Of a stretch of 64,000 bases of DNA, positions 1-64,000 are shown piece after piece; positions within the stretch are counted from its first letter, which is position 1, and every line of letters begins with the position of its first letter. Both the position numbers and the translations under genes were made by a program. The notes beneath the pieces are model-generated. The model searched no databases and was not told the origin of the DNA. It saw only the letters and a program-made list of their open reading frames with translations. Source of the DNA: Candidatus Melainabacteria bacterium 17Bon1m (GTDB taxonomy: Bacteria; Cyanobacteriota; Vampirovibrionia; Obscuribacterales; Obscuribacteraceae); contig JAVLKG010000006.1 in NCBI GenBank assembly GCA_032128875.1, forward strand, positions 192,001 through 256,000, read 5' to 3'.

Positions 1-279
1 GACAGTCCACGATTTGATTTTTTCGAATTGAACCTTGTCGAGATTATCGTCGATAATGCGTGTTACTTCATCACGCTCGTAAGGCATAACGGGCTCTTGT
101 CGCAATTGTTCGAGCGTGACTTGGGCTAGAAGTTCTTTTGCAGCAACTCTTTCCAGCTCGCTCGCCGCAGCAATGCCTGCCAATTGGTCGCCAGATTTTT
201 CCTCGTTGGCTTTTGCCAGCAAGTCTTTCAAATCGGCAAAGTGGAATTTCTTGCCGCCCGCTTGAATGGACAGACTCAT
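1..279 (-). CDS. eutB: Ethanolamine ammonia-lyase large subunit, 5' part (runs off the window edge)
   Basis: Not in the ORF track. Manual translation from ATG 279 gives MSLSIQAGGKKFHFADLKDLLAKANEEKSGDQLAGIAAASELERVAAKELLAQVTLEQLRQEPVMPYERDEVTRIIDDNLDKVQFEKIKSWTV, matching the EutB N-terminus (LAKAN..SGD.LAG.AA.S..ERVAAK; YE.D.VTR.I). Frame open to position 1. Confidence 0.93.
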   Translation of the reverse strand, partial: MSLSIQAGGKKFHFADLKDLLAKANEEKSGDQLAGIAAASELERVAAKELLAQVTLEQLRQEPVMPYERDEVTRIIDDNLDKVQFEKIKSWTV

Positions 280-367
280 GCGCTGATTTCTCTACAAACG
301 CATACAGAGGAAGCTCAATAGTGTATCGTATTCGGTCCCGATTCTCATAAGTTTTCGGTTTGTTTCC

Positions 368-1105
368 ATGAGCGCGGACTCAAAAGCCAGTAATCACGAT
401 GCGGCGGATTTTTCGTCGAAGACTCCGGCTCGCGTTGCCGTCGGGCGCGCAGGCACTCGCCCTATAACATCTGCCTGGCTTAAGTTTCGCGTCGATCACG
501 CGCTCGCTCGTGACGCCATCTCCAGTGAGTTGGATACGGACTTCATTCAAAAATTTGCTGTCGCCAATGGTTATCCGATCGTTCAGTCATCGGTCGCTTC
601 TAAAGACGAGTTCATCCAATACCCCCCACGCGGAAAAGTTGTCGAGGAAAAAACACTCGCACAACTGAGGACGCAATGCTCAAGCGGCAATGATGTTCAA
701 ATCGTGATCAGCGACGGGCTTTCAGCAAAAGCTGTGGAAAAAAACGCAGCCAATCTTTTGCCGATGATAGTCGATGGTCTGAAGATGAACAATATTTCCT
801 GCGGACTTCCCGTTATAGTTCGCTATGGACGTGTCGCTGTGGGCGATCAAATTGCATTCGCCCTCACGTCACGAGTGGTCATCAACCTCATTGGCGAGCG
901 CCCCGGATTATCTTCCGCAGAAGGGCTCTCTGCCTACATTACGTACAATCCATCGCCGCAAACAATCAGCTCTGATCGAACTGTTGTTTCCAACATTCAC
1001 GAGCGCGGAACTCCCGCTGTCGAAGCTGGCGCTTACATTGTCCGATTGGTCAAAACTATCTTGGAAAGAAAAGTATCTGGCGTAGAACTTCAGAAGTTGA
1101 GCTGA
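368..1105 (+). CDS. eutC: Ethanolamine ammonia-lyase small subunit
   Basis: TPARVAVGRAG, DHALARDA, DVQIVISDGLS, RYGRVAVGDQI, LIGERPGLSSAEGLSAYITY and SNIH motifs. Confidence 0.95.
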   Translation: MSADSKASNHDAADFSSKTPARVAVGRAGTRPITSAWLKFRVDHALARDAISSELDTDFIQKFAVANGYPIVQSSVASKDEFIQYPPRGKVVEEKTLAQLRTQCSSGNDVQIVISDGLSAKAVEKNAANLLPMIVDGLKMNNISCGLPVIVRYGRVAVGDQIAFALTSRVVINLIGERPGLSSAEGLSAYITYNPSPQTISSDRTVVSNIHERGTPAVEAGAYIVRLVKTILERKVSGVELQKLS

Positions 1106-1117
1106 GTCGATTCAACC

Positions 1118-2629
1118 ATGACGACTTTTCTCAGTGTTGGAATCGATGTGGGTACAACCTCCACCCACCTTACGTTTACGCGATTGACTGTGGTCAATGC
1201 TGCGCTTGTAAACCAATCGCCGCTTCCAAAAATCGAAAGCCGCGAGATCATATTTCAAAGTCCCATTCATTTGACTCCGCTTACCTCAGACGGCGTAATC
1301 GATGCTCAATCGGTTTTCAAACTAATCGAAGCCGAGTATGAACGTGCTGAAATAAAACGCGAAGACATAAAAGTCGGAGCGGCGATAGTGACTGGTGAGA
1401 CAGCGCTGAAACGCAACGCCCGTGAGGTTGTTGAGCAACTTTGCCTGCTGTCCGGTGATCTCGTTGCTGTCAGCGCTGGTCCACATCTCGAAGCTGTTCT
1501 TTCCGCTCGCGGATCAGGTGCAGTTGCAGCGTCAGCGCAAAATTGCTCGACAATTTTGAACATCGACATCGGTGGTGGAACGATGAATTTGGCGCTCTAT
1601 AAAAATGGCGCGTTGATTTCTACTCACTGTCTTGGAATTGGTGGTAGATGTTTTCAGTTCAAACATGGACAGAGCGCGGATTCCGAAGAATTTGAAGTAA
1701 GTGCTATCAACGAGAGTGGATTTTTCTATCTGCCTGCTGGTTTCAAAATTGGCGAAAAGTTGAAATGCGAGCAGCTGACTCGAATTGCAAATTTGATTGC
1801 ATCAGATGTGGTCGATTTCATAAATCAGAAAGGCGACGACACGAAGTTGAAAAATCTTCCTCTCACTACGTTCGAACCTGACTGGTCTTCGCCTGATGAA
1901 ATATGGCTCTGTGGCGGCATTGCAGAGTTTCTTCTGGATGAAAAACTGAATCGTTTCCAATTCTGTGACATGGGTGGTCTGATAGCTGACGCATTGCTTT
2001 CAAACTTGAAAACCGCCAAATTGAATTTCAAAATTCCTCAGCAGCCGATTCGCGCGACAGTAACCGGCGCCGGAATGTATTCGATGCAAGTGAGTGGATC
2101 AACGATCGATTTTGATATCGAGCATCTGCCGTTGCGCAATGTCCCCTTGCTGAGACCGTTTGAAGACAAAAGTCAATTATCGGATGAAGACGAAATCGTG
2201 GACAGAATAAAATCAGCAATCGAGCGCATTGATCCTGAAATGCGAGTTAACACAATTGCATTCGAGTTACCCTCGCTCGAAAAATCTCTCGATTACAATT
2301 CGCTGAAGCAAATCGCTCACGGGTTGGCAGCTGCAGCAATTAAAATTGCTAGATTGCGTCCTTTTGTTCTAGTCTTGCAGGAAGACTTGGGAATGGCTCT
2401 GGGGCAGCTTTTCCGGCTTTCGAGTCAGGAGATTCTTAGGCCAGAAGCCGAGCCAAATTCCGGCGACAAAAAAAACGCTGTCGACTCTTGTCCATTGATT
2501 GTTTTAGACGGTATTACAACCACTGATGGCGATTTTATTGATATTGGTAAACCGGTGAGTTTGGATTCGAACGGAATCGCGCGCACGGTTCCTGTCGTGT
2601 TGAAAACGCTAGTGTTCGGAAACCCATAG
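1118..2629 (+). CDS. eutA: Ethanolamine ammonia-lyase reactivating factor
   Basis: SVGIDVGTTSTH, IVTGETA, AGPHLEAVLSARGSGA, NIDIGGGTMN, IRATVTGAG, VPVVLKTLVF; 12 nt after eutC. Confidence 0.92.
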   Translation: MTTFLSVGIDVGTTSTHLTFTRLTVVNAALVNQSPLPKIESREIIFQSPIHLTPLTSDGVIDAQSVFKLIEAEYERAEIKREDIKVGAAIVTGETALKRNAREVVEQLCLLSGDLVAVSAGPHLEAVLSARGSGAVAASAQNCSTILNIDIGGGTMNLALYKNGALISTHCLGIGGRCFQFKHGQSADSEEFEVSAINESGFFYLPAGFKIGEKLKCEQLTRIANLIASDVVDFINQKGDDTKLKNLPLTTFEPDWSSPDEIWLCGGIAEFLLDEKLNRFQFCDMGGLIADALLSNLKTAKLNFKIPQQPIRATVTGAGMYSMQVSGSTIDFDIEHLPLRNVPLLRPFEDKSQLSDEDEIVDRIKSAIERIDPEMRVNTIAFELPSLEKSLDYNSLKQIAHGLAAAAIKIARLRPFVLVLQEDLGMALGQLFRLSSQEILRPEAEPNSGDKKNAVDSCPLIVLDGITTTDGDFIDIGKPVSLDSNGIARTVPVVLKTLVFGNP

Positions 2630-2709
2630 TGGTTCTATCGTGGGTCGCATTGCATGCGCCCTTGAAAAATTTTCTAGAGACTTACCCGCTCCACCGTAGC
2701 CTGCTTTGA

Positions 2710-3309
2710 CTAGTCAAACACACACTTCAATGTGAGCGCATGTTTAAGTCGCTCCAAATATTCTTTACGCGAAATCTGTAACGCATTGAATGTGCTCAAG
2801 TGATCCGTCACGTACTGGGAATCGAGTAGCACAAAACCTCGCTCCTTCATGCGTTCTACTAGATAAACGAGACTGACTTTCGAAGCGTCAGTGACGCGGT
2901 GAAACATCGACTCGCCCATAAACGCACCGCCAATACTTACGCCATATAAACCGCCTGCAATTTCGCCCTCAAAATATGCTTCGACCGAATGCGCAAAACC
3001 GTGCTCATGCAGTTCGCAATAGACGCGCAAAATGTCTTCAGTAATCCACGTGCTATCGCGTTCAGCACACAATCGCATGATGCCTTCAAAGTCATGATTC
3101 ACTCTCATTTCGAATTTACCGCTGCGAACCGTTCGCATCAAACGCTTGGACGCGTGAAAATCGTCCAGCGGAATAATGCAACGCGGATCAGGCGAGTACC
3201 AACGAATAATGCCATCATCGTGACCCATCGGAAAAATTCCAGCGGTGTACGCGCGCAGCACGAGTTCGGCAGTAAACTCGGGCTCAATCTTGTCACGTAA
3301 CCATTTCAT
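2710..3309 (-). CDS. aat: Leucyl/phenylalanyl-tRNA--protein transferase
   Basis: AYTAGIFPM, WYSPDPR, GFAHSVE, GGLYGV, GESMF, DASKV motifs. Confidence 0.95.
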   Translation of the reverse strand: MKWLRDKIEPEFTAELVLRAYTAGIFPMGHDDGIIRWYSPDPRCIIPLDDFHASKRLMRTVRSGKFEMRVNHDFEGIMRLCAERDSTWITEDILRVYCELHEHGFAHSVEAYFEGEIAGGLYGVSIGGAFMGESMFHRVTDASKVSLVYLVERMKERGFVLLDSQYVTDHLSTFNALQISRKEYLERLKHALTLKCVFD

Positions 3310-3336
3310 CGATTGCTTTGCTTATCAGACCGGAAT

Positions 3337-3909
3337 TTACTTCTTCAATTCATTCTTCGCTGATGCTGGGGTCAAGCTTCGAATGTACGCAATTAAGTCT
3401 GTCATGTCATTGTCGTCGACTCGAGCCTTACTAAAGGATGGCATACCTGCTTTTAGAACGCCCGTCCGGATTAACTGTTCTATTTGCCCATCTTCTTTAT
3501 AGCGAGCGAGAAAGCCGGGACCTTTGAGCGGGCGGTATGGGTGTAGCGAATTTTCGCCATTGGGGTGGCATCCCGAACAGGTCAGCTTATTGAATAAAAA
3601 TTTGCCTCTGGCGATCTTGTCGGGCGATGGTTTCGCTGACTTTGGTTTTCCCTCGCCCGCTTTACCTGCAGATGTTTTGTCTGCACTCGCTTTTCCGGCA
3701 CCCGTTTTGTTATCAGTGGATTTGCCGGCGGGTTTTGCCTGAACTTCTTTAGCCGCGGAAGTTTTAGCAATTTGGGTGGTGACGGGTTTTGATGCAAGCA
3801 CTGGGCTAAAAACTCCCAGAACAAGCGCCAAAATTATCAGCGTGTTTCTTCTCGTTGCCGAGCCCGGGTGCCAAACTGGGATTCCAAAAAAATGTTTTTG
3901 CCGCTTCAT
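3337..3909 (-). CDS. Exported class I cytochrome c (c6-like) with Lys/Ala-rich linker
   Basis: Hydrophobic signal segment, low-complexity linker, CSGCH haem motif, GMPSF axial Met, AYIRSL end. Confidence 0.85.
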   Translation of the reverse strand: MKRQKHFFGIPVWHPGSATRRNTLIILALVLGVFSPVLASKPVTTQIAKTSAAKEVQAKPAGKSTDNKTGAGKASADKTSAGKAGEGKPKSAKPSPDKIARGKFLFNKLTCSGCHPNGENSLHPYRPLKGPGFLARYKEDGQIEQLIRTGVLKAGMPSFSKARVDDNDMTDLIAYIRSLTPASAKNELKK

Positions 3910-4117
3910 GTTCTAAATTCTAGCGCTCACCAGGGCGTTTCATCTTTATAGACCAAATTTGCCCAACTTCATTGTTACCGTGCCAGTGTAGGTTCACCAC
4001 CACCGAGCCTTCTTACTAAGCCAACCTCTCCTCCTTTTTTCCCATTCTTTTCAGCAACTACAGATTTCGAGCAATTTGCTTTTGGGATCTTAGGGCTCGA
4101 TTTTCAGGTAAAAGCCT

Positions 4118-5029
4118 GTGAGTGAATCATCCACTATTAGACAGCAAGATGCGAAAACTGGTTCCGAGACCTTGCGCTCATCCACGGAACATCATGCATC
4201 AGCACGCTTGTTCGATGAAGCAGATGCGTTGCGTGCTTCTGCAATTACGGATGTGAAACAAGCACAATGCGCACGCCAGCCCTCTGCGGGTGAAGTACCT
4301 GTGATGAAGCCAGGGAAGGCGACAAGCGGATGTGACTATCAAGATCTGAAGAGAGTGGCGCAGGACTCTGGAGTGTTGAATGTTCCCAATCTCTGGGCTA
4401 CCGGTTCTGAATCTACTGCGCGGATTGTCTTGCACGCGAAAAAAGGAACTGAAGACGGCATCACTCAAGGTACTGGTGTAGCTATCGGGAAAGTCGGTGA
4501 CCAGTGTGTGATGGCAACAGCGCGCCACGTTGTCGAAAGTACTTCAAAGCGCCAAATAGTTGCCAGCGCGGTAGAAATGAACGACGGTAATTTCTACAAA
4601 TACGATGTGAAAATCATGGACCCGCTCAGCGATCGCGCGGTGATTGCTGTGAAGACCGGCGCTAAGACTGATGAACTTTGTCATCCTGTTGTAGCTGGCG
4701 AATCAGTTATGAACTCTGGAAAAGCCGCGATAGTCAGCTATCCGGGCAATTCGAATTCGAAGCATTTGTCGATGGCGCGCGTTGAAGGCGTTAAGGACAG
4801 TGCGCCATACACGGCTGATGCGAAGGGAAGTACGAAGGAAATTTATACCGAAGCGCACACGAAGAAGGGAAGTTCTGGCGCGCCGATGTTCGACACCACC
4901 GGCAAACTCCGCGCATTAGTTACGCGCGGACCAATTGATGGTCGCCCGGATGACGATGTGACCGTGCTTGCGCCCGTCACAACTCAAGACCAGCGGCGCT
5001 GGATGGAAGAATTCCGTAAAGCTAGATAG
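4118..5029 (+). CDS. Trypsin-like (S1) serine protease
   Basis: GTGV, TARHVV (His), DRAVI (Asp), GSSGAP (Ser). Confidence 0.8.
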   Translation: MSESSTIRQQDAKTGSETLRSSTEHHASARLFDEADALRASAITDVKQAQCARQPSAGEVPVMKPGKATSGCDYQDLKRVAQDSGVLNVPNLWATGSESTARIVLHAKKGTEDGITQGTGVAIGKVGDQCVMATARHVVESTSKRQIVASAVEMNDGNFYKYDVKIMDPLSDRAVIAVKTGAKTDELCHPVVAGESVMNSGKAAIVSYPGNSNSKHLSMARVEGVKDSAPYTADAKGSTKEIYTEAHTKKGSSGAPMFDTTGKLRALVTRGPIDGRPDDDVTVLAPVTTQDQRRWMEEFRKAR

Positions 5030-5037
5030 ATTTTCTT

Positions 5038-5700
5038 CTATTCTTCGAAGTTCAGATTCATTGGCGTGGCTGAATATCCGGTGCCATGTGCGTACTTGCC
5101 GGTGAGAGGAACGTCCTTACCGACTTCTTCAAGACTCACATCGTCAACCCACACCTGTCCTTTTCCAATTAACATCATTCCGAACGCTATGCCTGTGGAC
5201 TTTGCCGGCAGCTGAACAACCAAATCATACTTCTTCCAATCCGTAATTCCATTGATGGGTCTATCGTCCATGTTATCGAAAGCCCCAGTTTTCGTGTCAG
5301 ATTCCCACTCACCGTCGATGCGTATCCATAGTTGACAGGTTCCGGATTCAATTTTTGATTTGACCCATGCGGACAGCTTTACTCGCTTTCCCACGTAGTT
5401 CTTAGCGTCAATGTATTGCATCAAATTGCCGAATGGTCTTGGCTTTTTGACGATAGATCTCAGAGTCGCGCAAGACTTACCGCTATGCTTTTCGCTTGTA
5501 TCAATGAATGTCTCGTAGTCGCTCTCATGTTCAGCGCAATACATCCAGCCCTTTGGCGTTTTAGTTTTTGAAGCGACGTCAGCTGCAGCGTCTTTCGCTG
5601 CTTCGTTGGCGCGAGCCGGTGTAACAAAAGCCAGCATATTTGAAATTGCTAGGAGTGTTCCTAGGAAAGTCATTGCATTGATTCTCGATGGCTGTTTCAT
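5038..5700 (-). CDS. Exported beta-sandwich (carbohydrate-binding-like) domain protein
   Basis: Signal peptide ending PARA; GKRVKLSAWVK, FDNMDDRPINGITDWKKY, GKGQVWVDDV pattern; function unknown. Confidence 0.55.
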   Translation of the reverse strand: MKQPSRINAMTFLGTLLAISNMLAFVTPARANEAAKDAAADVASKTKTPKGWMYCAEHESDYETFIDTSEKHSGKSCATLRSIVKKPRPFGNLMQYIDAKNYVGKRVKLSAWVKSKIESGTCQLWIRIDGEWESDTKTGAFDNMDDRPINGITDWKKYDLVVQLPAKSTGIAFGMMLIGKGQVWVDDVSLEEVGKDVPLTGKYAHGTGYSATPMNLNFEE

Positions 5701-5794
5701 GCTTTGCCTCGTATCAAACGTTTCGAGTGACTGTGAGTAAGTTACTATGGAACTATGGTCTTATCATTCCCGCGTTCGAGAGAGAAACTAAACC

Positions 5795-6151
5795 TTGCGC
5801 TGGAAATACCTAAAGATTGCTTTGATTGGCGCCCTCCTTGGGTTTCTTGGGCAATTTTTGTTTGATTTTTTCACGCCAAATATTGATGTCGATTATCACG
5901 GGCACAGGCAAAAAGATTCGGCGTTCCAAATCTTCTGTTCTATGCACGGTAATTCAAAGTTGTGTGCCGAAGATCAAAACCTTGTGATGCAATGCATACC
6001 GTTGTTTTTTCAAGCGTTAACATTGATATGGTTATCGGAAAGTTCGGAAGGCGCCTTGCGTACTGCTGCTATTTCCGCCCTATTGCTGGTCGCGATTGTT
6101 CAATCTATTGAACACCTGAAGCGCAATAAGCTGATGGCGAACAATTCCTAA
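5795..6151 (+). CDS. Hypothetical membrane protein
   Basis: Fills the gap between flanking genes; several hydrophobic segments; TTG start. Confidence 0.45.
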   Translation: MRWKYLKIALIGALLGFLGQFLFDFFTPNIDVDYHGHRQKDSAFQIFCSMHGNSKLCAEDQNLVMQCIPLFFQALTLIWLSESSEGALRTAAISALLLVAIVQSIEHLKRNKLMANNS

Positions 6152-6669
6152 AGCCCCGGAGTGCTAGGTGGGCGGAGTTCGCCGAGTTCGCCTTTGATGT
6201 TGCCGAACCAAACGCGCGGAATCAATCCTATTCCCCGAATCAGAGGTGGTGGTTCCGGCAAATCGGCTCCATATGTGTGCAGCACACTAAATGTTTGATG
6301 AACGCAATTGTTTTTTAGCAAATTCCATCCACCTGCACCACTAGCTGCCGCCGCTTGTATCGCCTCTTTCGGTTTAGGATTTTGAACTGGGAAGGCTTTG
6401 AAGTGATGGTATCGTATATGGTGTCCAGACTTCATGATGTCCATCATCGAAGCCAGCGTTCCTTCCTGGCACCAGTAGTCTACATCGGCGCCAACTGGAA
6501 CACTTGCGTATCGCATCCAAGCCATAAAATCGTGCATATCGTGGTGGATCAAATGATCAGTAGAGCCAAATAGGTAGCGGTCGTATCCATCGAGCTTTAA
6601 GCCCCAGCCGATGTGTCCTAGATGAGCTGCTTGTTTGAAATTGATAAAGACAAAAGCGCGACCGATCAT
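6148..6669 (-). CDS. Hypothetical protein, possible permuted papain-like fold
   Basis: Start moved to ATG 6669 (MIGRAF) to avoid overlap with folA; GHIGW early and NNCVH late. Confidence 0.55.
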   Translation of the reverse strand: MIGRAFVFINFKQAAHLGHIGWGLKLDGYDRYLFGSTDHLIHHDMHDFMAWMRYASVPVGADVDYWCQEGTLASMMDIMKSGHHIRYHHFKAFPVQNPKPKEAIQAAAASGAGGWNLLKNNCVHQTFSVLHTYGADLPEPPPLIRGIGLIPRVWFGNIKGELGELRPPSTPGL

Positions 6670-6688
6670 GGGATTCCTGTTCGAAAGC

Positions 6689-7222
6689 CTACAAAGCCGA
6701 CTTCTTCTCGTATCGCTGAAAGCGGTATTCGATGTCGTTCTCTTCCATGGTATCCGATACGGCAGCAAGCGCGAAGCGGTCGTCTATAGCGGGAAAATGC
6801 GCATCGCAGTCAAACTCTTGCAGAATGCGCGTCAAATGAATTGTGGTGAGCATCGGGTGCTGTAATGCTTCTTTGTAAATCTGTGCGCCGCCTATGATAT
6901 AGCAGTGTTCGTGCGGGATGCTCTCAAGTTTCTCAAGCGCAGATTCCAAACTGTTGCAGACTAAAACACCATCAGGTACGTCGATTTCAGTCTGTTTTGT
7001 AAGGATGATATTCAATCGATCTTTTAGCGGGCGGCGTTTTTCCGGAATTGACTCCCAGGTTTTGCGCCCGACAATAATCGCGTTTTTGTGCTCGCCCGTC
7101 GTACCCGTCGTGAGCGACTGGAAAAACTTCATGTCGCCAGGGATGCGCCACGGCAGTGAATTATCTTTACCAATTCCATTATCGAGATCGGCCGCAACAA
7201 CTATTTCGAGTTTTTCTGCCAC
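6689..7222 (-). CDS. folA: Dihydrofolate reductase
   Basis: GIGKDNSLPW, DMKFF, GRKTWESIP, RPLKDRLNIIL, IIGGAQIY, CDAHFP. Confidence 0.97.
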   Translation of the reverse strand: MAEKLEIVVAADLDNGIGKDNSLPWRIPGDMKFFQSLTTGTTGEHKNAIIVGRKTWESIPEKRRPLKDRLNIILTKQTEIDVPDGVLVCNSLESALEKLESIPHEHCYIIGGAQIYKEALQHPMLTTIHLTRILQEFDCDAHFPAIDDRFALAAVSDTMEENDIEYRFQRYEKKSAL

Positions 7223-7279
7223 TGAATGCTCCTGAGAAACTATTTCATCCCGACAGAATTACTTTCAGGAAAGACTATG

Positions 7280-7300
7280 TCGGCTGGAAGCCGGCGCTCC
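7280..7300. repeat. REP-like palindrome, GGAGCG family
   Basis: TCGGCTGGAAGCCGGCGCTCC between thyA and folA; related copies at 12021, 12053, 21292, 34184, 49300, 56758, 60977. Confidence 0.7.
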
Positions 7301-7307
7301 GGCCGGC

Positions 7308-8123
7308 TTATACGGCAACAGGGAATTTGATAAAGCCCTGGTGATCGTAATTTTTCAGAACGAAATCTTCAAACTTGACTTCGAGCACCGGTTTTACAGG
7401 AATCTCAACCTCAGGCAATTGCCCAGGCTGTCTTTGCAGTTGCTTTTGCAGACCTTCCAAATGATTTTGATAAATGTGCGCGTCGCCAATAGTGTGGGTG
7501 AAAATGCCTGGGGTCAGTCCGCACTCTTGCGCCATCATTATCATCAGCAGTGAATAGCTGGCAATGTTGAATGGAACGCCCACCGCAAGGTCGGCAGAGC
7601 GTTGATAGAGTTGGCAATCCAGTCTGCCGTTTATTACATAGAACTGGAACATCATGTGACAAGGCGGAAGCGCCATTTTGGGAATGTCGGCGACATTCCA
7701 TGCTGTGACGATAATGCGGCGCGAGTCAGGATTGTTCTTTATCAGATCAATCGCATTTTGAATTTGGTCGACATGCCGCATCTTGTAAAGTCCGGTCTTT
7801 TCGTCGAGGTCGTATGCCGGCCACTTTCGCCATTGATAACCGTAAATAGGACCGAGTTCACCATCGGGATTCGCCCAAGCATCCCAAATATTGGTGTGCT
7901 CGTGGAGGTCTTCATTGATATTTGTCGAACCCTTGAGAAACCACAGCAGCTCTCTGACAACGGCCGCGAAATTGACTTTCTTGGTCGTCAATAGCGGAAA
8001 GCCCTTGCGCAGGTCGTATTTTGTCTGTGTGCCGAACAGAGAGATAGTGCCCGTGCCTGTCCTATCCTCGCGCTTTTCGCCTTCCTCGAGGACAGTTCTG
8101 ATCAAGTCAAGGTATTGTTGCAT
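7308..8123 (-). CDS. thyA: Thymidylate synthase
   Basis: [54 protein letters not shown]. Confidence 0.98.
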
Positions 8124-8381
8124 CCTGCTACCTCTCTCATTATTCGGCGATTTGCGCCGGTTTCAACAGCATAAAGAATAGCAGGAAAGCCGCATCGCTG
8201 CCAGGTTCTGTCGTATTTCGAGTCTGTATAAACTCTATATCTTTCGCGGCTCTCATCTGTTTTTATCCATCTTAAAACTAAGCTGAAAACGGAAGGATTT
8301 TGCGATTTGGCACCTTAATATGGTGCGTCCAGATCAAACATTCTTTTGTCTGGTTTTACAGGATGCAGCCAGGAGTTTCCA

Positions 8382-9941
8382 ATGCTTACCGAGTATCGCA
8401 ACGAGCCATTCACGGATTTTTCCAACGCCGACAATCAAAAGGCTTTCACACATGCACTTGATGTGGTCAAAAAGACGTTAGGTAAAGATCATCCGCTCGT
8501 CGTCGGCGGTGAGCGCTTGCCGGTTGAGGGCGATGATTGGTTGGTTTCTACCAATCCGTCTCATCCAAAACAAGTTGTCGGTCGCTACGCGAAAGCCACG
8601 CAACAGCAAGCTGAACGCGCCATGAAAGTTGCCTGCGAAGCATTCGAGAGTTGGAAGCGCGTGCCGGGACCAGAGCGCGCACGTTTCCTTTTCCGCGCCG
8701 CTGCGATTATGCGCCGCCGCAAACATGAGTTCTCTGCATTCATGGTCATGGAAATCGGCAAGAGCTGGGCGGAAGCAGATGCTGATACCGCCGAAGCGAT
8801 TGACTTCATGGAATTCTATGGTCGCGAAATGATTCGCCTCAGCGAGCCTCAGCCGCTGACGAAAAACCCCGGCGAAGAAAACGAATTGCATTACATTCCA
8901 CTGGGCGTCGGCATTGTTATTCCACCATGGAATTTCCCGCTGGCAATTCTTGTCGGCATGACCACCGCATCGATTGTTTGCGGCAACACAGTCATTTTGA
9001 AACCGTCGAGCGAAACACCAGGCATCGCTTGGAAGTTCTTCGAATTGATGGAAGAGTGCGGACTTCCCCCGGGCGTTCTAAACTTCCTTCCGGGCGCTGG
9101 TTCTACAATCGGCGACTTCCTCGTTGAGCACCCGAAGACTCGCTACATCGCATTCACCGGTTCGAAAGAAGTTGGTCTGCGCATCAACGAGTTGGCAGCT
9201 AAGCCCCAGCCCGGACAAATGTGGATCAAGCGTGTTGTTGCAGAAATGGGCGGCAAGGACTCCATCATCGTCGACAACTGCGCCGACCTCGATGAAGCTG
9301 CAGACGGCGTCGTCGCCAGCGCATTCGGATTTGGCGGACAGAAGTGCTCTGCCTGCTCACGCGCAATCATCCACAAAGATGTGTACGACGAGCTGGTCAA
9401 GAAAATCAAAGAGCGTGTCGACAAGCTCGCAATCGGCAACCCTGAGGATCGCAAGCACTATATGGGACCTGTCGCATCCAAGTCTCAGTACAAGAGCGTG
9501 CTTGAATACATCGAAATCGGCAAGAAAGAAGGCAAACTGCTTTGCGGCGGCAACGCAATCAAGAACAAAGAAGAAGGCTTCTTCATCGAGCCGACCGTGA
9601 TTGCTGATGTCAGCCCGACTGCGCGCATTGCGCAAGAAGAAATCTTCGGACCCGTACTCGCGCTCATCAAGGCAGACGGCTGGAGGCACGGATTGGAAAT
9701 CGCCAACAACACCGAATTTGGTTTGACCGGTGCCGTCTACTCCAAAAACCGCCGCAACCTCGAACAAGCTCGCCACGACTTCCATGTCGGCAACTTGTAC
9801 ATCAACAGAAAGTGCACAGGCGCGCTCGTCGGTGTTCATCCGTTCGGTGGTTTCAATATGAGTGGAACCGATTCCAAGGCTGGCGGTAGAGATTATCTGC
9901 TGCTCTTCACACAAGCAAAATCAATCGCAGAACGTTATTAA
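8382..9941 (+). CDS. pruA: 1-pyrroline-5-carboxylate (L-glutamate gamma-semialdehyde) dehydrogenase
   Basis: YRNEPFTDF, PWNFP, FTGSKEVG, EMGGKD, GQKCSAC, EEIFGP, PFGGFNMSGTDSKAGG; ATG 8382 follows AGGAG. Confidence 0.95.
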   Translation: MLTEYRNEPFTDFSNADNQKAFTHALDVVKKTLGKDHPLVVGGERLPVEGDDWLVSTNPSHPKQVVGRYAKATQQQAERAMKVACEAFESWKRVPGPERARFLFRAAAIMRRRKHEFSAFMVMEIGKSWAEADADTAEAIDFMEFYGREMIRLSEPQPLTKNPGEENELHYIPLGVGIVIPPWNFPLAILVGMTTASIVCGNTVILKPSSETPGIAWKFFELMEECGLPPGVLNFLPGAGSTIGDFLVEHPKTRYIAFTGSKEVGLRINELAAKPQPGQMWIKRVVAEMGGKDSIIVDNCADLDEAADGVVASAFGFGGQKCSACSRAIIHKDVYDELVKKIKERVDKLAIGNPEDRKHYMGPVASKSQYKSVLEYIEIGKKEGKLLCGGNAIKNKEEGFFIEPTVIADVSPTARIAQEEIFGPVLALIKADGWRHGLEIANNTEFGLTGAVYSKNRRNLEQARHDFHVGNLYINRKCTGALVGVHPFGGFNMSGTDSKAGGRDYLLLFTQAKSIAERY

Positions 9942-10097
9942 TTCCCGCGATTGAATCTTTGATTTCGAATTTTCAAAAGGACGTATCCGCGTCCTATCAT
10001 GCATCACAGCCGTTTTTACGGCATTTGCGGCATGGTTACCGATTGGCGTTTCAGGGAACATCTGGGACATACCCTGCTGCCTCTCAGGTTCTGAAAT

Positions 10098-11321
10098 TTG
10101 ACGGACGATTCCGAACGGGATACCGTTTTCGTCCCTACCGGACAAGTGCCGGTGGGGAATATGCCTTTGCTCAACGCCAACCTCGAAAATTTTGAGGGTG
10201 TCGATCCCTTTATCGGGACTCAAATCGATAACAAATACGATGTTTTGGAAAACGTCGGGCAAGGCGGGATGAGCGTTGTTTATAAGGCGATGCAGACAGC
10301 GATGAATCGCGTCGTTGCGTTGAAGATGTTAAAGATGGGCTTGTCGTCCGACCCAATCTTCAAACAGCGTTTTGTACGCGAAGTTTCACTGCTCGGAAAG
10401 CTCAATCACCCAAACATTGTCACTGTTTTTGACTCAGGCACAACACCTGATGGTCACCTTTATCTGGCGATGGACTTTCTCTCCGGCTCTACGTTGCAGG
10501 ACGTCCTTGATAAATCAGGTGCTATGCCGATAGAGCGCGCCGCGCCACTCATCTTGCAGATCTGCGATGCTCTCAATCATGCCCATAAGCGCGACATTAT
10601 TCACCGTGATCTGAAGCCAGGCAACATCATGATTGAAACAGATCATCGCGGGCAGGAGGTCGTGAAGATTGTCGACTTTGGTCTTGCGAAGATGGGCGAG
10701 GGCAGCGAACGATTGACGCGCGCTGGAGAACTTTGGGGAAGTTCATTCTATATGAGCCCTGAGCAATGCAATGGCGCAGAGTCGGATGTACGCACTGATA
10801 TTTATTCTTTCGGCATCGTAATGTATCAAATGGTCACTGGCAAAGTTCCGTTTCGCGGCAGCGGATTTATGGAAACCGTAACTAAGCAACTGAATGAGCC
10901 TCCGCCCCCTTTGAAGATCACGAAAGCTGATCTCAACTTGCCCGACATGCTTGAAATTGTTATGTTCAAGTGTCTTGAGAAAGCCCCGGAGAACCGCTTT
11001 CAGTCAGTGGCGGATTTGAAATCGGCATTACAAACAGCATTGCCGGATCCTCGCAAGAACGACGTTCGAGCTTCCACCGGTCCCCAACGAAAGATTGCCC
11101 CACCTCCACCTCCACCACCTCCGAGGAAAGTAGAGGTGAAGAAGGCAAAAACCGGAAGCAGTTCAACCATGAAAGGCATTATCGTTTTGGTTGTTGTAGT
11201 CGTCATTTGTGCGCTTGCAGTCTTCTTTGTGTTGAAAGGACGTAACCCAGCACTGGCACCAGATACGGTGCCCGCCGCTTCGGCTCCAAATGCTCCTGCA
11301 TCCACCGTCAAGAAACATTGA
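10098..11321 (+). CDS. Ser/Thr protein kinase with C-terminal TM anchor
   Basis: GQGGMS, VALK, HRDLKPGN, DFG, YMSPE, DIYS; poly-Pro linker; hydrophobic helix. Confidence 0.93.
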   Translation: MTDDSERDTVFVPTGQVPVGNMPLLNANLENFEGVDPFIGTQIDNKYDVLENVGQGGMSVVYKAMQTAMNRVVALKMLKMGLSSDPIFKQRFVREVSLLGKLNHPNIVTVFDSGTTPDGHLYLAMDFLSGSTLQDVLDKSGAMPIERAAPLILQICDALNHAHKRDIIHRDLKPGNIMIETDHRGQEVVKIVDFGLAKMGEGSERLTRAGELWGSSFYMSPEQCNGAESDVRTDIYSFGIVMYQMVTGKVPFRGSGFMETVTKQLNEPPPPLKITKADLNLPDMLEIVMFKCLEKAPENRFQSVADLKSALQTALPDPRKNDVRASTGPQRKIAPPPPPPPPRKVEVKKAKTGSSSTMKGIIVLVVVVVICALAVFFVLKGRNPALAPDTVPAASAPNAPASTVKKH

Positions 11322-11416
11322 CCTTTTCAAATGTCTCAAAATTCGCCTGAAATTCGAAATCAGCGCGCTGCTTGTCTATAATTTCCTGTGCTGTGACTGT
11401 TGTGCGATTGAATACC

Positions 11417-12007
11417 ATGCAAGAAATAGAAAAAACAGACAAAAGAAGTTCGTTCTCTAAAAGCAAAGCGGCAATGGTCTTGGGTATTGTTGTCCTGCTT
11501 GGCGTTATCGGGTTTCTCGTCTATTTGAGTCAGCCGAAAGATCAAACGGCTCAGGCTCCAGCGGAAGAAGGTCATAAGCGCACCAAGCAGTCTATAGGGG
11601 TTTATTCTCGCTTAAAGTCGGACGTCACCGAAGTCACCGACTCGAAGGATAAATCGCAGCCCAGGGAGAAAGTGGAACTGCCAGTTGCGGAAGAGAAAAG
11701 CTTACCAAAGACAGAGAAACAACCCGCCGCCGCCGAGAGAACTGAGCCTCCTATTCCTGTTGAAGTTTTGAAAGGCGAAACAACAAACGCTGCGACTAGT
11801 GATTCTGATGCTGCTGCACCAAAGGCGACGGAAAAGGCGACAGGGAAATCTGCTGAAATATCCGCTCGCAAAACTGCCGACAAACCTGCAATGGTCGCAG
11901 CGCCACATCATATAAAGAAGCATCATAGAAGCGAAGTGACGTTTTTCGAACTGGCGCCAAATAGTGGAAAGCACTCGCCCGACAATCTTGATCGAGTGGC
12001 TAACTAA
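11417..12007 (+). CDS. Single-pass membrane protein with low-complexity tail
   Basis: TM AAMVLGIVVLLGVIGFLVYL then an E/K/A/T-rich region; ATG 11417 preferred. Confidence 0.6.
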   Translation: MQEIEKTDKRSSFSKSKAAMVLGIVVLLGVIGFLVYLSQPKDQTAQAPAEEGHKRTKQSIGVYSRLKSDVTEVTDSKDKSQPREKVELPVAEEKSLPKTEKQPAAAERTEPPIPVEVLKGETTNAATSDSDAAAPKATEKATGKSAEISARKTADKPAMVAAPHHIKKHHRSEVTFFELAPNSGKHSPDNLDRVAN

Positions 12008-12020
12008 TTGAAGTTTGGCC

Positions 12021-12098
12021 GGAGCGTCGGCTTCCAGCCGGCAGTTGAAACAGCCAGGATGGCGGCGCTCCGTCCAGGCGCATACAATGCGCCGCTAC
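12021..12098. repeat. Composite BIME-like element between convergent genes
   Basis: GGAGCGTCGGCTTCCAGCCGGC (12021-42), inverted mate GCCAGGATGGCGGCGCTCC (12053-71), GTAG-type unit GGCGCATACAATGCGCCGCTAC (12077-98). Confidence 0.7.
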
Positions 12099-12107
12099 GT
12101 TTTGAAT

Positions 12108-13970
12108 CTAATATGTGTAAGAAGTCTGATATGCGCGGCGGCGCGGCACATCGCTGTTTTCCGAACGAATTTGACTTCTGAGCTCGTTTGCTCTGGCGCC
12201 GGAAGTATGCGGCTCGCGAGTAGCACGAACGACCGACGCGTCCGATATCTGTTGTTTGCGTTTGTATGGGGGTTCGCCTTCGAAATTGACTGGCTCGCCT
12301 GGTTTTACCGGAACTTCCGGCGCTTCTTGGTTTACGGCGCCAGAGTCTTTCACTTCACCTGACTGATTGTCGGCGCCTGATTGGTTTCCACCAGATTTTT
12401 GAGAACCTTGATCAGTAAGATCAGCAGGATGGTTTGCATTCGTCGCGTCAGTTGCAATTGTCGTGAAATTCGACAGATCTTGAGCGCTCGATTGCTGTGA
12501 ATCTATTTGTGCTGCATTATTTTGCGCAAGTGCAGTGTTACTTTGTTTTGTTTGCGACTCTTCGACAGGCGAGTCATCTTTTGCCGCTAGCAATCGCTTC
12601 GAAATTTCAGGCATTCTTTGCTGCAGTTCCAATGCCTCACGTTCGGCATCTTTGGCATTCATTGCATGGCGAACATTTACCGTTGCGACAAAGCCGATGA
12701 CGCCTGCCATTACTGCGGCAGTTAGATAGAGAGGAACTTCAAACTTCTTGGAGCCAAGAGTCTGAATCTTCGCTGCTTCCTTTTGCATGGCAGCAACGTC
12801 TGCTTTGTGACGTGCTTCTGCTTTTGCGCGGGCGCGTGCTTCGGCTTTTGCTTTTGTGTCGCCTTCTTTCGCCAATGCTTTTGCTTTTGCGGCATCAGCA
12901 GGAGTTATCGAGGAAACGGGGGTGATGATTGGCGAAGATTTTGCAGCCGCTTGCACGACTTCAGCAACAGGAACAACCACAGGCGCGAAATCAGATACCT
13001 TCGGAGTTCCAATTGCATTGAGCTCATCAAGGCTGTATGTCTTTTTGACTTTTGCGACCGGTCTTTCCGGTTCTGGCTCAACTTGTTGAGAAGCATGTCT
13101 CCATGAGCGCATCCATTTGGCTAAATCCTGAGCATTTTGGAAGCGATCTTCCTTCTCTTTGGCGAGACATTTGAATACTGTTGCTTCGACGTGAAATGGA
13201 ATATCCAATTCCGGTGCGGACTCTTTGAAGCGGCGCGGCAGTCCACTCTTCTGATTGGCAATTAGCTGCTCGACGTCTTCGCAGACGTAAGGCAATCTGC
13301 CTGTGAGCGTCATATAAAGAACAACGCCGACACTGTAGATATCGGAACGCTCATCTGTTTCATCGCCGTTTAAGGCTTCCGGACTTGCATATTCCGGTTT
13401 GAAAGTCTTTGGCTCGTGGCGCTGCACCGCATCATCTTTGATTGTGGCGCCACCGAAGTCGGTGAGTTTTGCAATCTGTGAGGATTCGTTGTCTCCCAGC
13501 AGGAAGATGCATGAGGGGGTGATTTCGTTGTGGACAACGCCGGCCTCGTGCGCGGCATTAAGCGCTTCGGCAACTTCAAGGAATATTGGATAGACCAATT
13601 CCGCCGGCAATGGACCTTCGGCGGTGAGCATTTCGCCAAGGCACATGCCTGTAACGTGTTCGAAAACTATGTACAAATTCCCGCGGTCGGAAAAATGATC
13701 CAGCATTAATGGAAGGTTGTGATGCCGGGCTCGGTTGAGAGCTCGGATTTCCGACTGGAAAAGGTCAGCCTGCGCTTCTTTCGAAATCTTGGCGCGGGTC
13801 AATTCTTTGATGGTTACCAAACGACTAGTGCGGCGGTCGCGGGCGCGATAGAGGTTGTACCTGCCGGTCGAGCAGATAATTCCAGTCACGCTGTAAATGC
13901 CGTTGAGCGTGGCGCCGATTGGATATGCGCGGGCTAATTCAAAGGTGGTTTTCGGCTTGCTGGTGACCAA
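12108..13970 (-). CDS. Membrane-anchored Ser/Thr kinase-like protein (probable pseudokinase)
   Basis: Kinase motifs TIKEL, DFG, YASPE, DIYS present but catalytic loop reads HNEITPSC; TM plus low-complexity tail. Confidence 0.85.
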   Translation of the reverse strand: MVTSKPKTTFELARAYPIGATLNGIYSVTGIICSTGRYNLYRARDRRTSRLVTIKELTRAKISKEAQADLFQSEIRALNRARHHNLPLMLDHFSDRGNLYIVFEHVTGMCLGEMLTAEGPLPAELVYPIFLEVAEALNAAHEAGVVHNEITPSCIFLLGDNESSQIAKLTDFGGATIKDDAVQRHEPKTFKPEYASPEALNGDETDERSDIYSVGVVLYMTLTGRLPYVCEDVEQLIANQKSGLPRRFKESAPELDIPFHVEATVFKCLAKEKEDRFQNAQDLAKWMRSWRHASQQVEPEPERPVAKVKKTYSLDELNAIGTPKVSDFAPVVVPVAEVVQAAAKSSPIITPVSSITPADAAKAKALAKEGDTKAKAEARARAKAEARHKADVAAMQKEAAKIQTLGSKKFEVPLYLTAAVMAGVIGFVATVNVRHAMNAKDAEREALELQQRMPEISKRLLAAKDDSPVEESQTKQSNTALAQNNAAQIDSQQSSAQDLSNFTTIATDATNANHPADLTDQGSQKSGGNQSGADNQSGEVKDSGAVNQEAPEVPVKPGEPVNFEGEPPYKRKQQISDASVVRATREPHTSGARANELRSQIRSENSDVPRRRAYQTSYTY

Positions 13971-14372
13971 GCGCAGCTTCCCTCATGCGTCTGTAGTTCA
14001 ATACTAAAGCCATTTGGGCGCTAACCCTAATAAGAAACCATTCACCAACATGAGCTAACTTTAGCCAAATTTGTTTTTGTTGTGAAATTGATGAATGTCC
14101 GCTGTGCGTCGGCGATTTGTTGAGGTTTTGATTGAATGGTTTTGAGCAAATTTTCTTAGACAAGCTGGCATTATATTTGGTATCAGTCTCGTGCTCGTCG
14201 AATCGGATGGATGTGTTGACATCTCCGCTGTTCTGAATTTGTTTTGTACGATGTAGATGCGCTTGACTACGCCTTTGACGATTCACGGGTAACTGTTCTG
14301 ATAGAATCTAACAGTGCTATTCGCGCACAATTACTAGTAGTCCGCTGGCAGCTTGGTTTGGAGGTTCGTTAG

Positions 14373-14810
14373 ATGGTTGAAACCATTCAACTCGTGAGAC
14401 AGATTGCAGTTAGAGCGATCGTCACGGAGAACTTCAAAGGGCAAGTCGGCGGGGAAATCGCGCGCAATCTTCAGCAAATCGATGCTGAATTGCAGCAATT
14501 GGAATTTAAAGGAAAACGTGCCATCGCTGATATCGAAAAGCGCAGTGGCGGAGCTGTTACAGCCGACGCACGAGTGCAAATCGAGACAATAAGACAGCAG
14601 ATCGAGGCTGAAAAGATGCGCCTCCTCCAATATAAAGAGGAAATGCAAGGACAAAGCCAGGCGCTGACAGAATTGCCGGTCGGCAGTGTAGTAACTCAGT
14701 TTACGGTTGAAAATCCCGTCGAAGTTCGCGTTGGAGAAAACATCTTCCAGCGCTTGGAAGGCGGCGAGATTCTTGTCAAGGACGGCATCATTCAAGAGAT
14801 TCGCGTCTAA
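14373..14810 (+). CDS. YlqD family protein
   Basis: IAVRAIVTENFK, coiled coil, EILVKDGIIQEIR C-terminus; GGAGG RBS. Confidence 0.85.
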   Translation: MVETIQLVRQIAVRAIVTENFKGQVGGEIARNLQQIDAELQQLEFKGKRAIADIEKRSGGAVTADARVQIETIRQQIEAEKMRLLQYKEEMQGQSQALTELPVGSVVTQFTVENPVEVRVGENIFQRLEGGEILVKDGIIQEIRV

Positions 14811-14933
14811 GTTCAACTGACCTGGTTTGATTCCATTGTTTTGGAACAGATTCAAAAGGTTCGTTTGTTTTAGCGCGTCTTGAAATGACGCCGTCCAAGC
14901 AATTGTTCTTCTTTGTGCTTCGAGATGATCTTC

Positions 14934-15998
14934 TTATAGATACTCTTTCAGCCTAAGCGTAATGTTGCTTTGGCGAAGAGCTCTCAAAGCCTTCAGCTCA
15001 ATTTGTCGAGTTCGCTCGCGGGTGATACCCACAAGTTTTCCAACTTGCTCGAGAGTGCGTTGCTTACCGTCATTCAGTCCGAATCGTAGGATTAGAACCT
15101 CGCGCTCACGCGGAGTGAGCATAGACAATACGCCACGAATGTCGCTAGACATCAGGCTCGCCTCAGTTGAATCCTCAGGGCGAGAAGAATTCTCGTCCTC
15201 AACAATCTCTGAAAGTGAGTTGTCATCGTCCTCTCCGTATGGAGTGTCCAGTGACAGTGGTGAGCGGTTAGCGGCAAGGATCTCTTTGATCTTCACTACA
15301 GACACACCCATGCCCTTCGCTAGATCCTCGAGATTAGGTCTGCGACCCATTTCTTGAGAGAGCTTGCGAGTTACTTTTCTGAGGTTGTTGATTGTCTCGA
15401 CCATGTGGACAGGCACGCGAATAGTGCGTGATTTATCGGCGATGGCGCGAGTGATGCCCTGACGAATCCACCAAGTTGCATAGGTAGAGAACTTGTAGCC
15501 TCGCTCCGCATCGAACTTCTCAGCGGCGCGAATCAGACCGAGGTTGCCCTCTTGAATCAAATCAAGGAATGGAAGACCGCGACCTTGATACTTTTTGGCT
15601 ACTGATACAACCAGTCGAAGATTGGCTTGTACCAGGCGCTTTTTAGCCAGCATGTCGCCGGCGGCAATGCGTCTGGCCAGTTCGATCTCCTCTGAGGCGG
15701 TCAACAGTTTGATTCGTCCGATTGAGCGCAGATAGAATTGAACCGGGTCCTCTGACGTACCAGCGCGACGTCCGATCGGCGCGTATGAAGACGCGTCGTC
15801 GTCTGAGTCGTCACCGACTGCACCAAGCTCTACTTCATCATCCGTATTGAATGCTGCTGAGTATCCCGGCACTAGGTCGTCCAGAGTGTATTCATCGATA
15901 GATGGAGCGTACTTCCTAATCATTTTCCTGACGGCTTTAGCCGCTGTACGGTAATACAACGAGGTCCGAAATCGGATCTCAGAATTTTGGGGATGCAA
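14934..15998 (-). CDS. RNA polymerase sigma-70 factor, RpoD/SigA family (group 2-like)
   Basis: [51 protein letters not shown]; no region 1.1; start uncertain (ATG 15923 possible). Confidence 0.92.
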
Positions 15999-16132
15999 AT
16001 GCCCCGCCCTTTGGGGCAGTTACATATCTATTTGTTTGTCCCACCAACGCTTGAGACGGTACTTCTATTTAAATGTTCCGACCCACTACTTGAAAAGTGG
16101 GTTATCCCTAGATCTGAACAGGGGCTGGGTTT

Positions 16133-17125
16133 TTACTTGAACTTGCCGTAACTGTGCAGCCCGCCCAGTCCTAGGGAGTTGAATCCCAGGTAAGTCATCA
16201 GTGTTAAAAGTAGACCGACGATGGAAACCAGCGCCAACCTTTCAGCGGAGCACTCGCGATGCACTCTCAAATGGATGTATGCCGCATAACTCAGCCAGGT
16301 AACAAGGGCCATGGACTCTTTCGGGTCCCAGGACCAGTAGGTGCCCCACGCGTGATTCGCCCACAAACCGCCTGTAATAATCCCGAAAGTGAGGGCCGGC
16401 ATACCGATCGCGATGCATCGATAGCTGACGTCATCGTAGACTTCGGCGAGTTTTGCATCCCCGATTTTTTTATCAACTCTCTGTAATAGTTTGAAACTAA
16501 TCACCGAACCAACCAAACTGGCTCCGGCAAAGAGTATTTGAAGCCATGCTGTATCAACAGTGGTGAAAGTGCCGAGCACGACTGCCAGCAACGCCAAACA
16601 AACAGTGACTATTGCTGTAATCAGGCTCTGGATGCGCCCAGCCATGTAGAGCTGGATAAAACCTGCAAGTCCGCCAAGGAAAAACAAGGCATAGGAGACG
16701 ATCAATGGTGGAACGTGAATCCAGCGCCAATAGCTGACAAGCGCTGGAACCAGCGGTTGGATGTCGTGCTGCGATTGCGGCAGCCAGCTACCGTAGAGAA
16801 ACATCAGCAGCGCCGTCAAGCTGGCGAGCCATCCCAATTGCCTTACTCCATAAGCTTTTGCAAGTACGAGGTAAGAACCCATTGTTGCCCAGGCAAACCA
16901 GAGCAGAGACTCGTACAGATTAGCCAGGGGGAAACGCTGTGCATCGATGCCCCGAATAATGATGGCTGCTGTCAGACTCACAAACGCTAAAACCATCGCC
17001 CCGGAGCCGATTTTGACCATCAGGTCTTTGCGTTGTTTGAACCCGTTAGAAGCAGCAAAAACCCAGAAGGACATCACCGACGTGATGCCTGCCGTGTTTG
17101 TTAGTGCCATCTGCATCTCGGACAT
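16133..17125 (-). CDS. ccsA: Cytochrome c biogenesis system II haem attachment protein
   Basis: PLANLYESL, LVPALVSYWRWIH, WANHAWGTYWSWDPKE (WWD domain), GLHSYG. Confidence 0.95.
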   Translation of the reverse strand: MSEMQMALTNTAGITSVMSFWVFAASNGFKQRKDLMVKIGSGAMVLAFVSLTAAIIIRGIDAQRFPLANLYESLLWFAWATMGSYLVLAKAYGVRQLGWLASLTALLMFLYGSWLPQSQHDIQPLVPALVSYWRWIHVPPLIVSYALFFLGGLAGFIQLYMAGRIQSLITAIVTVCLALLAVVLGTFTTVDTAWLQILFAGASLVGSVISFKLLQRVDKKIGDAKLAEVYDDVSYRCIAIGMPALTFGIITGGLWANHAWGTYWSWDPKESMALVTWLSYAAYIHLRVHRECSAERLALVSIVGLLLTLMTYLGFNSLGLGGLHSYGKFK

Positions 17126-18708
17126 TAGCTATCTCCTTGGGCATTTTCCGTGTTGCCTGAGCCGGGTGCGCTTGCCGCCAGCTCTTTTTTGTTCTGTTTG
17201 CTGGGTGAACTTGTTTTCTTCGTGTCCGCATCAGAACTGGACTGCGCCTGGGCATCAGAATCAGAGGATTGCGAACTGGAACTTTGCTGCGTTTCTGCAT
17301 CAGTGTTCGGCTGCGTTTCCAACGAAATTTCCGGCTTTGGTTCGCCAAAGTCTTTTGTGAGCTGGGTTTCGAATGCTTTGATCAAGCGTTCAAACCCGAC
17401 TTTGTCTTTGACTGAACGTCCACCGAAATAGAGCACGTTGTTTTCAAAACTGACCCAAACGTGTCTGTGCGGAATTGCAGCCATCAGTACGCCGACAATT
17501 ATGAAACCGAATGCAATATAAGTGATTGGCAATCCCGGATCGCATTTATATTGAAGCCCCGTCACCGGCATTGTTTTTATCAGCGAAATCGTGACGGGAC
17601 CAAGCTTTGCGGGTTTATCCTTCGAGAGTTCGGTGAGCATGCGCGGACCCTCCCAATCTGGGCGCTTTGCAAAGACTTTGATTGGCTTGCCATCTGCGCG
17701 TACAGAGAAAAGCATCATCGTGTCCTGGTCTAGTGGAAGGAAAGCGGCATAGAGTTTGCCCATCGGTCTCAAATCGAGACGCCTTTCGTTGCCGTTGAAA
17801 TTCAAGATGAGATGATCGAGTCCCCAGCTGGATTGATAAATGTCGACGCCATCATAAGAAAGCGGGTTGTTGACTGAGATCTCTTGAGTTTTGACCTCTT
17901 TGCCATTCTTGTCGATGACAGTCAATTTGGAAAACCACTGTTTTGCTTCGCCTGTCGGGTGGTCTTCTCTGCGAGTCTCATCAACTCTTACTGTCCAGTC
18001 AGGTAATTTGCCGATCCAAAGCTTGGAGTGTTCGGATTCGTGGAAATCGAGATGGGAATTGAGAAGTACTGGTTGAAAACCTGAGAATCCCGTCCATGAA
18101 GTGATTGTCACTCCGACTAGCAAAGTAAGCAGGCCTATATGGGTGACTGTCGCCGCCAGACGTCCGTACTTCCCATATTCCGCGAGCAAGCGTTCTTCGT
18201 TGGTTGAAACCTTGAATCCTTTCGACGCAAGCTTCAGTGCAATGGCTGTGAAAGCTGACTTCTCGCCCTTTGTTATGTTGACTGATGTGTTGACCGGAAG
18301 CTTGCCGATTTCTCTTCCACCGATAAAGGGTAGCGGCTTGTTCAACAATTTGACGCGAGGAAAAACTCTCATGAAGCTGCACGCGATCATATTGACGGTG
18401 AGCATTGCAATGAGGGAGAGGAACCACGGGCTGTGATAGATGTCTGTAATTCCAAACTGCGTAAGCAATTTCGCTGTCTCTGCACCGAATTGCTCGACGA
18501 CTTTCTCTTTGCCGTTGGCTGATTCTTGTGGGCACCAGGCACCAATAAGCACTGTTAGCGCTGTCAAAGACATCAGGAAAATCGTGAGCTTCACCGAAGC
18601 AAGCACATTTTTGACGCTTGTTTGCGGCTTCAGGTCTGTCTTTTCGCTTTCAGTGTTCACGTGTGTCCGGGTTTCCTGTCTTGTGTTTTGCTTTGTCGGT
18701 CGACGCAT
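17125..18708 (-). CDS. ccs1: Cytochrome c biogenesis protein Ccs1/ResB
   Basis: IYHSPWF, conserved TM His (THIGLL), ISVNNPL, IYQSSW, DPGLPITY; overlaps the ccsA start. Confidence 0.93.
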   Translation of the reverse strand: MRRPTKQNTRQETRTHVNTESEKTDLKPQTSVKNVLASVKLTIFLMSLTALTVLIGAWCPQESANGKEKVVEQFGAETAKLLTQFGITDIYHSPWFLSLIAMLTVNMIACSFMRVFPRVKLLNKPLPFIGGREIGKLPVNTSVNITKGEKSAFTAIALKLASKGFKVSTNEERLLAEYGKYGRLAATVTHIGLLTLLVGVTITSWTGFSGFQPVLLNSHLDFHESEHSKLWIGKLPDWTVRVDETRREDHPTGEAKQWFSKLTVIDKNGKEVKTQEISVNNPLSYDGVDIYQSSWGLDHLILNFNGNERRLDLRPMGKLYAAFLPLDQDTMMLFSVRADGKPIKVFAKRPDWEGPRMLTELSKDKPAKLGPVTISLIKTMPVTGLQYKCDPGLPITYIAFGFIIVGVLMAAIPHRHVWVSFENNVLYFGGRSVKDKVGFERLIKAFETQLTKDFGEPKPEISLETQPNTDAETQQSSSSQSSDSDAQAQSSSDADTKKTSSPSKQNKKELAASAPGSGNTENAQGDS

Positions 18709-18739
18709 GGCGTCGACCCTACAATAAAAATGCTGTCTC

Positions 18740-19462
18740 TTAAAATGCTGTCTCCTGGTGGGTTCCGCTCAAAATTTGATCGGTCAGACGTCGCGCTTCG
18801 TCAAAGTTGCCGCGACTGACTGCGCGATAAATATCTTCCGATTCTGCAAGTTCTCGCATGAATCCTTGTTTTTGCTCGTCTGAAAACGCGTTGTCTTGAG
18901 CCGTTTTTTTGAGCTTATCGGCGAGTGCGTTGAGGAACAAAACGTAGTTATCGATATCGTTTACAAGCACGCCCTCCAATCTTCCGATCAAAGCTCTTTC
19001 CAGTGCGTGACTGATTCCATCGGTCGATACTGCAAGTTTCAAATGTCCACGCTTGACTGATTGACCAAAGACAATGTCGCAGTCGGCGTTGAAATCTTCG
19101 GATGCGCTCAAGATCTTCGCTTCCGCTGCCGCTTCCAAAATCCTTTCATTCTCTTCTGCGTCTGCGCCGGTGGTCACGACCATAAAGAAATGACCGGAGT
19201 GAATGCGTTCGAAATCTCTGACGCCCATTTCTCTCTTTGTCAGAGTCAAACGATTCGAGTGCGAGAGTTTTAACTCTTCAATCTCGCTGGCAAATACAGG
19301 TGCAATTGCTTCCACCTTCGCGCCATATTCAATGAATCTGCTTATTTCTCTGAGCGCGCGTTTGCCGCCGCCAGCAATAAGAACATTACGTCCATCCACT
19401 TTCAAATTGACTGGCAGAAGATTGGCTAGATTTGCGTCTTTGGTTTGATGCGCGGATGTCAT
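18740..19462 (-). CDS. Precorrin-2 dehydrogenase / sirohydrochlorin ferrochelatase (CysG N-terminal / SirC-like)
   Basis: LPVNLKV, VLIAGGGKRA Rossmann motif, RGHLKLAVSTDGIS. Confidence 0.8.
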   Translation of the reverse strand: MTSAHQTKDANLANLLPVNLKVDGRNVLIAGGGKRALREISRFIEYGAKVEAIAPVFASEIEELKLSHSNRLTLTKREMGVRDFERIHSGHFFMVVTTGADAEENERILEAAAEAKILSASEDFNADCDIVFGQSVKRGHLKLAVSTDGISHALERALIGRLEGVLVNDIDNYVLFLNALADKLKKTAQDNAFSDEQKQGFMRELAESEDIYRAVSRGNFDEARRLTDQILSGTHQETAF

Positions 19463-19463
19463 C

Positions 19464-20489
19464 TCATTTCGTCCTTACAAGCACGTAATTAATGAGGTTC
19501 TCCAAGGAGTCCCTAGCATCTGAAGGAGCAAGTTTGCTCAACGATTGTTTGGCGAGATCGCCATAGTGACCGGCGAGTTTGACGGTGGCTTCGACGCCGC
19601 CGTTGGCTTTGATGAGCGCAATGCCCTCTTCCGAGCCTTCGTCCGAAACAATTTGTCTGGTTTTAATCAATTCGCGCAGCCTGTTAGCAGCATCGTCATT
19701 TCTTTCGAGAATGTAGAGCGCCGGCGCCGTAACCACTCCGGCTCTAAGATCGCTGCCCGGCTGTTTGCCGAGTTCGGTAGCTTCGCCGGTAATGTCCAGA
19801 AGGTCGTCGACTATCTGGAAGCAAATGCCCAGGTTGACCCCGTAGTCTTTCAAAGCTTGCACGACTTCGTCGGATGCGGCGTTGAGAATTGCCCCGGCAT
19901 GTGCGCCTGCGGCAAACAGGGATGCGGTTTTGGCGATCGACTTGTTGATATAGCCTTCCCAATTGACCTCAGTATTAAATTGGCTGCGCATTTGCTTAAT
20001 TTCACCTGCGCAAAGGTCGCCGAGAACTTGCCCGTATATGCCAACAACAACCGGATTCATAATTCTGGCAAGGCAAATGGAAGCTTGGGCGAAGAGTAAA
20101 TCGCCCAAAAGTACAGCCAGTCTGTCATTGAAGCGTTTGTTGACGGTTTCTTTGCCGCGGCGAAGCGAGGCAGAGTCAATGACATCGTCGTGGACGAGGC
20201 TGGCGGTATGGATGAGTTCCGTCAAAACGGCTTGAATAATGTTGAGGCGCCCGAGCTCGCGACCTTCAATCAGGCTGGCTTTCGAGCCCAGAAGGGCAAT
20301 CGCCACGCGAATTCGTTTTCCGCCTGACTGAAAAACCTGGGTAAGCAACTCGCCGACAAACGGGTTGTCGTCAATTAGGTTGGAGGTCAACCAGGTCTCG
20401 ACGATAGCCAGCTCCTCTTGAATCGGAGCGATGATGGCTTTGAGGTCGTCTTTCGCCTGTGTGGCGGCTTTGATTGGCGCGCTGGTCAT
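19464..20489 (-). CDS. Long-chain trans-polyprenyl diphosphate synthase (solanesyl/heptaprenyl type)
   Basis: GGKRIR, HTASLVHDDVID (FARM), RRG, KTASL, FQIVDDLLD (SARM), GKQPGSDL. Confidence 0.95.
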   Translation of the reverse strand: MTSAPIKAATQAKDDLKAIIAPIQEELAIVETWLTSNLIDDNPFVGELLTQVFQSGGKRIRVAIALLGSKASLIEGRELGRLNIIQAVLTELIHTASLVHDDVIDSASLRRGKETVNKRFNDRLAVLLGDLLFAQASICLARIMNPVVVGIYGQVLGDLCAGEIKQMRSQFNTEVNWEGYINKSIAKTASLFAAGAHAGAILNAASDEVVQALKDYGVNLGICFQIVDDLLDITGEATELGKQPGSDLRAGVVTAPALYILERNDDAANRLRELIKTRQIVSDEGSEEGIALIKANGGVEATVKLAGHYGDLAKQSLSKLAPSDARDSLENLINYVLVRTK

Positions 20490-20778
20490 TGGATTTGTCT
20501 GAGTTCCCTATAGTTTTGCCAGCCGGGCTACCAGCAGATGCCTCCGGCAGATCTACCGGATGTCATCTGGTTTTGCTAAGCTTTTCATATAAGGCCAATA
20601 CACGTCAACAAATCCACCTTACTAAGCAACTAAGAGAAACTTATTAGGTTTTTAGCCAGTGATCTGGCTTATACCTAGCTAAGAATCTATACTCGTGTGC
20701 GGCCTCTTTAAATTGTCCTCTTTGAAGCCGGAAATCCGGTGTTTCTGGCGGAACTGACCGACAGCGGAGCACCCTATA

Positions 20779-21291
20779 GTGGAGCAGAATCCCTTGCAAG
20801 ATCTCAAAAGACAAATTACTAACAAAGAAATCACACTACCTGACGCGCTTGCTAGGGCATTGCCATTGTTACGGGGCAAGGTCACGGACGAAAAACTGAT
20901 GTGGCTGGCGTCTGAATTGCAAGGCTTCCAAAATGGATTGGAATTTTTCCAGAAGCACGCCAATGACACTGCTCTGGCGGAATTCCCTGCTTACCGAATC
21001 GTCACCGGCAAAATCTGGTTGTTGACACCGCAAGGTACGCTGGCTGAACTCAACAATCCGATGACCCAACGTGAGAGAGTCTTCCTTTCTGCACCAGTGT
21101 CGTGGTTGGAAGAAGCGCTCAATGATCCCAACGATACTTGCCTAGTAGACATGACTGAGTTGACCAACCTTTTTGCAAAGGGCGTAGGCAATGTTGTATG
21201 CGAATGCCCGAAAGAACACTTGCGCGGCATTCTTTCTATCTTCCGCCAGCGCTTCATTCAAGTGCTCGACGAAGCAAGCCAAGTCAACTAA
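20779..21291 (+). CDS. AbiTii-like domain protein
   Basis: LPDALARAL...WLASELQGF...FPAYRIV resembles the AbiTii pattern (W...ELxGY...PxYR). Confidence 0.55.
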   Translation: MEQNPLQDLKRQITNKEITLPDALARALPLLRGKVTDEKLMWLASELQGFQNGLEFFQKHANDTALAEFPAYRIVTGKIWLLTPQGTLAELNNPMTQRERVFLSAPVSWLEEALNDPNDTCLVDMTELTNLFAKGVGNVVCECPKEHLRGILSIFRQRFIQVLDEASQVN

Positions 21292-21412
21292 CCTGGCAGC
21301 GCGGGCGGCTCGCCCGCTTTGCTGTTCGAAAGGGCGGCTTGTACGCGCCCTTTCAATTGTTTGAACGATTTATGCGCTCAGTTAGAACTGGGCGTATAAA
21401 ATGCGGTTCTAC
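21292..21412. repeat. Cluster of REP-like palindromes between convergent genes
   Basis: CCTGGCAGCGCGGGCGGCTCGCCCGC, GGGCGGCTTGTACGCGCCC, GGGCGTATAAAATGCGGTTCTAC. Confidence 0.6.
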
Positions 21413-21422
21413 ACTGCTCTAT

Positions 21423-21830
21423 TTAGAACTCGTGGTATCCGAGCACAACTAGAACGCAGGCGCCGCCGTAGATCACGTTGAGCCCTGCATCTTCAGCGCG
21501 TTTGATAGCAGCTCGGCTTTCTGCCCCAGGCTGCATCCAAAGGTGTTTGACGCCAGCTTTGATAGCATCATCGACGACCTTTTCTGTCACCGCAGGTGGT
21601 GTGATGATGGAAACAGATTCGACCGGTTCTGGCAGGTCAAGTAAGGACGGATATGTGATTAGACCCTCAACCTCGCCCTCTGTTGGGTTGATCGGGATTG
21701 CCGGCCGATTGTTTTGCATGTAGCAGCGCAAAACTTTGTTGCCATACTTGTGGCGATTTGAAGATGCACCCGCTACCGCGAATTTAGGTGCGGCGAGGAA
21801 TTGATTGATTTTGCTGCCTTCTGCGTCCAT
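21423..21830 (-). CDS. CoA-binding protein (YccU-like)
   Basis: AVAGASSNRHKYG, PINP, LWMQPGAES, ACVLV. Confidence 0.9.
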   Translation of the reverse strand: MDAEGSKINQFLAAPKFAVAGASSNRHKYGNKVLRCYMQNNRPAIPINPTEGEVEGLITYPSLLDLPEPVESVSIITPPAVTEKVVDDAIKAGVKHLWMQPGAESRAAIKRAEDAGLNVIYGGACVLVVLGYHEF

Positions 21831-21920
21831 ATAAATGTCTCCAGATGAAACTTTAGTTTAACCGACATGGCAAGCGACTGGTGATGCACGCGCCTCTGCG
21901 AAACCTCCGATGGCGTCGCC

Positions 21921-23003
21921 CTACATTCTGTAAATCAGTTGCTCTTTACTAATAACTGCATTTGATTCAGCTGCGGCGATTTTTTCTTTCACCAGGTCAT
22001 GATGTGGGGAAAGCTTGCAGACAGGGTCGGCTTGAGCTGCATCACCCGCGAGGAGAAACGCCTGACAGCGGCAGCCGCCTAGGTCTTTCTCTCGAAACTC
22101 GCATGTACGGCAAGGCTCGACCATCCAATCGAAACCGCGAAAAGCGTTGAACGCCGGCGACTCCTTCCAAATCCATTCCAGTGTGTTTTCTTTGGTAGAT
22201 GGAAAAGATAATGTTTTGATCGCGCTCGCTGCAAGGCATGGATAAGCAGTTCCATTTACTGAAATAACCATATGTTGGCTTGCCCAGCCGCCCATGCAGG
22301 GTTTTGGTGAACTTTCAATATAGTCGCCGATTATCCAACTGAGGTGCATTTTTCCCTGCAATTGATTTTTCTTTGTTTCATAAACAACTAGTGCGTCGCT
22401 CATTTGTTGTTGCGTCGGCAAAAGGTGGTCCATATTAGCGGCAGCAAAACCGTAATACTGTGTATTCGCTAGCTCAAGACGTTTTACGCCGAGGCTATGC
22501 GCCAGATCTATTATTTCGGCAACCTCATGAAGGTTGTGGCGATGCAGTACCACATTCAGTGCTAAAGGTAATTTCGAATTCGCGACCAATTTTAAAGCAG
22601 CTAATTTTTGCTGTTGCGCATCCCGGCCTGCAATCAATTGCGCGGTTTGCGAACTGGCTGATTGTATGCTGATTTGTATACTTTCTAGCCCGCAACTAAT
22701 TAACTCTGATACAACCATTTCAGTTAGCCCGATACCGCTTGTAATCAAATTGCTGTAGATGTCGTGTTTTTTCAAACGCTCGATGATTCGTGGTAAACCT
22801 GCATAGGCAAGAGGTTCTCCACCGGTAAGATTAGCCTGCACCACTGAGAGCTTTGCTGCCTGATCGATGATTGAAAGCCATTCTTCAACAAGCAGTTCAT
22901 TATCGGCGCGCACCAGTTCCAGAGGATTGGAGCAGTACAGGCACCGCAAAGGACAACGATGAGTCAGCTCCATCGTCAGGGTGTATGGATTAGAAACCGT
23001 CAT
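21921..23003 (-). CDS. pqqE: PqqA peptide cyclase, radical SAM/SPASM
   Basis: ELTHRCPLRCLYCSNP, TGGEPL, ELANTQYYG, PKPCMGGW, CRTC..GGCRCQA..DPVC. Confidence 0.97.
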   Translation of the reverse strand: MTVSNPYTLTMELTHRCPLRCLYCSNPLELVRADNELLVEEWLSIIDQAAKLSVVQANLTGGEPLAYAGLPRIIERLKKHDIYSNLITSGIGLTEMVVSELISCGLESIQISIQSASSQTAQLIAGRDAQQQKLAALKLVANSKLPLALNVVLHRHNLHEVAEIIDLAHSLGVKRLELANTQYYGFAAANMDHLLPTQQQMSDALVVYETKKNQLQGKMHLSWIIGDYIESSPKPCMGGWASQHMVISVNGTAYPCLAASAIKTLSFPSTKENTLEWIWKESPAFNAFRGFDWMVEPCRTCEFREKDLGGCRCQAFLLAGDAAQADPVCKLSPHHDLVKEKIAAAESNAVISKEQLIYRM

Positions 23004-23290
23004 TGTTTTAGCTCGATCCAGCCGCGAGACAGCGCGTCCATGAGAAATTCCGCAAGGTCTCTGTGCAATGTGTCATCTTCGTAGCGTACCGCAAGCTCAG
23101 AATAAATCATCTCTATGGTGCGATTGCCGTCGACTAGCTCAAGAACTTCCGACGCCGAATGATTGAGTTTGACGATGCATTCAGGCATGAGCAGTAGTTT
23201 GCATTGCCTTTCTTCGTCGTCTTTTAAACGGACGCCATGCGCCATCTGGAGGACTGATTCTTTGACAATGTTTTCTAGTCCGTCTGCCAT
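23000..23290 (-). CDS. pqqD: PQQ peptide chaperone
   Basis: LLMPE, KLNHSASEVLELVDG; lies between pqqC and pqqE. Confidence 0.93.
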   Translation of the reverse strand: MADGLENIVKESVLQMAHGVRLKDDEERQCKLLLMPECIVKLNHSASEVLELVDGNRTIEMIYSELAVRYEDDTLHRDLAEFLMDALSRGWIELKQ

Positions 23291-23295
23291 TCAAA

Positions 23296-24021
23296 TCACC
23301 GCACAACCTTGGAGGCGCATTCGTTTCCTTGAATCGCGTCCAGCATCGACCACAATACATCGCATTTGAATTCTACGGCTTTTAGCGCCTGAAGCTGTTT
23401 TTCCGGCGTGTTTGCTGCTGCTAAAACAATGGACAGTCCGTGTTCGGAATCTCGCGGTGCTTGACTCAGGCGATTGCGAAAGTATGTTAGACCGTCCTTG
23501 TCGATCCAATGATAATGCCTTTCTATGACTTCGATTCGATAGCTAACGAGTGTGGGTGCAAAGACTTCAGTGAGTGATGATGCGACAGCTAGCCACCATT
23601 CATTGTTGCGGCAATAATTTACGTACGCGTCAACCGCGAATATCACGCCCGGCAAAAAATGTTTTCCGTCGAGAAGCTCGTTGCGACTGATTCCGGCTGC
23701 TTCTGCAAACTTCAACCAAGCGTGAATGCCTCCATCATCTTCGGCGCGTCCGTCGTGGTCGACAATGCGTTCGCGCCATTTGATGCGGTCGGCTCGTTGA
23801 GGGAGTTTCGACAGAACAATGCCGTCTTTGATTGGCAAGCATTTTTGATAATAAAAACGATTTGCGATCCATCGCTGCATCTCGTCTTTGCTCAACAAAC
23901 CCTCGTGCATGCGGGCGTGAAACGGATGTTTGTCGTGATACTTCTCTTCCCCGATTTTTTTCAGGCGCGCGACAAACTGCTCTTCGCTTAAAAGTTGACG
24001 GCTCGACTGTAAATCAATCAC
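23296..24021 (-). CDS. pqqC: Pyrroloquinoline-quinone synthase
   Basis: YHDKHPFH, NRFYYQ, IKD, RIVDHDG, FAVDAY, SSLTE, FKCDVLWSMLDA; start moved to GTG 24021 overlapping the pqqB stop. Confidence 0.96.
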   Translation of the reverse strand: MIDLQSSRQLLSEEQFVARLKKIGEEKYHDKHPFHARMHEGLLSKDEMQRWIANRFYYQKCLPIKDGIVLSKLPQRADRIKWRERIVDHDGRAEDDGGIHAWLKFAEAAGISRNELLDGKHFLPGVIFAVDAYVNYCRNNEWWLAVASSLTEVFAPTLVSYRIEVIERHYHWIDKDGLTYFRNRLSQAPRDSEHGLSIVLAAANTPEKQLQALKAVEFKCDVLWSMLDAIQGNECASKVVR

Positions 24022-25090
24022 GAATCTTGTTCCTGCAAGAGTTAACCGATTTGCTCGTTGCAAGCGAGAACGGCGCGCCGCTGCAAACAGACATTCCGTC
24101 GACTGCAATGTGGACTCCGGCGGTTTCGACCGCCCGTCTTTCCGTGGAATTATCGCGCAAAATCGGGTTGCTGTTGTTGATATGAGTGAGGAATTTTGCT
24201 CTTGCTTTCACCTTTTCAAGTTTTGCCAAAATGCCGCCTGCGCCGCTCAGTGGTAAGTGCCCCATCGTCTCGGCGTCAGGGGCGTTGCCGTCCAATGCCT
24301 GCAGCTCATTTGATGTATAAAAAGTACCGTCGACGAGTACTGTGTCGCAGCCGTCGAGTAGCCAGAGGAGTGCTTCGTCCCAAGCGCCGATTTGAGGGGC
24401 GTAGGCAATGGCGTCGGATGTGTCGTGTTTTGGCTCAGGCTCGACTTGGTTTCCCTCTGCCTCGACGTGCTTTCCGTTTAACTTTTCTTGGCTGCTTTCG
24501 AACTTCAGACCGATGACGGCGTCAGCGGTTTGGTTCGTGTTGGCGGATTGTTCCTCGGTTTGGGCGCCAATTTTCGAGGCGCCCACGTATCGCGGTTGTC
24601 TATTGCTGAGGCCCGCCGCTGTTACCGTCATAGAGTCGCCTAGCTTGAATGGAACGCCTGGCACAATCGTGAAAAATTCGAGATGGGCGTAGTTTTTCAG
24701 GACTGCCTTAACGGGGAAGGCTTTTTCCATCAAGCCCAGAACCGACGCTGTGGCATAGACCCGCAGACGTGAGCCTTCGCGCAGATTAATTAGTCCCATC
24801 GTATGGTCAAGCTCACCATCAGTGAGGATCACAGATTTAATAGGACTATTTCGAACAGGTCCATTCGGCGGCGGGTGGAGCTCGCAATGTCGTGCCAGCT
24901 GGTGTCTGAGGTCGACGCTCGGATTGACTATTGCCCAGGACGTTTCCCCGTTTTCCTCATACTCGACCGCCAAGGAGTCGGTCGTGCGCGCGCTCTCTGG
25001 GTTGTTTCTTGCAAAATTGCAATTTTCGCAGCCGCAATTCCATTGCGGACAGCCGCCACCGGCGCCCGTGCCCAGAACAATCAGGCGCAC
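24014..25090 (-). CDS. pqqB: PQQ biosynthesis protein B (metallo-beta-lactamase fold)
   Basis: GAGGGCPQWNCGCENC, LTDGELDHTMGL, LREG, DGTF, MGH, HINNSNP. Confidence 0.96.
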   Translation of the reverse strand: MRLIVLGTGAGGGCPQWNCGCENCNFARNNPESARTTDSLAVEYEENGETSWAIVNPSVDLRHQLARHCELHPPPNGPVRNSPIKSVILTDGELDHTMGLINLREGSRLRVYATASVLGLMEKAFPVKAVLKNYAHLEFFTIVPGVPFKLGDSMTVTAAGLSNRQPRYVGASKIGAQTEEQSANTNQTADAVIGLKFESSQEKLNGKHVEAEGNQVEPEPKHDTSDAIAYAPQIGAWDEALLWLLDGCDTVLVDGTFYTSNELQALDGNAPDAETMGHLPLSGAGGILAKLEKVKARAKFLTHINNSNPILRDNSTERRAVETAGVHIAVDGMSVCSGAPFSLATSKSVNSCRNKIRD

Positions 25091-25092
25091 GT

Positions 25093-25164
25093 TTACCTCT
25101 TGTGAATGTAGGCTGTCACCTCAGCGCCCGCGCTGATGATTTCGTAGCTGGGTTTTTCCCACAT
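25093..25164 (-). CDS. pqqA: PQQ precursor peptide MWEKPSYEIISAGAEVTAYIHKR
   Basis: Not in the ORF track. 23 aa with WxKP and E-x3-Y (EVTAY) core, GGAGG RBS, stop 2 nt before the pqqB GTG. Confidence 0.96.
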   Translation of the reverse strand: MWEKPSYEIISAGAEVTAYIHKR

Positions 25165-25320
25165 AAAGCCTCCAATTAATTTCTGCCCTGTTAAATTCGA
25201 ATGGGCGGATTCACATATGGTTTCAATCAGGATCATGCACGCGTTGCGCCAAACTAAACTATCATTTGTAGATTAAAGGCCAATCTATTTAGATTAAACG
25301 GTGATTGACAAGGGGGCGCC

Positions 25321-26556
25321 ATGAAGGCGAGTGTAGCCAAGAAATCCGAAGAGGCGAAAAGCGATAAGCATTTCGACCTGAAAGCTGTGCAGGCTGCGAT
25401 TCAAGATGAAGACCTAGACGGATGGCTTTTCTATTTCTTTCATGACAATGATCCGTTGGCGCTCAGTATTCTGCAACTGGAACAAGGCCACTTCACGCGC
25501 CGCTGGTTTTATTTTGTGCCGAAATCCGGCGAGCCTATCAAAATCGTTCATCGTATTGAGATGGACGCGCTGGATTCGCTGCCTGGAGAGAAACGCGTTT
25601 ACCTTGGTTGGAAACAGCTAGAGAGTGTGCTCAAGGAGACTTTGTCTGGTGTTAAAGAAGTGGCGATGCAATACTCGCCGATGAATCACATTCCTTATGT
25701 GTCAAGAGTCGACAGCGGCATTGTGGAGCTTGTTCGCTCCGCTGGCACGGAAGTTGCAACATCCGCCAACCTCGTCCAGAAGTTCGAAGCTGTGTGGAGT
25801 GACGACCAATTGAAGAGTCACGTCACTGCTGCTGAAAATCTGCGAAAGTTCATTTTCCTTGCATTTCAGTTCATCAAAGAACGCATTAATGGAGGCAAGC
25901 CGGTCAACGAGTACGAAGTTCAACAATATATTTGCAAGCTCTACGAAGAACACGGCATGGTGACCTCTTCACCGCCTATAGTGGCAGTGAATGGACACAG
26001 CGGATTGCCGCACTATCAACCAAACAAAGATTCTTTCAGCGAGATAAAGAAAGGCGACTTCGTTTTGCTCGATATCTGGGCAAAGCAGGGCACGCCGCAC
26101 AATGCAATATACGCCGACATTACTTGGACCGGTTATGTAGGTGATGCAGTTCCACAGAAATACACCGATATTTTTGAAGTCGTTCGCGGCGCGCGCGATG
26201 CTGCTCTTGCTTATGTTTCAGAGCGAATTGCCGGAAAGCATATTGTGCACGGATACCAGGTTGATGATGTCTCGCGTAACTACATAACTGAGCGCGGTTA
26301 TGGAGATAAGTTCGTCCATCGCACGGGGCATTCGATTTGTACCGAAGTGCATGCAAATGGCGCGAACATCGACAATTTGGAAACCAAAGACGAGAGAGAA
26401 ATTATTGCGCACACGGGTTTTTCCATTGAGCCCGGCGTGTACCTGGAAGAATTTGGTGTCCGCAGCGAAATCGATGCTTACGTGGGTGATGATGAGGTTT
26501 TGGTTTTTGGGCAACCTATACAGACAGAGATAATTCCGATACTTGCGCTCAAGTAA
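25321..26556 (+). CDS. M24 family (Xaa-Pro) aminopeptidase
   Basis: PHY, LLDIW, YADIT, HRTGHSI, SIEPGVY, VRSEID metal-ligand motifs. Confidence 0.92.
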   Translation: MKASVAKKSEEAKSDKHFDLKAVQAAIQDEDLDGWLFYFFHDNDPLALSILQLEQGHFTRRWFYFVPKSGEPIKIVHRIEMDALDSLPGEKRVYLGWKQLESVLKETLSGVKEVAMQYSPMNHIPYVSRVDSGIVELVRSAGTEVATSANLVQKFEAVWSDDQLKSHVTAAENLRKFIFLAFQFIKERINGGKPVNEYEVQQYICKLYEEHGMVTSSPPIVAVNGHSGLPHYQPNKDSFSEIKKGDFVLLDIWAKQGTPHNAIYADITWTGYVGDAVPQKYTDIFEVVRGARDAALAYVSERIAGKHIVHGYQVDDVSRNYITERGYGDKFVHRTGHSICTEVHANGANIDNLETKDEREIIAHTGFSIEPGVYLEEFGVRSEIDAYVGDDEVLVFGQPIQTEIIPILALK

Positions 26557-26565
26557 GGAGCACCC

Positions 26566-27786
26566 GTGCCAGTCGAGAACTGTCTAATGAATGTTGGCGA
26601 GTGGGTTACTGACCTGGCGGCCATTTCGTGTCTTGGTGCCGGACTGGCTGCGTTGGTGCTGACCTTGTTGCCCGGTAAGCGACTGACGGGAAAGGCTGAA
26701 TCCGCAGATCCTTCATCTTTCATCGATCCGGGGGCCGGCGAAACAGCGCGCTATCGCCTCGCCTTCAAAGACCTTATCACTGTGAAGAATTCGGGTTTGG
26801 ACGTCACGCAGGTTTCTGGCACTGTACCGGAGCCTGGTGTTGGGCTTGAAGGAACGCGCGCAATGTCTGCAAGCGAACTGGCAATCACGATGTTCGACCA
26901 GGGTATTTTAGGTGTTGGTCTCGGCGAGAAGAGTCTGGAAGCGACAAAGTCTTTCTCGAAAACCAAATTCGAAAAGACGAAAGTCGATTCGAAAACCAAG
27001 ATTGATTCAAAAACAAAAATAGAAAAGAAGGTCGACACCAAGACAAAAATTGAGCCGCGAGCCAAGGAAGAGAAGCCGAAGCCCGAATCGAAGAAGGACG
27101 CGAAGAAAGAAGCGAAACCAGATCCAAAAGATCAGAAGAACCAGAAAGACCAGAAGAAAGATCCGAAGAAAGACACAAAGAAGGGCGACGAGAAGGATTT
27201 GCAGCTTCATATGGCGGTGCGCAAAATCACTTATGGTTCAAAGAAAACTGACCCATATGTTTCAAAGCCGGTCATTGATGAGAATACGGGAGAGCAAACT
27301 CCCGATCCATTGAAGCCAACATACTTTAGTGAAGATATTTTGGACGCGATGGATAGGCAGCCGGCAAGTTTTCTGAATCAGTCGAAGGAGCCTGACCCAA
27401 GTCCACTCCCTGCAGAAAAACCAAACGCAGCTCCAGGTTTCCCAACGGCAGCCGGTCCAGCGCAACGAGTTCCGCTGCCGCCGCAGCCTCCGGCTCAAGG
27501 TTTCCCGCAACCACCGCAGCCTCCGGCTCAAGGTTTCCCGATGCCGCCGCAACCGCCGACTCCGGGTTTCCCTCAACCACCGCAACCTCCGGCTCAAGGT
27601 TTCCCTGTGTCTCCCCTACCTCCAACTCCGCCTCAACCGCAGAATCCAAAGGAAGGGCAACAGTCTCAGCCAGAAGAAATCGATCCAAGCAAAGACCCGA
27701 AGAAGGTTGGACGCTCGACACTGATTGAGCCCAAACGCAATCTTCAACAAGACAGAGAGCCGCCGCCGCCGGAGTACTTCAAGTGA
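26566..27786 (+). CDS. Single-pass membrane protein with Lys-rich and Pro/Gln-rich repeats
   Basis: AAGGAG RBS; N-terminal TM; (S)KTKI/V-D/E repeats; PPQPPAQGFP repeats. Confidence 0.75.
   Translation: MPVENCLMNVGEWVTDLAAISCLGAGLAALVLTLLPGKRLTGKAESADPSSFIDPGAGETARYRLAFKDLITVKNSGLDVTQVSGTVPEPGVGLEGTRAMSASELAITMFDQGILGVGLGEKSLEATKSFSKTKFEKTKVDSKTKIDSKTKIEKKVDTKTKIEPRAKEEKPKPESKKDAKKEAKPDPKDQKNQKDQKKDPKKDTKKGDEKDLQLHMAVRKITYGSKKTDPYVSKPVIDENTGEQTPDPLKPTYFSEDILDAMDRQPASFLNQSKEPDPSPLPAEKPNAAPGFPTAAGPAQRVPLPPQPPAQGFPQPPQPPAQGFPMPPQPPTPGFPQPPQPPAQGFPVSPLPPTPPQPQNPKEGQQSQPEEIDPSKDPKKVGRSTLIEPKRNLQQDREPPPPEYFK
27478..27609 (+). repeat. In-frame 33-bp tandem repeat, 4 imperfect copies
   Basis: Unit about CCGCAGCCTCCGGCTCAAGGTTTCCCGCAACCA encoding PPQPPAQGFPQ. 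Confidence 0.85.
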
Positions 27787-29900
27787 CCGAGACAAGAACT
27801 CCAGAAGCGAAAGCCGCGCCTGAGAAAAAGGCGAAGCAAGACAGCCAGGGTGTGAAGCCCTGGTCTTTGCGCCTGCTCATTATTTACGTCGGCATTGGTT
27901 TCTACGTTCTTTTTGCGTGGTCGCAAATAGGGCCCAGCATACTTTCGGCGATTGCGTTCAACCTGGCTGTTCTCGCCATTCTCGCCGTCATCTCTAGTTG
28001 TACTCGAACGCTAGTGTTGCGCCGGATGTTGTCGCTCTTTCTTTGGGGCGCATTTATGACTGGTGTTGCCGTCATGGTGTCGCATGTTGCTGTGAACGCC
28101 TTCGCTTTCTCTGGTCGTGGCGGCACTGAAATTGCCATGGCAGCAATCGAGGAAGTAATAAAACTAATACCGCTTGTGGTGCTTATGATCGTTGGCCGGA
28201 AATTCAGCACATTTACCATGGGCATGACCGATTTTATTCTTGCTGGTGCCGCGCTTGGTGCTGGTTTTTCCTGTCTGGAGTACGCTGCCGCTCACAAAAA
28301 CGCAGCTGCCTATGGGCAACTTGCCTGGCTTCCGACCGCTGAGATTGTGAACGGGCGCATGATTTCAGGTCACCTCATTTGGTCATCGCTGGCGGCAGCA
28401 GGGATCGGATTTGGCTTTTTCTTCAAGACCAGATGGAAGGTTGCAGCAATTGGTGCAGCGATTGGATTAGCCGTCACCATCATCGATCATGCTGCCTACA
28501 ACTATTCAATTGTCAGCAACGATTGGATGTCCGGTATTCTCAATGCGATTGCGCTCAACGGCTATCTTGCCTTTGGTTTGTGGATCGCGTCGATGGTGAT
28601 TGCGTTGGTGGTGGATGCTCGCGTTTTGATAAAGGCGGTTCCACAGTTTAGCGAATTCAAAGTGCCGAAGGGACTTGAAGGGCTCGATGGATTGATGGCG
28701 ATGTGGGACTTCGTTATCGATCGCAGGAGATTGGCGTATTCGCTGCATCACTATGAAAACGCGCCTGAGGCTTTGAAAAAAGACGCTGCTGTTACCTCGT
28801 CGCTGCTTGCGCAAACACTGATCAACTTTCATATTCCCGAGCGCAGATTGCGCACTCTTGATGCGATGACGCGAGAAGATCTGACGCTTGTCGCAGGAAT
28901 CAACGATATAGGTAGAGAAGGCGATCCGGATAGCCTCGATGATATTGATCTACCGAAGCATATTAAACTGAATGCGCCTCTCAGTCAGGGCGGGATGGGC
29001 ATCATTTACAGTGGTGAGCACATTCACACTGGGCAAAAACTTGCCATCAAGCTTTTGCATCCAACGTTTGCGCGGCAACAGCAGGCTGTTGAGCGTTTCA
29101 AACATGAGGCAAAAGCAGTTGGCGCCCTCCAGCATCCCAACCTGGTTACCATCACCGACTTTGGCATCACCGAGCGGAGAAAAATTCCCTATTTGGTGAT
29201 GGAATTGATTCAAGGAGAAAATTTGGAGCAGGTGATCAAGGATGGCAAAGGCATGCATCCTCAGCGTTTCTTCACCATCTTCGATCAAGTCATCGACGCG
29301 CTGTCTCACGCGCACAAGCGTATGGTCATTCACCGCGATATGAAGCCGAGCAACATCCTTTTGACTCAAACCGAAGACGGACGCGACATGATCAAGATTG
29401 TTGACTTCGGTATTGCGAAAATTATGACCGGCGAGGGTGAAGAAGGCGCCAATGCGCAAGAGTTGACGCGTACCGGCGATCTCATCGGTAGCCCACTTTA
29501 TATGAGTCCTGAGCAAGGTCTGGGGACGAAACTGGATGCCAGATCGGATATTTATTCCGTTGGTTGCGTTATGTATGAATGCATTGTTGGTGAGCCACCG
29601 TTGCTAGGAAACACCGCTGTGCAAACGATTATGATGCATATCAATGAGTCGCCGAAGACGTTGCGTGAAGCAAAACCGGAATTGAATATTCCAGCTGGAA
29701 TAGATCACTTCGTTATGAAGTGTTTGGCGAAGAATCCGAATCACCGTTTTCAAACTATGGACGAGATGAGAGAGGCTCTGCACAACGTGAGGGCTAATCC
29801 GTTTGGACCACAAGGAGGAGGAAGCCCCCAGAGCCCTCCCAATCCGCATAATCCTCAAAACCCGCAAAATCCACCGCATCCACCAAATGTGATGGCATAG
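27783..29900 (+). CDS. PrsW-family intramembrane protease fused to a Ser/Thr kinase
   Basis: Multi-TM N-half with EEVIK, GAGFSCLE, SGH, HAAYN; C-half with QGGMG, AIK, HRDMKPSN, DFG, YMSPE. Confidence 0.88.
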   Translation: MTETRTPEAKAAPEKKAKQDSQGVKPWSLRLLIIYVGIGFYVLFAWSQIGPSILSAIAFNLAVLAILAVISSCTRTLVLRRMLSLFLWGAFMTGVAVMVSHVAVNAFAFSGRGGTEIAMAAIEEVIKLIPLVVLMIVGRKFSTFTMGMTDFILAGAALGAGFSCLEYAAAHKNAAAYGQLAWLPTAEIVNGRMISGHLIWSSLAAAGIGFGFFFKTRWKVAAIGAAIGLAVTIIDHAAYNYSIVSNDWMSGILNAIALNGYLAFGLWIASMVIALVVDARVLIKAVPQFSEFKVPKGLEGLDGLMAMWDFVIDRRRLAYSLHHYENAPEALKKDAAVTSSLLAQTLINFHIPERRLRTLDAMTREDLTLVAGINDIGREGDPDSLDDIDLPKHIKLNAPLSQGGMGIIYSGEHIHTGQKLAIKLLHPTFARQQQAVERFKHEAKAVGALQHPNLVTITDFGITERRKIPYLVMELIQGENLEQVIKDGKGMHPQRFFTIFDQVIDALSHAHKRMVIHRDMKPSNILLTQTEDGRDMIKIVDFGIAKIMTGEGEEGANAQELTRTGDLIGSPLYMSPEQGLGTKLDARSDIYSVGCVMYECIVGEPPLLGNTAVQTIMMHINESPKTLREAKPELNIPAGIDHFVMKCLAKNPNHRFQTMDEMREALHNVRANPFGPQGGGSPQSPPNPHNPQNPQNPPHPPNVMA

Positions 29901-29954
29901 CAAGTACAATGATTTAGGCGTCCGTGTAAAGCACCAAGCGAGAAAAGGACAGTT

Positions 29955-30623
29955 ATGACAGCTCGAAATCACGCCGGCAAATACATGCGCAGCAAGTTCG
30001 GGAATGTCTCCCGAAATGAAAGGGGTCTGGCAACCTGGGTCAAGATTCTGATTGGGGTGATGATTGTCGGAACGATTTCGATTGTTGCGATTATCGGTAG
30101 TGTTGCTTGGTTGGCTGGTTCTGCATACAAGGACATGACTGACCCTAAGAAGTCCAAAGCTACCTTAGAATCAATCGCCAAGTTCGAAGATCCATTGCCT
30201 AAGGGCTGGCAGTTTGGCATGGCTCTTCCACTCGGCCCGATAAGCGTCGCCATGATTTCTAATGACAAAGCGAAGCTAAATATCACCTTGTTGAAGTTGC
30301 CTAGTGGTGGCAAAGATATGACCAACGAAGTAGTAGTTGGAGAATACGCTGCAAAAGGGGTTCCTGATATGTCGGGCAGCGGCACTAAGTCGTCGGGCCC
30401 AATTACTGTTGAAAACAAGGGCAAGATGAATGTCGGCGGCGAAGAGCTCGCATATGTGACTGGCGTCGGCAGCGACACCAGCAAGAAATTTGCGCAATTC
30501 ATTGGAAGTGTCATTCCGAAGAACAAAGATTCGGTGATTATTGTGCAAGGTCAATCACTCGACTCAGGGGAATATCCAATGGAAGAGACAAAAGCTTTGC
30601 TGGGTGCCATCAAGGGTTTTTAG
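29955..30623 (+). CDS. Membrane-anchored hypothetical protein
   Basis: Basic N-terminus, long hydrophobic helix, soluble domain; AAGGA RBS. Confidence 0.65.
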   Translation: MTARNHAGKYMRSKFGNVSRNERGLATWVKILIGVMIVGTISIVAIIGSVAWLAGSAYKDMTDPKKSKATLESIAKFEDPLPKGWQFGMALPLGPISVAMISNDKAKLNITLLKLPSGGKDMTNEVVVGEYAAKGVPDMSGSGTKSSGPITVENKGKMNVGGEELAYVTGVGSDTSKKFAQFIGSVIPKNKDSVIIVQGQSLDSGEYPMEETKALLGAIKGF

Positions 30624-30651
30624 CTTGTCCTGCGCCAGAGGGCATTTGAAA

Positions 30652-31101
30652 ATGGATAAATATACCTCCATGCTGGCGCTTTATGCTCGTTTTCTATTGA
30701 GCATGTCGATGTTTTGGGCTGCTTTTTTCAACTTCGCTGGTTGGAATGATCAAATGACGATGTTGTTTCCGGTGGCGCAGCAATTGTCAGCGCCGCTTTT
30801 GGCTGCAACTACAGCCGCGGAGATAGTGCTCGGCATCTCCGTTTTGATTGGTTATGCAACGAAGTACATGGCTTGGTTGTCATTGCTTTATACGATGGTT
30901 ATGGCGTGCGTGACGCACCAGTTCTGGGTTGTGGAGCCGGGTCTGCAAGCGAGGGAAGCGATGAACTTCCTGCATGCGTTCGGTTCTGCCGGCGGTTTTC
31001 TCTTGCTAATCGCCCTTGGACCCGGAACCTTCAGTATCGACGAGTTCTTGAAAGAGCCCGTGTCAACAAGTTCTGCACCAGCGACGGACACGAGGTCATA
31101 A
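30652..31101 (+). CDS. DoxX family membrane protein
   Basis: ARFLL..F, AEIVLG..VLIG, HQFW, GGFLLLIALGPGTFSID; start moved to ATG 30652. Confidence 0.85.
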   Translation: MDKYTSMLALYARFLLSMSMFWAAFFNFAGWNDQMTMLFPVAQQLSAPLLAATTAAEIVLGISVLIGYATKYMAWLSLLYTMVMACVTHQFWVVEPGLQAREAMNFLHAFGSAGGFLLLIALGPGTFSIDEFLKEPVSTSSAPATDTRS

Positions 31102-31122
31102 AGATAGCTCTCTGCAGAGCTG

Positions 31123-32772
31123 CTATTTCTTGATTGATTGTACTTTTGGCTCAAACCCATCAAACACGCTCAGGAGCGTCTTATCATCGTTTTCTGCGTT
31201 GGCTATTGTAATGAATGCAATGCGCGCTTCCAATTCATTCGGAAAATCTTTGATGATTGAAGCAAACCCAGTTTTGACTTTATCCCAATCAAAATGGTCT
31301 TTACTGTCCGCATCGCTTCCATAGCAGTCGTCAAAAAATTCGAATGCCATTCGTGCGTAATACTTGTCTCCTTCTGAGCCACCCATTGAGTCAGCACGTT
31401 TCTTTGCGTACGCAATTCGATCAATTTTTTCTCCAAGTGTTTCGTAATCCTGAAATTTGAATGCCCACGAGTCAATACAGAAATAATGCGGCCAACGCTT
31501 GTTGGCAGCATCGATGACCTTGAATAAATCAGCCTTTTCGTGTTTTGCAGCAGCAAGCCGCAGCGCTGGAACGAATGCTTTGGGGAACCGATTCGGGAGG
31601 TCTGGATCAACATCCATAACGTCGTTTGCTTTTTGAATTAATGCTTTGTAGTTGGTATCTTCTTCGTCATCATCAATCTCCCATGCACGATAAATGTGCG
31701 TTTGGGCTAGACAGGTACGTGCTAAATCGGATTTTGGATATTTTTTCAACCAGCGTTCGAGACGCGCCACCCAAATTTTGTAATTCTTTTCATTGTTGTT
31801 GCTTTCGCCTTCAATCGCTGTAGAGAAATAATCAAGTTGTTCAAAACCAGTCCAGTAGAGTTGATGGCTCTTAAGGTATTCCTTACTCAATCGATCAAGT
31901 TCTGCAAAATCCTCTTCGGCAAACAAATGTCTCGCCAGTGCAGTCTCCGGTTTCTTTCGATTGCTACCGTGCCGAAGGCCGAAGACCAGTTCTTTCCATC
32001 CTTTTTCACAATGCGCTTCGGTGGTTACGTCCTTCAACTCAAGCCATGCTTCTAGCGCTTCCTTGTATTTTCTTTGAACCGCTTTCATTCGGGCAAGCAT
32101 TGCATATATGTACCAGTTTTCTGCTTTTGAAAACTTGTTGTCCGCGATACTACTCACGGCTCGCTCCATAGTAGAATTCGCCCTGGCAGAGTCTCCCATG
32201 TCAGCAAAAATAACGGCTAAATATGCACGCTTTTCATTTGTTGCACTGCTGTTTGGCTGCAGTCTATTTTCTGCAATTTCAATGGATCTAAGTTGGTCTT
32301 GCAGTCCCGTATCTTTTGTTTTGCCTGCGAGCCACCGATCGTGTTTTTCCCAGGCGCGGTCATAGTAAACCTGTGAAAGTTGGCTCGCAACGGCTTCAAA
32401 TTTCTTCCAAGCATCACCGCTCATCGCAAGTTCGATTGCTTTTTGAATTTGGTAGTCCCCTGCTTCTGTTAAATGTTCCTTGTAGAGAAATGAAGCATAT
32501 TTCCTGTGCAGCTCCATCAATGTCTCTGGCTCAGTTCCGTTTTTGGTCGCCTGTTCAAAGATCTCTTCAATCTGAGCTCTACCTTGTTTCCAATCTACTT
32601 TTGCAACCTTAATTGCCCTGTCAAGATCTGCGTTCAAAACGTATCCTACGCAGACTTTAGAAAAGATTCCCCAAGTTACTCCACCAATCGCTAGAACAAC
32701 AAGAACCACAATCCCTATGGATATCTTTGCTCCCGTGCTCATAGTCCTGCGTTCTTCGATGTCTTTAGTCAT
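31123..32772 (-). CDS. Membrane-anchored TPR-like / DUF4034-like protein
   Basis: N-terminal TM, helical repeats, DFAELDRL, RLERWLKKYPKS, AW motif resembling DUF4034. Confidence 0.6.
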   Translation of the reverse strand: MTKDIEERRTMSTGAKISIGIVVLVVLAIGGVTWGIFSKVCVGYVLNADLDRAIKVAKVDWKQGRAQIEEIFEQATKNGTEPETLMELHRKYASFLYKEHLTEAGDYQIQKAIELAMSGDAWKKFEAVASQLSQVYYDRAWEKHDRWLAGKTKDTGLQDQLRSIEIAENRLQPNSSATNEKRAYLAVIFADMGDSARANSTMERAVSSIADNKFSKAENWYIYAMLARMKAVQRKYKEALEAWLELKDVTTEAHCEKGWKELVFGLRHGSNRKKPETALARHLFAEEDFAELDRLSKEYLKSHQLYWTGFEQLDYFSTAIEGESNNNEKNYKIWVARLERWLKKYPKSDLARTCLAQTHIYRAWEIDDDEEDTNYKALIQKANDVMDVDPDLPNRFPKAFVPALRLAAAKHEKADLFKVIDAANKRWPHYFCIDSWAFKFQDYETLGEKIDRIAYAKKRADSMGGSEGDKYYARMAFEFFDDCYGSDADSKDHFDWDKVKTGFASIIKDFPNELEARIAFITIANAENDDKTLLSVFDGFEPKVQSIKK

Positions 32773-32781
32773 AAGAGTGCC

Positions 32782-34167
32782 CTAGTCGACGACTTTCTTC
32801 GCAACGTATTCTCCGGCGCGGACGGCACCGTCGATATTGCCGTTCCACAAAGGTGATGTTTCGGAAGTCGCCCAGTGAATGCGACCGAATGGTTCTCTAA
32901 TGACGTGTCCGTAGGAAGTCATTACCCCTGGTGCCATGTGCGCGACATGGCATCCACGTGTCCAGGGATCTGTCGACCAGTTGTGTTCGAAATAGTGGCT
33001 TGGTCTTGCTCCTTTTAGACCGAATCGCTTGGCCATATAAGTAATCACGTGTTTATATCTTTCTTCTTCCGGCATTTCAGCCATTTCTGTAGCTTGAGTA
33101 GAGAATGCAAAAGACATTAATGCGCCGACTTTTTCATCGGGCGGTGATGTATCCAGTGTCATCTGCAGATATTCATCGGGTGCTGTAACCTCGCCACTTA
33201 AGCCCTTTTGCCGCCAGAACGATTCAGGATAAACAGTGACAAATTTCATGCAATGACCAGCGGGCATATTCTTAAGAAGTTCCATTCTTTCGGTTGGAAG
33301 TGACGGTCGATATTCAATGTCGCATGCGAGAGCGGGAGGAATAGCAACGACGACTTGCTTTGCCTTAACCGTAGCTTTGTCGGATGTGATGGCCACTCCG
33401 TTTTCGTCTTGCGAAATTCGACTGACCGGCGAGGACAAAATCAGCCAATCACCCTTTGTTTTTCTTTGCCCTTCGTCTATTTTGGCGCGCATTTTTTCGG
33501 CTACTTTAATCATGCCGCCTTTGACCATGTCTTGCTCTGCGCCGCCCTCTACTTTCATTTGCATCTCGATGTCGTTGCCGGACGCTGCGATCTGAAAGAG
33601 AACATACAAGAGAGAAATTTCGGAAAGTTCTACAGTAAACAAGCCGATAAACAATGTTCTCAGCATTGCGAGAGCTGCTTGACCCAATTGATGGACAGGG
33701 TCATTGAGAAACTCGGCGAGGGAAATTGAGTCCCATTCTTTTGCTTTTGGACAGGTCCAAGGAGCGTCGTTCGGAACTTCGAGGGACATTATAGAAAGCT
33801 TCTGCAAGGTGTCCCAAACGCCATCTAGTGACTCGGAATCAACCTCAGGTACGTCCTCTCCGTAGCGATAATATTCGTTTTTGTAGACAAAGTAGCTGTC
33901 GCCGTGAATGGGCGTCGGAGTAATTTCCAGTTCTAATTCTTCGAGCAAAGCATAGATTCGATCTTGCGATGGTCCTAAAAATGTTCCGCCCATGTCAATT
34001 GGCGTTCCATCGCTGAGGTACTTTGTCCAGACTTTACCGCCTATTCGCTCTCGCGCTTCCAAAACAACAACAGCGTGTCCAGCTTGAGATAGTCGCAGTG
34101 CGGCGGTAAGTCCAGCGAATCCTGCGCCGACAATACAAAAATCACGCTCAATGATGTTGTCCGACAC
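32782..34167 (-). CDS. Flavin-containing monoamine oxidase family protein
   Basis: IVGAGFAGL, LEARERIGG, DMGG, WSTDPWTRG, GRIHWA, GNIDGAVRAGE; start moved to GTG 34167. Confidence 0.92.
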   Translation of the reverse strand: MSDNIIERDFCIVGAGFAGLTAALRLSQAGHAVVVLEARERIGGKVWTKYLSDGTPIDMGGTFLGPSQDRIYALLEELELEITPTPIHGDSYFVYKNEYYRYGEDVPEVDSESLDGVWDTLQKLSIMSLEVPNDAPWTCPKAKEWDSISLAEFLNDPVHQLGQAALAMLRTLFIGLFTVELSEISLLYVLFQIAASGNDIEMQMKVEGGAEQDMVKGGMIKVAEKMRAKIDEGQRKTKGDWLILSSPVSRISQDENGVAITSDKATVKAKQVVVAIPPALACDIEYRPSLPTERMELLKNMPAGHCMKFVTVYPESFWRQKGLSGEVTAPDEYLQMTLDTSPPDEKVGALMSFAFSTQATEMAEMPEEERYKHVITYMAKRFGLKGARPSHYFEHNWSTDPWTRGCHVAHMAPGVMTSYGHVIREPFGRIHWATSETSPLWNGNIDGAVRAGEYVAKKVVD

Positions 34168-34304
34168 GACAATAAGACCCCGAGCCGGCGAGCCGCTGAG
34201 CCGCCGACGCTCCCAGATGCCCAATTAAATCAGCTTGAAAACTCACATCCGGCTTCCTTTCCACTTCACTACCGGATATCAGAAACCGGATTGTTGGATG
34301 CAAA

Positions 34305-34343
34305 AGAAAAAGCCATTCAACCTGATGAAGTGGGTTGAATGGC
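34305..34343 (-). terminator. Rho-independent terminator
   Basis: AGCCATTCAAC/GTTGAATGGCT stem followed by a U-tract on the minus strand, downstream of 34375..34710. Confidence 0.75.
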
Positions 34344-34374
34344 TAAATTTCAAGTTGGCATCGTATATGGTGCG

Positions 34375-34710
34375 TTAGTCTTCGACGCGTTTTTCTAATG
34401 CTTTCTTATGGATCTTGTTGCTGATTTTGTTCAGATCTTTTTCTACTTCAGCGATGTTTTCATAGCTAAGCTTGCCGCCGTTTCTTGCCTTCATGCGGCT
34501 GACTTTTTTCCAGACATCTTGGTTATCGTCTCTCAAGTCTCGCGCTTCGCGCAGAGTCAATTCGCCGGCTCTTTCCATGCGATTGATTTTTGCCGCCAGG
34601 ATTTCGTGGCGCTGAGTGATTGTATAACGACGGGTTTTTGCTTCAGAAGGCTGCGATGCGAACTGCAACACCGACAAAATAGCAAGGGCAGTAAATACTT
34701 GGCGAATCAT
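34375..34710 (-). CDS. Small exported helical protein
   Basis: Signal peptide; AGELTLREARDLR motif. Confidence 0.7.
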   Translation of the reverse strand: MIRQVFTALAILSVLQFASQPSEAKTRRYTITQRHEILAAKINRMERAGELTLREARDLRDDNQDVWKKVSRMKARNGGKLSYENIAEVEKDLNKISNKIHKKALEKRVED

Positions 34711-34890
34711 AAGAAGGATACCTCCGACACTGTGGTATCGGGAGGACGATGTATCACTCAGTTGGTTCCCTGCATTACGAACTCAAGAGATAGAGAATAC
34801 GAAAAGTTCCTTTTGCAGCAGAGCGCCTAGATAAGCGTGTGATGAAGGGCAAAGGAAAGGAAAAGAAATGACAAAAGTGCTAAGAATGGC

Positions 34891-34921
34891 AAAAAAAAGG
34901 GCGCGTGCAACGCGCCCCTAC
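34891..34921 (-). terminator. GTAG-type REP palindrome doubling as a terminator
   Basis: Minus strand reads GTAGGGGCGCGTTGCACGCGCCC followed by T8, downstream of the REC-HPt gene. Confidence 0.7.
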
Positions 34922-34981
34922 GATCATTCTATGGACGATCAATCAACTAGCGGTCTTCTGCCGTTGATTTATGTCGCTGAT

Positions 34982-35809
34982 TTATGTAGCTGATTCCTGT
35001 GGCAGATGGCTTTGGATGTAATCACGCAGGGAAGAGAATTCGCGCTCGATTGAAGTCGCAGTCTCTTCAGCTTCAATCCAATCGTGTCTGCATGCAGTTT
35101 GCTCAAGATAGAGGCAAAGGCGAGCCAAATTTTTGGCCCCGATTGATGCGCAAGACGCTTTGATTTCGTGTGCTAGAGCCGCAACCAACTTGGAGTTTTT
35201 TTCCTCCATATGATTTTTGACCTTGCTCAACATGTCTTGAGTGTCATTGAGGAACATCTCCATCATGTCAGTCAATTGCTCGGGTTCATAGAACTCTTCC
35301 AGCTCAGCCATATCGAGAGGCTCGCTCTTGACGAGGGTTAGTGCAGCTTTCGGTCTTAGCACTTTGCGTCTCTGCTTTTGAGTCTCGCAAACCACTTCAG
35401 TTCTAAGCCAGTGATTGACTTTCGCCTTCAGCAAGTCAATGTCAATGGGCTTTGACAGGTAGTCGTCCATTCCGGCTGCAATGCAGCGCTCTCTATCGCC
35501 CGACATCGCAAGCGCGGTGACAGCAATGATAGGACTGTATGTATTTGTACGAGCTTCAATTTCCCGAATAGCGACCGTAGCCTCGAATCCATCCATCACA
35601 GGCATATGACAATCCATTAGGATTAGGTCGAACTTGTGATTTGACACGGCTTCAACGGCTTCGCGACCGTTGCTCGTAATCTTTACTTTGAGACCAAGGC
35701 GTTGCAGCAGAACGGTTGCTACCTTTTGATTGACGAAATTGTCTTCGACAAGAAGCACATGGGGCGCATCGCCTTGTTGCGTGATTGAGTCGCCAGCTGC
35801 TTGTTTCAT
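34982..35809 (-). CDS. Receiver-HPt phosphorelay protein
   Basis: LLVEDN, ILMDCHMP, TALA, SKP receiver; AHEIKASC HPt His motif. Confidence 0.9.
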   Translation of the reverse strand: MKQAAGDSITQQGDAPHVLLVEDNFVNQKVATVLLQRLGLKVKITSNGREAVEAVSNHKFDLILMDCHMPVMDGFEATVAIREIEARTNTYSPIIAVTALAMSGDRERCIAAGMDDYLSKPIDIDLLKAKVNHWLRTEVVCETQKQRRKVLRPKAALTLVKSEPLDMAELEEFYEPEQLTDMMEMFLNDTQDMLSKVKNHMEEKNSKLVAALAHEIKASCASIGAKNLARLCLYLEQTACRHDWIEAEETATSIEREFSSLRDYIQSHLPQESAT

Positions 35810-36088
35810 CGTATATTCTGGACCTCCTGGTCGTCACTTTCGGTGCAAGTCCGAAACACTTTCTCCTGAAGGCGCGCATTAGCCTCTTGAAGAGAGACTT
35901 TGTTTGTCGGGCTTACGGAGATACTTAGAATTATTGCCGAAAAACGTTCCTGTTTGCATCAAAAATTTGTCTATCAACCTATTTTTAGTGAAACTTTGAT
36001 TTTCTCCTTTGCGAAGTCTGATTTGCGGGTTTTGAGTAATGAACAAGGAGACGGTAAAAGCCGCCTCCTTGTTGCCCACAATTCTTGC

Positions 36089-37138
36089 TTAGTTAACACG
36101 AATTCCGATGCGAGCGCGAGCACGCTGTGTGCTGGCGATATCGTTGTCGAAGGAAGACTGGATATCATCAAGCTTTTCAGTCAGATATTTCTGTTTGCTG
36201 TCGCTCAAAACTCCGTTTTTTGTGTACTTAATTTGTCTTGTTGAAACTTCATTGAGTCTCTCTTTCAAGCTGGCGACGTTTCTGTTTGTGAGACGGCCGG
36301 CTTTGTATTCATCGTCAATCTTAGTGGTCATCAGTGCAATTCTGGCGCTAATGTCTGTCGTTGCTACAACCACAGGCGTAGCTGCTACCACAGCGCGAGC
36401 CGGTGTAATGACCGTGGTGGCTGGAGAAACAACAGTCGTTGCTGGAGCTATTACAGTGCGGGAAGGCACCACTGCAGTCTGAACAGGCGTAATTACGGAG
36501 CCGTCGCTAGTGATATAGGTTGTTCCTACCAATCTTCTCATTGCAATTGTAGGTACATAGCCAGTCAGTGTCGCGTGCAAGTCATTGAGGCGAGTTGCTA
36601 TAGACAGCGCTTCATCGTAGGTGATTGCTCGTCCATTCGCTCTGTAGGCTGCTTCCTGCGCCGTGATTGTAGCGAGGTCGGAGCGAAGATGCATCGCTTG
36701 GTCTGCGGTGATTTTGCCTAGCGACAACGATTCGTTGATATAGCGCTCCAGGTCCGCTCTTCTCGAGTCGATGACCCCGACAAACGGGTCATATGCAGGT
36801 ACGGTGGTCAATGCGACCAAGTGGCCAGAGGTGTCAAAACTGGCGAGAATTCTGTTGTTCGATCTGTCCAATACAACCCAACCGGGGCTGATGCTTCCGG
36901 AAACGTATCCTCTTATAGGATCGTACGGACCTTTGACTACACCGGTCAGTGGGTCGATAACTACATAGTCTCCCGAGCCGGACAGAACAAATTCTGTCGC
37001 CGAAGTTGTCGAAACTGGCTGGGTGATTGTTGTTGTACGGATTATTGTTTCAGTATCTGCAAATGCAGGCATAACAGCGCAGCCCAAAATGCTCACTGTG
37101 AATGCGGCTAATAGTACTTTTGCGTTCATCTCTCTCAT
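36089..37138 (-). CDS. Exported protein with repeated helical module and Thr/Val-rich linker
   Basis: Signal peptide (PAFA); LGKITADQAMHLR and AGRLTNRNVASLK modules; PATTV repeats. Confidence 0.7.
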   Translation of the reverse strand: MREMNAKVLLAAFTVSILGCAVMPAFADTETIIRTTTITQPVSTTSATEFVLSGSGDYVVIDPLTGVVKGPYDPIRGYVSGSISPGWVVLDRSNNRILASFDTSGHLVALTTVPAYDPFVGVIDSRRADLERYINESLSLGKITADQAMHLRSDLATITAQEAAYRANGRAITYDEALSIATRLNDLHATLTGYVPTIAMRRLVGTTYITSDGSVITPVQTAVVPSRTVIAPATTVVSPATTVITPARAVVAATPVVVATTDISARIALMTTKIDDEYKAGRLTNRNVASLKERLNEVSTRQIKYTKNGVLSDSKQKYLTEKLDDIQSSFDNDIASTQRARARIGIRVN

Positions 37139-37289
37139 CTCCTTAGTTACCCTCGGGCTGCTTCCGGATTTGCCGGCTCAAAGGACGTCCGGGAAATTTA
37201 GCCAGTGGTGAGACTGAACAAAACTATTTCGGTTCCTGTTTGTTCGATACATTTCTCTCTATTAGTAGATTTCTGTTTTAGGTTAAAAC

Positions 37290-37448
37290 GTGACAGTAAT
37301 TGTGACAGTAATAGCCACGGTCCATACAACTCATCCAATTTCCCGGCAAAGTCAAAGGCTCAGGCGACACCTTGTGCTCTCAAAAGCTCAAATATTCACA
37401 CTCTTGACGACCTTGACAGTATGACAGTAATTTGGGAGAATACTGTTA
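37290..37448 (+). promoter_or_regulatory. Sigma-70 promoter with TGACAGTA operator array
   Basis: TTGACA (37413-18), 17-nt spacer, GAGAAT (37436-41); TGACAGTA at 37291, 37303, 37414, 37422; inverted TACTGTTA at 37441. Confidence 0.65.
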
Positions 37449-37981
37449 TGGTTGTTCAAGGACACGACGGATTTACCCTGGATGAGCTTCTTACGGAAGT
37501 CGGAAAGCTTGTGACGTCACTCGGGTTGCTGGGTGTTCAGAAAGACAATCGTGTATCGGACCTGCCGGATGTGAGGACAGTCCGCTACTACACCAGTCTC
37601 GGCTTAATAGATCGCCCGCAAATTGTGGGGAGGCAGGGCATCTATGGGCGCAGGCACATTCTGCAATTGCTTGCTATCAAGGCTTTGCAGACCCTGTCGC
37701 TACCGCTTCAGGAAATCCAAAACAAGCTCTTCGGGCTGTCTGATGCAGAACTCGAAGGTTTGACGGCCGCAATCTCCGGACAGAGAAAAGCAGCAATGCG
37801 GGACGAACTTCAAACTCGTCCTGTACTCTGGAGGGAGATAGTTGTAGCGCCTGGACTGAAGCTAATGGTCGAAGACGGGTGGTCTCCGGAATCCGATGCA
37901 GACTCACTTTTGAACATGATGCGCGCGGCTTTGCATTTAATTATCAAAGACCAGCGCCGACCTGAACACGATGGAGGTTAA
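37448..37981 (+). CDS. MerR-family HTH transcriptional regulator
   Basis: PDVRTVRYYTSLGLIDRP, YGRRHILQLLAIKALQ, LPLQEIQ; start moved to ATG 37448. Confidence 0.85.
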   Translation: MVVQGHDGFTLDELLTEVGKLVTSLGLLGVQKDNRVSDLPDVRTVRYYTSLGLIDRPQIVGRQGIYGRRHILQLLAIKALQTLSLPLQEIQNKLFGLSDAELEGLTAAISGQRKAAMRDELQTRPVLWREIVVAPGLKLMVEDGWSPESDADSLLNMMRAALHLIIKDQRRPEHDGG

Positions 37982-40655
37982 GGTAATGTCGTCAGATCCA
38001 ATAGCACAGGTTATACCGCTTTTCGACCCGGAATCAGAGTTTGCAAAAAGAGCTCTGGGCATGCTTATCGCCGAGATGTCCGGCGTCAAAAAAGAGATGC
38101 CGCTAGCCGCGGTCGATATTCAAGCCAAGGTTGCCGACCGTATTAGCGATGTCACTGTAATTCAGAAGTTTCGCAATACATTTAAAGACCACCTTGAGGC
38201 GGTATACATCTTTCCTCTGGCACATTCAGCGGTTGTTACTTCATTTGAAATGCGCGTTGGAACTCGCGTTGTAAAAGGCGAAGTGAAAGAACGCAAGCAG
38301 GCTCGTCAGGACTATCAAGCTGCGCTCACAGAGGGAAAGCGCACCGCTCTGATGGAGCAAGAGCGCGATGATGTTTTCACAATGCAAGTCGGCAATATCG
38401 CGCCCGGCGAAGAAGTCAGTGTAGAGCTTAAATACTCTGAGCGCTTGCCGTTTTTCGAAGATGGCTCTTGCGAAATCAGATTGCCTCTAGTGGTAGCGCC
38501 ACGGTACATTGCAGGTCGAGCCGTCGATCGAAACTCTGTCGGCATGGGAACCGAAGTCGATACTGATCAAGTTCCTGACGCATCACGCATAACTCCTCCA
38601 CGTCTGGTAAAAGGCGCAAAAGATAATGTCCAACTGTCAGTTTCTGTTGAACTTTTGCAATCGGCTGATGGCAGTTTTAACGTCAAAGATTTGAGTTCGT
38701 CTCAGCATGTGGTTGGAACTTCATTGAGTGATGGCAGCATAAAAGTCGAGCTGTCGAAAGAAGACGAGCTGATGAACAGAGACTTCATCCTCAAATGGGT
38801 TGCCGCAGAAAAGAAATTGAAACCGAATCTCGTCACTTATACTGACGCGAGCGGTAATACATATTGCATGCTGACGGTCATGTCTCCCAAACAAGATAAA
38901 TTTCTTGGCGTGCCGAGAGATGTGATCTTTATTGTCGATCGTTCCGGTTCTATGGGCGGGTCGAAAATGGCATCAGCAGCCAAATCATGTTCAATACTTT
39001 TGGATACTTTAGGACCCCAAGATCGTTTTGCGATCTGCGCATTTGACGATATGAACGAATGGATGCAACCGCATACAGAATGGACCAGCAGTGTCTCCGG
39101 CAAATTTGTCGGTGCCGACGAATCCGGAATCGAAAGTGGCAAAGCTTATTTGCGCACGATTACCGCTCGCGGCGGCACTGAATTGGAACCGGCTCTGGCT
39201 GAAGCGCTTGGCGAATTTAAATACGGGAAAAGAGCGGATGCATCTGGAATTATCGTCATCTTGACCGACGGTCAAGTAGGCAACGAATCGTTTGTCTACA
39301 AGCGCCTGCAGGATGATCTTGGCGATGCGCGTGTGTTCACCGTCGGTATCGACACTGCAGTCAATGGCGGAATATTGACTCGCATGGCGACATTGGGCGG
39401 TGGCACATCTGCGCTTGTCACACCAGGTGCAAAACTTGAAAAAGCGCTCGGACAAATTGGCCGCGAGATTGGTGTTCCGGTGTTGACCAGTCTGAAACTG
39501 GAAGCAGTGTCGGGCAATTTGGAGGCAGATACAATCACGCCTGCTGCCCTGCCCGATCTTTTCAGAGGTCGCGCCTCGACGATCTTTTTCAAGATGTCTC
39601 AAGGCATTTTGAGCGGCAAAGGCAAAAAGAAGATTCGTGTGAAAGGCATTCTCGCCGACGGAACCGCATATGTCGAGGAAGTTACCGAAAAGCGTGTTGA
39701 GCTGCAGGCAGTGGCATCGCTCTATGCAAAATCGCTCATTCGCGATTTAGAAGATGCGCTCCGCGAAGGCATTGGACATTCAAGTTCAATTTCCAAACGC
39801 ATGATCGATGTTTCAATTGCGCACTCCGTTCTTTGCAGGCTGACTGCCTTTGTGGCAGTTGACCATGCTGAGGTGACGAACAAAGATGGCAGCAAACGTA
39901 CTGTTGTTCAGCCTGTTCATCAACCGGCAGAGTGGGAAGAATTTGACCAAGGAAGCTTGAAACATCTGTCCGCAAGATCTGTCGGCGCTAGAGGAGCTAT
40001 GCAAGGATTTGCCGGGGGCATAGGCTCCTATGGAAGTCCACTGCCTGGCGCTGCTCCGGCTCAGCCCTCTGCCCAACAACAGAGTGGTTGGGGTTCTACA
40101 ACCGGCTCTTTTGGCGCACCCGCAGGAGGTAACTCTTCTAATTTCGGTATGCCGCCTTTCCTTGGTGGAGTTCAGCCGCCTCAAGCACCTGGTGGCGGTC
40201 AAGTAAGCGGTGGTCAGCCACCAGCGTCGTTCGGTTCAGCAGGAGCATGGGGACAGCCAATTCAAGAACGCTCGAAAGAAGCGGGCAAACCACAATCGCC
40301 TGCTCCCGCAGAATTAATTACAGCACTTGCGAATTTAATTGTCGCAATCGGCGCTGTCGTCAATGCTTTCTCTTCGGGGACTCAACCTGATTGGAAACAG
40401 TTGGAGGATGCTAGAGCTTTGTGTTTGAAGACTTTGCAGTCGTCTCGCTTTGCTGCTAGCGCTCCAAAACTACAGCAATTCCTCCGTACAGAGGCAATCG
40501 AATGTGTTGCTGCAATCAAAGCGGGTGGATTGACAGGAGAAGTTGTAGAACGAGTAAAACGGGCCCTTGTGTCTTTGGAAAACGAAATTGATTCCATAAA
40601 AGCGAACAAAGAGCCTGTTGTCTCTGCAGGCAACTTCTGGGAAAACTCGATCTAG
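37971..40655 (+). CDS. VIT + vWA domain protein (ITI/vault-like)
   Basis: LEAVYIFPL, LPLVVAPRY, NRDFIL, MIDAS DRSGSM, GGTE, LTDGQV; Gly/Pro/Gln-rich tail. Confidence 0.9.
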   Translation: MEVKVMSSDPIAQVIPLFDPESEFAKRALGMLIAEMSGVKKEMPLAAVDIQAKVADRISDVTVIQKFRNTFKDHLEAVYIFPLAHSAVVTSFEMRVGTRVVKGEVKERKQARQDYQAALTEGKRTALMEQERDDVFTMQVGNIAPGEEVSVELKYSERLPFFEDGSCEIRLPLVVAPRYIAGRAVDRNSVGMGTEVDTDQVPDASRITPPRLVKGAKDNVQLSVSVELLQSADGSFNVKDLSSSQHVVGTSLSDGSIKVELSKEDELMNRDFILKWVAAEKKLKPNLVTYTDASGNTYCMLTVMSPKQDKFLGVPRDVIFIVDRSGSMGGSKMASAAKSCSILLDTLGPQDRFAICAFDDMNEWMQPHTEWTSSVSGKFVGADESGIESGKAYLRTITARGGTELEPALAEALGEFKYGKRADASGIIVILTDGQVGNESFVYKRLQDDLGDARVFTVGIDTAVNGGILTRMATLGGGTSALVTPGAKLEKALGQIGREIGVPVLTSLKLEAVSGNLEADTITPAALPDLFRGRASTIFFKMSQGILSGKGKKKIRVKGILADGTAYVEEVTEKRVELQAVASLYAKSLIRDLEDALREGIGHSSSISKRMIDVSIAHSVLCRLTAFVAVDHAEVTNKDGSKRTVVQPVHQPAEWEEFDQGSLKHLSARSVGARGAMQGFAGGIGSYGSPLPGAAPAQPSAQQQSGWGSTTGSFGAPAGGNSSNFGMPPFLGGVQPPQAPGGGQVSGGQPPASFGSAGAWGQPIQERSKEAGKPQSPAPAELITALANLIVAIGAVVNAFSSGTQPDWKQLEDARALCLKTLQSSRFAASAPKLQQFLRTEAIECVAAIKAGGLTGEVVERVKRALVSLENEIDSIKANKEPVVSAGNFWENSI

Positions 40656-40680
40656 TTTAAAACTCCGTTGTGCGTTAAAG

Positions 40681-40715
40681 AAAGAAGCTGGAGAAATCCA
40701 GCTTCTTTCGCTTTT
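40681..40715 (+). terminator. Rho-independent terminator
   Basis: AAAGAAGCTGGA-GAAA-TCCAGCTTCTTT then CGCTTTT, between convergent genes. Confidence 0.8.
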
Positions 40716-40736
40716 GAAATTGAAACCTGGCCGCCC

Positions 40737-41628
40737 TCATTGCGCTTCAGGTCGTGTTGTCATCACGCTACGGTCTATCATCGGCTGTCCGTGTTGTTGG
40801 CGATAGAGCATGAACCAGCTAGGTACTTTGGGATCTTCACCCATAAGAATTTCTATGCACCGCATTCCCTGCGTCGGATTGAATTTGCCGATGCCACCGG
40901 GATAATTCTCTAATGCTCTTATGAAGTCCTTATTTGCTCTTGCTACCTGCTGTTCGAGAGATTCGTCTACATGAATGGTTTCTGTAGTGACACCAAATCT
41001 AGTGCTTTTGAAATCGAGCGTTGCGGGGTTTCCATTTTCATCTCTAGTCACTTTTAAATATGGTGCCTTTGATAGAGGATTGCTTCCATCTTCTGAAAGC
41101 TGTCTCAATACCTGCTCTCTGAATTGTGGCGGTTCTTTCATGAGTTTTTCAAGTTGTATTCTAACGTCCAGCTTTGCTTGTTCATCTTGATCTAAAGACC
41201 GTGTGATAAGTTGTTCTATTTGCTTGGCCTGAACTTCCGGATGGTTCAATCTGTCGGCTTCTTTCGCCTGTCTTTCCGCTCGTGTTTCCTTTTCAATCTT
41301 TCGAAATTCTCTCCAGGTATCGTCGCCTTCAAAATCCACCTTCGGCAAATGTTTTTCTGCAGCAGTTTGAACCGGCGCGGTGCAATAGTCATTGTAAGGC
41401 TCGCGATTGCCTTTATTTATAAGGTGCCAGCCATGACCGTCATTTTGAATACTAAGATCTGGAATATTGTCGGATGGGTCCTGGATTTTATTGAGCTGTC
41501 TGAACGCTGCCATTTGGCGGTCTGTCGACCAACTCTGGAAAATACAGTCTGCATTCAATCCTTTAGAAGTTGCATCTATTAAATGGCGAGCATCATCAAA
41601 CGGCTCTTGCGAAGATTCAACTGGCATA
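40737..41628 (-). CDS. Hypothetical protein
   Basis: Long ORF; likely start MPVESSQ near 41628 after GGAG (track start 41795); no recognised family. Confidence 0.55.
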
Positions 41629-41646
41629 TTTAACTCCAGTATCAAT

Positions 41647-41684
41647 ATATAAGTGATGTGGCTGGATATAAGTGATGTGCCTGG
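41647..41684. repeat. 19-bp tandem direct repeat
   Basis: ATATAAGTGATGTGGCTGG / ATATAAGTGATGTGCCTGG. Confidence 0.85.
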
Positions 41685-42069
41685 GAGAAGTGGGAAGTCT
41701 TCGCGGTTCTTGGTGTTCCGCTCTAACACTTCGAACCTTACGCTTGATGCGTGAAATAAATGTGTCGCGTCCGTGAAATTTTCGTGGAACGACAATATGG
41801 CGCGTTATTTTGCGCAATTCCACGTTTTTTCCACAACTTAAATGGACAATCATATTCTCCCCGGGAACAATGGCGGCTGAAAATTGTCTTTGCATTCAGC
41901 AAACGAAAAGCGCAACCCTGAGAGCCGGTGAAAGCCACCGGGAACAATGTTCTCTAGGCTTGCCGAATCGTGTTCGAAAGATTTACCGCAAGTAGTCTAA
42001 GAGACTTGGTCCAAGTAAATCAGTCCTCAAACCTAGTCCAAGGAATCCCAAGTAGATAGGTGAACCAAA

Positions 42070-42255
42070 ATGTTGTTTCCAGAAAAAGAGAACGAGTTTG
42101 AAGTTTCCAGCGAGACAGTCATCAATCTGACATCTCAGGTCACAGAGAATGAGTTGGAACAGCTCCTCTCTAGCAAAAATGATGTCGCGGAGTCATGCCC
42201 TGGTGGCGTTTGCCAGCTTAACTGGCGTCCGGCTCGCCGCTCTCAAGCCGCATAA
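42070..42255 (+). CDS. 61-aa acidic peptide with C-terminal CPGGVC motif
   Basis: AGGTGA RBS; stands alone in a long intergenic region. Confidence 0.6.
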   Translation: MLFPEKENEFEVSSETVINLTSQVTENELEQLLSSKNDVAESCPGGVCQLNWRPARRSQAA

Positions 42256-42588
42256 CCTACTCATGGCTGTGGATGCAAGTCTTTGCCCCCGCCTAAATCG
42301 CAAGTTTTCCAAATTTTTTAGACAGTCACGTTGGTGTTATATTTCGTGAATAGGATATTGACGGTAGATCTCTAGCACTTCCCGCTAAAGCGCTACTGCC
42401 GGGTGTTCCAGGGCTGAACCAAGACTTGGTCAGGTTGGACGATTAGGTTAGTCACTAAGTCACTATTTAGTAATTTTGACCTAGTAATTTATCCTCATGC
42501 CACAACTTTTCCACACTTGTTCAATAGACTCTCAGGCACCCGCAGGAATCACCTGTCCATTCCCTTTCGCTTCTAAAAACTTACTACC

Positions 42589-43194
42589 GTGAACTTAATT
42601 ACTAAGAAAACCGCGTATGGCCGGTACGCTGCCCTTGTGGACTTAGCCACCGGACTTCAAACAAGCCTCCTTCTAGACGAAGTACGCATTGGTCGCTCGC
42701 GTGAAAACGACATTGTGCTGGAAAGCGACCTAACAGCTTCCCGCAAACAGGCGCGCATCACACGCGTCGGCGATTGCTATTTCCTTGAGGATCTTGCCAG
42801 CACTAATGGCACCCTTCTCAACGGAAAGCAAATCCACGGGCGCGTTTTGCTGAATCATGATGACGTTCTAAACCTGGGACGGCGCATTTACCTGTTCTCG
42901 ATGGTCGAGCCGGTCACCGAAGATGCGCCTACAGTCAACCTGGGCGACGGTTCAATGGTGTCGATTTTCCAGTCGGCACATCGAATGGTCTCTGAGGTGC
43001 TCAGCCACTTCAGTGCTAACAAGTCATACCCGGCGCGTTCCATGTCCTATGCGGAATCGCTGGCAAAGACGGTTCCGCAGTCAGGCACTAATCGCTTGGG
43101 GCAAGGAAAACTTTTCGCTTCTGCTTTGAAGCAGTATCAGAAGAGAAAACAGATGCCGTCCATTACGGATCCTCGGGTCCATGTACACCGCTAG
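42589..43194 (+). CDS. FHA domain protein
   Basis: IGRS, ASRKQA, LEDLASTNGTLLNG. Confidence 0.88.
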   Translation: MNLITKKTAYGRYAALVDLATGLQTSLLLDEVRIGRSRENDIVLESDLTASRKQARITRVGDCYFLEDLASTNGTLLNGKQIHGRVLLNHDDVLNLGRRIYLFSMVEPVTEDAPTVNLGDGSMVSIFQSAHRMVSEVLSHFSANKSYPARSMSYAESLAKTVPQSGTNRLGQGKLFASALKQYQKRKQMPSITDPRVHVHR

Positions 43195-43296
43195 TGTGTA
43201 GTGTCCGCGCCATGCGTCGACCGTTCAGTTGACACACTGTAGACATTGACGTTGCATATGGCGACGACCGGGCGATTTATTGCGTGCGCCTACAAG

Positions 43297-43896
43297 CTAC
43301 TTTTCGGCTGGTGGTGCACTCGAGGTTGGTGCTTTTTTCTCGCCCGGTTTTATCGGTGGCAGATCGACAGCTCTACATACAAAAGACAGGTTGCGACCTG
43401 AGCCTGTGCTGATCATGATGGCTTCGATTAGAGGCGGGTTTACCTCCTTGTCTCCTTGCCATTCGACTACAAAGCTGGCACCAGAACCACCGGAGGTGTC
43501 ATCGAGCCGCACGACAAAATCAGCAGTGGCCATAGGGTCCAGTAAGACCGGCTTAGGGACGTATTCTCTGATCAGTTTGCCAGTGTTTGATTGATATCTG
43601 ACCGACGAGATCACAATGGCATTTGCTTCGTCGGTGTTTCTAACACTCAAAGTTTCCGCCAAATTCAGCACTCTTTCACGGTCTTCCGTGTAAATGTGCG
43701 AGTAGACAGGCACATATGCGCGAGCATGTTTTGTAAAGGACGTGAGGGTTTTGGCGTCTACCTGCTTAAGATGCTTTTGCCAGCTCTCTGGGCTTTCGGA
43801 CTCAGATGAGGCTGACGAACCATCCTGATTACAACCCTGGAAAAGCAGGGCTGATACAGTGAGAACGGCTAAGGACGTCGTAAAAGTAAAACGCAT
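43297..43896 (-). CDS. DUF3124 family lipoprotein
   Basis: FQGC lipobox; YVPVYSHIY, LSVRNTD, GGSGASFVVEW, PLIEAIMI. Confidence 0.85.
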   Translation of the reverse strand: MRFTFTTSLAVLTVSALLFQGCNQDGSSASSESESPESWQKHLKQVDAKTLTSFTKHARAYVPVYSHIYTEDRERVLNLAETLSVRNTDEANAIVISSVRYQSNTGKLIREYVPKPVLLDPMATADFVVRLDDTSGGSGASFVVEWQGDKEVNPPLIEAIMISTGSGRNLSFVCRAVDLPPIKPGEKKAPTSSAPPAEK

Positions 43897-44240
43897 TGAC
43901 TATATCCTGGCGGTTTGCACTCTCTATTGTAGTGGCGTAAAGCTCGCTAAGGAACCGGCGGCGCCTGTTGGCGTCTACAAGTCAAGTGAATGGGGTGTGG
44001 CTGATGCCGACAGGGCAGTTTTGTTGCTTTATCGCTACAAATTTACGAAGTGAGAATTTGAGAAAAACCTTCTCGAGCCCTCAATATTCCGTACCTGACG
44101 GTCATTTTATAAATCAACCGCAATCCGTATTCTTGAAAACCGGAGCTGCACGTATAATAGGAGTACTTTAGATAGCTTCTATATTATTATTGAAGCCCGG
44201 TATCATCTAAGTCCCAAAACGTCCTCAGGAGCATCAAAGG

Positions 44241-45074
44241 GTGTCAAAAAACATATCCTTTTCGTGGTTAGCACGTTGCCGCTGGAACGTCCTCGACATG
44301 ATCAATGTGATCGGACGTGGGTCGGTTCCAACTTACATGTTTTACGAAATAGATATGACGTGGGCTGAACAGCTGCGTCTCGAGTTGAAGGAGAAAGGCA
44401 TCAAGGTTACTGCCACCGCCATTCTTTTGAAAGCAATCGGCATTGCCCAGCGTTTGCACCCCGCTAGCCGCACCGCAATTTTGCCCTGGGGGCGCACTGT
44501 GACTTTTAACGACATCGTCGCCGGTTTTACAGTTGAGCGTTATGTCGGACAACAACCGGCAGTTTTCTTTGGTTCTATTGAGTCACCAGATACCAAACCG
44601 CTCGTTCAAGTCGCGGAAGAACTGCGTGCATACGGCGAAGACGAAATTTCGACGGTTCCTCAATTGGACATCGAGGATCGCTTCAACAACATGCCATGGT
44701 TGTTCAGGCAGTTTATTCTTTGGTTGGGGCTGCGTTTTCCAAAAGTACGCTTGCGCTATATGGGTGCCACTTTTGGACTCTCATCGCTCGGCAAATTTGG
44801 TTGCCGCGGTTTGATTCCACCTTGCGTTAGCACTTCCACTTTTGGCGTCGGCACCATCGAACCTCGCGCTGTAGTCCGCGAAGGCGCGATTGTGGTTCGT
44901 CCGATGATGACCTTGATTCTCAACTTTGACCACCGTCTAATTGACGGCGGACCTGCTGCCCGATTCATGCAAGATGTGCAGAGACTGGTTGAAGGCGAGC
45001 TGCAAAGCCACATCGAAGAAGAATTGCGCTTGCTCGATTCTCAATCTAAATCGATGGCAACGTCTCCAGCGTAA
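44241..45074 (+). CDS. Stand-alone 2-oxoacid dehydrogenase E2-type acyltransferase catalytic domain
   Basis: TFGLSSLG, FDHRLIDGGPAARF; no lipoyl domain. Confidence 0.8.
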   Translation: MSKNISFSWLARCRWNVLDMINVIGRGSVPTYMFYEIDMTWAEQLRLELKEKGIKVTATAILLKAIGIAQRLHPASRTAILPWGRTVTFNDIVAGFTVERYVGQQPAVFFGSIESPDTKPLVQVAEELRAYGEDEISTVPQLDIEDRFNNMPWLFRQFILWLGLRFPKVRLRYMGATFGLSSLGKFGCRGLIPPCVSTSTFGVGTIEPRAVVREGAIVVRPMMTLILNFDHRLIDGGPAARFMQDVQRLVEGELQSHIEEELRLLDSQSKSMATSPA

Positions 45075-45088
45075 GACGCCATAAGTTA

Positions 45089-46285
45089 TTAGTTCTTATT
45101 CGAGTTCGTGTCCGGTGTCGGCGAACCGATTACTTTGCCTTGGACGGTGAGGTTTTCCGGTCCGACAAGCTTCAGAATTTCTGGCAAAGCCTTTTCAGCC
45201 GCGGCCACGCCAGCCGCGACTGCAGTTTTTGCGTCCTTGCGTTTTGTCGATACCATTCGAATGCCGTTAACGTCCGGGTGAATAACTATGTTTGCTAGCT
45301 TTACTGATTCCTGATCGACTTTCGCGAGGTGCAGGCAAATGACACGGTGCGCAACGCTGCCGAGTTTTTCAAATTCACTCATCGGCAATTCGTCGATGCG
45401 TTCATCAATATCTACGGCAATGATGATGTCTGCGCCCATATCGCGCACCTGCTGAGTGGGCAAGTTGACGAGCACACCACCGTCTACGAATAGTTTGTCC
45501 TCAATCTTCACTGGGCGGCGCAGCATTGGCAGTGCGCAACTAGCCTGCAATGCCCTGCCAAAATTGCCTTTGGACAAGGCGTAGGGCTTGCCATCGACCA
45601 GGTTGAGAGCAACTGCGCAAAACGGAATTTTGAAAGATTCGATGTTTTTGTCTTCGCACGGAAGTGATTTATCCATGTACTTGCGAAAAATGTTGCCGCG
45701 ATACAGACCATCGTATTGATGCGACCCGACTGCCTTCAGCGAAAGAAATGCGGGAGCCACAGCCAATCGCAAACCAATAGGCGCAGTCATAAAATGCTTC
45801 ATGAACAACCCGCGAGTGAATTTCTCCTCCATCTCGCAAATTGGAACACCAGCAGCATAAAGTCCACCGATTACCGAGCCCATGCTAGTGCCGGCGATGT
45901 AATCGACATGCACACCTTCCCGCTCGAGCACTTCCAATACACCAATGTGGGCTGCTCCGCGCATGCCACCGCCGCCGAGGGCAAGCCCGATTTTGGGGCG
46001 GCGTTTTTGTGAAACAACCACATCTGGCGAGCAAATGTTTGCTTTGTTTGCCTCGTTGAGCTGCTCGGCGGCTTCCTTCAACTGCGCGGTTGTTTCGTTT
46101 AACTGCGCGGTTGTTTCATTCAACTGCTCAGTAATTGAGTCGAGCTGCTTTGATGTGAGATGTGCTTGGGCTAGAGCCGGAGCCGGATTGAGAGTGAAGG
46201 CAGAAAATTGAACAGTCAAAAACGCTGCTGTGAGGCAGGTGTACGGCTTTCGTGCTGTGACTGTTTTCTTTATGTCCAACTCCAT
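45089..46285 (-). CDS. Patatin-like phospholipase, probably exported
   Basis: GGGGMRG, GTSMG, DGG motifs; PALA signal-like segment; QLNETTA heptads; start moved to ATG 46285. Confidence 0.9.
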   Translation of the reverse strand: MELDIKKTVTARKPYTCLTAAFLTVQFSAFTLNPAPALAQAHLTSKQLDSITEQLNETTAQLNETTAQLKEAAEQLNEANKANICSPDVVVSQKRRPKIGLALGGGGMRGAAHIGVLEVLEREGVHVDYIAGTSMGSVIGGLYAAGVPICEMEEKFTRGLFMKHFMTAPIGLRLAVAPAFLSLKAVGSHQYDGLYRGNIFRKYMDKSLPCEDKNIESFKIPFCAVALNLVDGKPYALSKGNFGRALQASCALPMLRRPVKIEDKLFVDGGVLVNLPTQQVRDMGADIIIAVDIDERIDELPMSEFEKLGSVAHRVICLHLAKVDQESVKLANIVIHPDVNGIRMVSTKRKDAKTAVAAGVAAAEKALPEILKLVGPENLTVQGKVIGSPTPDTNSNKN

Positions 46286-47487
46286 TGCATACGAATCGGG
46301 ATTGTCCAACCTAGTTTGGCAATTGCCTCGTCCACAGTGAGGGTTGTTTTGACGCACATTTTCAGCAGTTCGATTGCTTGTTCGGACGAGAGCAGACCTT
46401 CTTTATAGAGAGACTGCGTACGCAAAACGCTGTAGAGCATCTGATCATTGATTATATTTGCATCGAGTAATTTTTTGCCGACTCTGACAGGTTTTTCTCC
46501 CTCTGAGGCGATCTTCTCGATAATGGCACGGTCTGCGACTTTGGCTGCCACAAGTAGGTCGCCAAAACGCATCAATTCTGCTTGAACTTGCGGCGGTGGG
46601 TTTAATTCTGCCATAGCCTGGTAAACGCCGATGTTCTTAATCTTGCAATTCCGTAGCGCTTCGGCCGCCTGATATGGTTTTAGATAACTCTGCACAAGAT
46701 CGAGCATGGTCATCGCCGATTCGAGCAATGAATGAGTCACCAATCCATTGTCCAGAAGAAGCTTGGTCAGTGGCACTTCGAGCAACACTTCATGCTCAAG
46801 CAAGTCCATCAAATCGGACTCCGAAACGACCATCGACATGGCGAGAAGTTCCGGCAGCCGCAGGCTGGCGCCCGAGCAGTCTTTGTGAATTCCCTGCTCG
46901 AACATGATCTGCCAAACAGAATGGCGTTTGTCGCATGCTATCCGCAGCGCTCTGACGGCATCATCGCGGGCAACCTTCTCTTCCCGTACAAGTTTGAGCA
47001 GCGTAATCGATTCGAGCACTACGCGGCGGCTTTGGTAGCGCATAAACACGATCGAACGCGTGAGCGGCATGCCCGTTTCATTCGCTTTCTTAATTGCACT
47101 GGCGAGCTGGTCCATAGTGAGAGCCGTGGCATCTACCATGAGCTCCGTCAGAGCATTTGTCTCAACTTTGGGCGGCGGCGGTCTGTCCAACACTATGCCC
47201 ATCATGGTGAGCGCCTCGAGAATTGAAAACTCATTCTGTCTTGCGCAGATGACCGCTGCTACTGCCGTGTCTACATTGATCTTTTCGGCTTTAACGAGCT
47301 CGTGCGCGTCCATTGCAAAACGCAGCGTCTGCTCGGTAGAGTGGCGCAGGATGAGGATAGCCTGGCTCAGAGACATGCCCAGCTTTTTGGCTGTAGCCAT
47401 CGCTTCCTGAGCTTCTTCAGGACCGACAATCTTTGCCGAGACAACTATTTGGTAAAAGGGATCGACCTGAGTCGTTCGTTCTTGCAT
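46270..47487 (-). CDS. Protein built of degenerate MshEN-like repeats
   Basis: RLPELL, PLTKLLLDNGLV, RFGDLL, RVGKKLLDANII...LRTQ. Confidence 0.6.
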   Translation of the reverse strand: MQERTTQVDPFYQIVVSAKIVGPEEAQEAMATAKKLGMSLSQAILILRHSTEQTLRFAMDAHELVKAEKINVDTAVAAVICARQNEFSILEALTMMGIVLDRPPPPKVETNALTELMVDATALTMDQLASAIKKANETGMPLTRSIVFMRYQSRRVVLESITLLKLVREEKVARDDAVRALRIACDKRHSVWQIMFEQGIHKDCSGASLRLPELLAMSMVVSESDLMDLLEHEVLLEVPLTKLLLDNGLVTHSLLESAMTMLDLVQSYLKPYQAAEALRNCKIKNIGVYQAMAELNPPPQVQAELMRFGDLLVAAKVADRAIIEKIASEGEKPVRVGKKLLDANIINDQMLYSVLRTQSLYKEGLLSSEQAIELLKMCVKTTLTVDEAIAKLGWTIPIRMQWSWT

Positions 47488-47719
47488 GTTTCACCGTCGC
47501 CTTTCATGGGTCAGGCTGGGTTGGGGTAGTAATAGGTCGCCATCGAACGTATAAAAAGAGATTCCATCTACCTTATTCCACCGGAATCCGTCTAATCTAC
47601 GCCGTAGAGAGGGGCAACAAGATTTAACGAACGCTATTTGCGTCCTATAACCAACGTTTTGTAGCGCACAGTGTTGGTCGGATGGCTGACCCCATGGCGC
47701 TTAGAGGTGTTTGGTCGCT

Positions 47720-48187
47720 TCAGCGATCGTCGTAAACCCGGCAGCGAAATTCTTGTGAAAACAGGTCGTCGATTACATCTGCGGCATGTGAAACGTTCCA
47801 GATCAGGGTGTTCAATTCCTCTTGGTCCAGCCCGGCTATTGGTCTCTGCGACGTAACCAAAATGATTTCCTCGTGGGAGCTCAAAGAGCAGCAATTCAAC
47901 TCCTGGTTGAGTTCCAGGCACCGTTGAAAGAATCGCTCGCGGTCGGTATCTGGAAAGTGAACAATGGGGCTGGTGACGCGCAACATGATTTTGCCCGATT
48001 TGTCCTCCTGCAGGAATATGTACACCTTTGCGGAGCCTTCCATCAGCCACCAGCCGCAGCTGTCGCGGTCTCCATCTAGCGCATGACCATCCATGTCCAG
48101 CTTGCGCCGCTTGAAGTAATCCGAGAGCATTGCAACTACACTTTCGACGGTTCCTTTGGGTGGTGTTCTTGTGCCGAAAAGACCCAT
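47720..48187 (-). CDS. YbjN / T3SS-chaperone-fold protein
   Basis: GSAKVYI, LRVTSPI, CLELN, LDQEEL, ADVIDD; ATG 48187 follows GAGG. Confidence 0.75.
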   Translation of the reverse strand: MGLFGTRTPPKGTVESVVAMLSDYFKRRKLDMDGHALDGDRDSCGWWLMEGSAKVYIFLQEDKSGKIMLRVTSPIVHFPDTDRERFFQRCLELNQELNCCSLSSHEEIILVTSQRPIAGLDQEELNTLIWNVSHAADVIDDLFSQEFRCRVYDDR

Positions 48188-48351
48188 TTTCTTTCCTCTT
48201 AGCTTGGAGCTGGGCGTCAGCGCATATTTTAGCCGGTTGCCGAACATACTTTAGCTGCTCATACCTTAGCCGCTGGCCGCTCATGCTTTCCGATGCCAAA
48301 ATCGCTAGAATTTTCCCTTGAACGGTCCGCGACTCGACTGAGGAATGCAAC

Positions 48352-49296
48352 TTGCGAAAATCGAAAGGCGCCGTCGTTCTATACCTCAGCGCCCTGACTA
48401 GGGTTCTTGGTTGTTGCTACTTTCTGCTCACCCTTGTTTGCATGGTTTTGGTCTCCTGCACACCTGAGGCGAAAGAGTCGCCCGTTGTTACAACGCTTGC
48501 GGATCCAGCATTGATTGACTGGGATAATGCGAAGGTTTCGGTTGACTCCAAAATCGTCAAATATGCGGGCAAACCTTTCCTCAAAATATCCCAGCGAGAT
48601 AAGGAAGCGGAAGTTACAGTCGACGCCTACATCCACTGGAAAGGTGGAACGGCGCCGTATCTGCCGGTTAAAACTGCAGTGGAAGATCGAGTCGCCAAAG
48701 ACTGGCGCGCAGTGAAGCTTTCGCCGAGTGAAACTTTCATTGCAGGCGGAGCATTTCAAAAACCAGAAGGGGTGATTGATCAATCCTGGATTTTAGAACC
48801 AAAAACATCTCGCATTAAGGATGGTCCACAACTGTTGCGTGCTCGCAAATCGTGCACTCTGACGCCGCTTTCGAACGGAAAGATTTTGATCAGCGGAGGG
48901 CTTGATGGTAGTGGCACTCCGATAGATGAGTGTGAATTGTACGATCCGAAGAATCAGACGATGGCAAAATTTGCACCACTGGCGATGCCCCGCACAGGGC
49001 ATACTGTTTTAGAACTTAGCAATGGAAAACTATTGGTCGTCGGAGGCAAAACAACACCGAAGCTTGCAAATGCTGATGGCGACCTGACCTCTCAGATTGA
49101 AGTATGGGGTTCCGAGGGAAACCGTTTTGAGATCGTTGGTGCGACCAAGAAAGCTAGCTACCAGCCACATCTTTATTTGATGAGAGGGAACGATGTTCTA
49201 ATCGCAAACGGACATGTGTTCGCAAATAGTTTGGAAACCCAGGAATCGCCCCCTGCAGAGATTTATACCTATAGCGCACAAAGCACTGAACCATAA
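48352..49296 (+). CDS. Kelch-repeat protein, probable lipoprotein
   Basis: LVSC lipobox-like; ARKSCTLTPLSNGKILISGG and PRTGHTVLELSNGKLLVVGG repeats. Confidence 0.8.
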   Translation: MRKSKGAVVLYLSALTRVLGCCYFLLTLVCMVLVSCTPEAKESPVVTTLADPALIDWDNAKVSVDSKIVKYAGKPFLKISQRDKEAEVTVDAYIHWKGGTAPYLPVKTAVEDRVAKDWRAVKLSPSETFIAGGAFQKPEGVIDQSWILEPKTSRIKDGPQLLRARKSCTLTPLSNGKILISGGLDGSGTPIDECELYDPKNQTMAKFAPLAMPRTGHTVLELSNGKLLVVGGKTTPKLANADGDLTSQIEVWGSEGNRFEIVGATKKASYQPHLYLMRGNDVLIANGHVFANSLETQESPPAEIYTYSAQSTEP

Positions 49297-49325
49297 TAAG
49301 CCGGCGAGCCGCCGGCGCTCCTAGG

Positions 49326-50297
49326 CTACTTCGCTACAGCGAGGTCTTTTTCTGTGATGGGCACTACGCCCTCACGGTGATACTGTAAGGTCCCAGCGAG
49401 CACTGCCAGGTTGGCGGCGGTGTGGATGTCTTTGCCCCGATGTAGTGACGCGCACATTGCGGCGAATGATTGTTCACCACAACCGGTGGCATCACCCATT
49501 GCGTTGTCGGCTATTTGAGGGCACTCGATTAGTTTCTCCCCATCCTTGGATGCAAGGACTGCGCCATCTTTGCCGCGGGTAAGTAGCACATGCTGCGGAC
49601 CCATCGCCAAAAGTTTTTTAGCTGCTTCGACGGCTGTGTTGTTGTCTGTAATTTTTATGCCAGTGAGATGTTGCGCTTCATCGTCATTAGGCTTTAAAAG
49701 AAAAATGTCGCTATTTATCAGCGAAGCCACGTCGGCGTCGCCGCGCGCGCCGCCGGGGTCCAACATCACCTTGATGTGGTGCTCGCGTGCCTTTTGAATG
49801 GCAAATATTGCCGTCCCGAAGGGGATTTCCATCGACAGAATGAGCATGCCTTTGTTCCGTGAGACTGCACGAAAAAGATGGTCCGACTGCAACAGATCAT
49901 CCGGCGAAAGCTCACAATTGACGCCTTCGACCACATAGGTATGCTTTTTACCTTCTTCGTCCATGGCCATGAGCGTAATGCCGGGCCAGCCGGTTTCTTT
50001 GTCGAATCGCACGAAGCGAATGCCGGAACAGTCCACCCCTGCTTCAATTAGAGCATCCACCGGCGGTCGCCACAGACCGAAAGGATCTTGAGTCGTACGA
50101 CCGACCATTGCAACTTTGCCTTGTCCCAAGAGAGCCGCCAGCATTTGGCCGACATAACGGGATTTGCCACCGGGACCAACTTTTAACTTGGTTCCGTATC
50201 CAATTTCGCCTTGCTTTACCAGCGTTGGAAATCCAAAGCCAACAATGTCCGTATTGAATGACCCGATTACCAGGGCCGACAGACTGTCAAAACTCAC
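49326..50297 (-). CDS. PfkB/ribokinase family carbohydrate kinase
   Basis: VIGSFNTD, PGGKS, KPNDDEA, LTRGKDG, DATGCGE. Confidence 0.85.
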   Translation of the reverse strand: MSFDSLSALVIGSFNTDIVGFGFPTLVKQGEIGYGTKLKVGPGGKSRYVGQMLAALLGQGKVAMVGRTTQDPFGLWRPPVDALIEAGVDCSGIRFVRFDKETGWPGITLMAMDEEGKKHTYVVEGVNCELSPDDLLQSDHLFRAVSRNKGMLILSMEIPFGTAIFAIQKAREHHIKVMLDPGGARGDADVASLINSDIFLLKPNDDEAQHLTGIKITDNNTAVEAAKKLLAMGPQHVLLTRGKDGAVLASKDGEKLIECPQIADNAMGDATGCGEQSFAAMCASLHRGKDIHTAANLAVLAGTLQYHREGVVPITEKDLAVAK

Positions 50298-50613
50298 CGT
50301 TCGGTACCTATAGAGCGCTAGCCTGAACGAGTTACTAGGAATGCCTGAAGTCCAAAATTATACCTGTATACATTGAGGTAGATTACGATTTTGGCTTTCC
50401 GCAGGGACTAAATTTCGGAACATTTCAAGGGCGTCTGTGTCTTATGGTGAGTATGGATGAAACCAGATTGGTTGAAATCCAGGGGGGAAAAGAGTTTTCT
50501 TTCACACGAATTTCATTCGTGTAGCGAAAACTGTAGTAGGGGGAACTTATTTCTCAGACGCGCAACACCGCTTGGTTGCTGGCTTTGCCATAACTTCCAA
50601 GTCGAATTGGTGA

Positions 50614-51348
50614 TTGCTCGCGCGAGCAAGTGAGCTGGAGGGTAGTCCAATGTTTAGCGCATGGAGATATGAAAACGGGCTTGATGAGTGGATGGAGCGA
50701 AAGCTGGGACCACGTTTGTCCCGAATTGCACGTCCGATTGTTGTCACCGCTTTGGATATCGTTGCTGCGCCAATCGAACTGACACAACGTGTCTTTTATC
50801 GCCCTAATAGAAACAAAGACACCTTTGTGGTTGAAGATTTGCATGCAAAGTCGAAAGGTCTCCTCACTCAAACTTACTTAGATACGTGCACTCAGACTTT
50901 CTACGCTGACAAAAGAAGTTCGCCACAACAAAATCCGAATCGCACCTATGAAAACCTTGCGGCTTGCAATTCAGGCACGTTCAAAACCATTGATCCTGTC
51001 GCTCACCCGCATGTAGACTCGGCTGCGAGTGTGCCGATTGCTCCGCTCGCACCCGAACATCACGCGCCTAACAGCATCACCATGCCTGCGCGCATGTCCG
51101 ATTCTCAAATTCTCTCCTCGCGTCCACGCCACCTGTTGGTCCGACCGTTTAAGGGAGAATATGCGGTTAACGAATTCGGTGCCACAGCTTCCGGTACCTT
51201 CGTTCCGCTGGCTGGCTTCCACAAATGGCAGCAAGAGAATGTGCCCAAGAGACCGGAAAACAAGGCATCGAAGTCGGGTAATTTCCCAGCCACGTTGCCC
51301 GGTGAGAATCCGCATGGTCTTAAGCAGTTCCTCAGTACCGACGGCTAG
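50614..51348 (+). CDS. Hypothetical protein
   Basis: Longest ORF in the gap; no recognised motif; start uncertain. Confidence 0.45.
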   Translation: MLARASELEGSPMFSAWRYENGLDEWMERKLGPRLSRIARPIVVTALDIVAAPIELTQRVFYRPNRNKDTFVVEDLHAKSKGLLTQTYLDTCTQTFYADKRSSPQQNPNRTYENLAACNSGTFKTIDPVAHPHVDSAASVPIAPLAPEHHAPNSITMPARMSDSQILSSRPRHLLVRPFKGEYAVNEFGATASGTFVPLAGFHKWQQENVPKRPENKASKSGNFPATLPGENPHGLKQFLSTDG

Positions 51349-51469
51349 AATCCGCAAAGCCGTTGAAAGTGCGGTTTAGAGCTGCACTGATCCGGTTCGT
51401 TACGGTCTGAAGCGAATGTGATCTTGAATCCTCCGGCTAGCCTATAATCGGCTGACCGGAGGATTTGCT

Positions 51470-52054
51470 ATGGACATACTTCGTCAGCGCATTTTGAATG
51501 ATGGGAAACACCTTGGAAAAGGTATTCTCAAAGTCGATTCTTTTATGAATCACCAGATTGATCCGCTTCTGATGCAAGCGGTGGGCGAAGAGTTTGCCGG
51601 GAAGTTTAGACAGTTCAATCCCACGCGAGTGTTGACCGCGGAAACAAGCGGCATTGCGCCGGCACTTGCCACAGCGATGGCTTTGAGAGTGCCATTGGTG
51701 TTTGCAAGAAAACATAAACCAGTGACGATGGCAGCGGAGCCTTATGTCGAGTCAGCTCCTTCGCATACCAAAGGCGGCGTCGTTGACCTCATCGTCTCTT
51801 CAGAATATTTAGAATCAACTGACCGCATCTTGATCATCGATGATTTTCTCGCCAGCGCAAAGACACTTGTCGCTCTCGCGAATCTTGTCAAAGCAAGCGG
51901 CGCTACTCTCGTCGGAATCGGTGCTGTCATCGAGAAGGAATTCCAGGGCGGACGCGCTCTTCTGAAGGACATCACTGTCCCCATTGAGTCGCTCGCCATC
52001 ATCGAAAGCATGGACGAAACGATCGTGTTGAAGGAAAAAGTCAGCGCAAAGTAG
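51470..52054 (+). CDS. xpt: Xanthine phosphoribosyltransferase
   Basis: ILKVDSFMNHQID, TAETSGIAPA, FARK, LIIDDFLA, IEKEFQGGR; GGAGG RBS. Confidence 0.95.
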   Translation: MDILRQRILNDGKHLGKGILKVDSFMNHQIDPLLMQAVGEEFAGKFRQFNPTRVLTAETSGIAPALATAMALRVPLVFARKHKPVTMAAEPYVESAPSHTKGGVVDLIVSSEYLESTDRILIIDDFLASAKTLVALANLVKASGATLVGIGAVIEKEFQGGRALLKDITVPIESLAIIESMDETIVLKEKVSAK

Positions 52055-52150
52055 CGCTTAGAAGATGGCAGATTGTCCGGAGTAAAGACTAAGCCTGCTT
52101 CCGTCCTTGCGCAGGATTACCTGCCATCTTTCCGAAAGTTGGTCCCACAT

Positions 52151-52489
52151 TCAGTCCCCGAAATCGGAGCCCGCGACGCTGAGCAAGTGAAGCACGCGGC
52201 GGCTTGCTTTGAATTTGTCACCGAATTTTGTCAGCGCTTCTTCTCGCATTTTTGGCGCATGACGCTTTAGATATGTCTCTAGATTGTCTTTACTTTCGAC
52301 GATGTATTGAATCGTCCAAAGTTGCGAGCCATCGGGTTCGCGCTCTTCTTCTTCGTGATTGCGGAAGAACCATTGTGCGGCTTTGAAGCCTTCGAATTTG
52401 AGCATCTGATCTATATGCCCAGGCAACCAGCCTGCAAATGCGAATTTCGCTTCTTCTTTGACTTCGAGATTTACTTCGTAGACAAGCAT
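52151..52489 (-). CDS. DUF4286 family protein
   Basis: YEVN, WLPGHI, YLKRHAPKMREE..KFG. Confidence 0.8.
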   Translation of the reverse strand: MLVYEVNLEVKEEAKFAFAGWLPGHIDQMLKFEGFKAAQWFFRNHEEEEREPDGSQLWTIQYIVESKDNLETYLKRHAPKMREEALTKFGDKFKASRRVLHLLSVAGSDFGD

Positions 52490-53469
52490 GGTTGCATTAC
52501 TCCTTTCGCAATTAACTCCATCGATTTGAGAACTTGTTTGTGGGGAAGTCCGCCGAAATTATTGATAGCTAGAAAGTTGGTGAGTCCAGCATTTTTATAC
52601 TGTTGTGCGACGCGAAGCACCTCTTCAGTTTCACCGAATGCCACCAGATCCTTTTGGATGAGTTCGTCGATTGGCCGCTGTTTTGCATAAAGCCTTGTGC
52701 GTACATAACGATCCATCGGTTCTGTCGCTTCCTTTCTTGCTTGCTCTGTTGTTGCTGCGCAGTGAGTGTGAAGTCCGAAAGAGATTTCGATCTGCTTTGA
52801 GTCACCACCCGCTGCAGCAAATGCTTCGCGATAGTTTTTTGTTGTCTCTGCTAACTCTTCCAATTTCTCTGTCGTAGCATAGGGAATCATCATCATTGGC
52901 AGCTTCTGCGCCCCAACAAACGGTGCAACTTCGTTGCGAAGGGCAGCAACATGTATGCGAGGTTCTTTTTGAACAGGCACCACATTCAGTTGCACATCCT
53001 TGCAGTCGTAGAATTTGCCTTTGTACGAAAACTTCTCACCAGTCCAGGCTTTTCGCAGTATTGCCAGGCTCTCGTCGAAGCGTTCTCTCTTATCTTGTGT
53101 GTCAAGATTGAAACCAGCAAACTCGTGCGCGAGGTATCCGGAGCCGACGCCAAGTTCCAATCTACCATTTGAAAGAATGTCTACCATTGCCAGGTCTTCA
53201 GCGGTGCGCAGTGGATTGTCGAATGGCAAGACTACGACAGCGCAGCCGAGCTTAATGCGCTTTGTCCTTTGCGCTGCTGCCGCCATCCAAATTGCTGGAC
53301 GCGGTATTGCACCGTATTCGTGGAAGTGGTGCTCTGCTATCCAAAAAGAATCAAATCCAAGAGCTTCTGCAGCTTCCGCTTGCTCGAGCAGTTCTTCATA
53401 GAACGTACCGACATCGCGCGGCAGCTCTTTTGGATAATGATCGACAACCGAAAAAATACCGAACTTCAA
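52471..53469 (-). CDS. LLM-class flavin-dependent oxidoreductase
   Basis: GFDSFWIAEHHF, PLRTAED, DILSNGRLELGVGSG. Confidence 0.92.
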   Translation of the reverse strand: MKFGIFSVVDHYPKELPRDVGTFYEELLEQAEAAEALGFDSFWIAEHHFHEYGAIPRPAIWMAAAAQRTKRIKLGCAVVVLPFDNPLRTAEDLAMVDILSNGRLELGVGSGYLAHEFAGFNLDTQDKRERFDESLAILRKAWTGEKFSYKGKFYDCKDVQLNVVPVQKEPRIHVAALRNEVAPFVGAQKLPMMMIPYATTEKLEELAETTKNYREAFAAAGGDSKQIEISFGLHTHCAATTEQARKEATEPMDRYVRTRLYAKQRPIDELIQKDLVAFGETEEVLRVAQQYKNAGLTNFLAINNFGGLPHKQVLKSMELIAKGVMQPCLSTK

Positions 53470-53575
53470 AGCCGTATCTCATTCGTTTTGGGGCGAATTG
53501 ATAATAGCATCCTGTAAGGGAGCCGCATGTGGCTGCCTGCGCAAGGCGGCTCATGCGCCGGACTTACATCAACTG

Positions 53576-53613
53576 AAAAGCGAAGGGGCGACTGCTGTTG
53601 GCACCGCCCCTTC
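53576..53613 (-). terminator. Probable terminator hairpin
   Basis: GAAGGGGCG/CGCCCCTTC stem followed by GCTTTT on the minus strand. Confidence 0.55.
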
Positions 53614-53872
53614 TTCCCCTTTAAAAAGTTTGTAGAAGCCAAAAAGCGCTTGAGTTTCGGATCGTTAAATCCGAAACCCCAGCTTCCCCTTCACACATCT
53701 TCGAACGCGTTGTCTCTTGCGTTCTGTACTCATAATAGGAAGCCCTTGTTGCAGTTTTGTTGCAGCCAAGAAACGGTTTACAAGTGTTTTTTAAGTGCTG
53801 AAAATAGCCACCGGATGGAGCGTTCCGGAAGTAATCAAAAATTGAACCACTTTACATTTTTGGTGATGAAAG

Positions 53873-54679
53873 CTAATAGGTCATATCAATTTTGATTTTT
53901 GTGCCGACGGCCGGGCAGGCAAATTCTTCCCAGGCCGAGCCGCCGCGCTTGAACAATTCCCAGAAGCGTCTGTCGTGTCCGGAGCTGCCCGGCGCAAAAG
54001 CCAGGTCACCTTCCATGACATTGAAGCTGCCCGCGGCTACAGTCGCCGCGCGAATGATGGAGCCGATTGTAATTTTTACACGCTGCCCATCTTTGAGCTC
54101 AGACACGAGAGGATGCCCTTCGCGGAAGGTTGTCTTCAAATTTCCAAACGAATCTTTGTAGCCGATAACTTCTTTCGGTTCATCCATAATGACTTTTGCA
54201 GGATCCAGTTTGTGTACCAAGAAAGAGAAGTCAGACTTAACCGCCTGCGCGATTATTCGAGGGAAGAAGTCGCGAGAGCGAAACTGACTGCCGAATTCCT
54301 CTGCGTCTGTGCTCCACAATTCCAAAATTTCATCACGTATGAATGACATAGAATAGCCACTGTTGACCGCGATCACGTGCACGCCGTTTTTCAAACTGGC
54401 ATACAACAGTCCTTCGCCTTCATTGTCCTGGCGAGCTTCTTTGACATCTTTTCGTGGCGCGCAATTTGCGAAAATCGTCAAACTTTCAGGCTTCAAAAGG
54501 TCGGTCGCGCAGCTCAGTTGACCAACGATAAAGCCCGTGCTGACCGTGTCGAAGGAGTTGACCGACGTCATGTGCAGTGGCACATCCTCAGTCAGTTTTG
54601 CTTTGAAAGCCGAGTAAACTTCCGCCCAAGCCAAGTCGCCGGGAGCGTAATCACAGATGACGTGCAAATAGCTGGTCAT
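53873..54679 (-). CDS. SAM hydrolase / halogenase (DUF62) superfamily protein, atypical
   Basis: ICDY N-terminus, SFD, FRSRD, DSFGNLKT, ELFKRGGSA. Confidence 0.75.
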   Translation of the reverse strand: MTSYLHVICDYAPGDLAWAEVYSAFKAKLTEDVPLHMTSVNSFDTVSTGFIVGQLSCATDLLKPESLTIFANCAPRKDVKEARQDNEGEGLLYASLKNGVHVIAVNSGYSMSFIRDEILELWSTDAEEFGSQFRSRDFFPRIIAQAVKSDFSFLVHKLDPAKVIMDEPKEVIGYKDSFGNLKTTFREGHPLVSELKDGQRVKITIGSIIRAATVAAGSFNVMEGDLAFAPGSSGHDRRFWELFKRGGSAWEEFACPAVGTKIKIDMTY

Positions 54680-54953
54680 AGATTCCTTGAATCCTCAATT
54701 TTGAGAAACGCTAGCAATCGTGAGCGCGACCAAATCTCTTGGGCGCTCTAAAGAGTATAGATGAAACTCAGTCCCCTTCGTCATAAGAGCTTTGGGTTCT
54801 CAAGCAGCTGCTCGTTTTCGCTAGAGAGGCTTCAAGAGGCACATAGACCTATCTACTTGTTATGATGTGATGCTTCTGGAATTGGGCATAGGTCCAAGCG
54901 ACCTACCGAGTTCGCAGTAAGATGTCTTCAAACTCTAGTGGCAGGAAAACAGC

Positions 54954-55877
54954 TTGCGAAATATATTGAATGCTGTCTGGTCATTCCCGCTCACTCGCAT
55001 ATTCACCTTCCTGGTGATTCTCTTTCTGGTAATTATTCTTAGCGAGCCAATAATTGTTGCACTGATTGGCAAGACCGGTACATCAGCGCCACTAGCGATT
55101 TTTCTTTGGACTGAGGTTTGGCATTTTCTGATTAGTTTTGGATTGCTTTCGCTTTTCGTGAAGGGCGAGCGCGCAAAACTCGGCGATTTTGGCGTGAGCA
55201 TGAAGAACGCAGTGCCTGAGCTGTCATTGGGTGTTGTTGTCGGAACGCTGCTTGTTGCTGGCATTGTGGGTGTTATGTTTTTGCTAGGCATCTATAAACC
55301 GATTTCGCACAGCAGTGGTTCAGACTTATTGCTTGCGGCTGGCACACTGTTTTTCGCAGCGGTGACGGAAGAGTTGATATTTCGCTCTTATGCGCTCAAT
55401 GTCTTGGAAAAACATTGGGGCACCATTGCTGCAGTTATCGTTTCGTCTGCAGGCTTCGGATTTGCCCACATGCTCAATGATGCCGGTGGTTCGACGGTGC
55501 AGAGCAAATTATTGTTTTGCACATTTCTTTCACTGGAAGCCGGGGTATCTCTAGCTGCCTGCTATGTTTTCACGCGCCGGTTGTGGATGCCCATAGGTGC
55601 GCACTGGATGTGGAATTTCTTTGAAGGACCGGTGTTCGGCACGCACGTATCCGGTGCCGATTTTGGTCAGAGCTTAGTGACCGCCAAAATGGAAGGACCT
55701 ATGCTGCTTACCGGTGGCAAATTCGGACCAGAGGGCAGCGTGATCTGTTTGGTGCTCGGCACCATGGCCGGTGTCGTCCTGCTGTATCTTTCTAAAAAGC
55801 GAAACAATTTGATTTCGTATGAAACAGCGCAAAATCGTTTGAACAACGAGATCGAATCGAATCAAATTGCAGCATAG
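54954..55877 (+). CDS. CPBP (Abi/CAAX) intramembrane glutamic protease
   Basis: EELIFR, FGFAH, HWMWN, FGPEGS. Confidence 0.9.
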   Translation: MRNILNAVWSFPLTRIFTFLVILFLVIILSEPIIVALIGKTGTSAPLAIFLWTEVWHFLISFGLLSLFVKGERAKLGDFGVSMKNAVPELSLGVVVGTLLVAGIVGVMFLLGIYKPISHSSGSDLLLAAGTLFFAAVTEELIFRSYALNVLEKHWGTIAAVIVSSAGFGFAHMLNDAGGSTVQSKLLFCTFLSLEAGVSLAACYVFTRRLWMPIGAHWMWNFFEGPVFGTHVSGADFGQSLVTAKMEGPMLLTGGKFGPEGSVICLVLGTMAGVVLLYLSKKRNNLISYETAQNRLNNEIESNQIAA

Positions 55878-55930
55878 AAGTACAACAGGCCGTTCGCCGC
55901 AGCAGACAGAACCGAGACAATAGGAAACTC

Positions 55931-56749
55931 ATGGCAGAAACAAAAGACGAATCGAACAAGTTGCAGACTTCGGACTCACATGTCGAGGTCAACGGCGTTT
56001 TGCTCAAAGTTCGAAAACTCGAATTAGAAGCGCCGCGCGCGACAATTGTTTTTCTCCATGACTCGCTTGGATGTATTCAAGTTTGGCGCGATTTCCCTGA
56101 GCGGTTGTGCGCCGCTACCCACTGCAACGGAATAATCTACGACAGGCAGGGCTACGGTGGTTCTGGTCCATTCACGCGCGAGCGTGACCTTCAATATTTA
56201 GAGCGTGAAGCCGATGCGCTTGCCGCGCTTATGAAAAAACTCGGACTACCGAAGGGAATTCTTTTCGGCCATAGCGACGGCGGCTCCGTTGCACTCTTGG
56301 CGGCAGCAAAGACGCCAGAATGCATTTCTGGGGTTATCACGGAAGGTGCGCATGTGTTTGTCGAAGAGATAACTTTGAATGGTATCAGGCAAGCTCAAAA
56401 GCTTTTCGCCGAAACCGATTTGCGCCAGCGTATAACCAAATATCATGGCGACAATACCGATGGTGTGATCAGCGCATGGATAGACACGTGGCTTTCGCCT
56501 CAATTTCGTGATTTCAATATGGAGCACTTTCTGCCCGCGATAAAATGCCCCGTGCTTGTTCTTCAAGGCGAAGGCGATGAATACGGCTCGGAGGCGCAAG
56601 TCGATGCCATCGTCAATCAGGTCGGCGGCAGCTCACTGAAGGACATGGTCAAGTTTGCGCGCCATACACCTCACAAAGAAGCGCCAGAATATACTCTGCG
56701 TGTGTGCGCCAATTTTGTCACAAGCTTGAATTCAGTTGTAAATCCGTAA
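55931..56749 (+). CDS. Alpha/beta hydrolase
   Basis: FLHDSLG, YDRQGYG, GHSDG nucleophile elbow, DEYG, HTPH. Confidence 0.9.
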   Translation: MAETKDESNKLQTSDSHVEVNGVLLKVRKLELEAPRATIVFLHDSLGCIQVWRDFPERLCAATHCNGIIYDRQGYGGSGPFTRERDLQYLEREADALAALMKKLGLPKGILFGHSDGGSVALLAAAKTPECISGVITEGAHVFVEEITLNGIRQAQKLFAETDLRQRITKYHGDNTDGVISAWIDTWLSPQFRDFNMEHFLPAIKCPVLVLQGEGDEYGSEAQVDAIVNQVGGSSLKDMVKFARHTPHKEAPEYTLRVCANFVTSLNSVVNP

Positions 56750-56787
56750 GTTGGCCCGAGCGCCCGCTTCTAGCCGGCATTTTGAAA

Positions 56788-57153
56788 TTACGTTGTTTCA
56801 CCGAGCAACTTGCGCAGGCGTGCAGATAGATCTTTCAAGTGAAAAGGTTTGAGCAGATAATCGTTTGCGCCCGCCTCGAGCCCTGCTTGTTTGTCTTTCG
56901 CCTGGTCGCGACCGGACAGCATAAGTATCGGCGTCGTGCCGCCTTCTGAGCGAAACTTCTTGCAGATGTCGATTCCGTCCATTCCCGGCAAGTGTCCGTC
57001 CAGCACCACGAGATCGTAGGACTCGAATTGCAGATGTTCGCAAGCTTCCGGACCAGTGTAAACAGCATCGACGATGAACTTCTCAAATTCCAGCCACTGC
57101 CGAATTTGATCGGACAGGAATTGGTCGTCTTCTGCAATTAGAATTCTCGCCAT
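56788..57153 (-). CDS. Single-domain response regulator
   Basis: ILIAEDD, VLDGHLPGMDG, LKPF; start ATG 57153. Confidence 0.9.
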   Translation of the reverse strand: MARILIAEDDQFLSDQIRQWLEFEKFIVDAVYTGPEACEHLQFESYDLVVLDGHLPGMDGIDICKKFRSEGGTTPILMLSGRDQAKDKQAGLEAGANDYLLKPFHLKDLSARLRKLLGETT

Positions 57154-57173
57154 TTTCGGATCCTCGAAATTCA

Positions 57174-59195
57174 CTATCCTTCGCTGATGATGCGTCGTCT
57201 TCCTTGCTCTTTTGCGATGTAGAGGCGCTCATCGGCTTTCTTGATCAACGCTTCAATCTGGGTTCCATCTTGGGGAAAACTCACAAGTCCGGCTGAAAAG
57301 CTGACGAAAAACTGTTCTTTGTGATCGCCTTCGAATGGTATTGTAACCAACTCATCCAGCACACGATTGAGCGCGCCCTTCATAGTTTCTTTCCCTTCGT
57401 GGCGAAATGCCATTATGAATTCTTCGCCGCCCCAGCGCCCGCGCAAATCCTCCACGCGAAAGCGCCGTCTGAGCAATTGTCCGAAGTGCGCGAGCACGCG
57501 GTCGCCAGCCATGTGACCGTAGGTGTCGTTGACCTTCTTGAAGTGGTCGACATCCATCAGGCAAAGACTGAACTCCAATTTGTGACGCTCGGCTTCGGAA
57601 TGCAGCGCCGTAAGCGCTTCGATAAAAGCGCGTCGCAGCAACAGCCCTGTGAGAATATCGCGGTCCGCGCGCTCCTTCATCAAGCGCATGCGGTCAAGAC
57701 GAACCCGCACGCGTGCCAGCAATTCCACTGTCGCAACCGGTTTTGGAAGATAGTCATCTGCGCCCGCATCAAATGCGGCGAGCCGTGAATCAAGCCCTGA
57801 CTGCGCTGTGAGAAAAACAATCGGCAAATCTTGCCAGCGCGCCATCGCACGAATCTTTCTGCAAACGTCATAACCGCTCGTGTTTGGCATCATCACGTCG
57901 AGCAGCAGTAAATCAGGCGAAAAATCTTCGAGAACAGGCAGAGCGTTATCGGGCTCGTTGACTGACTTTACGAGCATGCCTTCTTTTCCTAGTGCAGACT
58001 CGATGATTTTGGTGAAGTCTTCATCGTCGTCGACAATCAAAATCCGCGGTCGGCCTCGCAGGGCAATCAAATACTCAATAGCTTGAACCATGTCCGGCCC
58101 ACTGACCGGCTTCTTAAGATACAACGATGCACCGGCATGCATGCCTTCTGTGCGCCTGCCTTTGATTTCTTCCTTGTGTATGAATGCGAGCGGCAGCGTT
58201 TCTAGTCCTGAGATACCTCGGAGTTTTAACGCGAGCTCGAATGACGAATCAGACTGCGTTTCAGACATATCGATAATCGCCGCATCGAGCATCGTTGCCC
58301 TGGCTTTTTCAATTGCGTCTTTGGTATCTTCCGAAAAAATCAAGCGCACAGTTGCCTTTTGCGAAAATTTCCGCGACTCATCCTCGTTGTATTTTCCAAC
58401 CAGCAGCACATTAGCCATCGAAGAATCGTCAGCCATCTCCCCTTCGGCTGTGGCTTCGGGGGGCGGCGGAAGTTTGTCTGGAAAGTCCTGTTTGACGTTT
58501 TCATGTAAAACACCGACCAGCCGACGGATCGTGTCCCAGGTGTTTTTATCCAAAGCCTTCTTGCCGTCGATGACATCATTCATCGTTTGCTCTATTTGTG
58601 CCGCGGTTTCACCCAGGTGATGGAAGCCGCAGGAGCTCGCTGTGCCCTTCAAATTGTGGGACAAACGCCGAACCTCTTTGAGCGCCTCACCGTCACCTGG
58701 ATTTGCCATCGATTGCTCGACAACTTCTTCCATGTTTTTGAGACGACCAGGCAATATCGAAGCAAAACGCGTCTTCAGTTGCATGAACGTCTCAGTGTCA
58801 GTGACTTCGTTGAGGTCGCTGGCAGTCTTCGCCTTCAGCTCCCCGTCTATTTGGGCGCCGAACAATAGTGGTTTAAGCGGTCTGTGGACAACGAGCGAAA
58901 CACCGAAATCCTTCGTCAGTTGCTGATAAACGTCAGTTTCTTTCCATTTGCTCGATATGAAAACGACCTTTGTATCACGGTTGACTTGCCGTAATTTGAT
59001 GATCCAACCGACACCGTCGATGTCCGAAAGCTGCTCGCTGACTACGATCAAGTCGGGCTTATGCTTCGAAAGAGAATCTATTGCATCCTTTCCGGAATCG
59101 AAGTGCGAAACTTCATGCCCGCGACCCGTGAGCAATGATTTGACCAGCGCTGTCAGCTGCTGGTCGTTGTCGACAAGGAGAATGGACGTTGCCAT
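57174..59195 (-). CDS. Diguanylate cyclase, REC-HPt-REC-REC-GGDEF
   Basis: HNLKG HPt; LLDVMMP receiver; DVDHFKKVND, RVED I-site, GGEEF. Confidence 0.93.
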   Translation of the reverse strand: MATSILLVDNDQQLTALVKSLLTGRGHEVSHFDSGKDAIDSLSKHKPDLIVVSEQLSDIDGVGWIIKLRQVNRDTKVVFISSKWKETDVYQQLTKDFGVSLVVHRPLKPLLFGAQIDGELKAKTASDLNEVTDTETFMQLKTRFASILPGRLKNMEEVVEQSMANPGDGEALKEVRRLSHNLKGTASSCGFHHLGETAAQIEQTMNDVIDGKKALDKNTWDTIRRLVGVLHENVKQDFPDKLPPPPEATAEGEMADDSSMANVLLVGKYNEDESRKFSQKATVRLIFSEDTKDAIEKARATMLDAAIIDMSETQSDSSFELALKLRGISGLETLPLAFIHKEEIKGRRTEGMHAGASLYLKKPVSGPDMVQAIEYLIALRGRPRILIVDDDEDFTKIIESALGKEGMLVKSVNEPDNALPVLEDFSPDLLLLDVMMPNTSGYDVCRKIRAMARWQDLPIVFLTAQSGLDSRLAAFDAGADDYLPKPVATVELLARVRVRLDRMRLMKERADRDILTGLLLRRAFIEALTALHSEAERHKLEFSLCLMDVDHFKKVNDTYGHMAGDRVLAHFGQLLRRRFRVEDLRGRWGGEEFIMAFRHEGKETMKGALNRVLDELVTIPFEGDHKEQFFVSFSAGLVSFPQDGTQIEALIKKADERLYIAKEQGRRRIISEG

Positions 59196-59250
59196 AAAGA
59201 CCCCAATTGCTTAGGGTCTCTTATACCACTGGCGAGATAGCGAAAAACTC

Positions 59251-59466
59251 TTATTTGGGTGTATCGAAGAAAATGCTGGAATAGGGCAAGGCGTCCAGTT
59301 GTGGCTGTGCAAACAGGATGAATCCCAGTGCGGCTGCGAGAATCACTATCGCCAAAAATTGAACGCGAATGGTCACATTGAGCGCCACAATCTCGTTCTT
59401 CTGGTGCATCCAGTCCGAATAGTCTACGTCTATTCGCTCTTCAATTGGACGATTAAGGTTCTGCAT
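59251..59466 (-). CDS. Small single-TM hypothetical protein
   Basis: Hydrophobic stretch VQFLAIVILAAALGFILFA; same strand as neighbours. Confidence 0.45.
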   Translation of the reverse strand: MQNLNRPIEERIDVDYSDWMHQKNEIVALNVTIRVQFLAIVILAAALGFILFAQPQLDALPYSSIFFDTPK

Positions 59467-59660
59467 AACACGGGATACCTAGTATGTTTGAACGCGGAAA
59501 TATATTTTGAGTGGTGGATTCTCAAAGAATAGGGTCATTTTGTGGCAAATGTGTGGAACCGCAAAAGCCGGTATTCGTCCTGAAACGTACAGGCACAGCG
59601 GTTTTGCTAAGGCAATCCCTGAGAAATCTTGAAAGCGAGAAGGTACCGACCCTTTGCTGT

Positions 59661-60242
59661 TTAAGCTAAATCACTTTCTGTATTGAACCTGTACATAGGA
59701 AGTTTTTGCTTTTTATCGCAGTGAAACAGGATTGTGAAAATTACAGATCCGACGATGACAGGAATTACTAGTGAAATCCAAAATAGAATAAAAAACACCC
59801 AGGAGAAAGTCATTCTAGAAAGAACGTAATCGAGCCAATTGTTTTCGCCTGCCAACCTGAGGTTGAAGCTCATAAGTAAGGCAACGCAAACAGAAACGAG
59901 TAATGTCCAATCAAGTGTTTCAAAAAGGCGATCCCAGCCAGGGGACCGACGAGATTCAATTCTCAATCGAGTGTAGATGCAGGTTACTAGAGTGGGTATT
60001 GCCAAATACCAATAACCTTCTTGAATGAGAAACGCTGCAAATCTTAGGACCAATGCCTGGCTGGTCAAAAACATAAATTTGTCGGGAACGTAAGTTAAAC
60101 GGTTCAAGTCCCAAAGCGGAATCTGCCACTCTCCATAGTCAAAGTGGTTCATAACCCACGAATCGGGCATGGACGAAACCAAGAACGCAATTGATAGCCC
60201 GATTGTGATTCCTAGCAGAAATGGGATGACGTAAGTGCGCAC
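59661..60242 (-). CDS. Hypothetical multi-pass membrane protein
   Basis: About four hydrophobic segments; GGAG RBS. Confidence 0.55.
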   Translation of the reverse strand: MRTYVIPFLLGITIGLSIAFLVSSMPDSWVMNHFDYGEWQIPLWDLNRLTYVPDKFMFLTSQALVLRFAAFLIQEGYWYLAIPTLVTCIYTRLRIESRRSPGWDRLFETLDWTLLVSVCVALLMSFNLRLAGENNWLDYVLSRMTFSWVFFILFWISLVIPVIVGSVIFTILFHCDKKQKLPMYRFNTESDLA

Positions 60243-60317
60243 TTTGTCTCTCCAACGACCATTCCAGCATACCGCTGAGTTTCGCTAGAGATCCATGGAG
60301 TTTTTACTGATGTGCAG

Positions 60318-60887
60318 TTATTTCTTCTCGTCCAGCTCGATGGATGCAGAATTGATGCAGTAGCGCTGTCCGGTAGGTTTTGGACCGTCTTCGAAGACGT
60401 GACCCAGGTGTGCACCGCACTGGCTGCAGGTTACTTCGGTGCGCTGCATGCCATATGTCGTATCGTCATGCTCCGCGACGTTTTCCTTTGTATGAGGCTG
60501 CCAGAAGCTAGGCCAGCCGCTGCCCGAGTCGTATTTTTCTTTGGAGCTAAAGAGTTCGGCACCGCAGCAAGCGCATTTGTATACGCCTTCCTTATGGCAG
60601 TTGTAATATTTGCCTGTGAAAGCACGTTCTGTGCCTTTCTGCCGCGTAATTTGATATTGCTCTGGAGTGAGTTGGGCTTTCCATTCTTCTTCTGATTTCT
60701 GGACTTTGTGTGCCATTGCTCCTGTTTTCTCCTTATCGCTTTCACTCTGCGCCGGTCCAATACCGGGTGCGCAAGTCATGCCCTTCTTGAGTTTTGGCGC
60801 TTGCCCTGTCTCAGCCGGTACCGGACTAGCACAGCCGGAAAAGATCATGGTCAAAATCGCCAAAAGAAAAATATGTGCGGGTTTCAT
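60318..60887 (-). CDS. msrB: Peptide-methionine (R)-S-oxide reductase with lipoprotein signal
   Basis: [39 protein letters not shown]-terminal IFSGC lipobox. Confidence 0.95.
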
Positions 60888-61000
60888 AGTTTATGAGCCT
60901 ACCATTTTGAATCACCCACCACCTTGATTGAATCCGAATTTTGTAAGAACTGCAAATGGGGATCGTAAGAAACTATCCGGCTGGAAGCCGTCGTTCCTGG

Positions 61001-61984
61001 TTAAACCCGCAGTACTGCGGCTCCTGTGAATTTGCCCGCGCGCAGGTCGTCGAGTGCATCATTTGCAAGGTTAAGCGGATAGATAGTGACGGAGCAAATT
61101 ATGTTCACTTCTGCTGCTTTGGCGAAAAATTCGATTGCGTCGGCGCGGGTGAGGTTTGTCACCGATTTAATCGAGCGCTCTTGCCAGAGAATCTCGTATG
61201 GCATCGCCGGAAGTTCAGACATATGAATACCACCCAGGACAAGCTTTCCTGCTTTATCCAGGTTTGATAGCGCATGAGGCACGAGCTCTCCTACGGGAGC
61301 AAAGATGATGGCAGCGTCAAGCTTTTCAGGTGATGGTCCGTCGGAATCGCCTGCCCACTTGCAGCCGAGATTCATCGCCAGGCTGCGCGCGTCGTTGTCT
61401 TGCGGGCGGACGAATGCGTATAGCTCCTTGCCGTCGTGATGTGCCACTTGAGCGATGATGTGCGCTGCAGCGCCAAATCCATAGATGCCGATGCGTTTTG
61501 CGTCGCCGCACATTTTGTAAGAGCGATAGCCGATCAGTCCCGCGCACAAAAGAGGCGCTGCTTTCGCGTCATCATAATTATCGGGTAGCTTGAAACAGTA
61601 GCGAGCGTCAGCCAGGCAGTATTCAGCGTATCCACCATCCAGCGTGTACCCTGTAAACTTCGCTTCGTCGCACAGATTCTCCCGGTCGCTGAGGCACCAC
61701 CTGCAGTGCCCGCAGGTCCAGCCGAGCCACGGAACCCCCACCCGATCGCCAACTGCAAAGCCCTGCACTTTATCGCCAACCGTATGTATCGCGCCGACAA
61801 TTTCGTGACCTGGGATAAGCGGAAGTGCGGGCTCCTTCAATTCGTTATCGATGATGTGAAGATCGGTTCGACACACACCGCAGTGGCTCACTTTGATGAG
61901 CACTTGCCCGGCACGCGCCTCAGGAACATCGCGGTCCGCCTGAAAAAGCGGACCGCCACGTGATTCTAGAATCATTGCTTTCAT
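61001..61984 (-). CDS. Zinc-dependent alcohol dehydrogenase family protein
   Basis: CGVCRTDLH, GHEIVG, CGHCRWC..C, LCAGLIGYR, GFGAAAH. Confidence 0.93.
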   Translation of the reverse strand: MKAMILESRGGPLFQADRDVPEARAGQVLIKVSHCGVCRTDLHIIDNELKEPALPLIPGHEIVGAIHTVGDKVQGFAVGDRVGVPWLGWTCGHCRWCLSDRENLCDEAKFTGYTLDGGYAEYCLADARYCFKLPDNYDDAKAAPLLCAGLIGYRSYKMCGDAKRIGIYGFGAAAHIIAQVAHHDGKELYAFVRPQDNDARSLAMNLGCKWAGDSDGPSPEKLDAAIIFAPVGELVPHALSNLDKAGKLVLGGIHMSELPAMPYEILWQERSIKSVTNLTRADAIEFFAKAAEVNIICSVTIYPLNLANDALDDLRAGKFTGAAVLRV

Positions 61985-62036
61985 CAGGTTTTGCTTTCCT
62001 GTGGAGCTAACTTCTTCTATTTACCCGATTGTGTTT

Positions 62037-63242
62037 TTAATGCTCGGTTTGATCTTTCTGCGGATAGTCGCCGAGTTTGACTGTCGATGCTGTGAGCGCC
62101 CCGTTTCTCAAAACAAGGAAATCGACAGTGTCATCAACCTTGTGAGTACGGATTTGCTTTTGCACTTCTTTCGACGTCAAAACCTGTTTGCCGTCTACTT
62201 TCTCGATTACATCGCCGGCTGTCAGCCCACCGCGTGCCGCTGGTCCGTCCGGCTCGACTTTGGCGATTAGAACACCTTTGGTGTTGGCTGGAACGCCAAC
62301 AGCATGGGCGATTTTTTCATTCATGTCTTGCATGTAGATGCCGACATACGGGCGCTTGATAGTGCCGCCTACTACGAGCTGGTCAACAACTTCTTTTGCG
62401 ATATCGATTGGAATCGCAAATCCGATATTTTGACCGTCGCCACGGATTGCGGTGTTCAGCCCAATGACCTCACCCCTGATGTTCAAGAGCGGCCCGCCGG
62501 AGTTGCCCGGGTTAATCGCCGCGTCAGTCTGAATGAAATCAACGCTATTGATGTCGTTGAGCGAACGACCCAGCGCACTGATAATACCCATGGTCACCGA
62601 GTGGTCGAGCCCGAGTGGGCTGCCGATAGCGATTGCCCAGTCGCCTGGACGCAGATTTTTGCTGGTGCCTAATTTTGCGATCGGCAATCCTGTCGCTTCG
62701 ATTTTGACGAGGGCCAAGTCGGTGAAACTGTCGCGGCCGACAACTTTGCCCGAAAATTCGCGCTTGTCGTTAAGCGTGACTTTGATTTCGTCAGCCTGTC
62801 CGACCACGTGATTGTTGGTCAGGATGTATCCGTCTTGTCGGATGATTACGCCCGACCCGGAGCCGTGCTGTTGAAACTTTCTGGGCGCACCGTTTTGGTC
62901 TATACCGTTGCCGAAGAAAAACTGAAATGGTGAGTTAAAACCCACACTCGGCACTTGAATGTTTTTGCTGATGTCTATGTTGACTACGCTTTCGCTGGCT
63001 TTGCTTGCCATATCGGCAATAGTGTTTTCAGCCAGAGAAAGGAAAGCGCCCGTCGGAGCCTGTGATGTCGCAATCGGAGCGTGAGCGCTTGGCGTAGGCA
63101 GCCCTGCCGGCGTAGGCCAGAACTGATGACCTGCAAAAAACGCCGCGCTCAAAGCTATGCCTATCGCAATACCACCTATAAGGACTGGCATTGACGACCT
63201 TTTCGCTTCTTTGGTCGCTGGGGACGACGTTGTTTGTACCAT
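62037..63242 (-). CDS. HtrA/DegQ-family serine protease with PDZ domain
   Basis: TM anchor; GSGV, TNNHVV, DLAL, NPGNSGGPL; C-terminal PDZ. Confidence 0.95.
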   Translation of the reverse strand: MVQTTSSPATKEAKRSSMPVLIGGIAIGIALSAAFFAGHQFWPTPAGLPTPSAHAPIATSQAPTGAFLSLAENTIADMASKASESVVNIDISKNIQVPSVGFNSPFQFFFGNGIDQNGAPRKFQQHGSGSGVIIRQDGYILTNNHVVGQADEIKVTLNDKREFSGKVVGRDSFTDLALVKIEATGLPIAKLGTSKNLRPGDWAIAIGSPLGLDHSVTMGIISALGRSLNDINSVDFIQTDAAINPGNSGGPLLNIRGEVIGLNTAIRGDGQNIGFAIPIDIAKEVVDQLVVGGTIKRPYVGIYMQDMNEKIAHAVGVPANTKGVLIAKVEPDGPAARGGLTAGDVIEKVDGKQVLTSKEVQKQIRTHKVDDTVDFLVLRNGALTASTVKLGDYPQKDQTEH

Positions 63243-63740
63243 CTCTCTACCTCTTATCTAATTCCGACCGGCATTTTGCCGGTCACTACCTCGTGGGGCT
63301 GATTTCAGTTTATGTATCCAATTGGTGCTTTACGCCGAAAACTCACTTTTCGTTAATCTAGCCGTTTGCGACGAGTTTTACCCCTTGGATATTCGTCTGT
63401 ATACGACTTTGTAAACACCGAGTGTTCACTTGCGTGGTTATGTTTCGGCTTTTGCTTCAAATGGGTGCCAAGTCCGGAAAGGTCCATCATATTGGCTTTT
63501 GCTGCGTTAACTGCTGTTCAGATGCACAACCTTAAACGCATTTTTACTGTAAGCACCGCAAAGTGCTTTTCCTTTCATCAGTCCTTAACCGTTCCATAAC
63601 CCCTAGAGACGAGAATTTCCTTCTGCAGTTCCGAAGGGGTAAGGGCAGGAATTTACCGGCGTTTCATCTACCTACTCGATTCGCCATCGTTTCAACCTTA
63701 CCCCTCAAGACTTGGTATCACTGATTTGGAGGCATCCACT

Positions 63741-63905
63741 ATGAGCGCAAGCTCTGGGATATTGTTGATTGATATGCTCGTCAGACCGTTTTTCAAAATC
63801 GGGATGAAGTTTCCAATCGTTTTGCTCATCATGCTTTCAGTTTTTTACGGATATATCGCGTATTTCGCGCTCAGATCCTCTTATGGTCAGATGACCGACT
63901 ATTAG
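63741..63905 (+). CDS. 54-aa single-TM small protein
   Basis: Not in the ORF track: MSASSGILLIDMLVRPFFKIGMKFPIVLLIMLSVFYGYIAYFALRSSYGQMTDY with GGAGG 8 nt upstream. Confidence 0.6.
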   Translation: MSASSGILLIDMLVRPFFKIGMKFPIVLLIMLSVFYGYIAYFALRSSYGQMTDY

Positions 63906-64000
63906 AACGGGACAAAATCCAGGGTATATCGCTAAGGGCTCGCCGTCATTTCATGCATCGATGTCTTAGATGACAGAGAATGTTTGAAAGAGTGTCGAAA

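Follow-up and report, generated by a model that had tools for sequence, protein, structure and literature searches.

A PrsW-family membrane domain fused to a Ser/Thr kinase and paired with a single-pass membrane protein points to an undescribed kind of receptor kinase in Obscuribacterales

The window analyzed is a stretch of 64,000 nucleotides from contig JAVLKG010000006.1 of Candidatus Melainabacteria bacterium 17Bon1m, and all coordinates are positions within it. An open reading frame at 27783..29900 (+) starts with GTG and encodes 705 amino acids with no internal stop, one continuous frame as the earlier note had described it, in which a PrsW-family membrane domain precedes a Hanks-type Ser/Thr kinase domain. 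Immediately upstream lies a partner gene (P0003, 26566..27786, +) for a single-pass membrane protein of 406 amino acids that belongs to no known family; its stop codon overlaps the start of the fusion gene in the sequence GTGA. Further neighbors are an M24 metallopeptidase gene (25321..26556, +), whose stop falls 9 nt before the partner start, a gene for a membrane-anchored protein of no known family (29955..30623, +), and a gene for a DoxX/SURF4-like protein (30541..31101, +). These three occur beside the fusion only in close relatives, at 79-92% identity, the M24 gene within the genus-level group only. The set is absent from 15 of 15 more distant loci, so the operon proposed earlier, with M24 peptidase, membrane-anchored protein and DoxX, describes close relatives alone. 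The 12 neighboring ORFs scanned include no sigma or anti-sigma factor, which leaves the "envelope-stress-like" setting once suggested unsupported; the locus also yielded no substrate, phosphatase or FHA protein. For anti-sigma proteolysis of the PrsW/RsiW type the neighborhood gives no support, as the same 12 ORFs contain no ECF sigma/anti-sigma pair and the partner has no Pfam family.

The kinase domain covers residues about 393-672 (28959..29798, +). Pfam model Pkinase (PF00069) matches residues 399-660 over positions 6-256 of its 263, with an E-value of 1.4e-48 and a score of 166 bits, where the cut-off is 31.7, and the closest solved chain is PknB of M. tuberculosis (E 2.3e-53). The catalytic set is complete, in keeping with the earlier claim of an entire Hanks kinase: G403-G406, K423, E442, H517-R518-D519-K521-N524, D541-F542-G543, and S575-P576-E577 are all present, and none of them, from the Gly loop through S575-P576-E577, varies in any of 31 fused proteins. 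Two activation-loop residues, T562 and T564, line up with TQT in the corresponding loop of PknB. Model NF033483 (Stk1/PknB PASTA) scores 297 bits versus a cut-off of 450 and aligns over positions 11-271 of 563, its kinase part only; with the PASTA portion unmatched, a full-length Stk1/PknB PASTA kinase is ruled out.

The membrane domain, residues about 27-285 (27861..28637, +), is supported by phmmer relatives, an AlphaFold2 model and a structural match to APH-1B. Hydropathy and the model, with pLDDT 86.7 for the membrane half, agree on eight membrane helices. Lys and Arg number 13 in the odd loops versus 2 in the even loops, which puts both ends on the cytoplasmic side, together with the kinase. 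Four PrsW motifs had been read in this half, and they fit the definition for B. subtilis as EExxK, FxxxE, H, and HxxxN/D given in PMC12943098. Sequence and relatives' alignment show E123-E124-x-x-K127 (EEVIK, 28149..28163, +) and F162-x-x-x-E166 (FSCLE, 28266..28280, +); the alignment identifies H197 (28371..28373, +), and H236-x-x-x-N240 (HAAYN, 28488..28502, +) follows a D235 that is nearly invariant too. In an alignment of 69 relatives, E123, E124, K127, F162, E166, H197, H236, and N240 all fall in conserved columns.

Assignment of the N-terminal half to the PrsW family is indirect, because this half itself fails the PrsW profiles. No such profile in Pfam or NCBIfam matches it at E-values up to 10, let alone above the gathering score; a search of the whole genome with PF13367 at E <= 1 leaves it unmatched and finds a single other gene, on contig 15. 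BLASTP against the canonical 283-residue PrsW that the genome encodes separately gives an E-value of 2.2. A phmmer search with the N-terminal half, by contrast, returns 228 relatives at E <= 0.001. PF13367 is passed by 39 of the best 54 relatives scanned and by 19 of 21 further relatives, and phmmer E-values of 3e-55 to 1e-22 link the passing proteins to the N-terminal half (P0024, at 54.6 bits, is an example). Judged from sequence, the N-terminal half is a member of the PrsW family by transitive homology, via intermediates; the earlier identification thus stands on the motifs and on these relatives, and fails as a direct profile match.

The top structural match among 48,161 chains is APH-1B (8oqz_C), with Z 10.2, rmsd 4.9 over 201 residues, and 11% identity, a likeness of fold only; for this tool helical bundles become convincing from a Z of roughly 13, and at 10.2 helical arrangement can suffice for a match. 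The second match, 6w6l_4, has Z 8.5. Foldseek gave no match for the model at E <= 0.001, and solved structures include no PrsW-like chain that modeling could have copied. PrsW has been related to both CPBP and APH-1 (Zhang 2012, PMC3482391).

Between membrane domain and kinase, what had been called a helical linker resolves into two parts. Residues 300-365 (28680..28877, +) form a cytoplasmic juxtamembrane helical bundle, modeled confidently by AlphaFold2, with W308, D313, R315, and R316 conserved; the bundle is common to free-standing relatives of about 350 amino acids. Only residues about 366-392 (28878..28958, +; pLDDT under 50) are a disordered, flexible linker. The PxN repeat tail of the earlier description is present as a Pro/Asn-rich, low-complexity region of residues about 675-705, which together with the stop codon closes the frame (29799..29900, +).

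The partner gene starts with GTG at 26566, preceded at 6 nt by AAGGAG, and could alternatively start with ATG at 26587. Its product is predicted to have its N-terminus outside and its C-terminus inside. A conserved N-terminal module of residues 1-125 (26566..26940, +; alignment A2, 23 rows) runs from an outside stub through a membrane helix at about residues 17-36 and a set of basic residues to two cytoplasmic helices, and within it Y63, A66, and L70 are nearly invariant. The remainder (26941..27783, +) is a genus-specific tail, Lys/Thr-rich with Pro repeats, which is probably disordered. A 66-nt repeat unit in this tail varies in copy number between strains; contig X11, from an independent DNA run of another study, has one additional copy of 27499-27564. 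Partner frames measure 315-440 amino acids within the genus and 51-289 elsewhere. No Pfam family matches the partner, and no look-alike was found in the Atlas.

At each locus an HMM built for the partner family picked out a single frame, in every case the one immediately 5' of the fusion gene; loci L023 and L030 were outside its training set. The window's own genome has one copy, and 55 of 107 genomes of the order have matches. The partner lies upstream on the same strand in 53 of 63 N-half matches, so that the single-pass partner, proposed earlier as an operon member, proves to be a conserved companion. Three of the ten unpaired matches are at contig ends and seven are free-standing PrsW relatives; a partner upstream was seen in 0 of 7 free-standing relatives. 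In genome G468, partner and fusion are duplicated together as a unit. Ends of the two genes overlap or lie at most 11 nt apart in 14 of 16 pairs; the gaps of 50 nt (L025) and 66 nt (the second copy of L031) rest on mechanical ORF calls. Since the partner stop overlaps or abuts the fusion start, the two proteins are probably translated together.

Whereas the gene pairing is observed, the complex of the two proteins is predicted. Modeling of partner plus fusion gave an ipSAE of 0.64 (runs 0.60, 0.64, and 0.69) versus 0.00 for the best control. The ipSAE mark is reached by 116 of 157 solved complexes versus 2 of 215 mismatched pairs, a calibration that holds roughly for a model made, like this one, with custom alignments. 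Runs share at least 67% of contacts, with a partner pLDDT of at least 52, and the interface on the partner side comprises residues 7-33, 52-70, and 101-116. In the model, the membrane helix of the partner lies against PrsW helices 1 and 3, the outside stub touches residues 123, 165-166, and 239-240, and the cytoplasmic helices dock on the juxtamembrane bundle. Because no contact between partner and kinase domain is predicted, any effect of the partner on the kinase is one that we infer.

As to taxonomic spread, matches to the N-terminal half occur in 59 of 107 Obscuribacterales genomes, and the fusion was found in 0 of 400 genomes sampled from the rest of the phylum. It is nearly always present in a single copy per genome. 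Among 150 representatives listed, 12 carry the kinase, 11 of them within the 27 closest relatives. Four relatives (P0024, P0025, P0026, and P0034) exceed the cut-offs of both PF13367 and PF00069, so the architecture is not invisible to databases.

The proteolytic residues have a more varied history. The full PrsW signature is found in 16 of 32 fused proteins and, with conservative changes, in 2 more, while 14 of the 32 lack at least one catalytic residue and retain both partner and kinase; these sequences are interrelated, with 8 near the window's own, and the counts overstate independent events. Losses map to at least four separate positions in a quickly searched tree with SH-aLRT as its sole support measure. 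In L033, which sits on a very long branch, every motif residue is gone, and partner and kinase are still there. Every one of the 8 rows in the window's own clade, at identities as low as 57%, keeps the seven motif residues, as does a second clade; since the same positions drift freely elsewhere, selection for catalysis in the window's clade is suggested. Order-wide, at 27-44% identity, the eight-helix domain and the bundle are retained, and many non-catalytic positions are nearly invariant.

The explanation we favor, and regard as reasonably probable, is that of a two-gene membrane signaling module in which a receptor kinase carries a PrsW-derived sensor domain bound to the partner. As far as searched, the module is confined to Obscuribacterales, a non-photosynthetic group related to cyanobacteria. 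Its larger protein would be a receptor-type Hanks kinase whose eight-helix PrsW domain and bundle replace a conventional extracellular sensor. The modeled contacts suggest that the partner is held at two sites, on PrsW helices 1 and 3 with its stub at the catalytic residues, and at the bundle leading into the kinase, which its cytoplasmic helices would clasp. The PrsW domain would sense or pass on a signal from membrane or envelope, and that signal would flow from membrane domain to bundle to kinase. Because the kinase chemistry is invariant, phosphorylation appears to be the conserved output; because the proteolytic residues have been lost repeatedly, the PrsW domain's conserved role appears to be holding the partner and sensing or transmitting a signal rather than cleavage. 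The earlier note had joined proteolytic sensing to phosphorylation, but such sensing cannot be what the family shares, since half of the fused relatives examined have lost catalytic PrsW residues beside an invariant kinase. For the window copy itself, proteolysis is possible, as its motifs are intact. Since its lineage keeps all proteolytic residues, this copy is probably still a competent protease, at slightly better than even chances in our estimate, with the partner stub as the likeliest substrate or pseudo-substrate. The intact motifs fit a working protease as well as they fit the receptor-weighted reading.

The rival that survives best makes proteolysis the switch: on a signal, an active PrsW protease would cut the partner or some other membrane protein and thereby turn the kinase on or off. 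The two clades with all seven motif residues intact are in its favor, as is the predicted contact of the partner stub with catalytic positions, and fusions of PrsW to PilZ, cNMP-binding, and FHA domains have been proposed to act as "signaling peptidases" (PMC3482391). Yet 14 of the 32 fused proteins have catalytic losses and keep partner and kinase, so cleavage cannot be the family-wide mechanism. The stub, moreover, is conserved in catalytically dead lineages too, as expected of a binding element, and its length of just some 10-16 residues sets it apart from the extracytoplasmic domain in which B. subtilis PrsW cuts RsiW. With no sigma/anti-sigma pair nearby either, we hold this rival to be unlikely, though worth keeping in view. 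A little less credible still is a relay in which the stub, as substrate or pseudo-substrate, plugs the PrsW active site while the cytoplasmic helices of the partner clamp the bundle. In lineages with intact motifs, the window's included, a membrane or envelope signal would trigger cleavage or release of the partner, freeing the bundle and switching the kinase; sister lineages would repeatedly have frozen the device as a pseudoprotease receptor that does not cleave. If true, this would couple intramembrane proteolysis directly to Ser/Thr phosphorylation inside one complex.

Two further rivals fare worse than these. The PrsW-like domain could be a plain anchor that only tethers an ordinary kinase, with the upstream gene unrelated. 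Many bacterial Hanks kinases carry membrane segments of unknown role, and the decay of catalytic residues in many relatives would suit such an anchor; the retention of eight helices and bundle with their nearly invariant non-catalytic positions, the near 1:1 pairing with the partner, and a complex model that beats its controls make it improbable. The fusion could instead process itself and release its C-terminal domain. More distant relatives of the N-terminal half end in domains of nuclease-like or nucleotidyltransferase type, namely Endonuclea_NS_2 (P0107), EndoU (P0145), or NTP_transf_2 (P0132), an architecture that Zhang 2012 (PMC3482391) read as autoprocessed toxins, and a disordered linker precedes the kinase here. 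But the kinase is not polymorphic and is co-inherited with the membrane domain, the conserved neighbor is upstream and membrane-bound rather than a downstream immunity gene, the motifs lie toward the outer membrane half while the linker is cytoplasmic, and the fusion is kept where catalytic residues are lost, so that we consider self-processing very improbable. A PrsW-type polymorphic toxin was itself rejected, its C-terminal kinase being conserved and its downstream genes not. Last, the idea that an assembly or gene-calling error joined two separate genes is of negligible probability and was rejected with no point found in its support: 49 of the 63 N-half matches across the order lie in uninterrupted frames of 669-756 amino acids, with a kinase in 16 of 16 such ORFs fetched; of 16 close database relatives (58-100% identity), 15 have 683-720 amino acids and a kinase, the other (P0006) being a 443-residue fragment; and contig X11, which covers 25303-31500, crosses the fusion ORF with zero indels.

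Known systems resemble the receptor kinase favored here in part. PrsW (YpdC) of B. subtilis, the site-1 protease for RsiW, has the four motifs in a membrane domain of several helices and is homologous through the intermediates that pass PF13367, whereas the fusion falls below the family model, adds a bundle and a kinase, has no sigma/anti-sigma pair nearby, and can dispense with catalytic residues in many relatives. PknB of M. tuberculosis and StkP of S. pneumoniae likewise tie a cytoplasmic kinase to a membrane-embedded sensing part, and the likeness to PknB extends to the full catalytic set and the two activation-loop threonines. In the fusion their order is turned around, with an N-terminal membrane part ahead of a C-terminal kinase; it has no extracellular domain, PASTA or otherwise, and its sensor is an eight-helix protease-family domain with a predicted bound partner. 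PrsW domains fused to PilZ, cNMP-binding, FHA, and Zn-ribbon domains, as in Leptospira LIC_20173 (PMC3482391, PMC12943098), share the layout of N-terminal PrsW and cytoplasmic signaling domain; those fused domains, as binders of ligand or phosphopeptide, receive signals, while a kinase emits one. The accounts of PrsW fusions in these two papers name no kinase fusion and no dedicated single-pass partner. CflP and Abx1 of group B Streptococcus, non-catalytic CPBP-family proteins that bind and tune CovS (PMC13692083), are protease-fold membrane proteins of the CPBP/PrsW/APH-1 group that act by binding, a parallel to the catalytically dead fused relatives; they work in trans with a histidine kinase, whereas here the link to a Hanks kinase is covalent and the catalytic residues are kept. 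APH-1 of gamma-secretase is a non-catalytic scaffold related to PrsW and CPBP (PMC3482391), in this case a subunit of a eukaryotic complex without a kinase.

Literature searches found no paper describing a PrsW-kinase fusion or module, in agreement with the earlier statement that none had been characterized, and the PrsW-kinase with its partner suggests a type of bacterial receptor kinase not described before. To our knowledge, Hanks kinases are numerous in bacteria, with the sensed signal established for very few, chiefly PASTA kinases, and PrsW-family proteins are widespread, with only one substrate system understood. The module forms a natural experiment: the same domain, partner, and kinase exist with and without catalytic residues, and therefore the conversion of an intramembrane protease into a signaling receptor becomes testable. 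The same question of conversion applies to APH-1, to the CPBP-family regulators of CovS, and to eukaryotic pseudoproteases. The module also gives a first functional handle on the partner, a conserved and unannotated family of small membrane proteins, and suggests that an uncultured and poorly known lineage beside cyanobacteria has a signaling system of its own. A minor observation concerns the runs labeled as RNA: because their contigs, of 25-46 kb, match the DNA identically, these libraries look like DNA.

The open reading frame at 27783-29900 (+) runs for 705 codons from a GTG start with no stop inside, joining a PrsW-like membrane half to a protein kinase. The Pfam Pkinase model covers residues 399-660 (E 1.4e-48), which identifies the C-terminal half as a Hanks kinase; its closest solved chain is PknB of M. 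tuberculosis (E 2.3e-53), and Pro and Asn abound in the C-terminal tail. NCBIfam kinase models have only the kinase part in common with the fusion, which misses their full-length cut-offs. Kinase residues K423, E442, H517-R518-D519, N524 and D541-F542-G543 do not vary across 31 fused proteins.

The fusion is real and lineage-wide in the order Obscuribacterales. Sixteen close database relatives show 58-100% identity, fifteen of them 683-720 aa long and carrying the kinase, the other (P0006) a fragment of 443 aa. Their sources indicate Melainabacteria, and twelve relative loci belong to Melainabacteria or Obscuribacterales MAGs. Matches to the N-terminal half occur in 59 of 107 Obscuribacterales genomes, representing 19 of 38 genera, and in none of 400 sampled genomes from elsewhere in the phylum. 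Open frames of 669-756 aa hold 49 of the 63 N-half matches, and all 16 genes of this size that were fetched, from 15 loci, align to the query over both halves. Among 150 listed database representatives, 12 carry the kinase, 11 of them within the 27 closest relatives of the N-terminal half. Four relatives exceed both the PF13367 and the Pkinase Pfam cut-offs, so the combined architecture is already visible to public annotation.

Assignment of the N-terminal half to PrsW, as the earlier note proposed, holds at the level of sequence by homology through relatives and not by direct test. Its motifs are EEVIK (123), FSCLE (162), H197 and HAAYN (236); the same four are given for Bacillus subtilis PrsW in PMC12943098, according to which the substitutions E75A/E76A and H175A abolish function. 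Residues 1-390 matched no Pfam or NCBIfam model even at E 10. A PF13367 search of the entire genome (7.55 Mb, E <= 1) did not find the N-terminal half, its sole match being a canonical PrsW of 283 aa from a different contig, a protein to which BLASTP relates the N-terminal half only at E 2.2. The homology rests instead on a phmmer search of 1.84 billion representatives, which returned 228 proteins at E <= 0.001. The PF13367 gathering score is passed by 39 of the 54 best relatives scanned and by 19 of 21 further relatives, and the columns conserved among 69 aligned relatives are the motif positions. The canonical gene (L001 1411-2262 (-), contig G000:C15; PF13367 E 1.4e-26) is an ordinary free-standing PrsW, and the fused copy is therefore an addition rather than a replacement.

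Eight membrane helices are predicted in the N-terminal half. The N-terminus and the odd loops together contain 13 basic residues and the even loops 2, a bias that places both termini, and hence the kinase, in the cytoplasm; the motif residues lie toward the outer half of the membrane. The 69-relative alignment yielded an AlphaFold2 model with pLDDT 86.7 and pTM 0.85. A Foldseek search of the PDB with this model gave nothing at E <= 0.001, with APH-1B at rank 36, and a profile search of solved chains, using an alignment that includes the kinase columns, returned kinases only, by way of those columns. An exhaustive aligner run over 48,161 chains placed gamma-secretase APH-1B first (Z 10.2, rmsd 4.9 over 201 residues, model residues 50-283), followed by 6w6l chain 4 (Z 8.5). 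Because Z 10.2 lies below the caution line that the tool sets for helical bundles, we count the modelled fold as consistent with the APH-1/CPBP kind, not as proven. A distant relationship of PrsW to CPBP and APH-1 is described by Zhang et al. 2012 (PMC3482391).

Directly upstream of the fusion lies the gene for a single-pass membrane protein, the partner (26566-27786), in which alignment and sequence distinguish a conserved N-terminal module and a long Lys/Thr- and Pro-rich tail, the latter found in this genus only. Small ORFs directly upstream of fusion genes can be aligned across more distant loci and constitute a partner family. At its N-terminus the module has a short, acidic stub; one membrane helix rich in Ala and Gly follows, then basic residues, a patterned helix (F-P-x-D ... 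K-Y-x-x-A-Y-x-x-L, or F-x-D-G ... K-Y-D-V-A-L) and a second helix. The family HMM finds one frame per locus, in every case directly upstream of the fusion, with a single copy in the genome under study and matches in 55 of 107 genomes of the order. A same-strand upstream partner accompanies 53 of the 63 N-half matches. Three of the ten without one are cut by contig ends, and the other seven, 338-414 aa long, are free-standing relatives of PrsW, around none of which (0 of 7) the HMM found a partner at E <= 1. Partner and fusion genes overlap or lie at most 11 nt apart in 14 of 16 pairs (GTGA in the window), the other two being separated by 50 and 66 nt according to mechanical ORF calls. The family matches no Pfam family, one of 23 members having a marginal DUF5539 match (E 0.0097), and no look-alike of the partner was found in the Atlas.

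Several observations concern variation in this gene pair. One contig (L031 7702-13172 (+)) carries two partner and PrsW-kinase pairs, a tandem duplication of the unit, both fusion genes having degenerate protease motifs. The partner gene is split over two frames at L026 9029-9482 (-), where the adjoining fusion gene is degenerate in its motifs too, and at G404:C1:1215552-1215966, which suggests frameshift or sequencing error. A contig from an independent DNA run has one extra in-frame copy of the 66-nt stretch 27499-27564 (22 codons) in the Pro-rich repeats of the partner tail, so repeat number differs between strains.

The partner is predicted to bind the fusion. Fusion residues 20-680 (31-row alignment) folded with partner residues 1-125 (23-row alignment) gave an ipSAE of 0.64 (runs 0.60, 0.64 and 0.69), whereas none of three controls scored above 0.00; among solved complexes 116 of 157 attain the mark used, among mismatched pairs 2 of 215, a calibration that holds only roughly here because our own alignments were supplied. 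The runs share at least 67% of contacts, and partner pLDDT is at least 52. Partner residues 7-33 are predicted to contact helices 1 and 3 of the fusion (30-49 and 80-104) as well as 112-123, 161-170 and 239-244, including E123, E166 and N240. Partner 52-70 would contact fusion 332-348, and partner 101-116 would contact 287-292, 309, 313 and 354-362; the nearly invariant partner residue Y63 makes one of the best-defined predicted contacts. The search of solved chains turned up no PrsW-like complex from which the model could have been copied. No confident contact between partner and kinase domain is listed, which says nothing either way.

The protease motifs vary across the family. Of 32 fused proteins, 16 have the PrsW signature (E, E, K, F, E, H, D, H, N) complete, two show conservative changes and 14 lack at least one catalytic residue, in counts whose rows are relatives and not independent samples. 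At L033, a locus from the order's other family, all signature residues are gone. A quick maximum-likelihood tree of 32 fused rows and 10 free-standing ones, all retained and with SH-aLRT as the sole support measure, has signature losses at no fewer than four places: a nine-row clade (support 96), the database relatives P0022 (sister of the window's clade) and P0048, and L033, a very long branch.

The conserved unit is the partner, the PrsW-fold domain, a helical bundle and a kinase of predicted activity. We think it fairly probable that this unit is a receptor kinase in which a PrsW-derived sensor domain holds the partner. The kinase would be the module's invariant output and partner holding the invariant job of the PrsW domain, which may detect a membrane signal or pass it on. 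Proteolysis would be optional across the family and is probably retained in the window's copy. Every signature residue is kept in all eight rows of the window's clade, and a true cleavage-driven switch in that lineage, though unlikely, is the alternative we weigh most seriously. The partner also adjoins motif-less fusion genes. That the domain is a plain anchor seems quite improbable. Self-release of the kinase is suggested by analogy with PrsW-toxin fusions, which occur among more distant relatives of the N-terminal half (P0107, P0132 and P0145, with C-terminal Endonuclea_NS_2, nucleotidyltransferase or EndoU domains) and whose architecture appears in Zhang 2012 (PMC3482391); we give it very little credence. 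An assembly artefact can practically be dismissed, given the lineage-wide open frames and a contig from an independent study that crosses the fusion ORF without indels.

A same-family genome without the fusion has a soluble 300-aa kinase very like that of the fusion (L040 3041-3943 (+), E 3.7e-65), with a free-standing PrsW-like gene of partly degenerate motifs 1 kb downstream (L040 4998-6074 (+)). No partner gene was found at this locus, which may represent a split or a precursor state.

Fusions of PrsW to PilZ, cNMP-binding, FHA and Zn-ribbon domains are on record and were interpreted as 'signaling peptidases' (PMC3482391 and PMC12943098), and non-catalytic CPBP-family proteins are known to bind the histidine kinase CovS and modulate it (PMC13692083). 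We found no paper joining PrsW to a Hanks kinase, with or without a dedicated partner, and the earlier note likewise knew of no characterised PrsW-kinase fusion; one could be named in a subscription journal or in the additional file, an architecture list, of PMC3482391. Literature on Obscuribacter and kinases contained nothing on a PrsW-kinase fusion by title or abstract start.

The operon described earlier survives in reduced form. The order M24 peptidase, partner, fusion, anchored protein, DoxX is kept in close relatives (79-92% identity), and the upstream single-pass partner is kept beyond them, but BLASTP at 1e-4 found no M24, anchored-protein or DoxX gene beside 15 more distant fusion genes, and the wider operon was rejected as a conserved unit. 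Three public RNA-Seq-labelled runs from one sample carry the stretch 25000-31500 inside contigs, 25-46 kb long, that match the window's DNA exactly. These look like genomic DNA in the libraries and, given that length and identity, were rejected as proof of transcription or co-transcription.

Upstream of the module, and kept there in close relatives, four genes at 21921-25090 (-) resemble a PQQ-type cofactor or peptide-maturation cluster: a radical SAM + SPASM protein (21921-23003), PqqD (23000-23290), a TENA/PqqC family member (23296-24108) and a metallo-beta-lactamase-fold protein (24014-25090), all on the minus strand. Downstream, a 549-aa ORF at 31123-32772 (-) matches no Pfam family and recurs among related loci only in the near-identical L002, possibly as a strain-specific insertion; the adjoining amine-oxidase gene (32782-34224) is kept in 9 of 11 other Obscuribacterales loci. 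Farther on, 34982-35809 (-) encodes a fusion of a response-regulator receiver with an Hpt domain.
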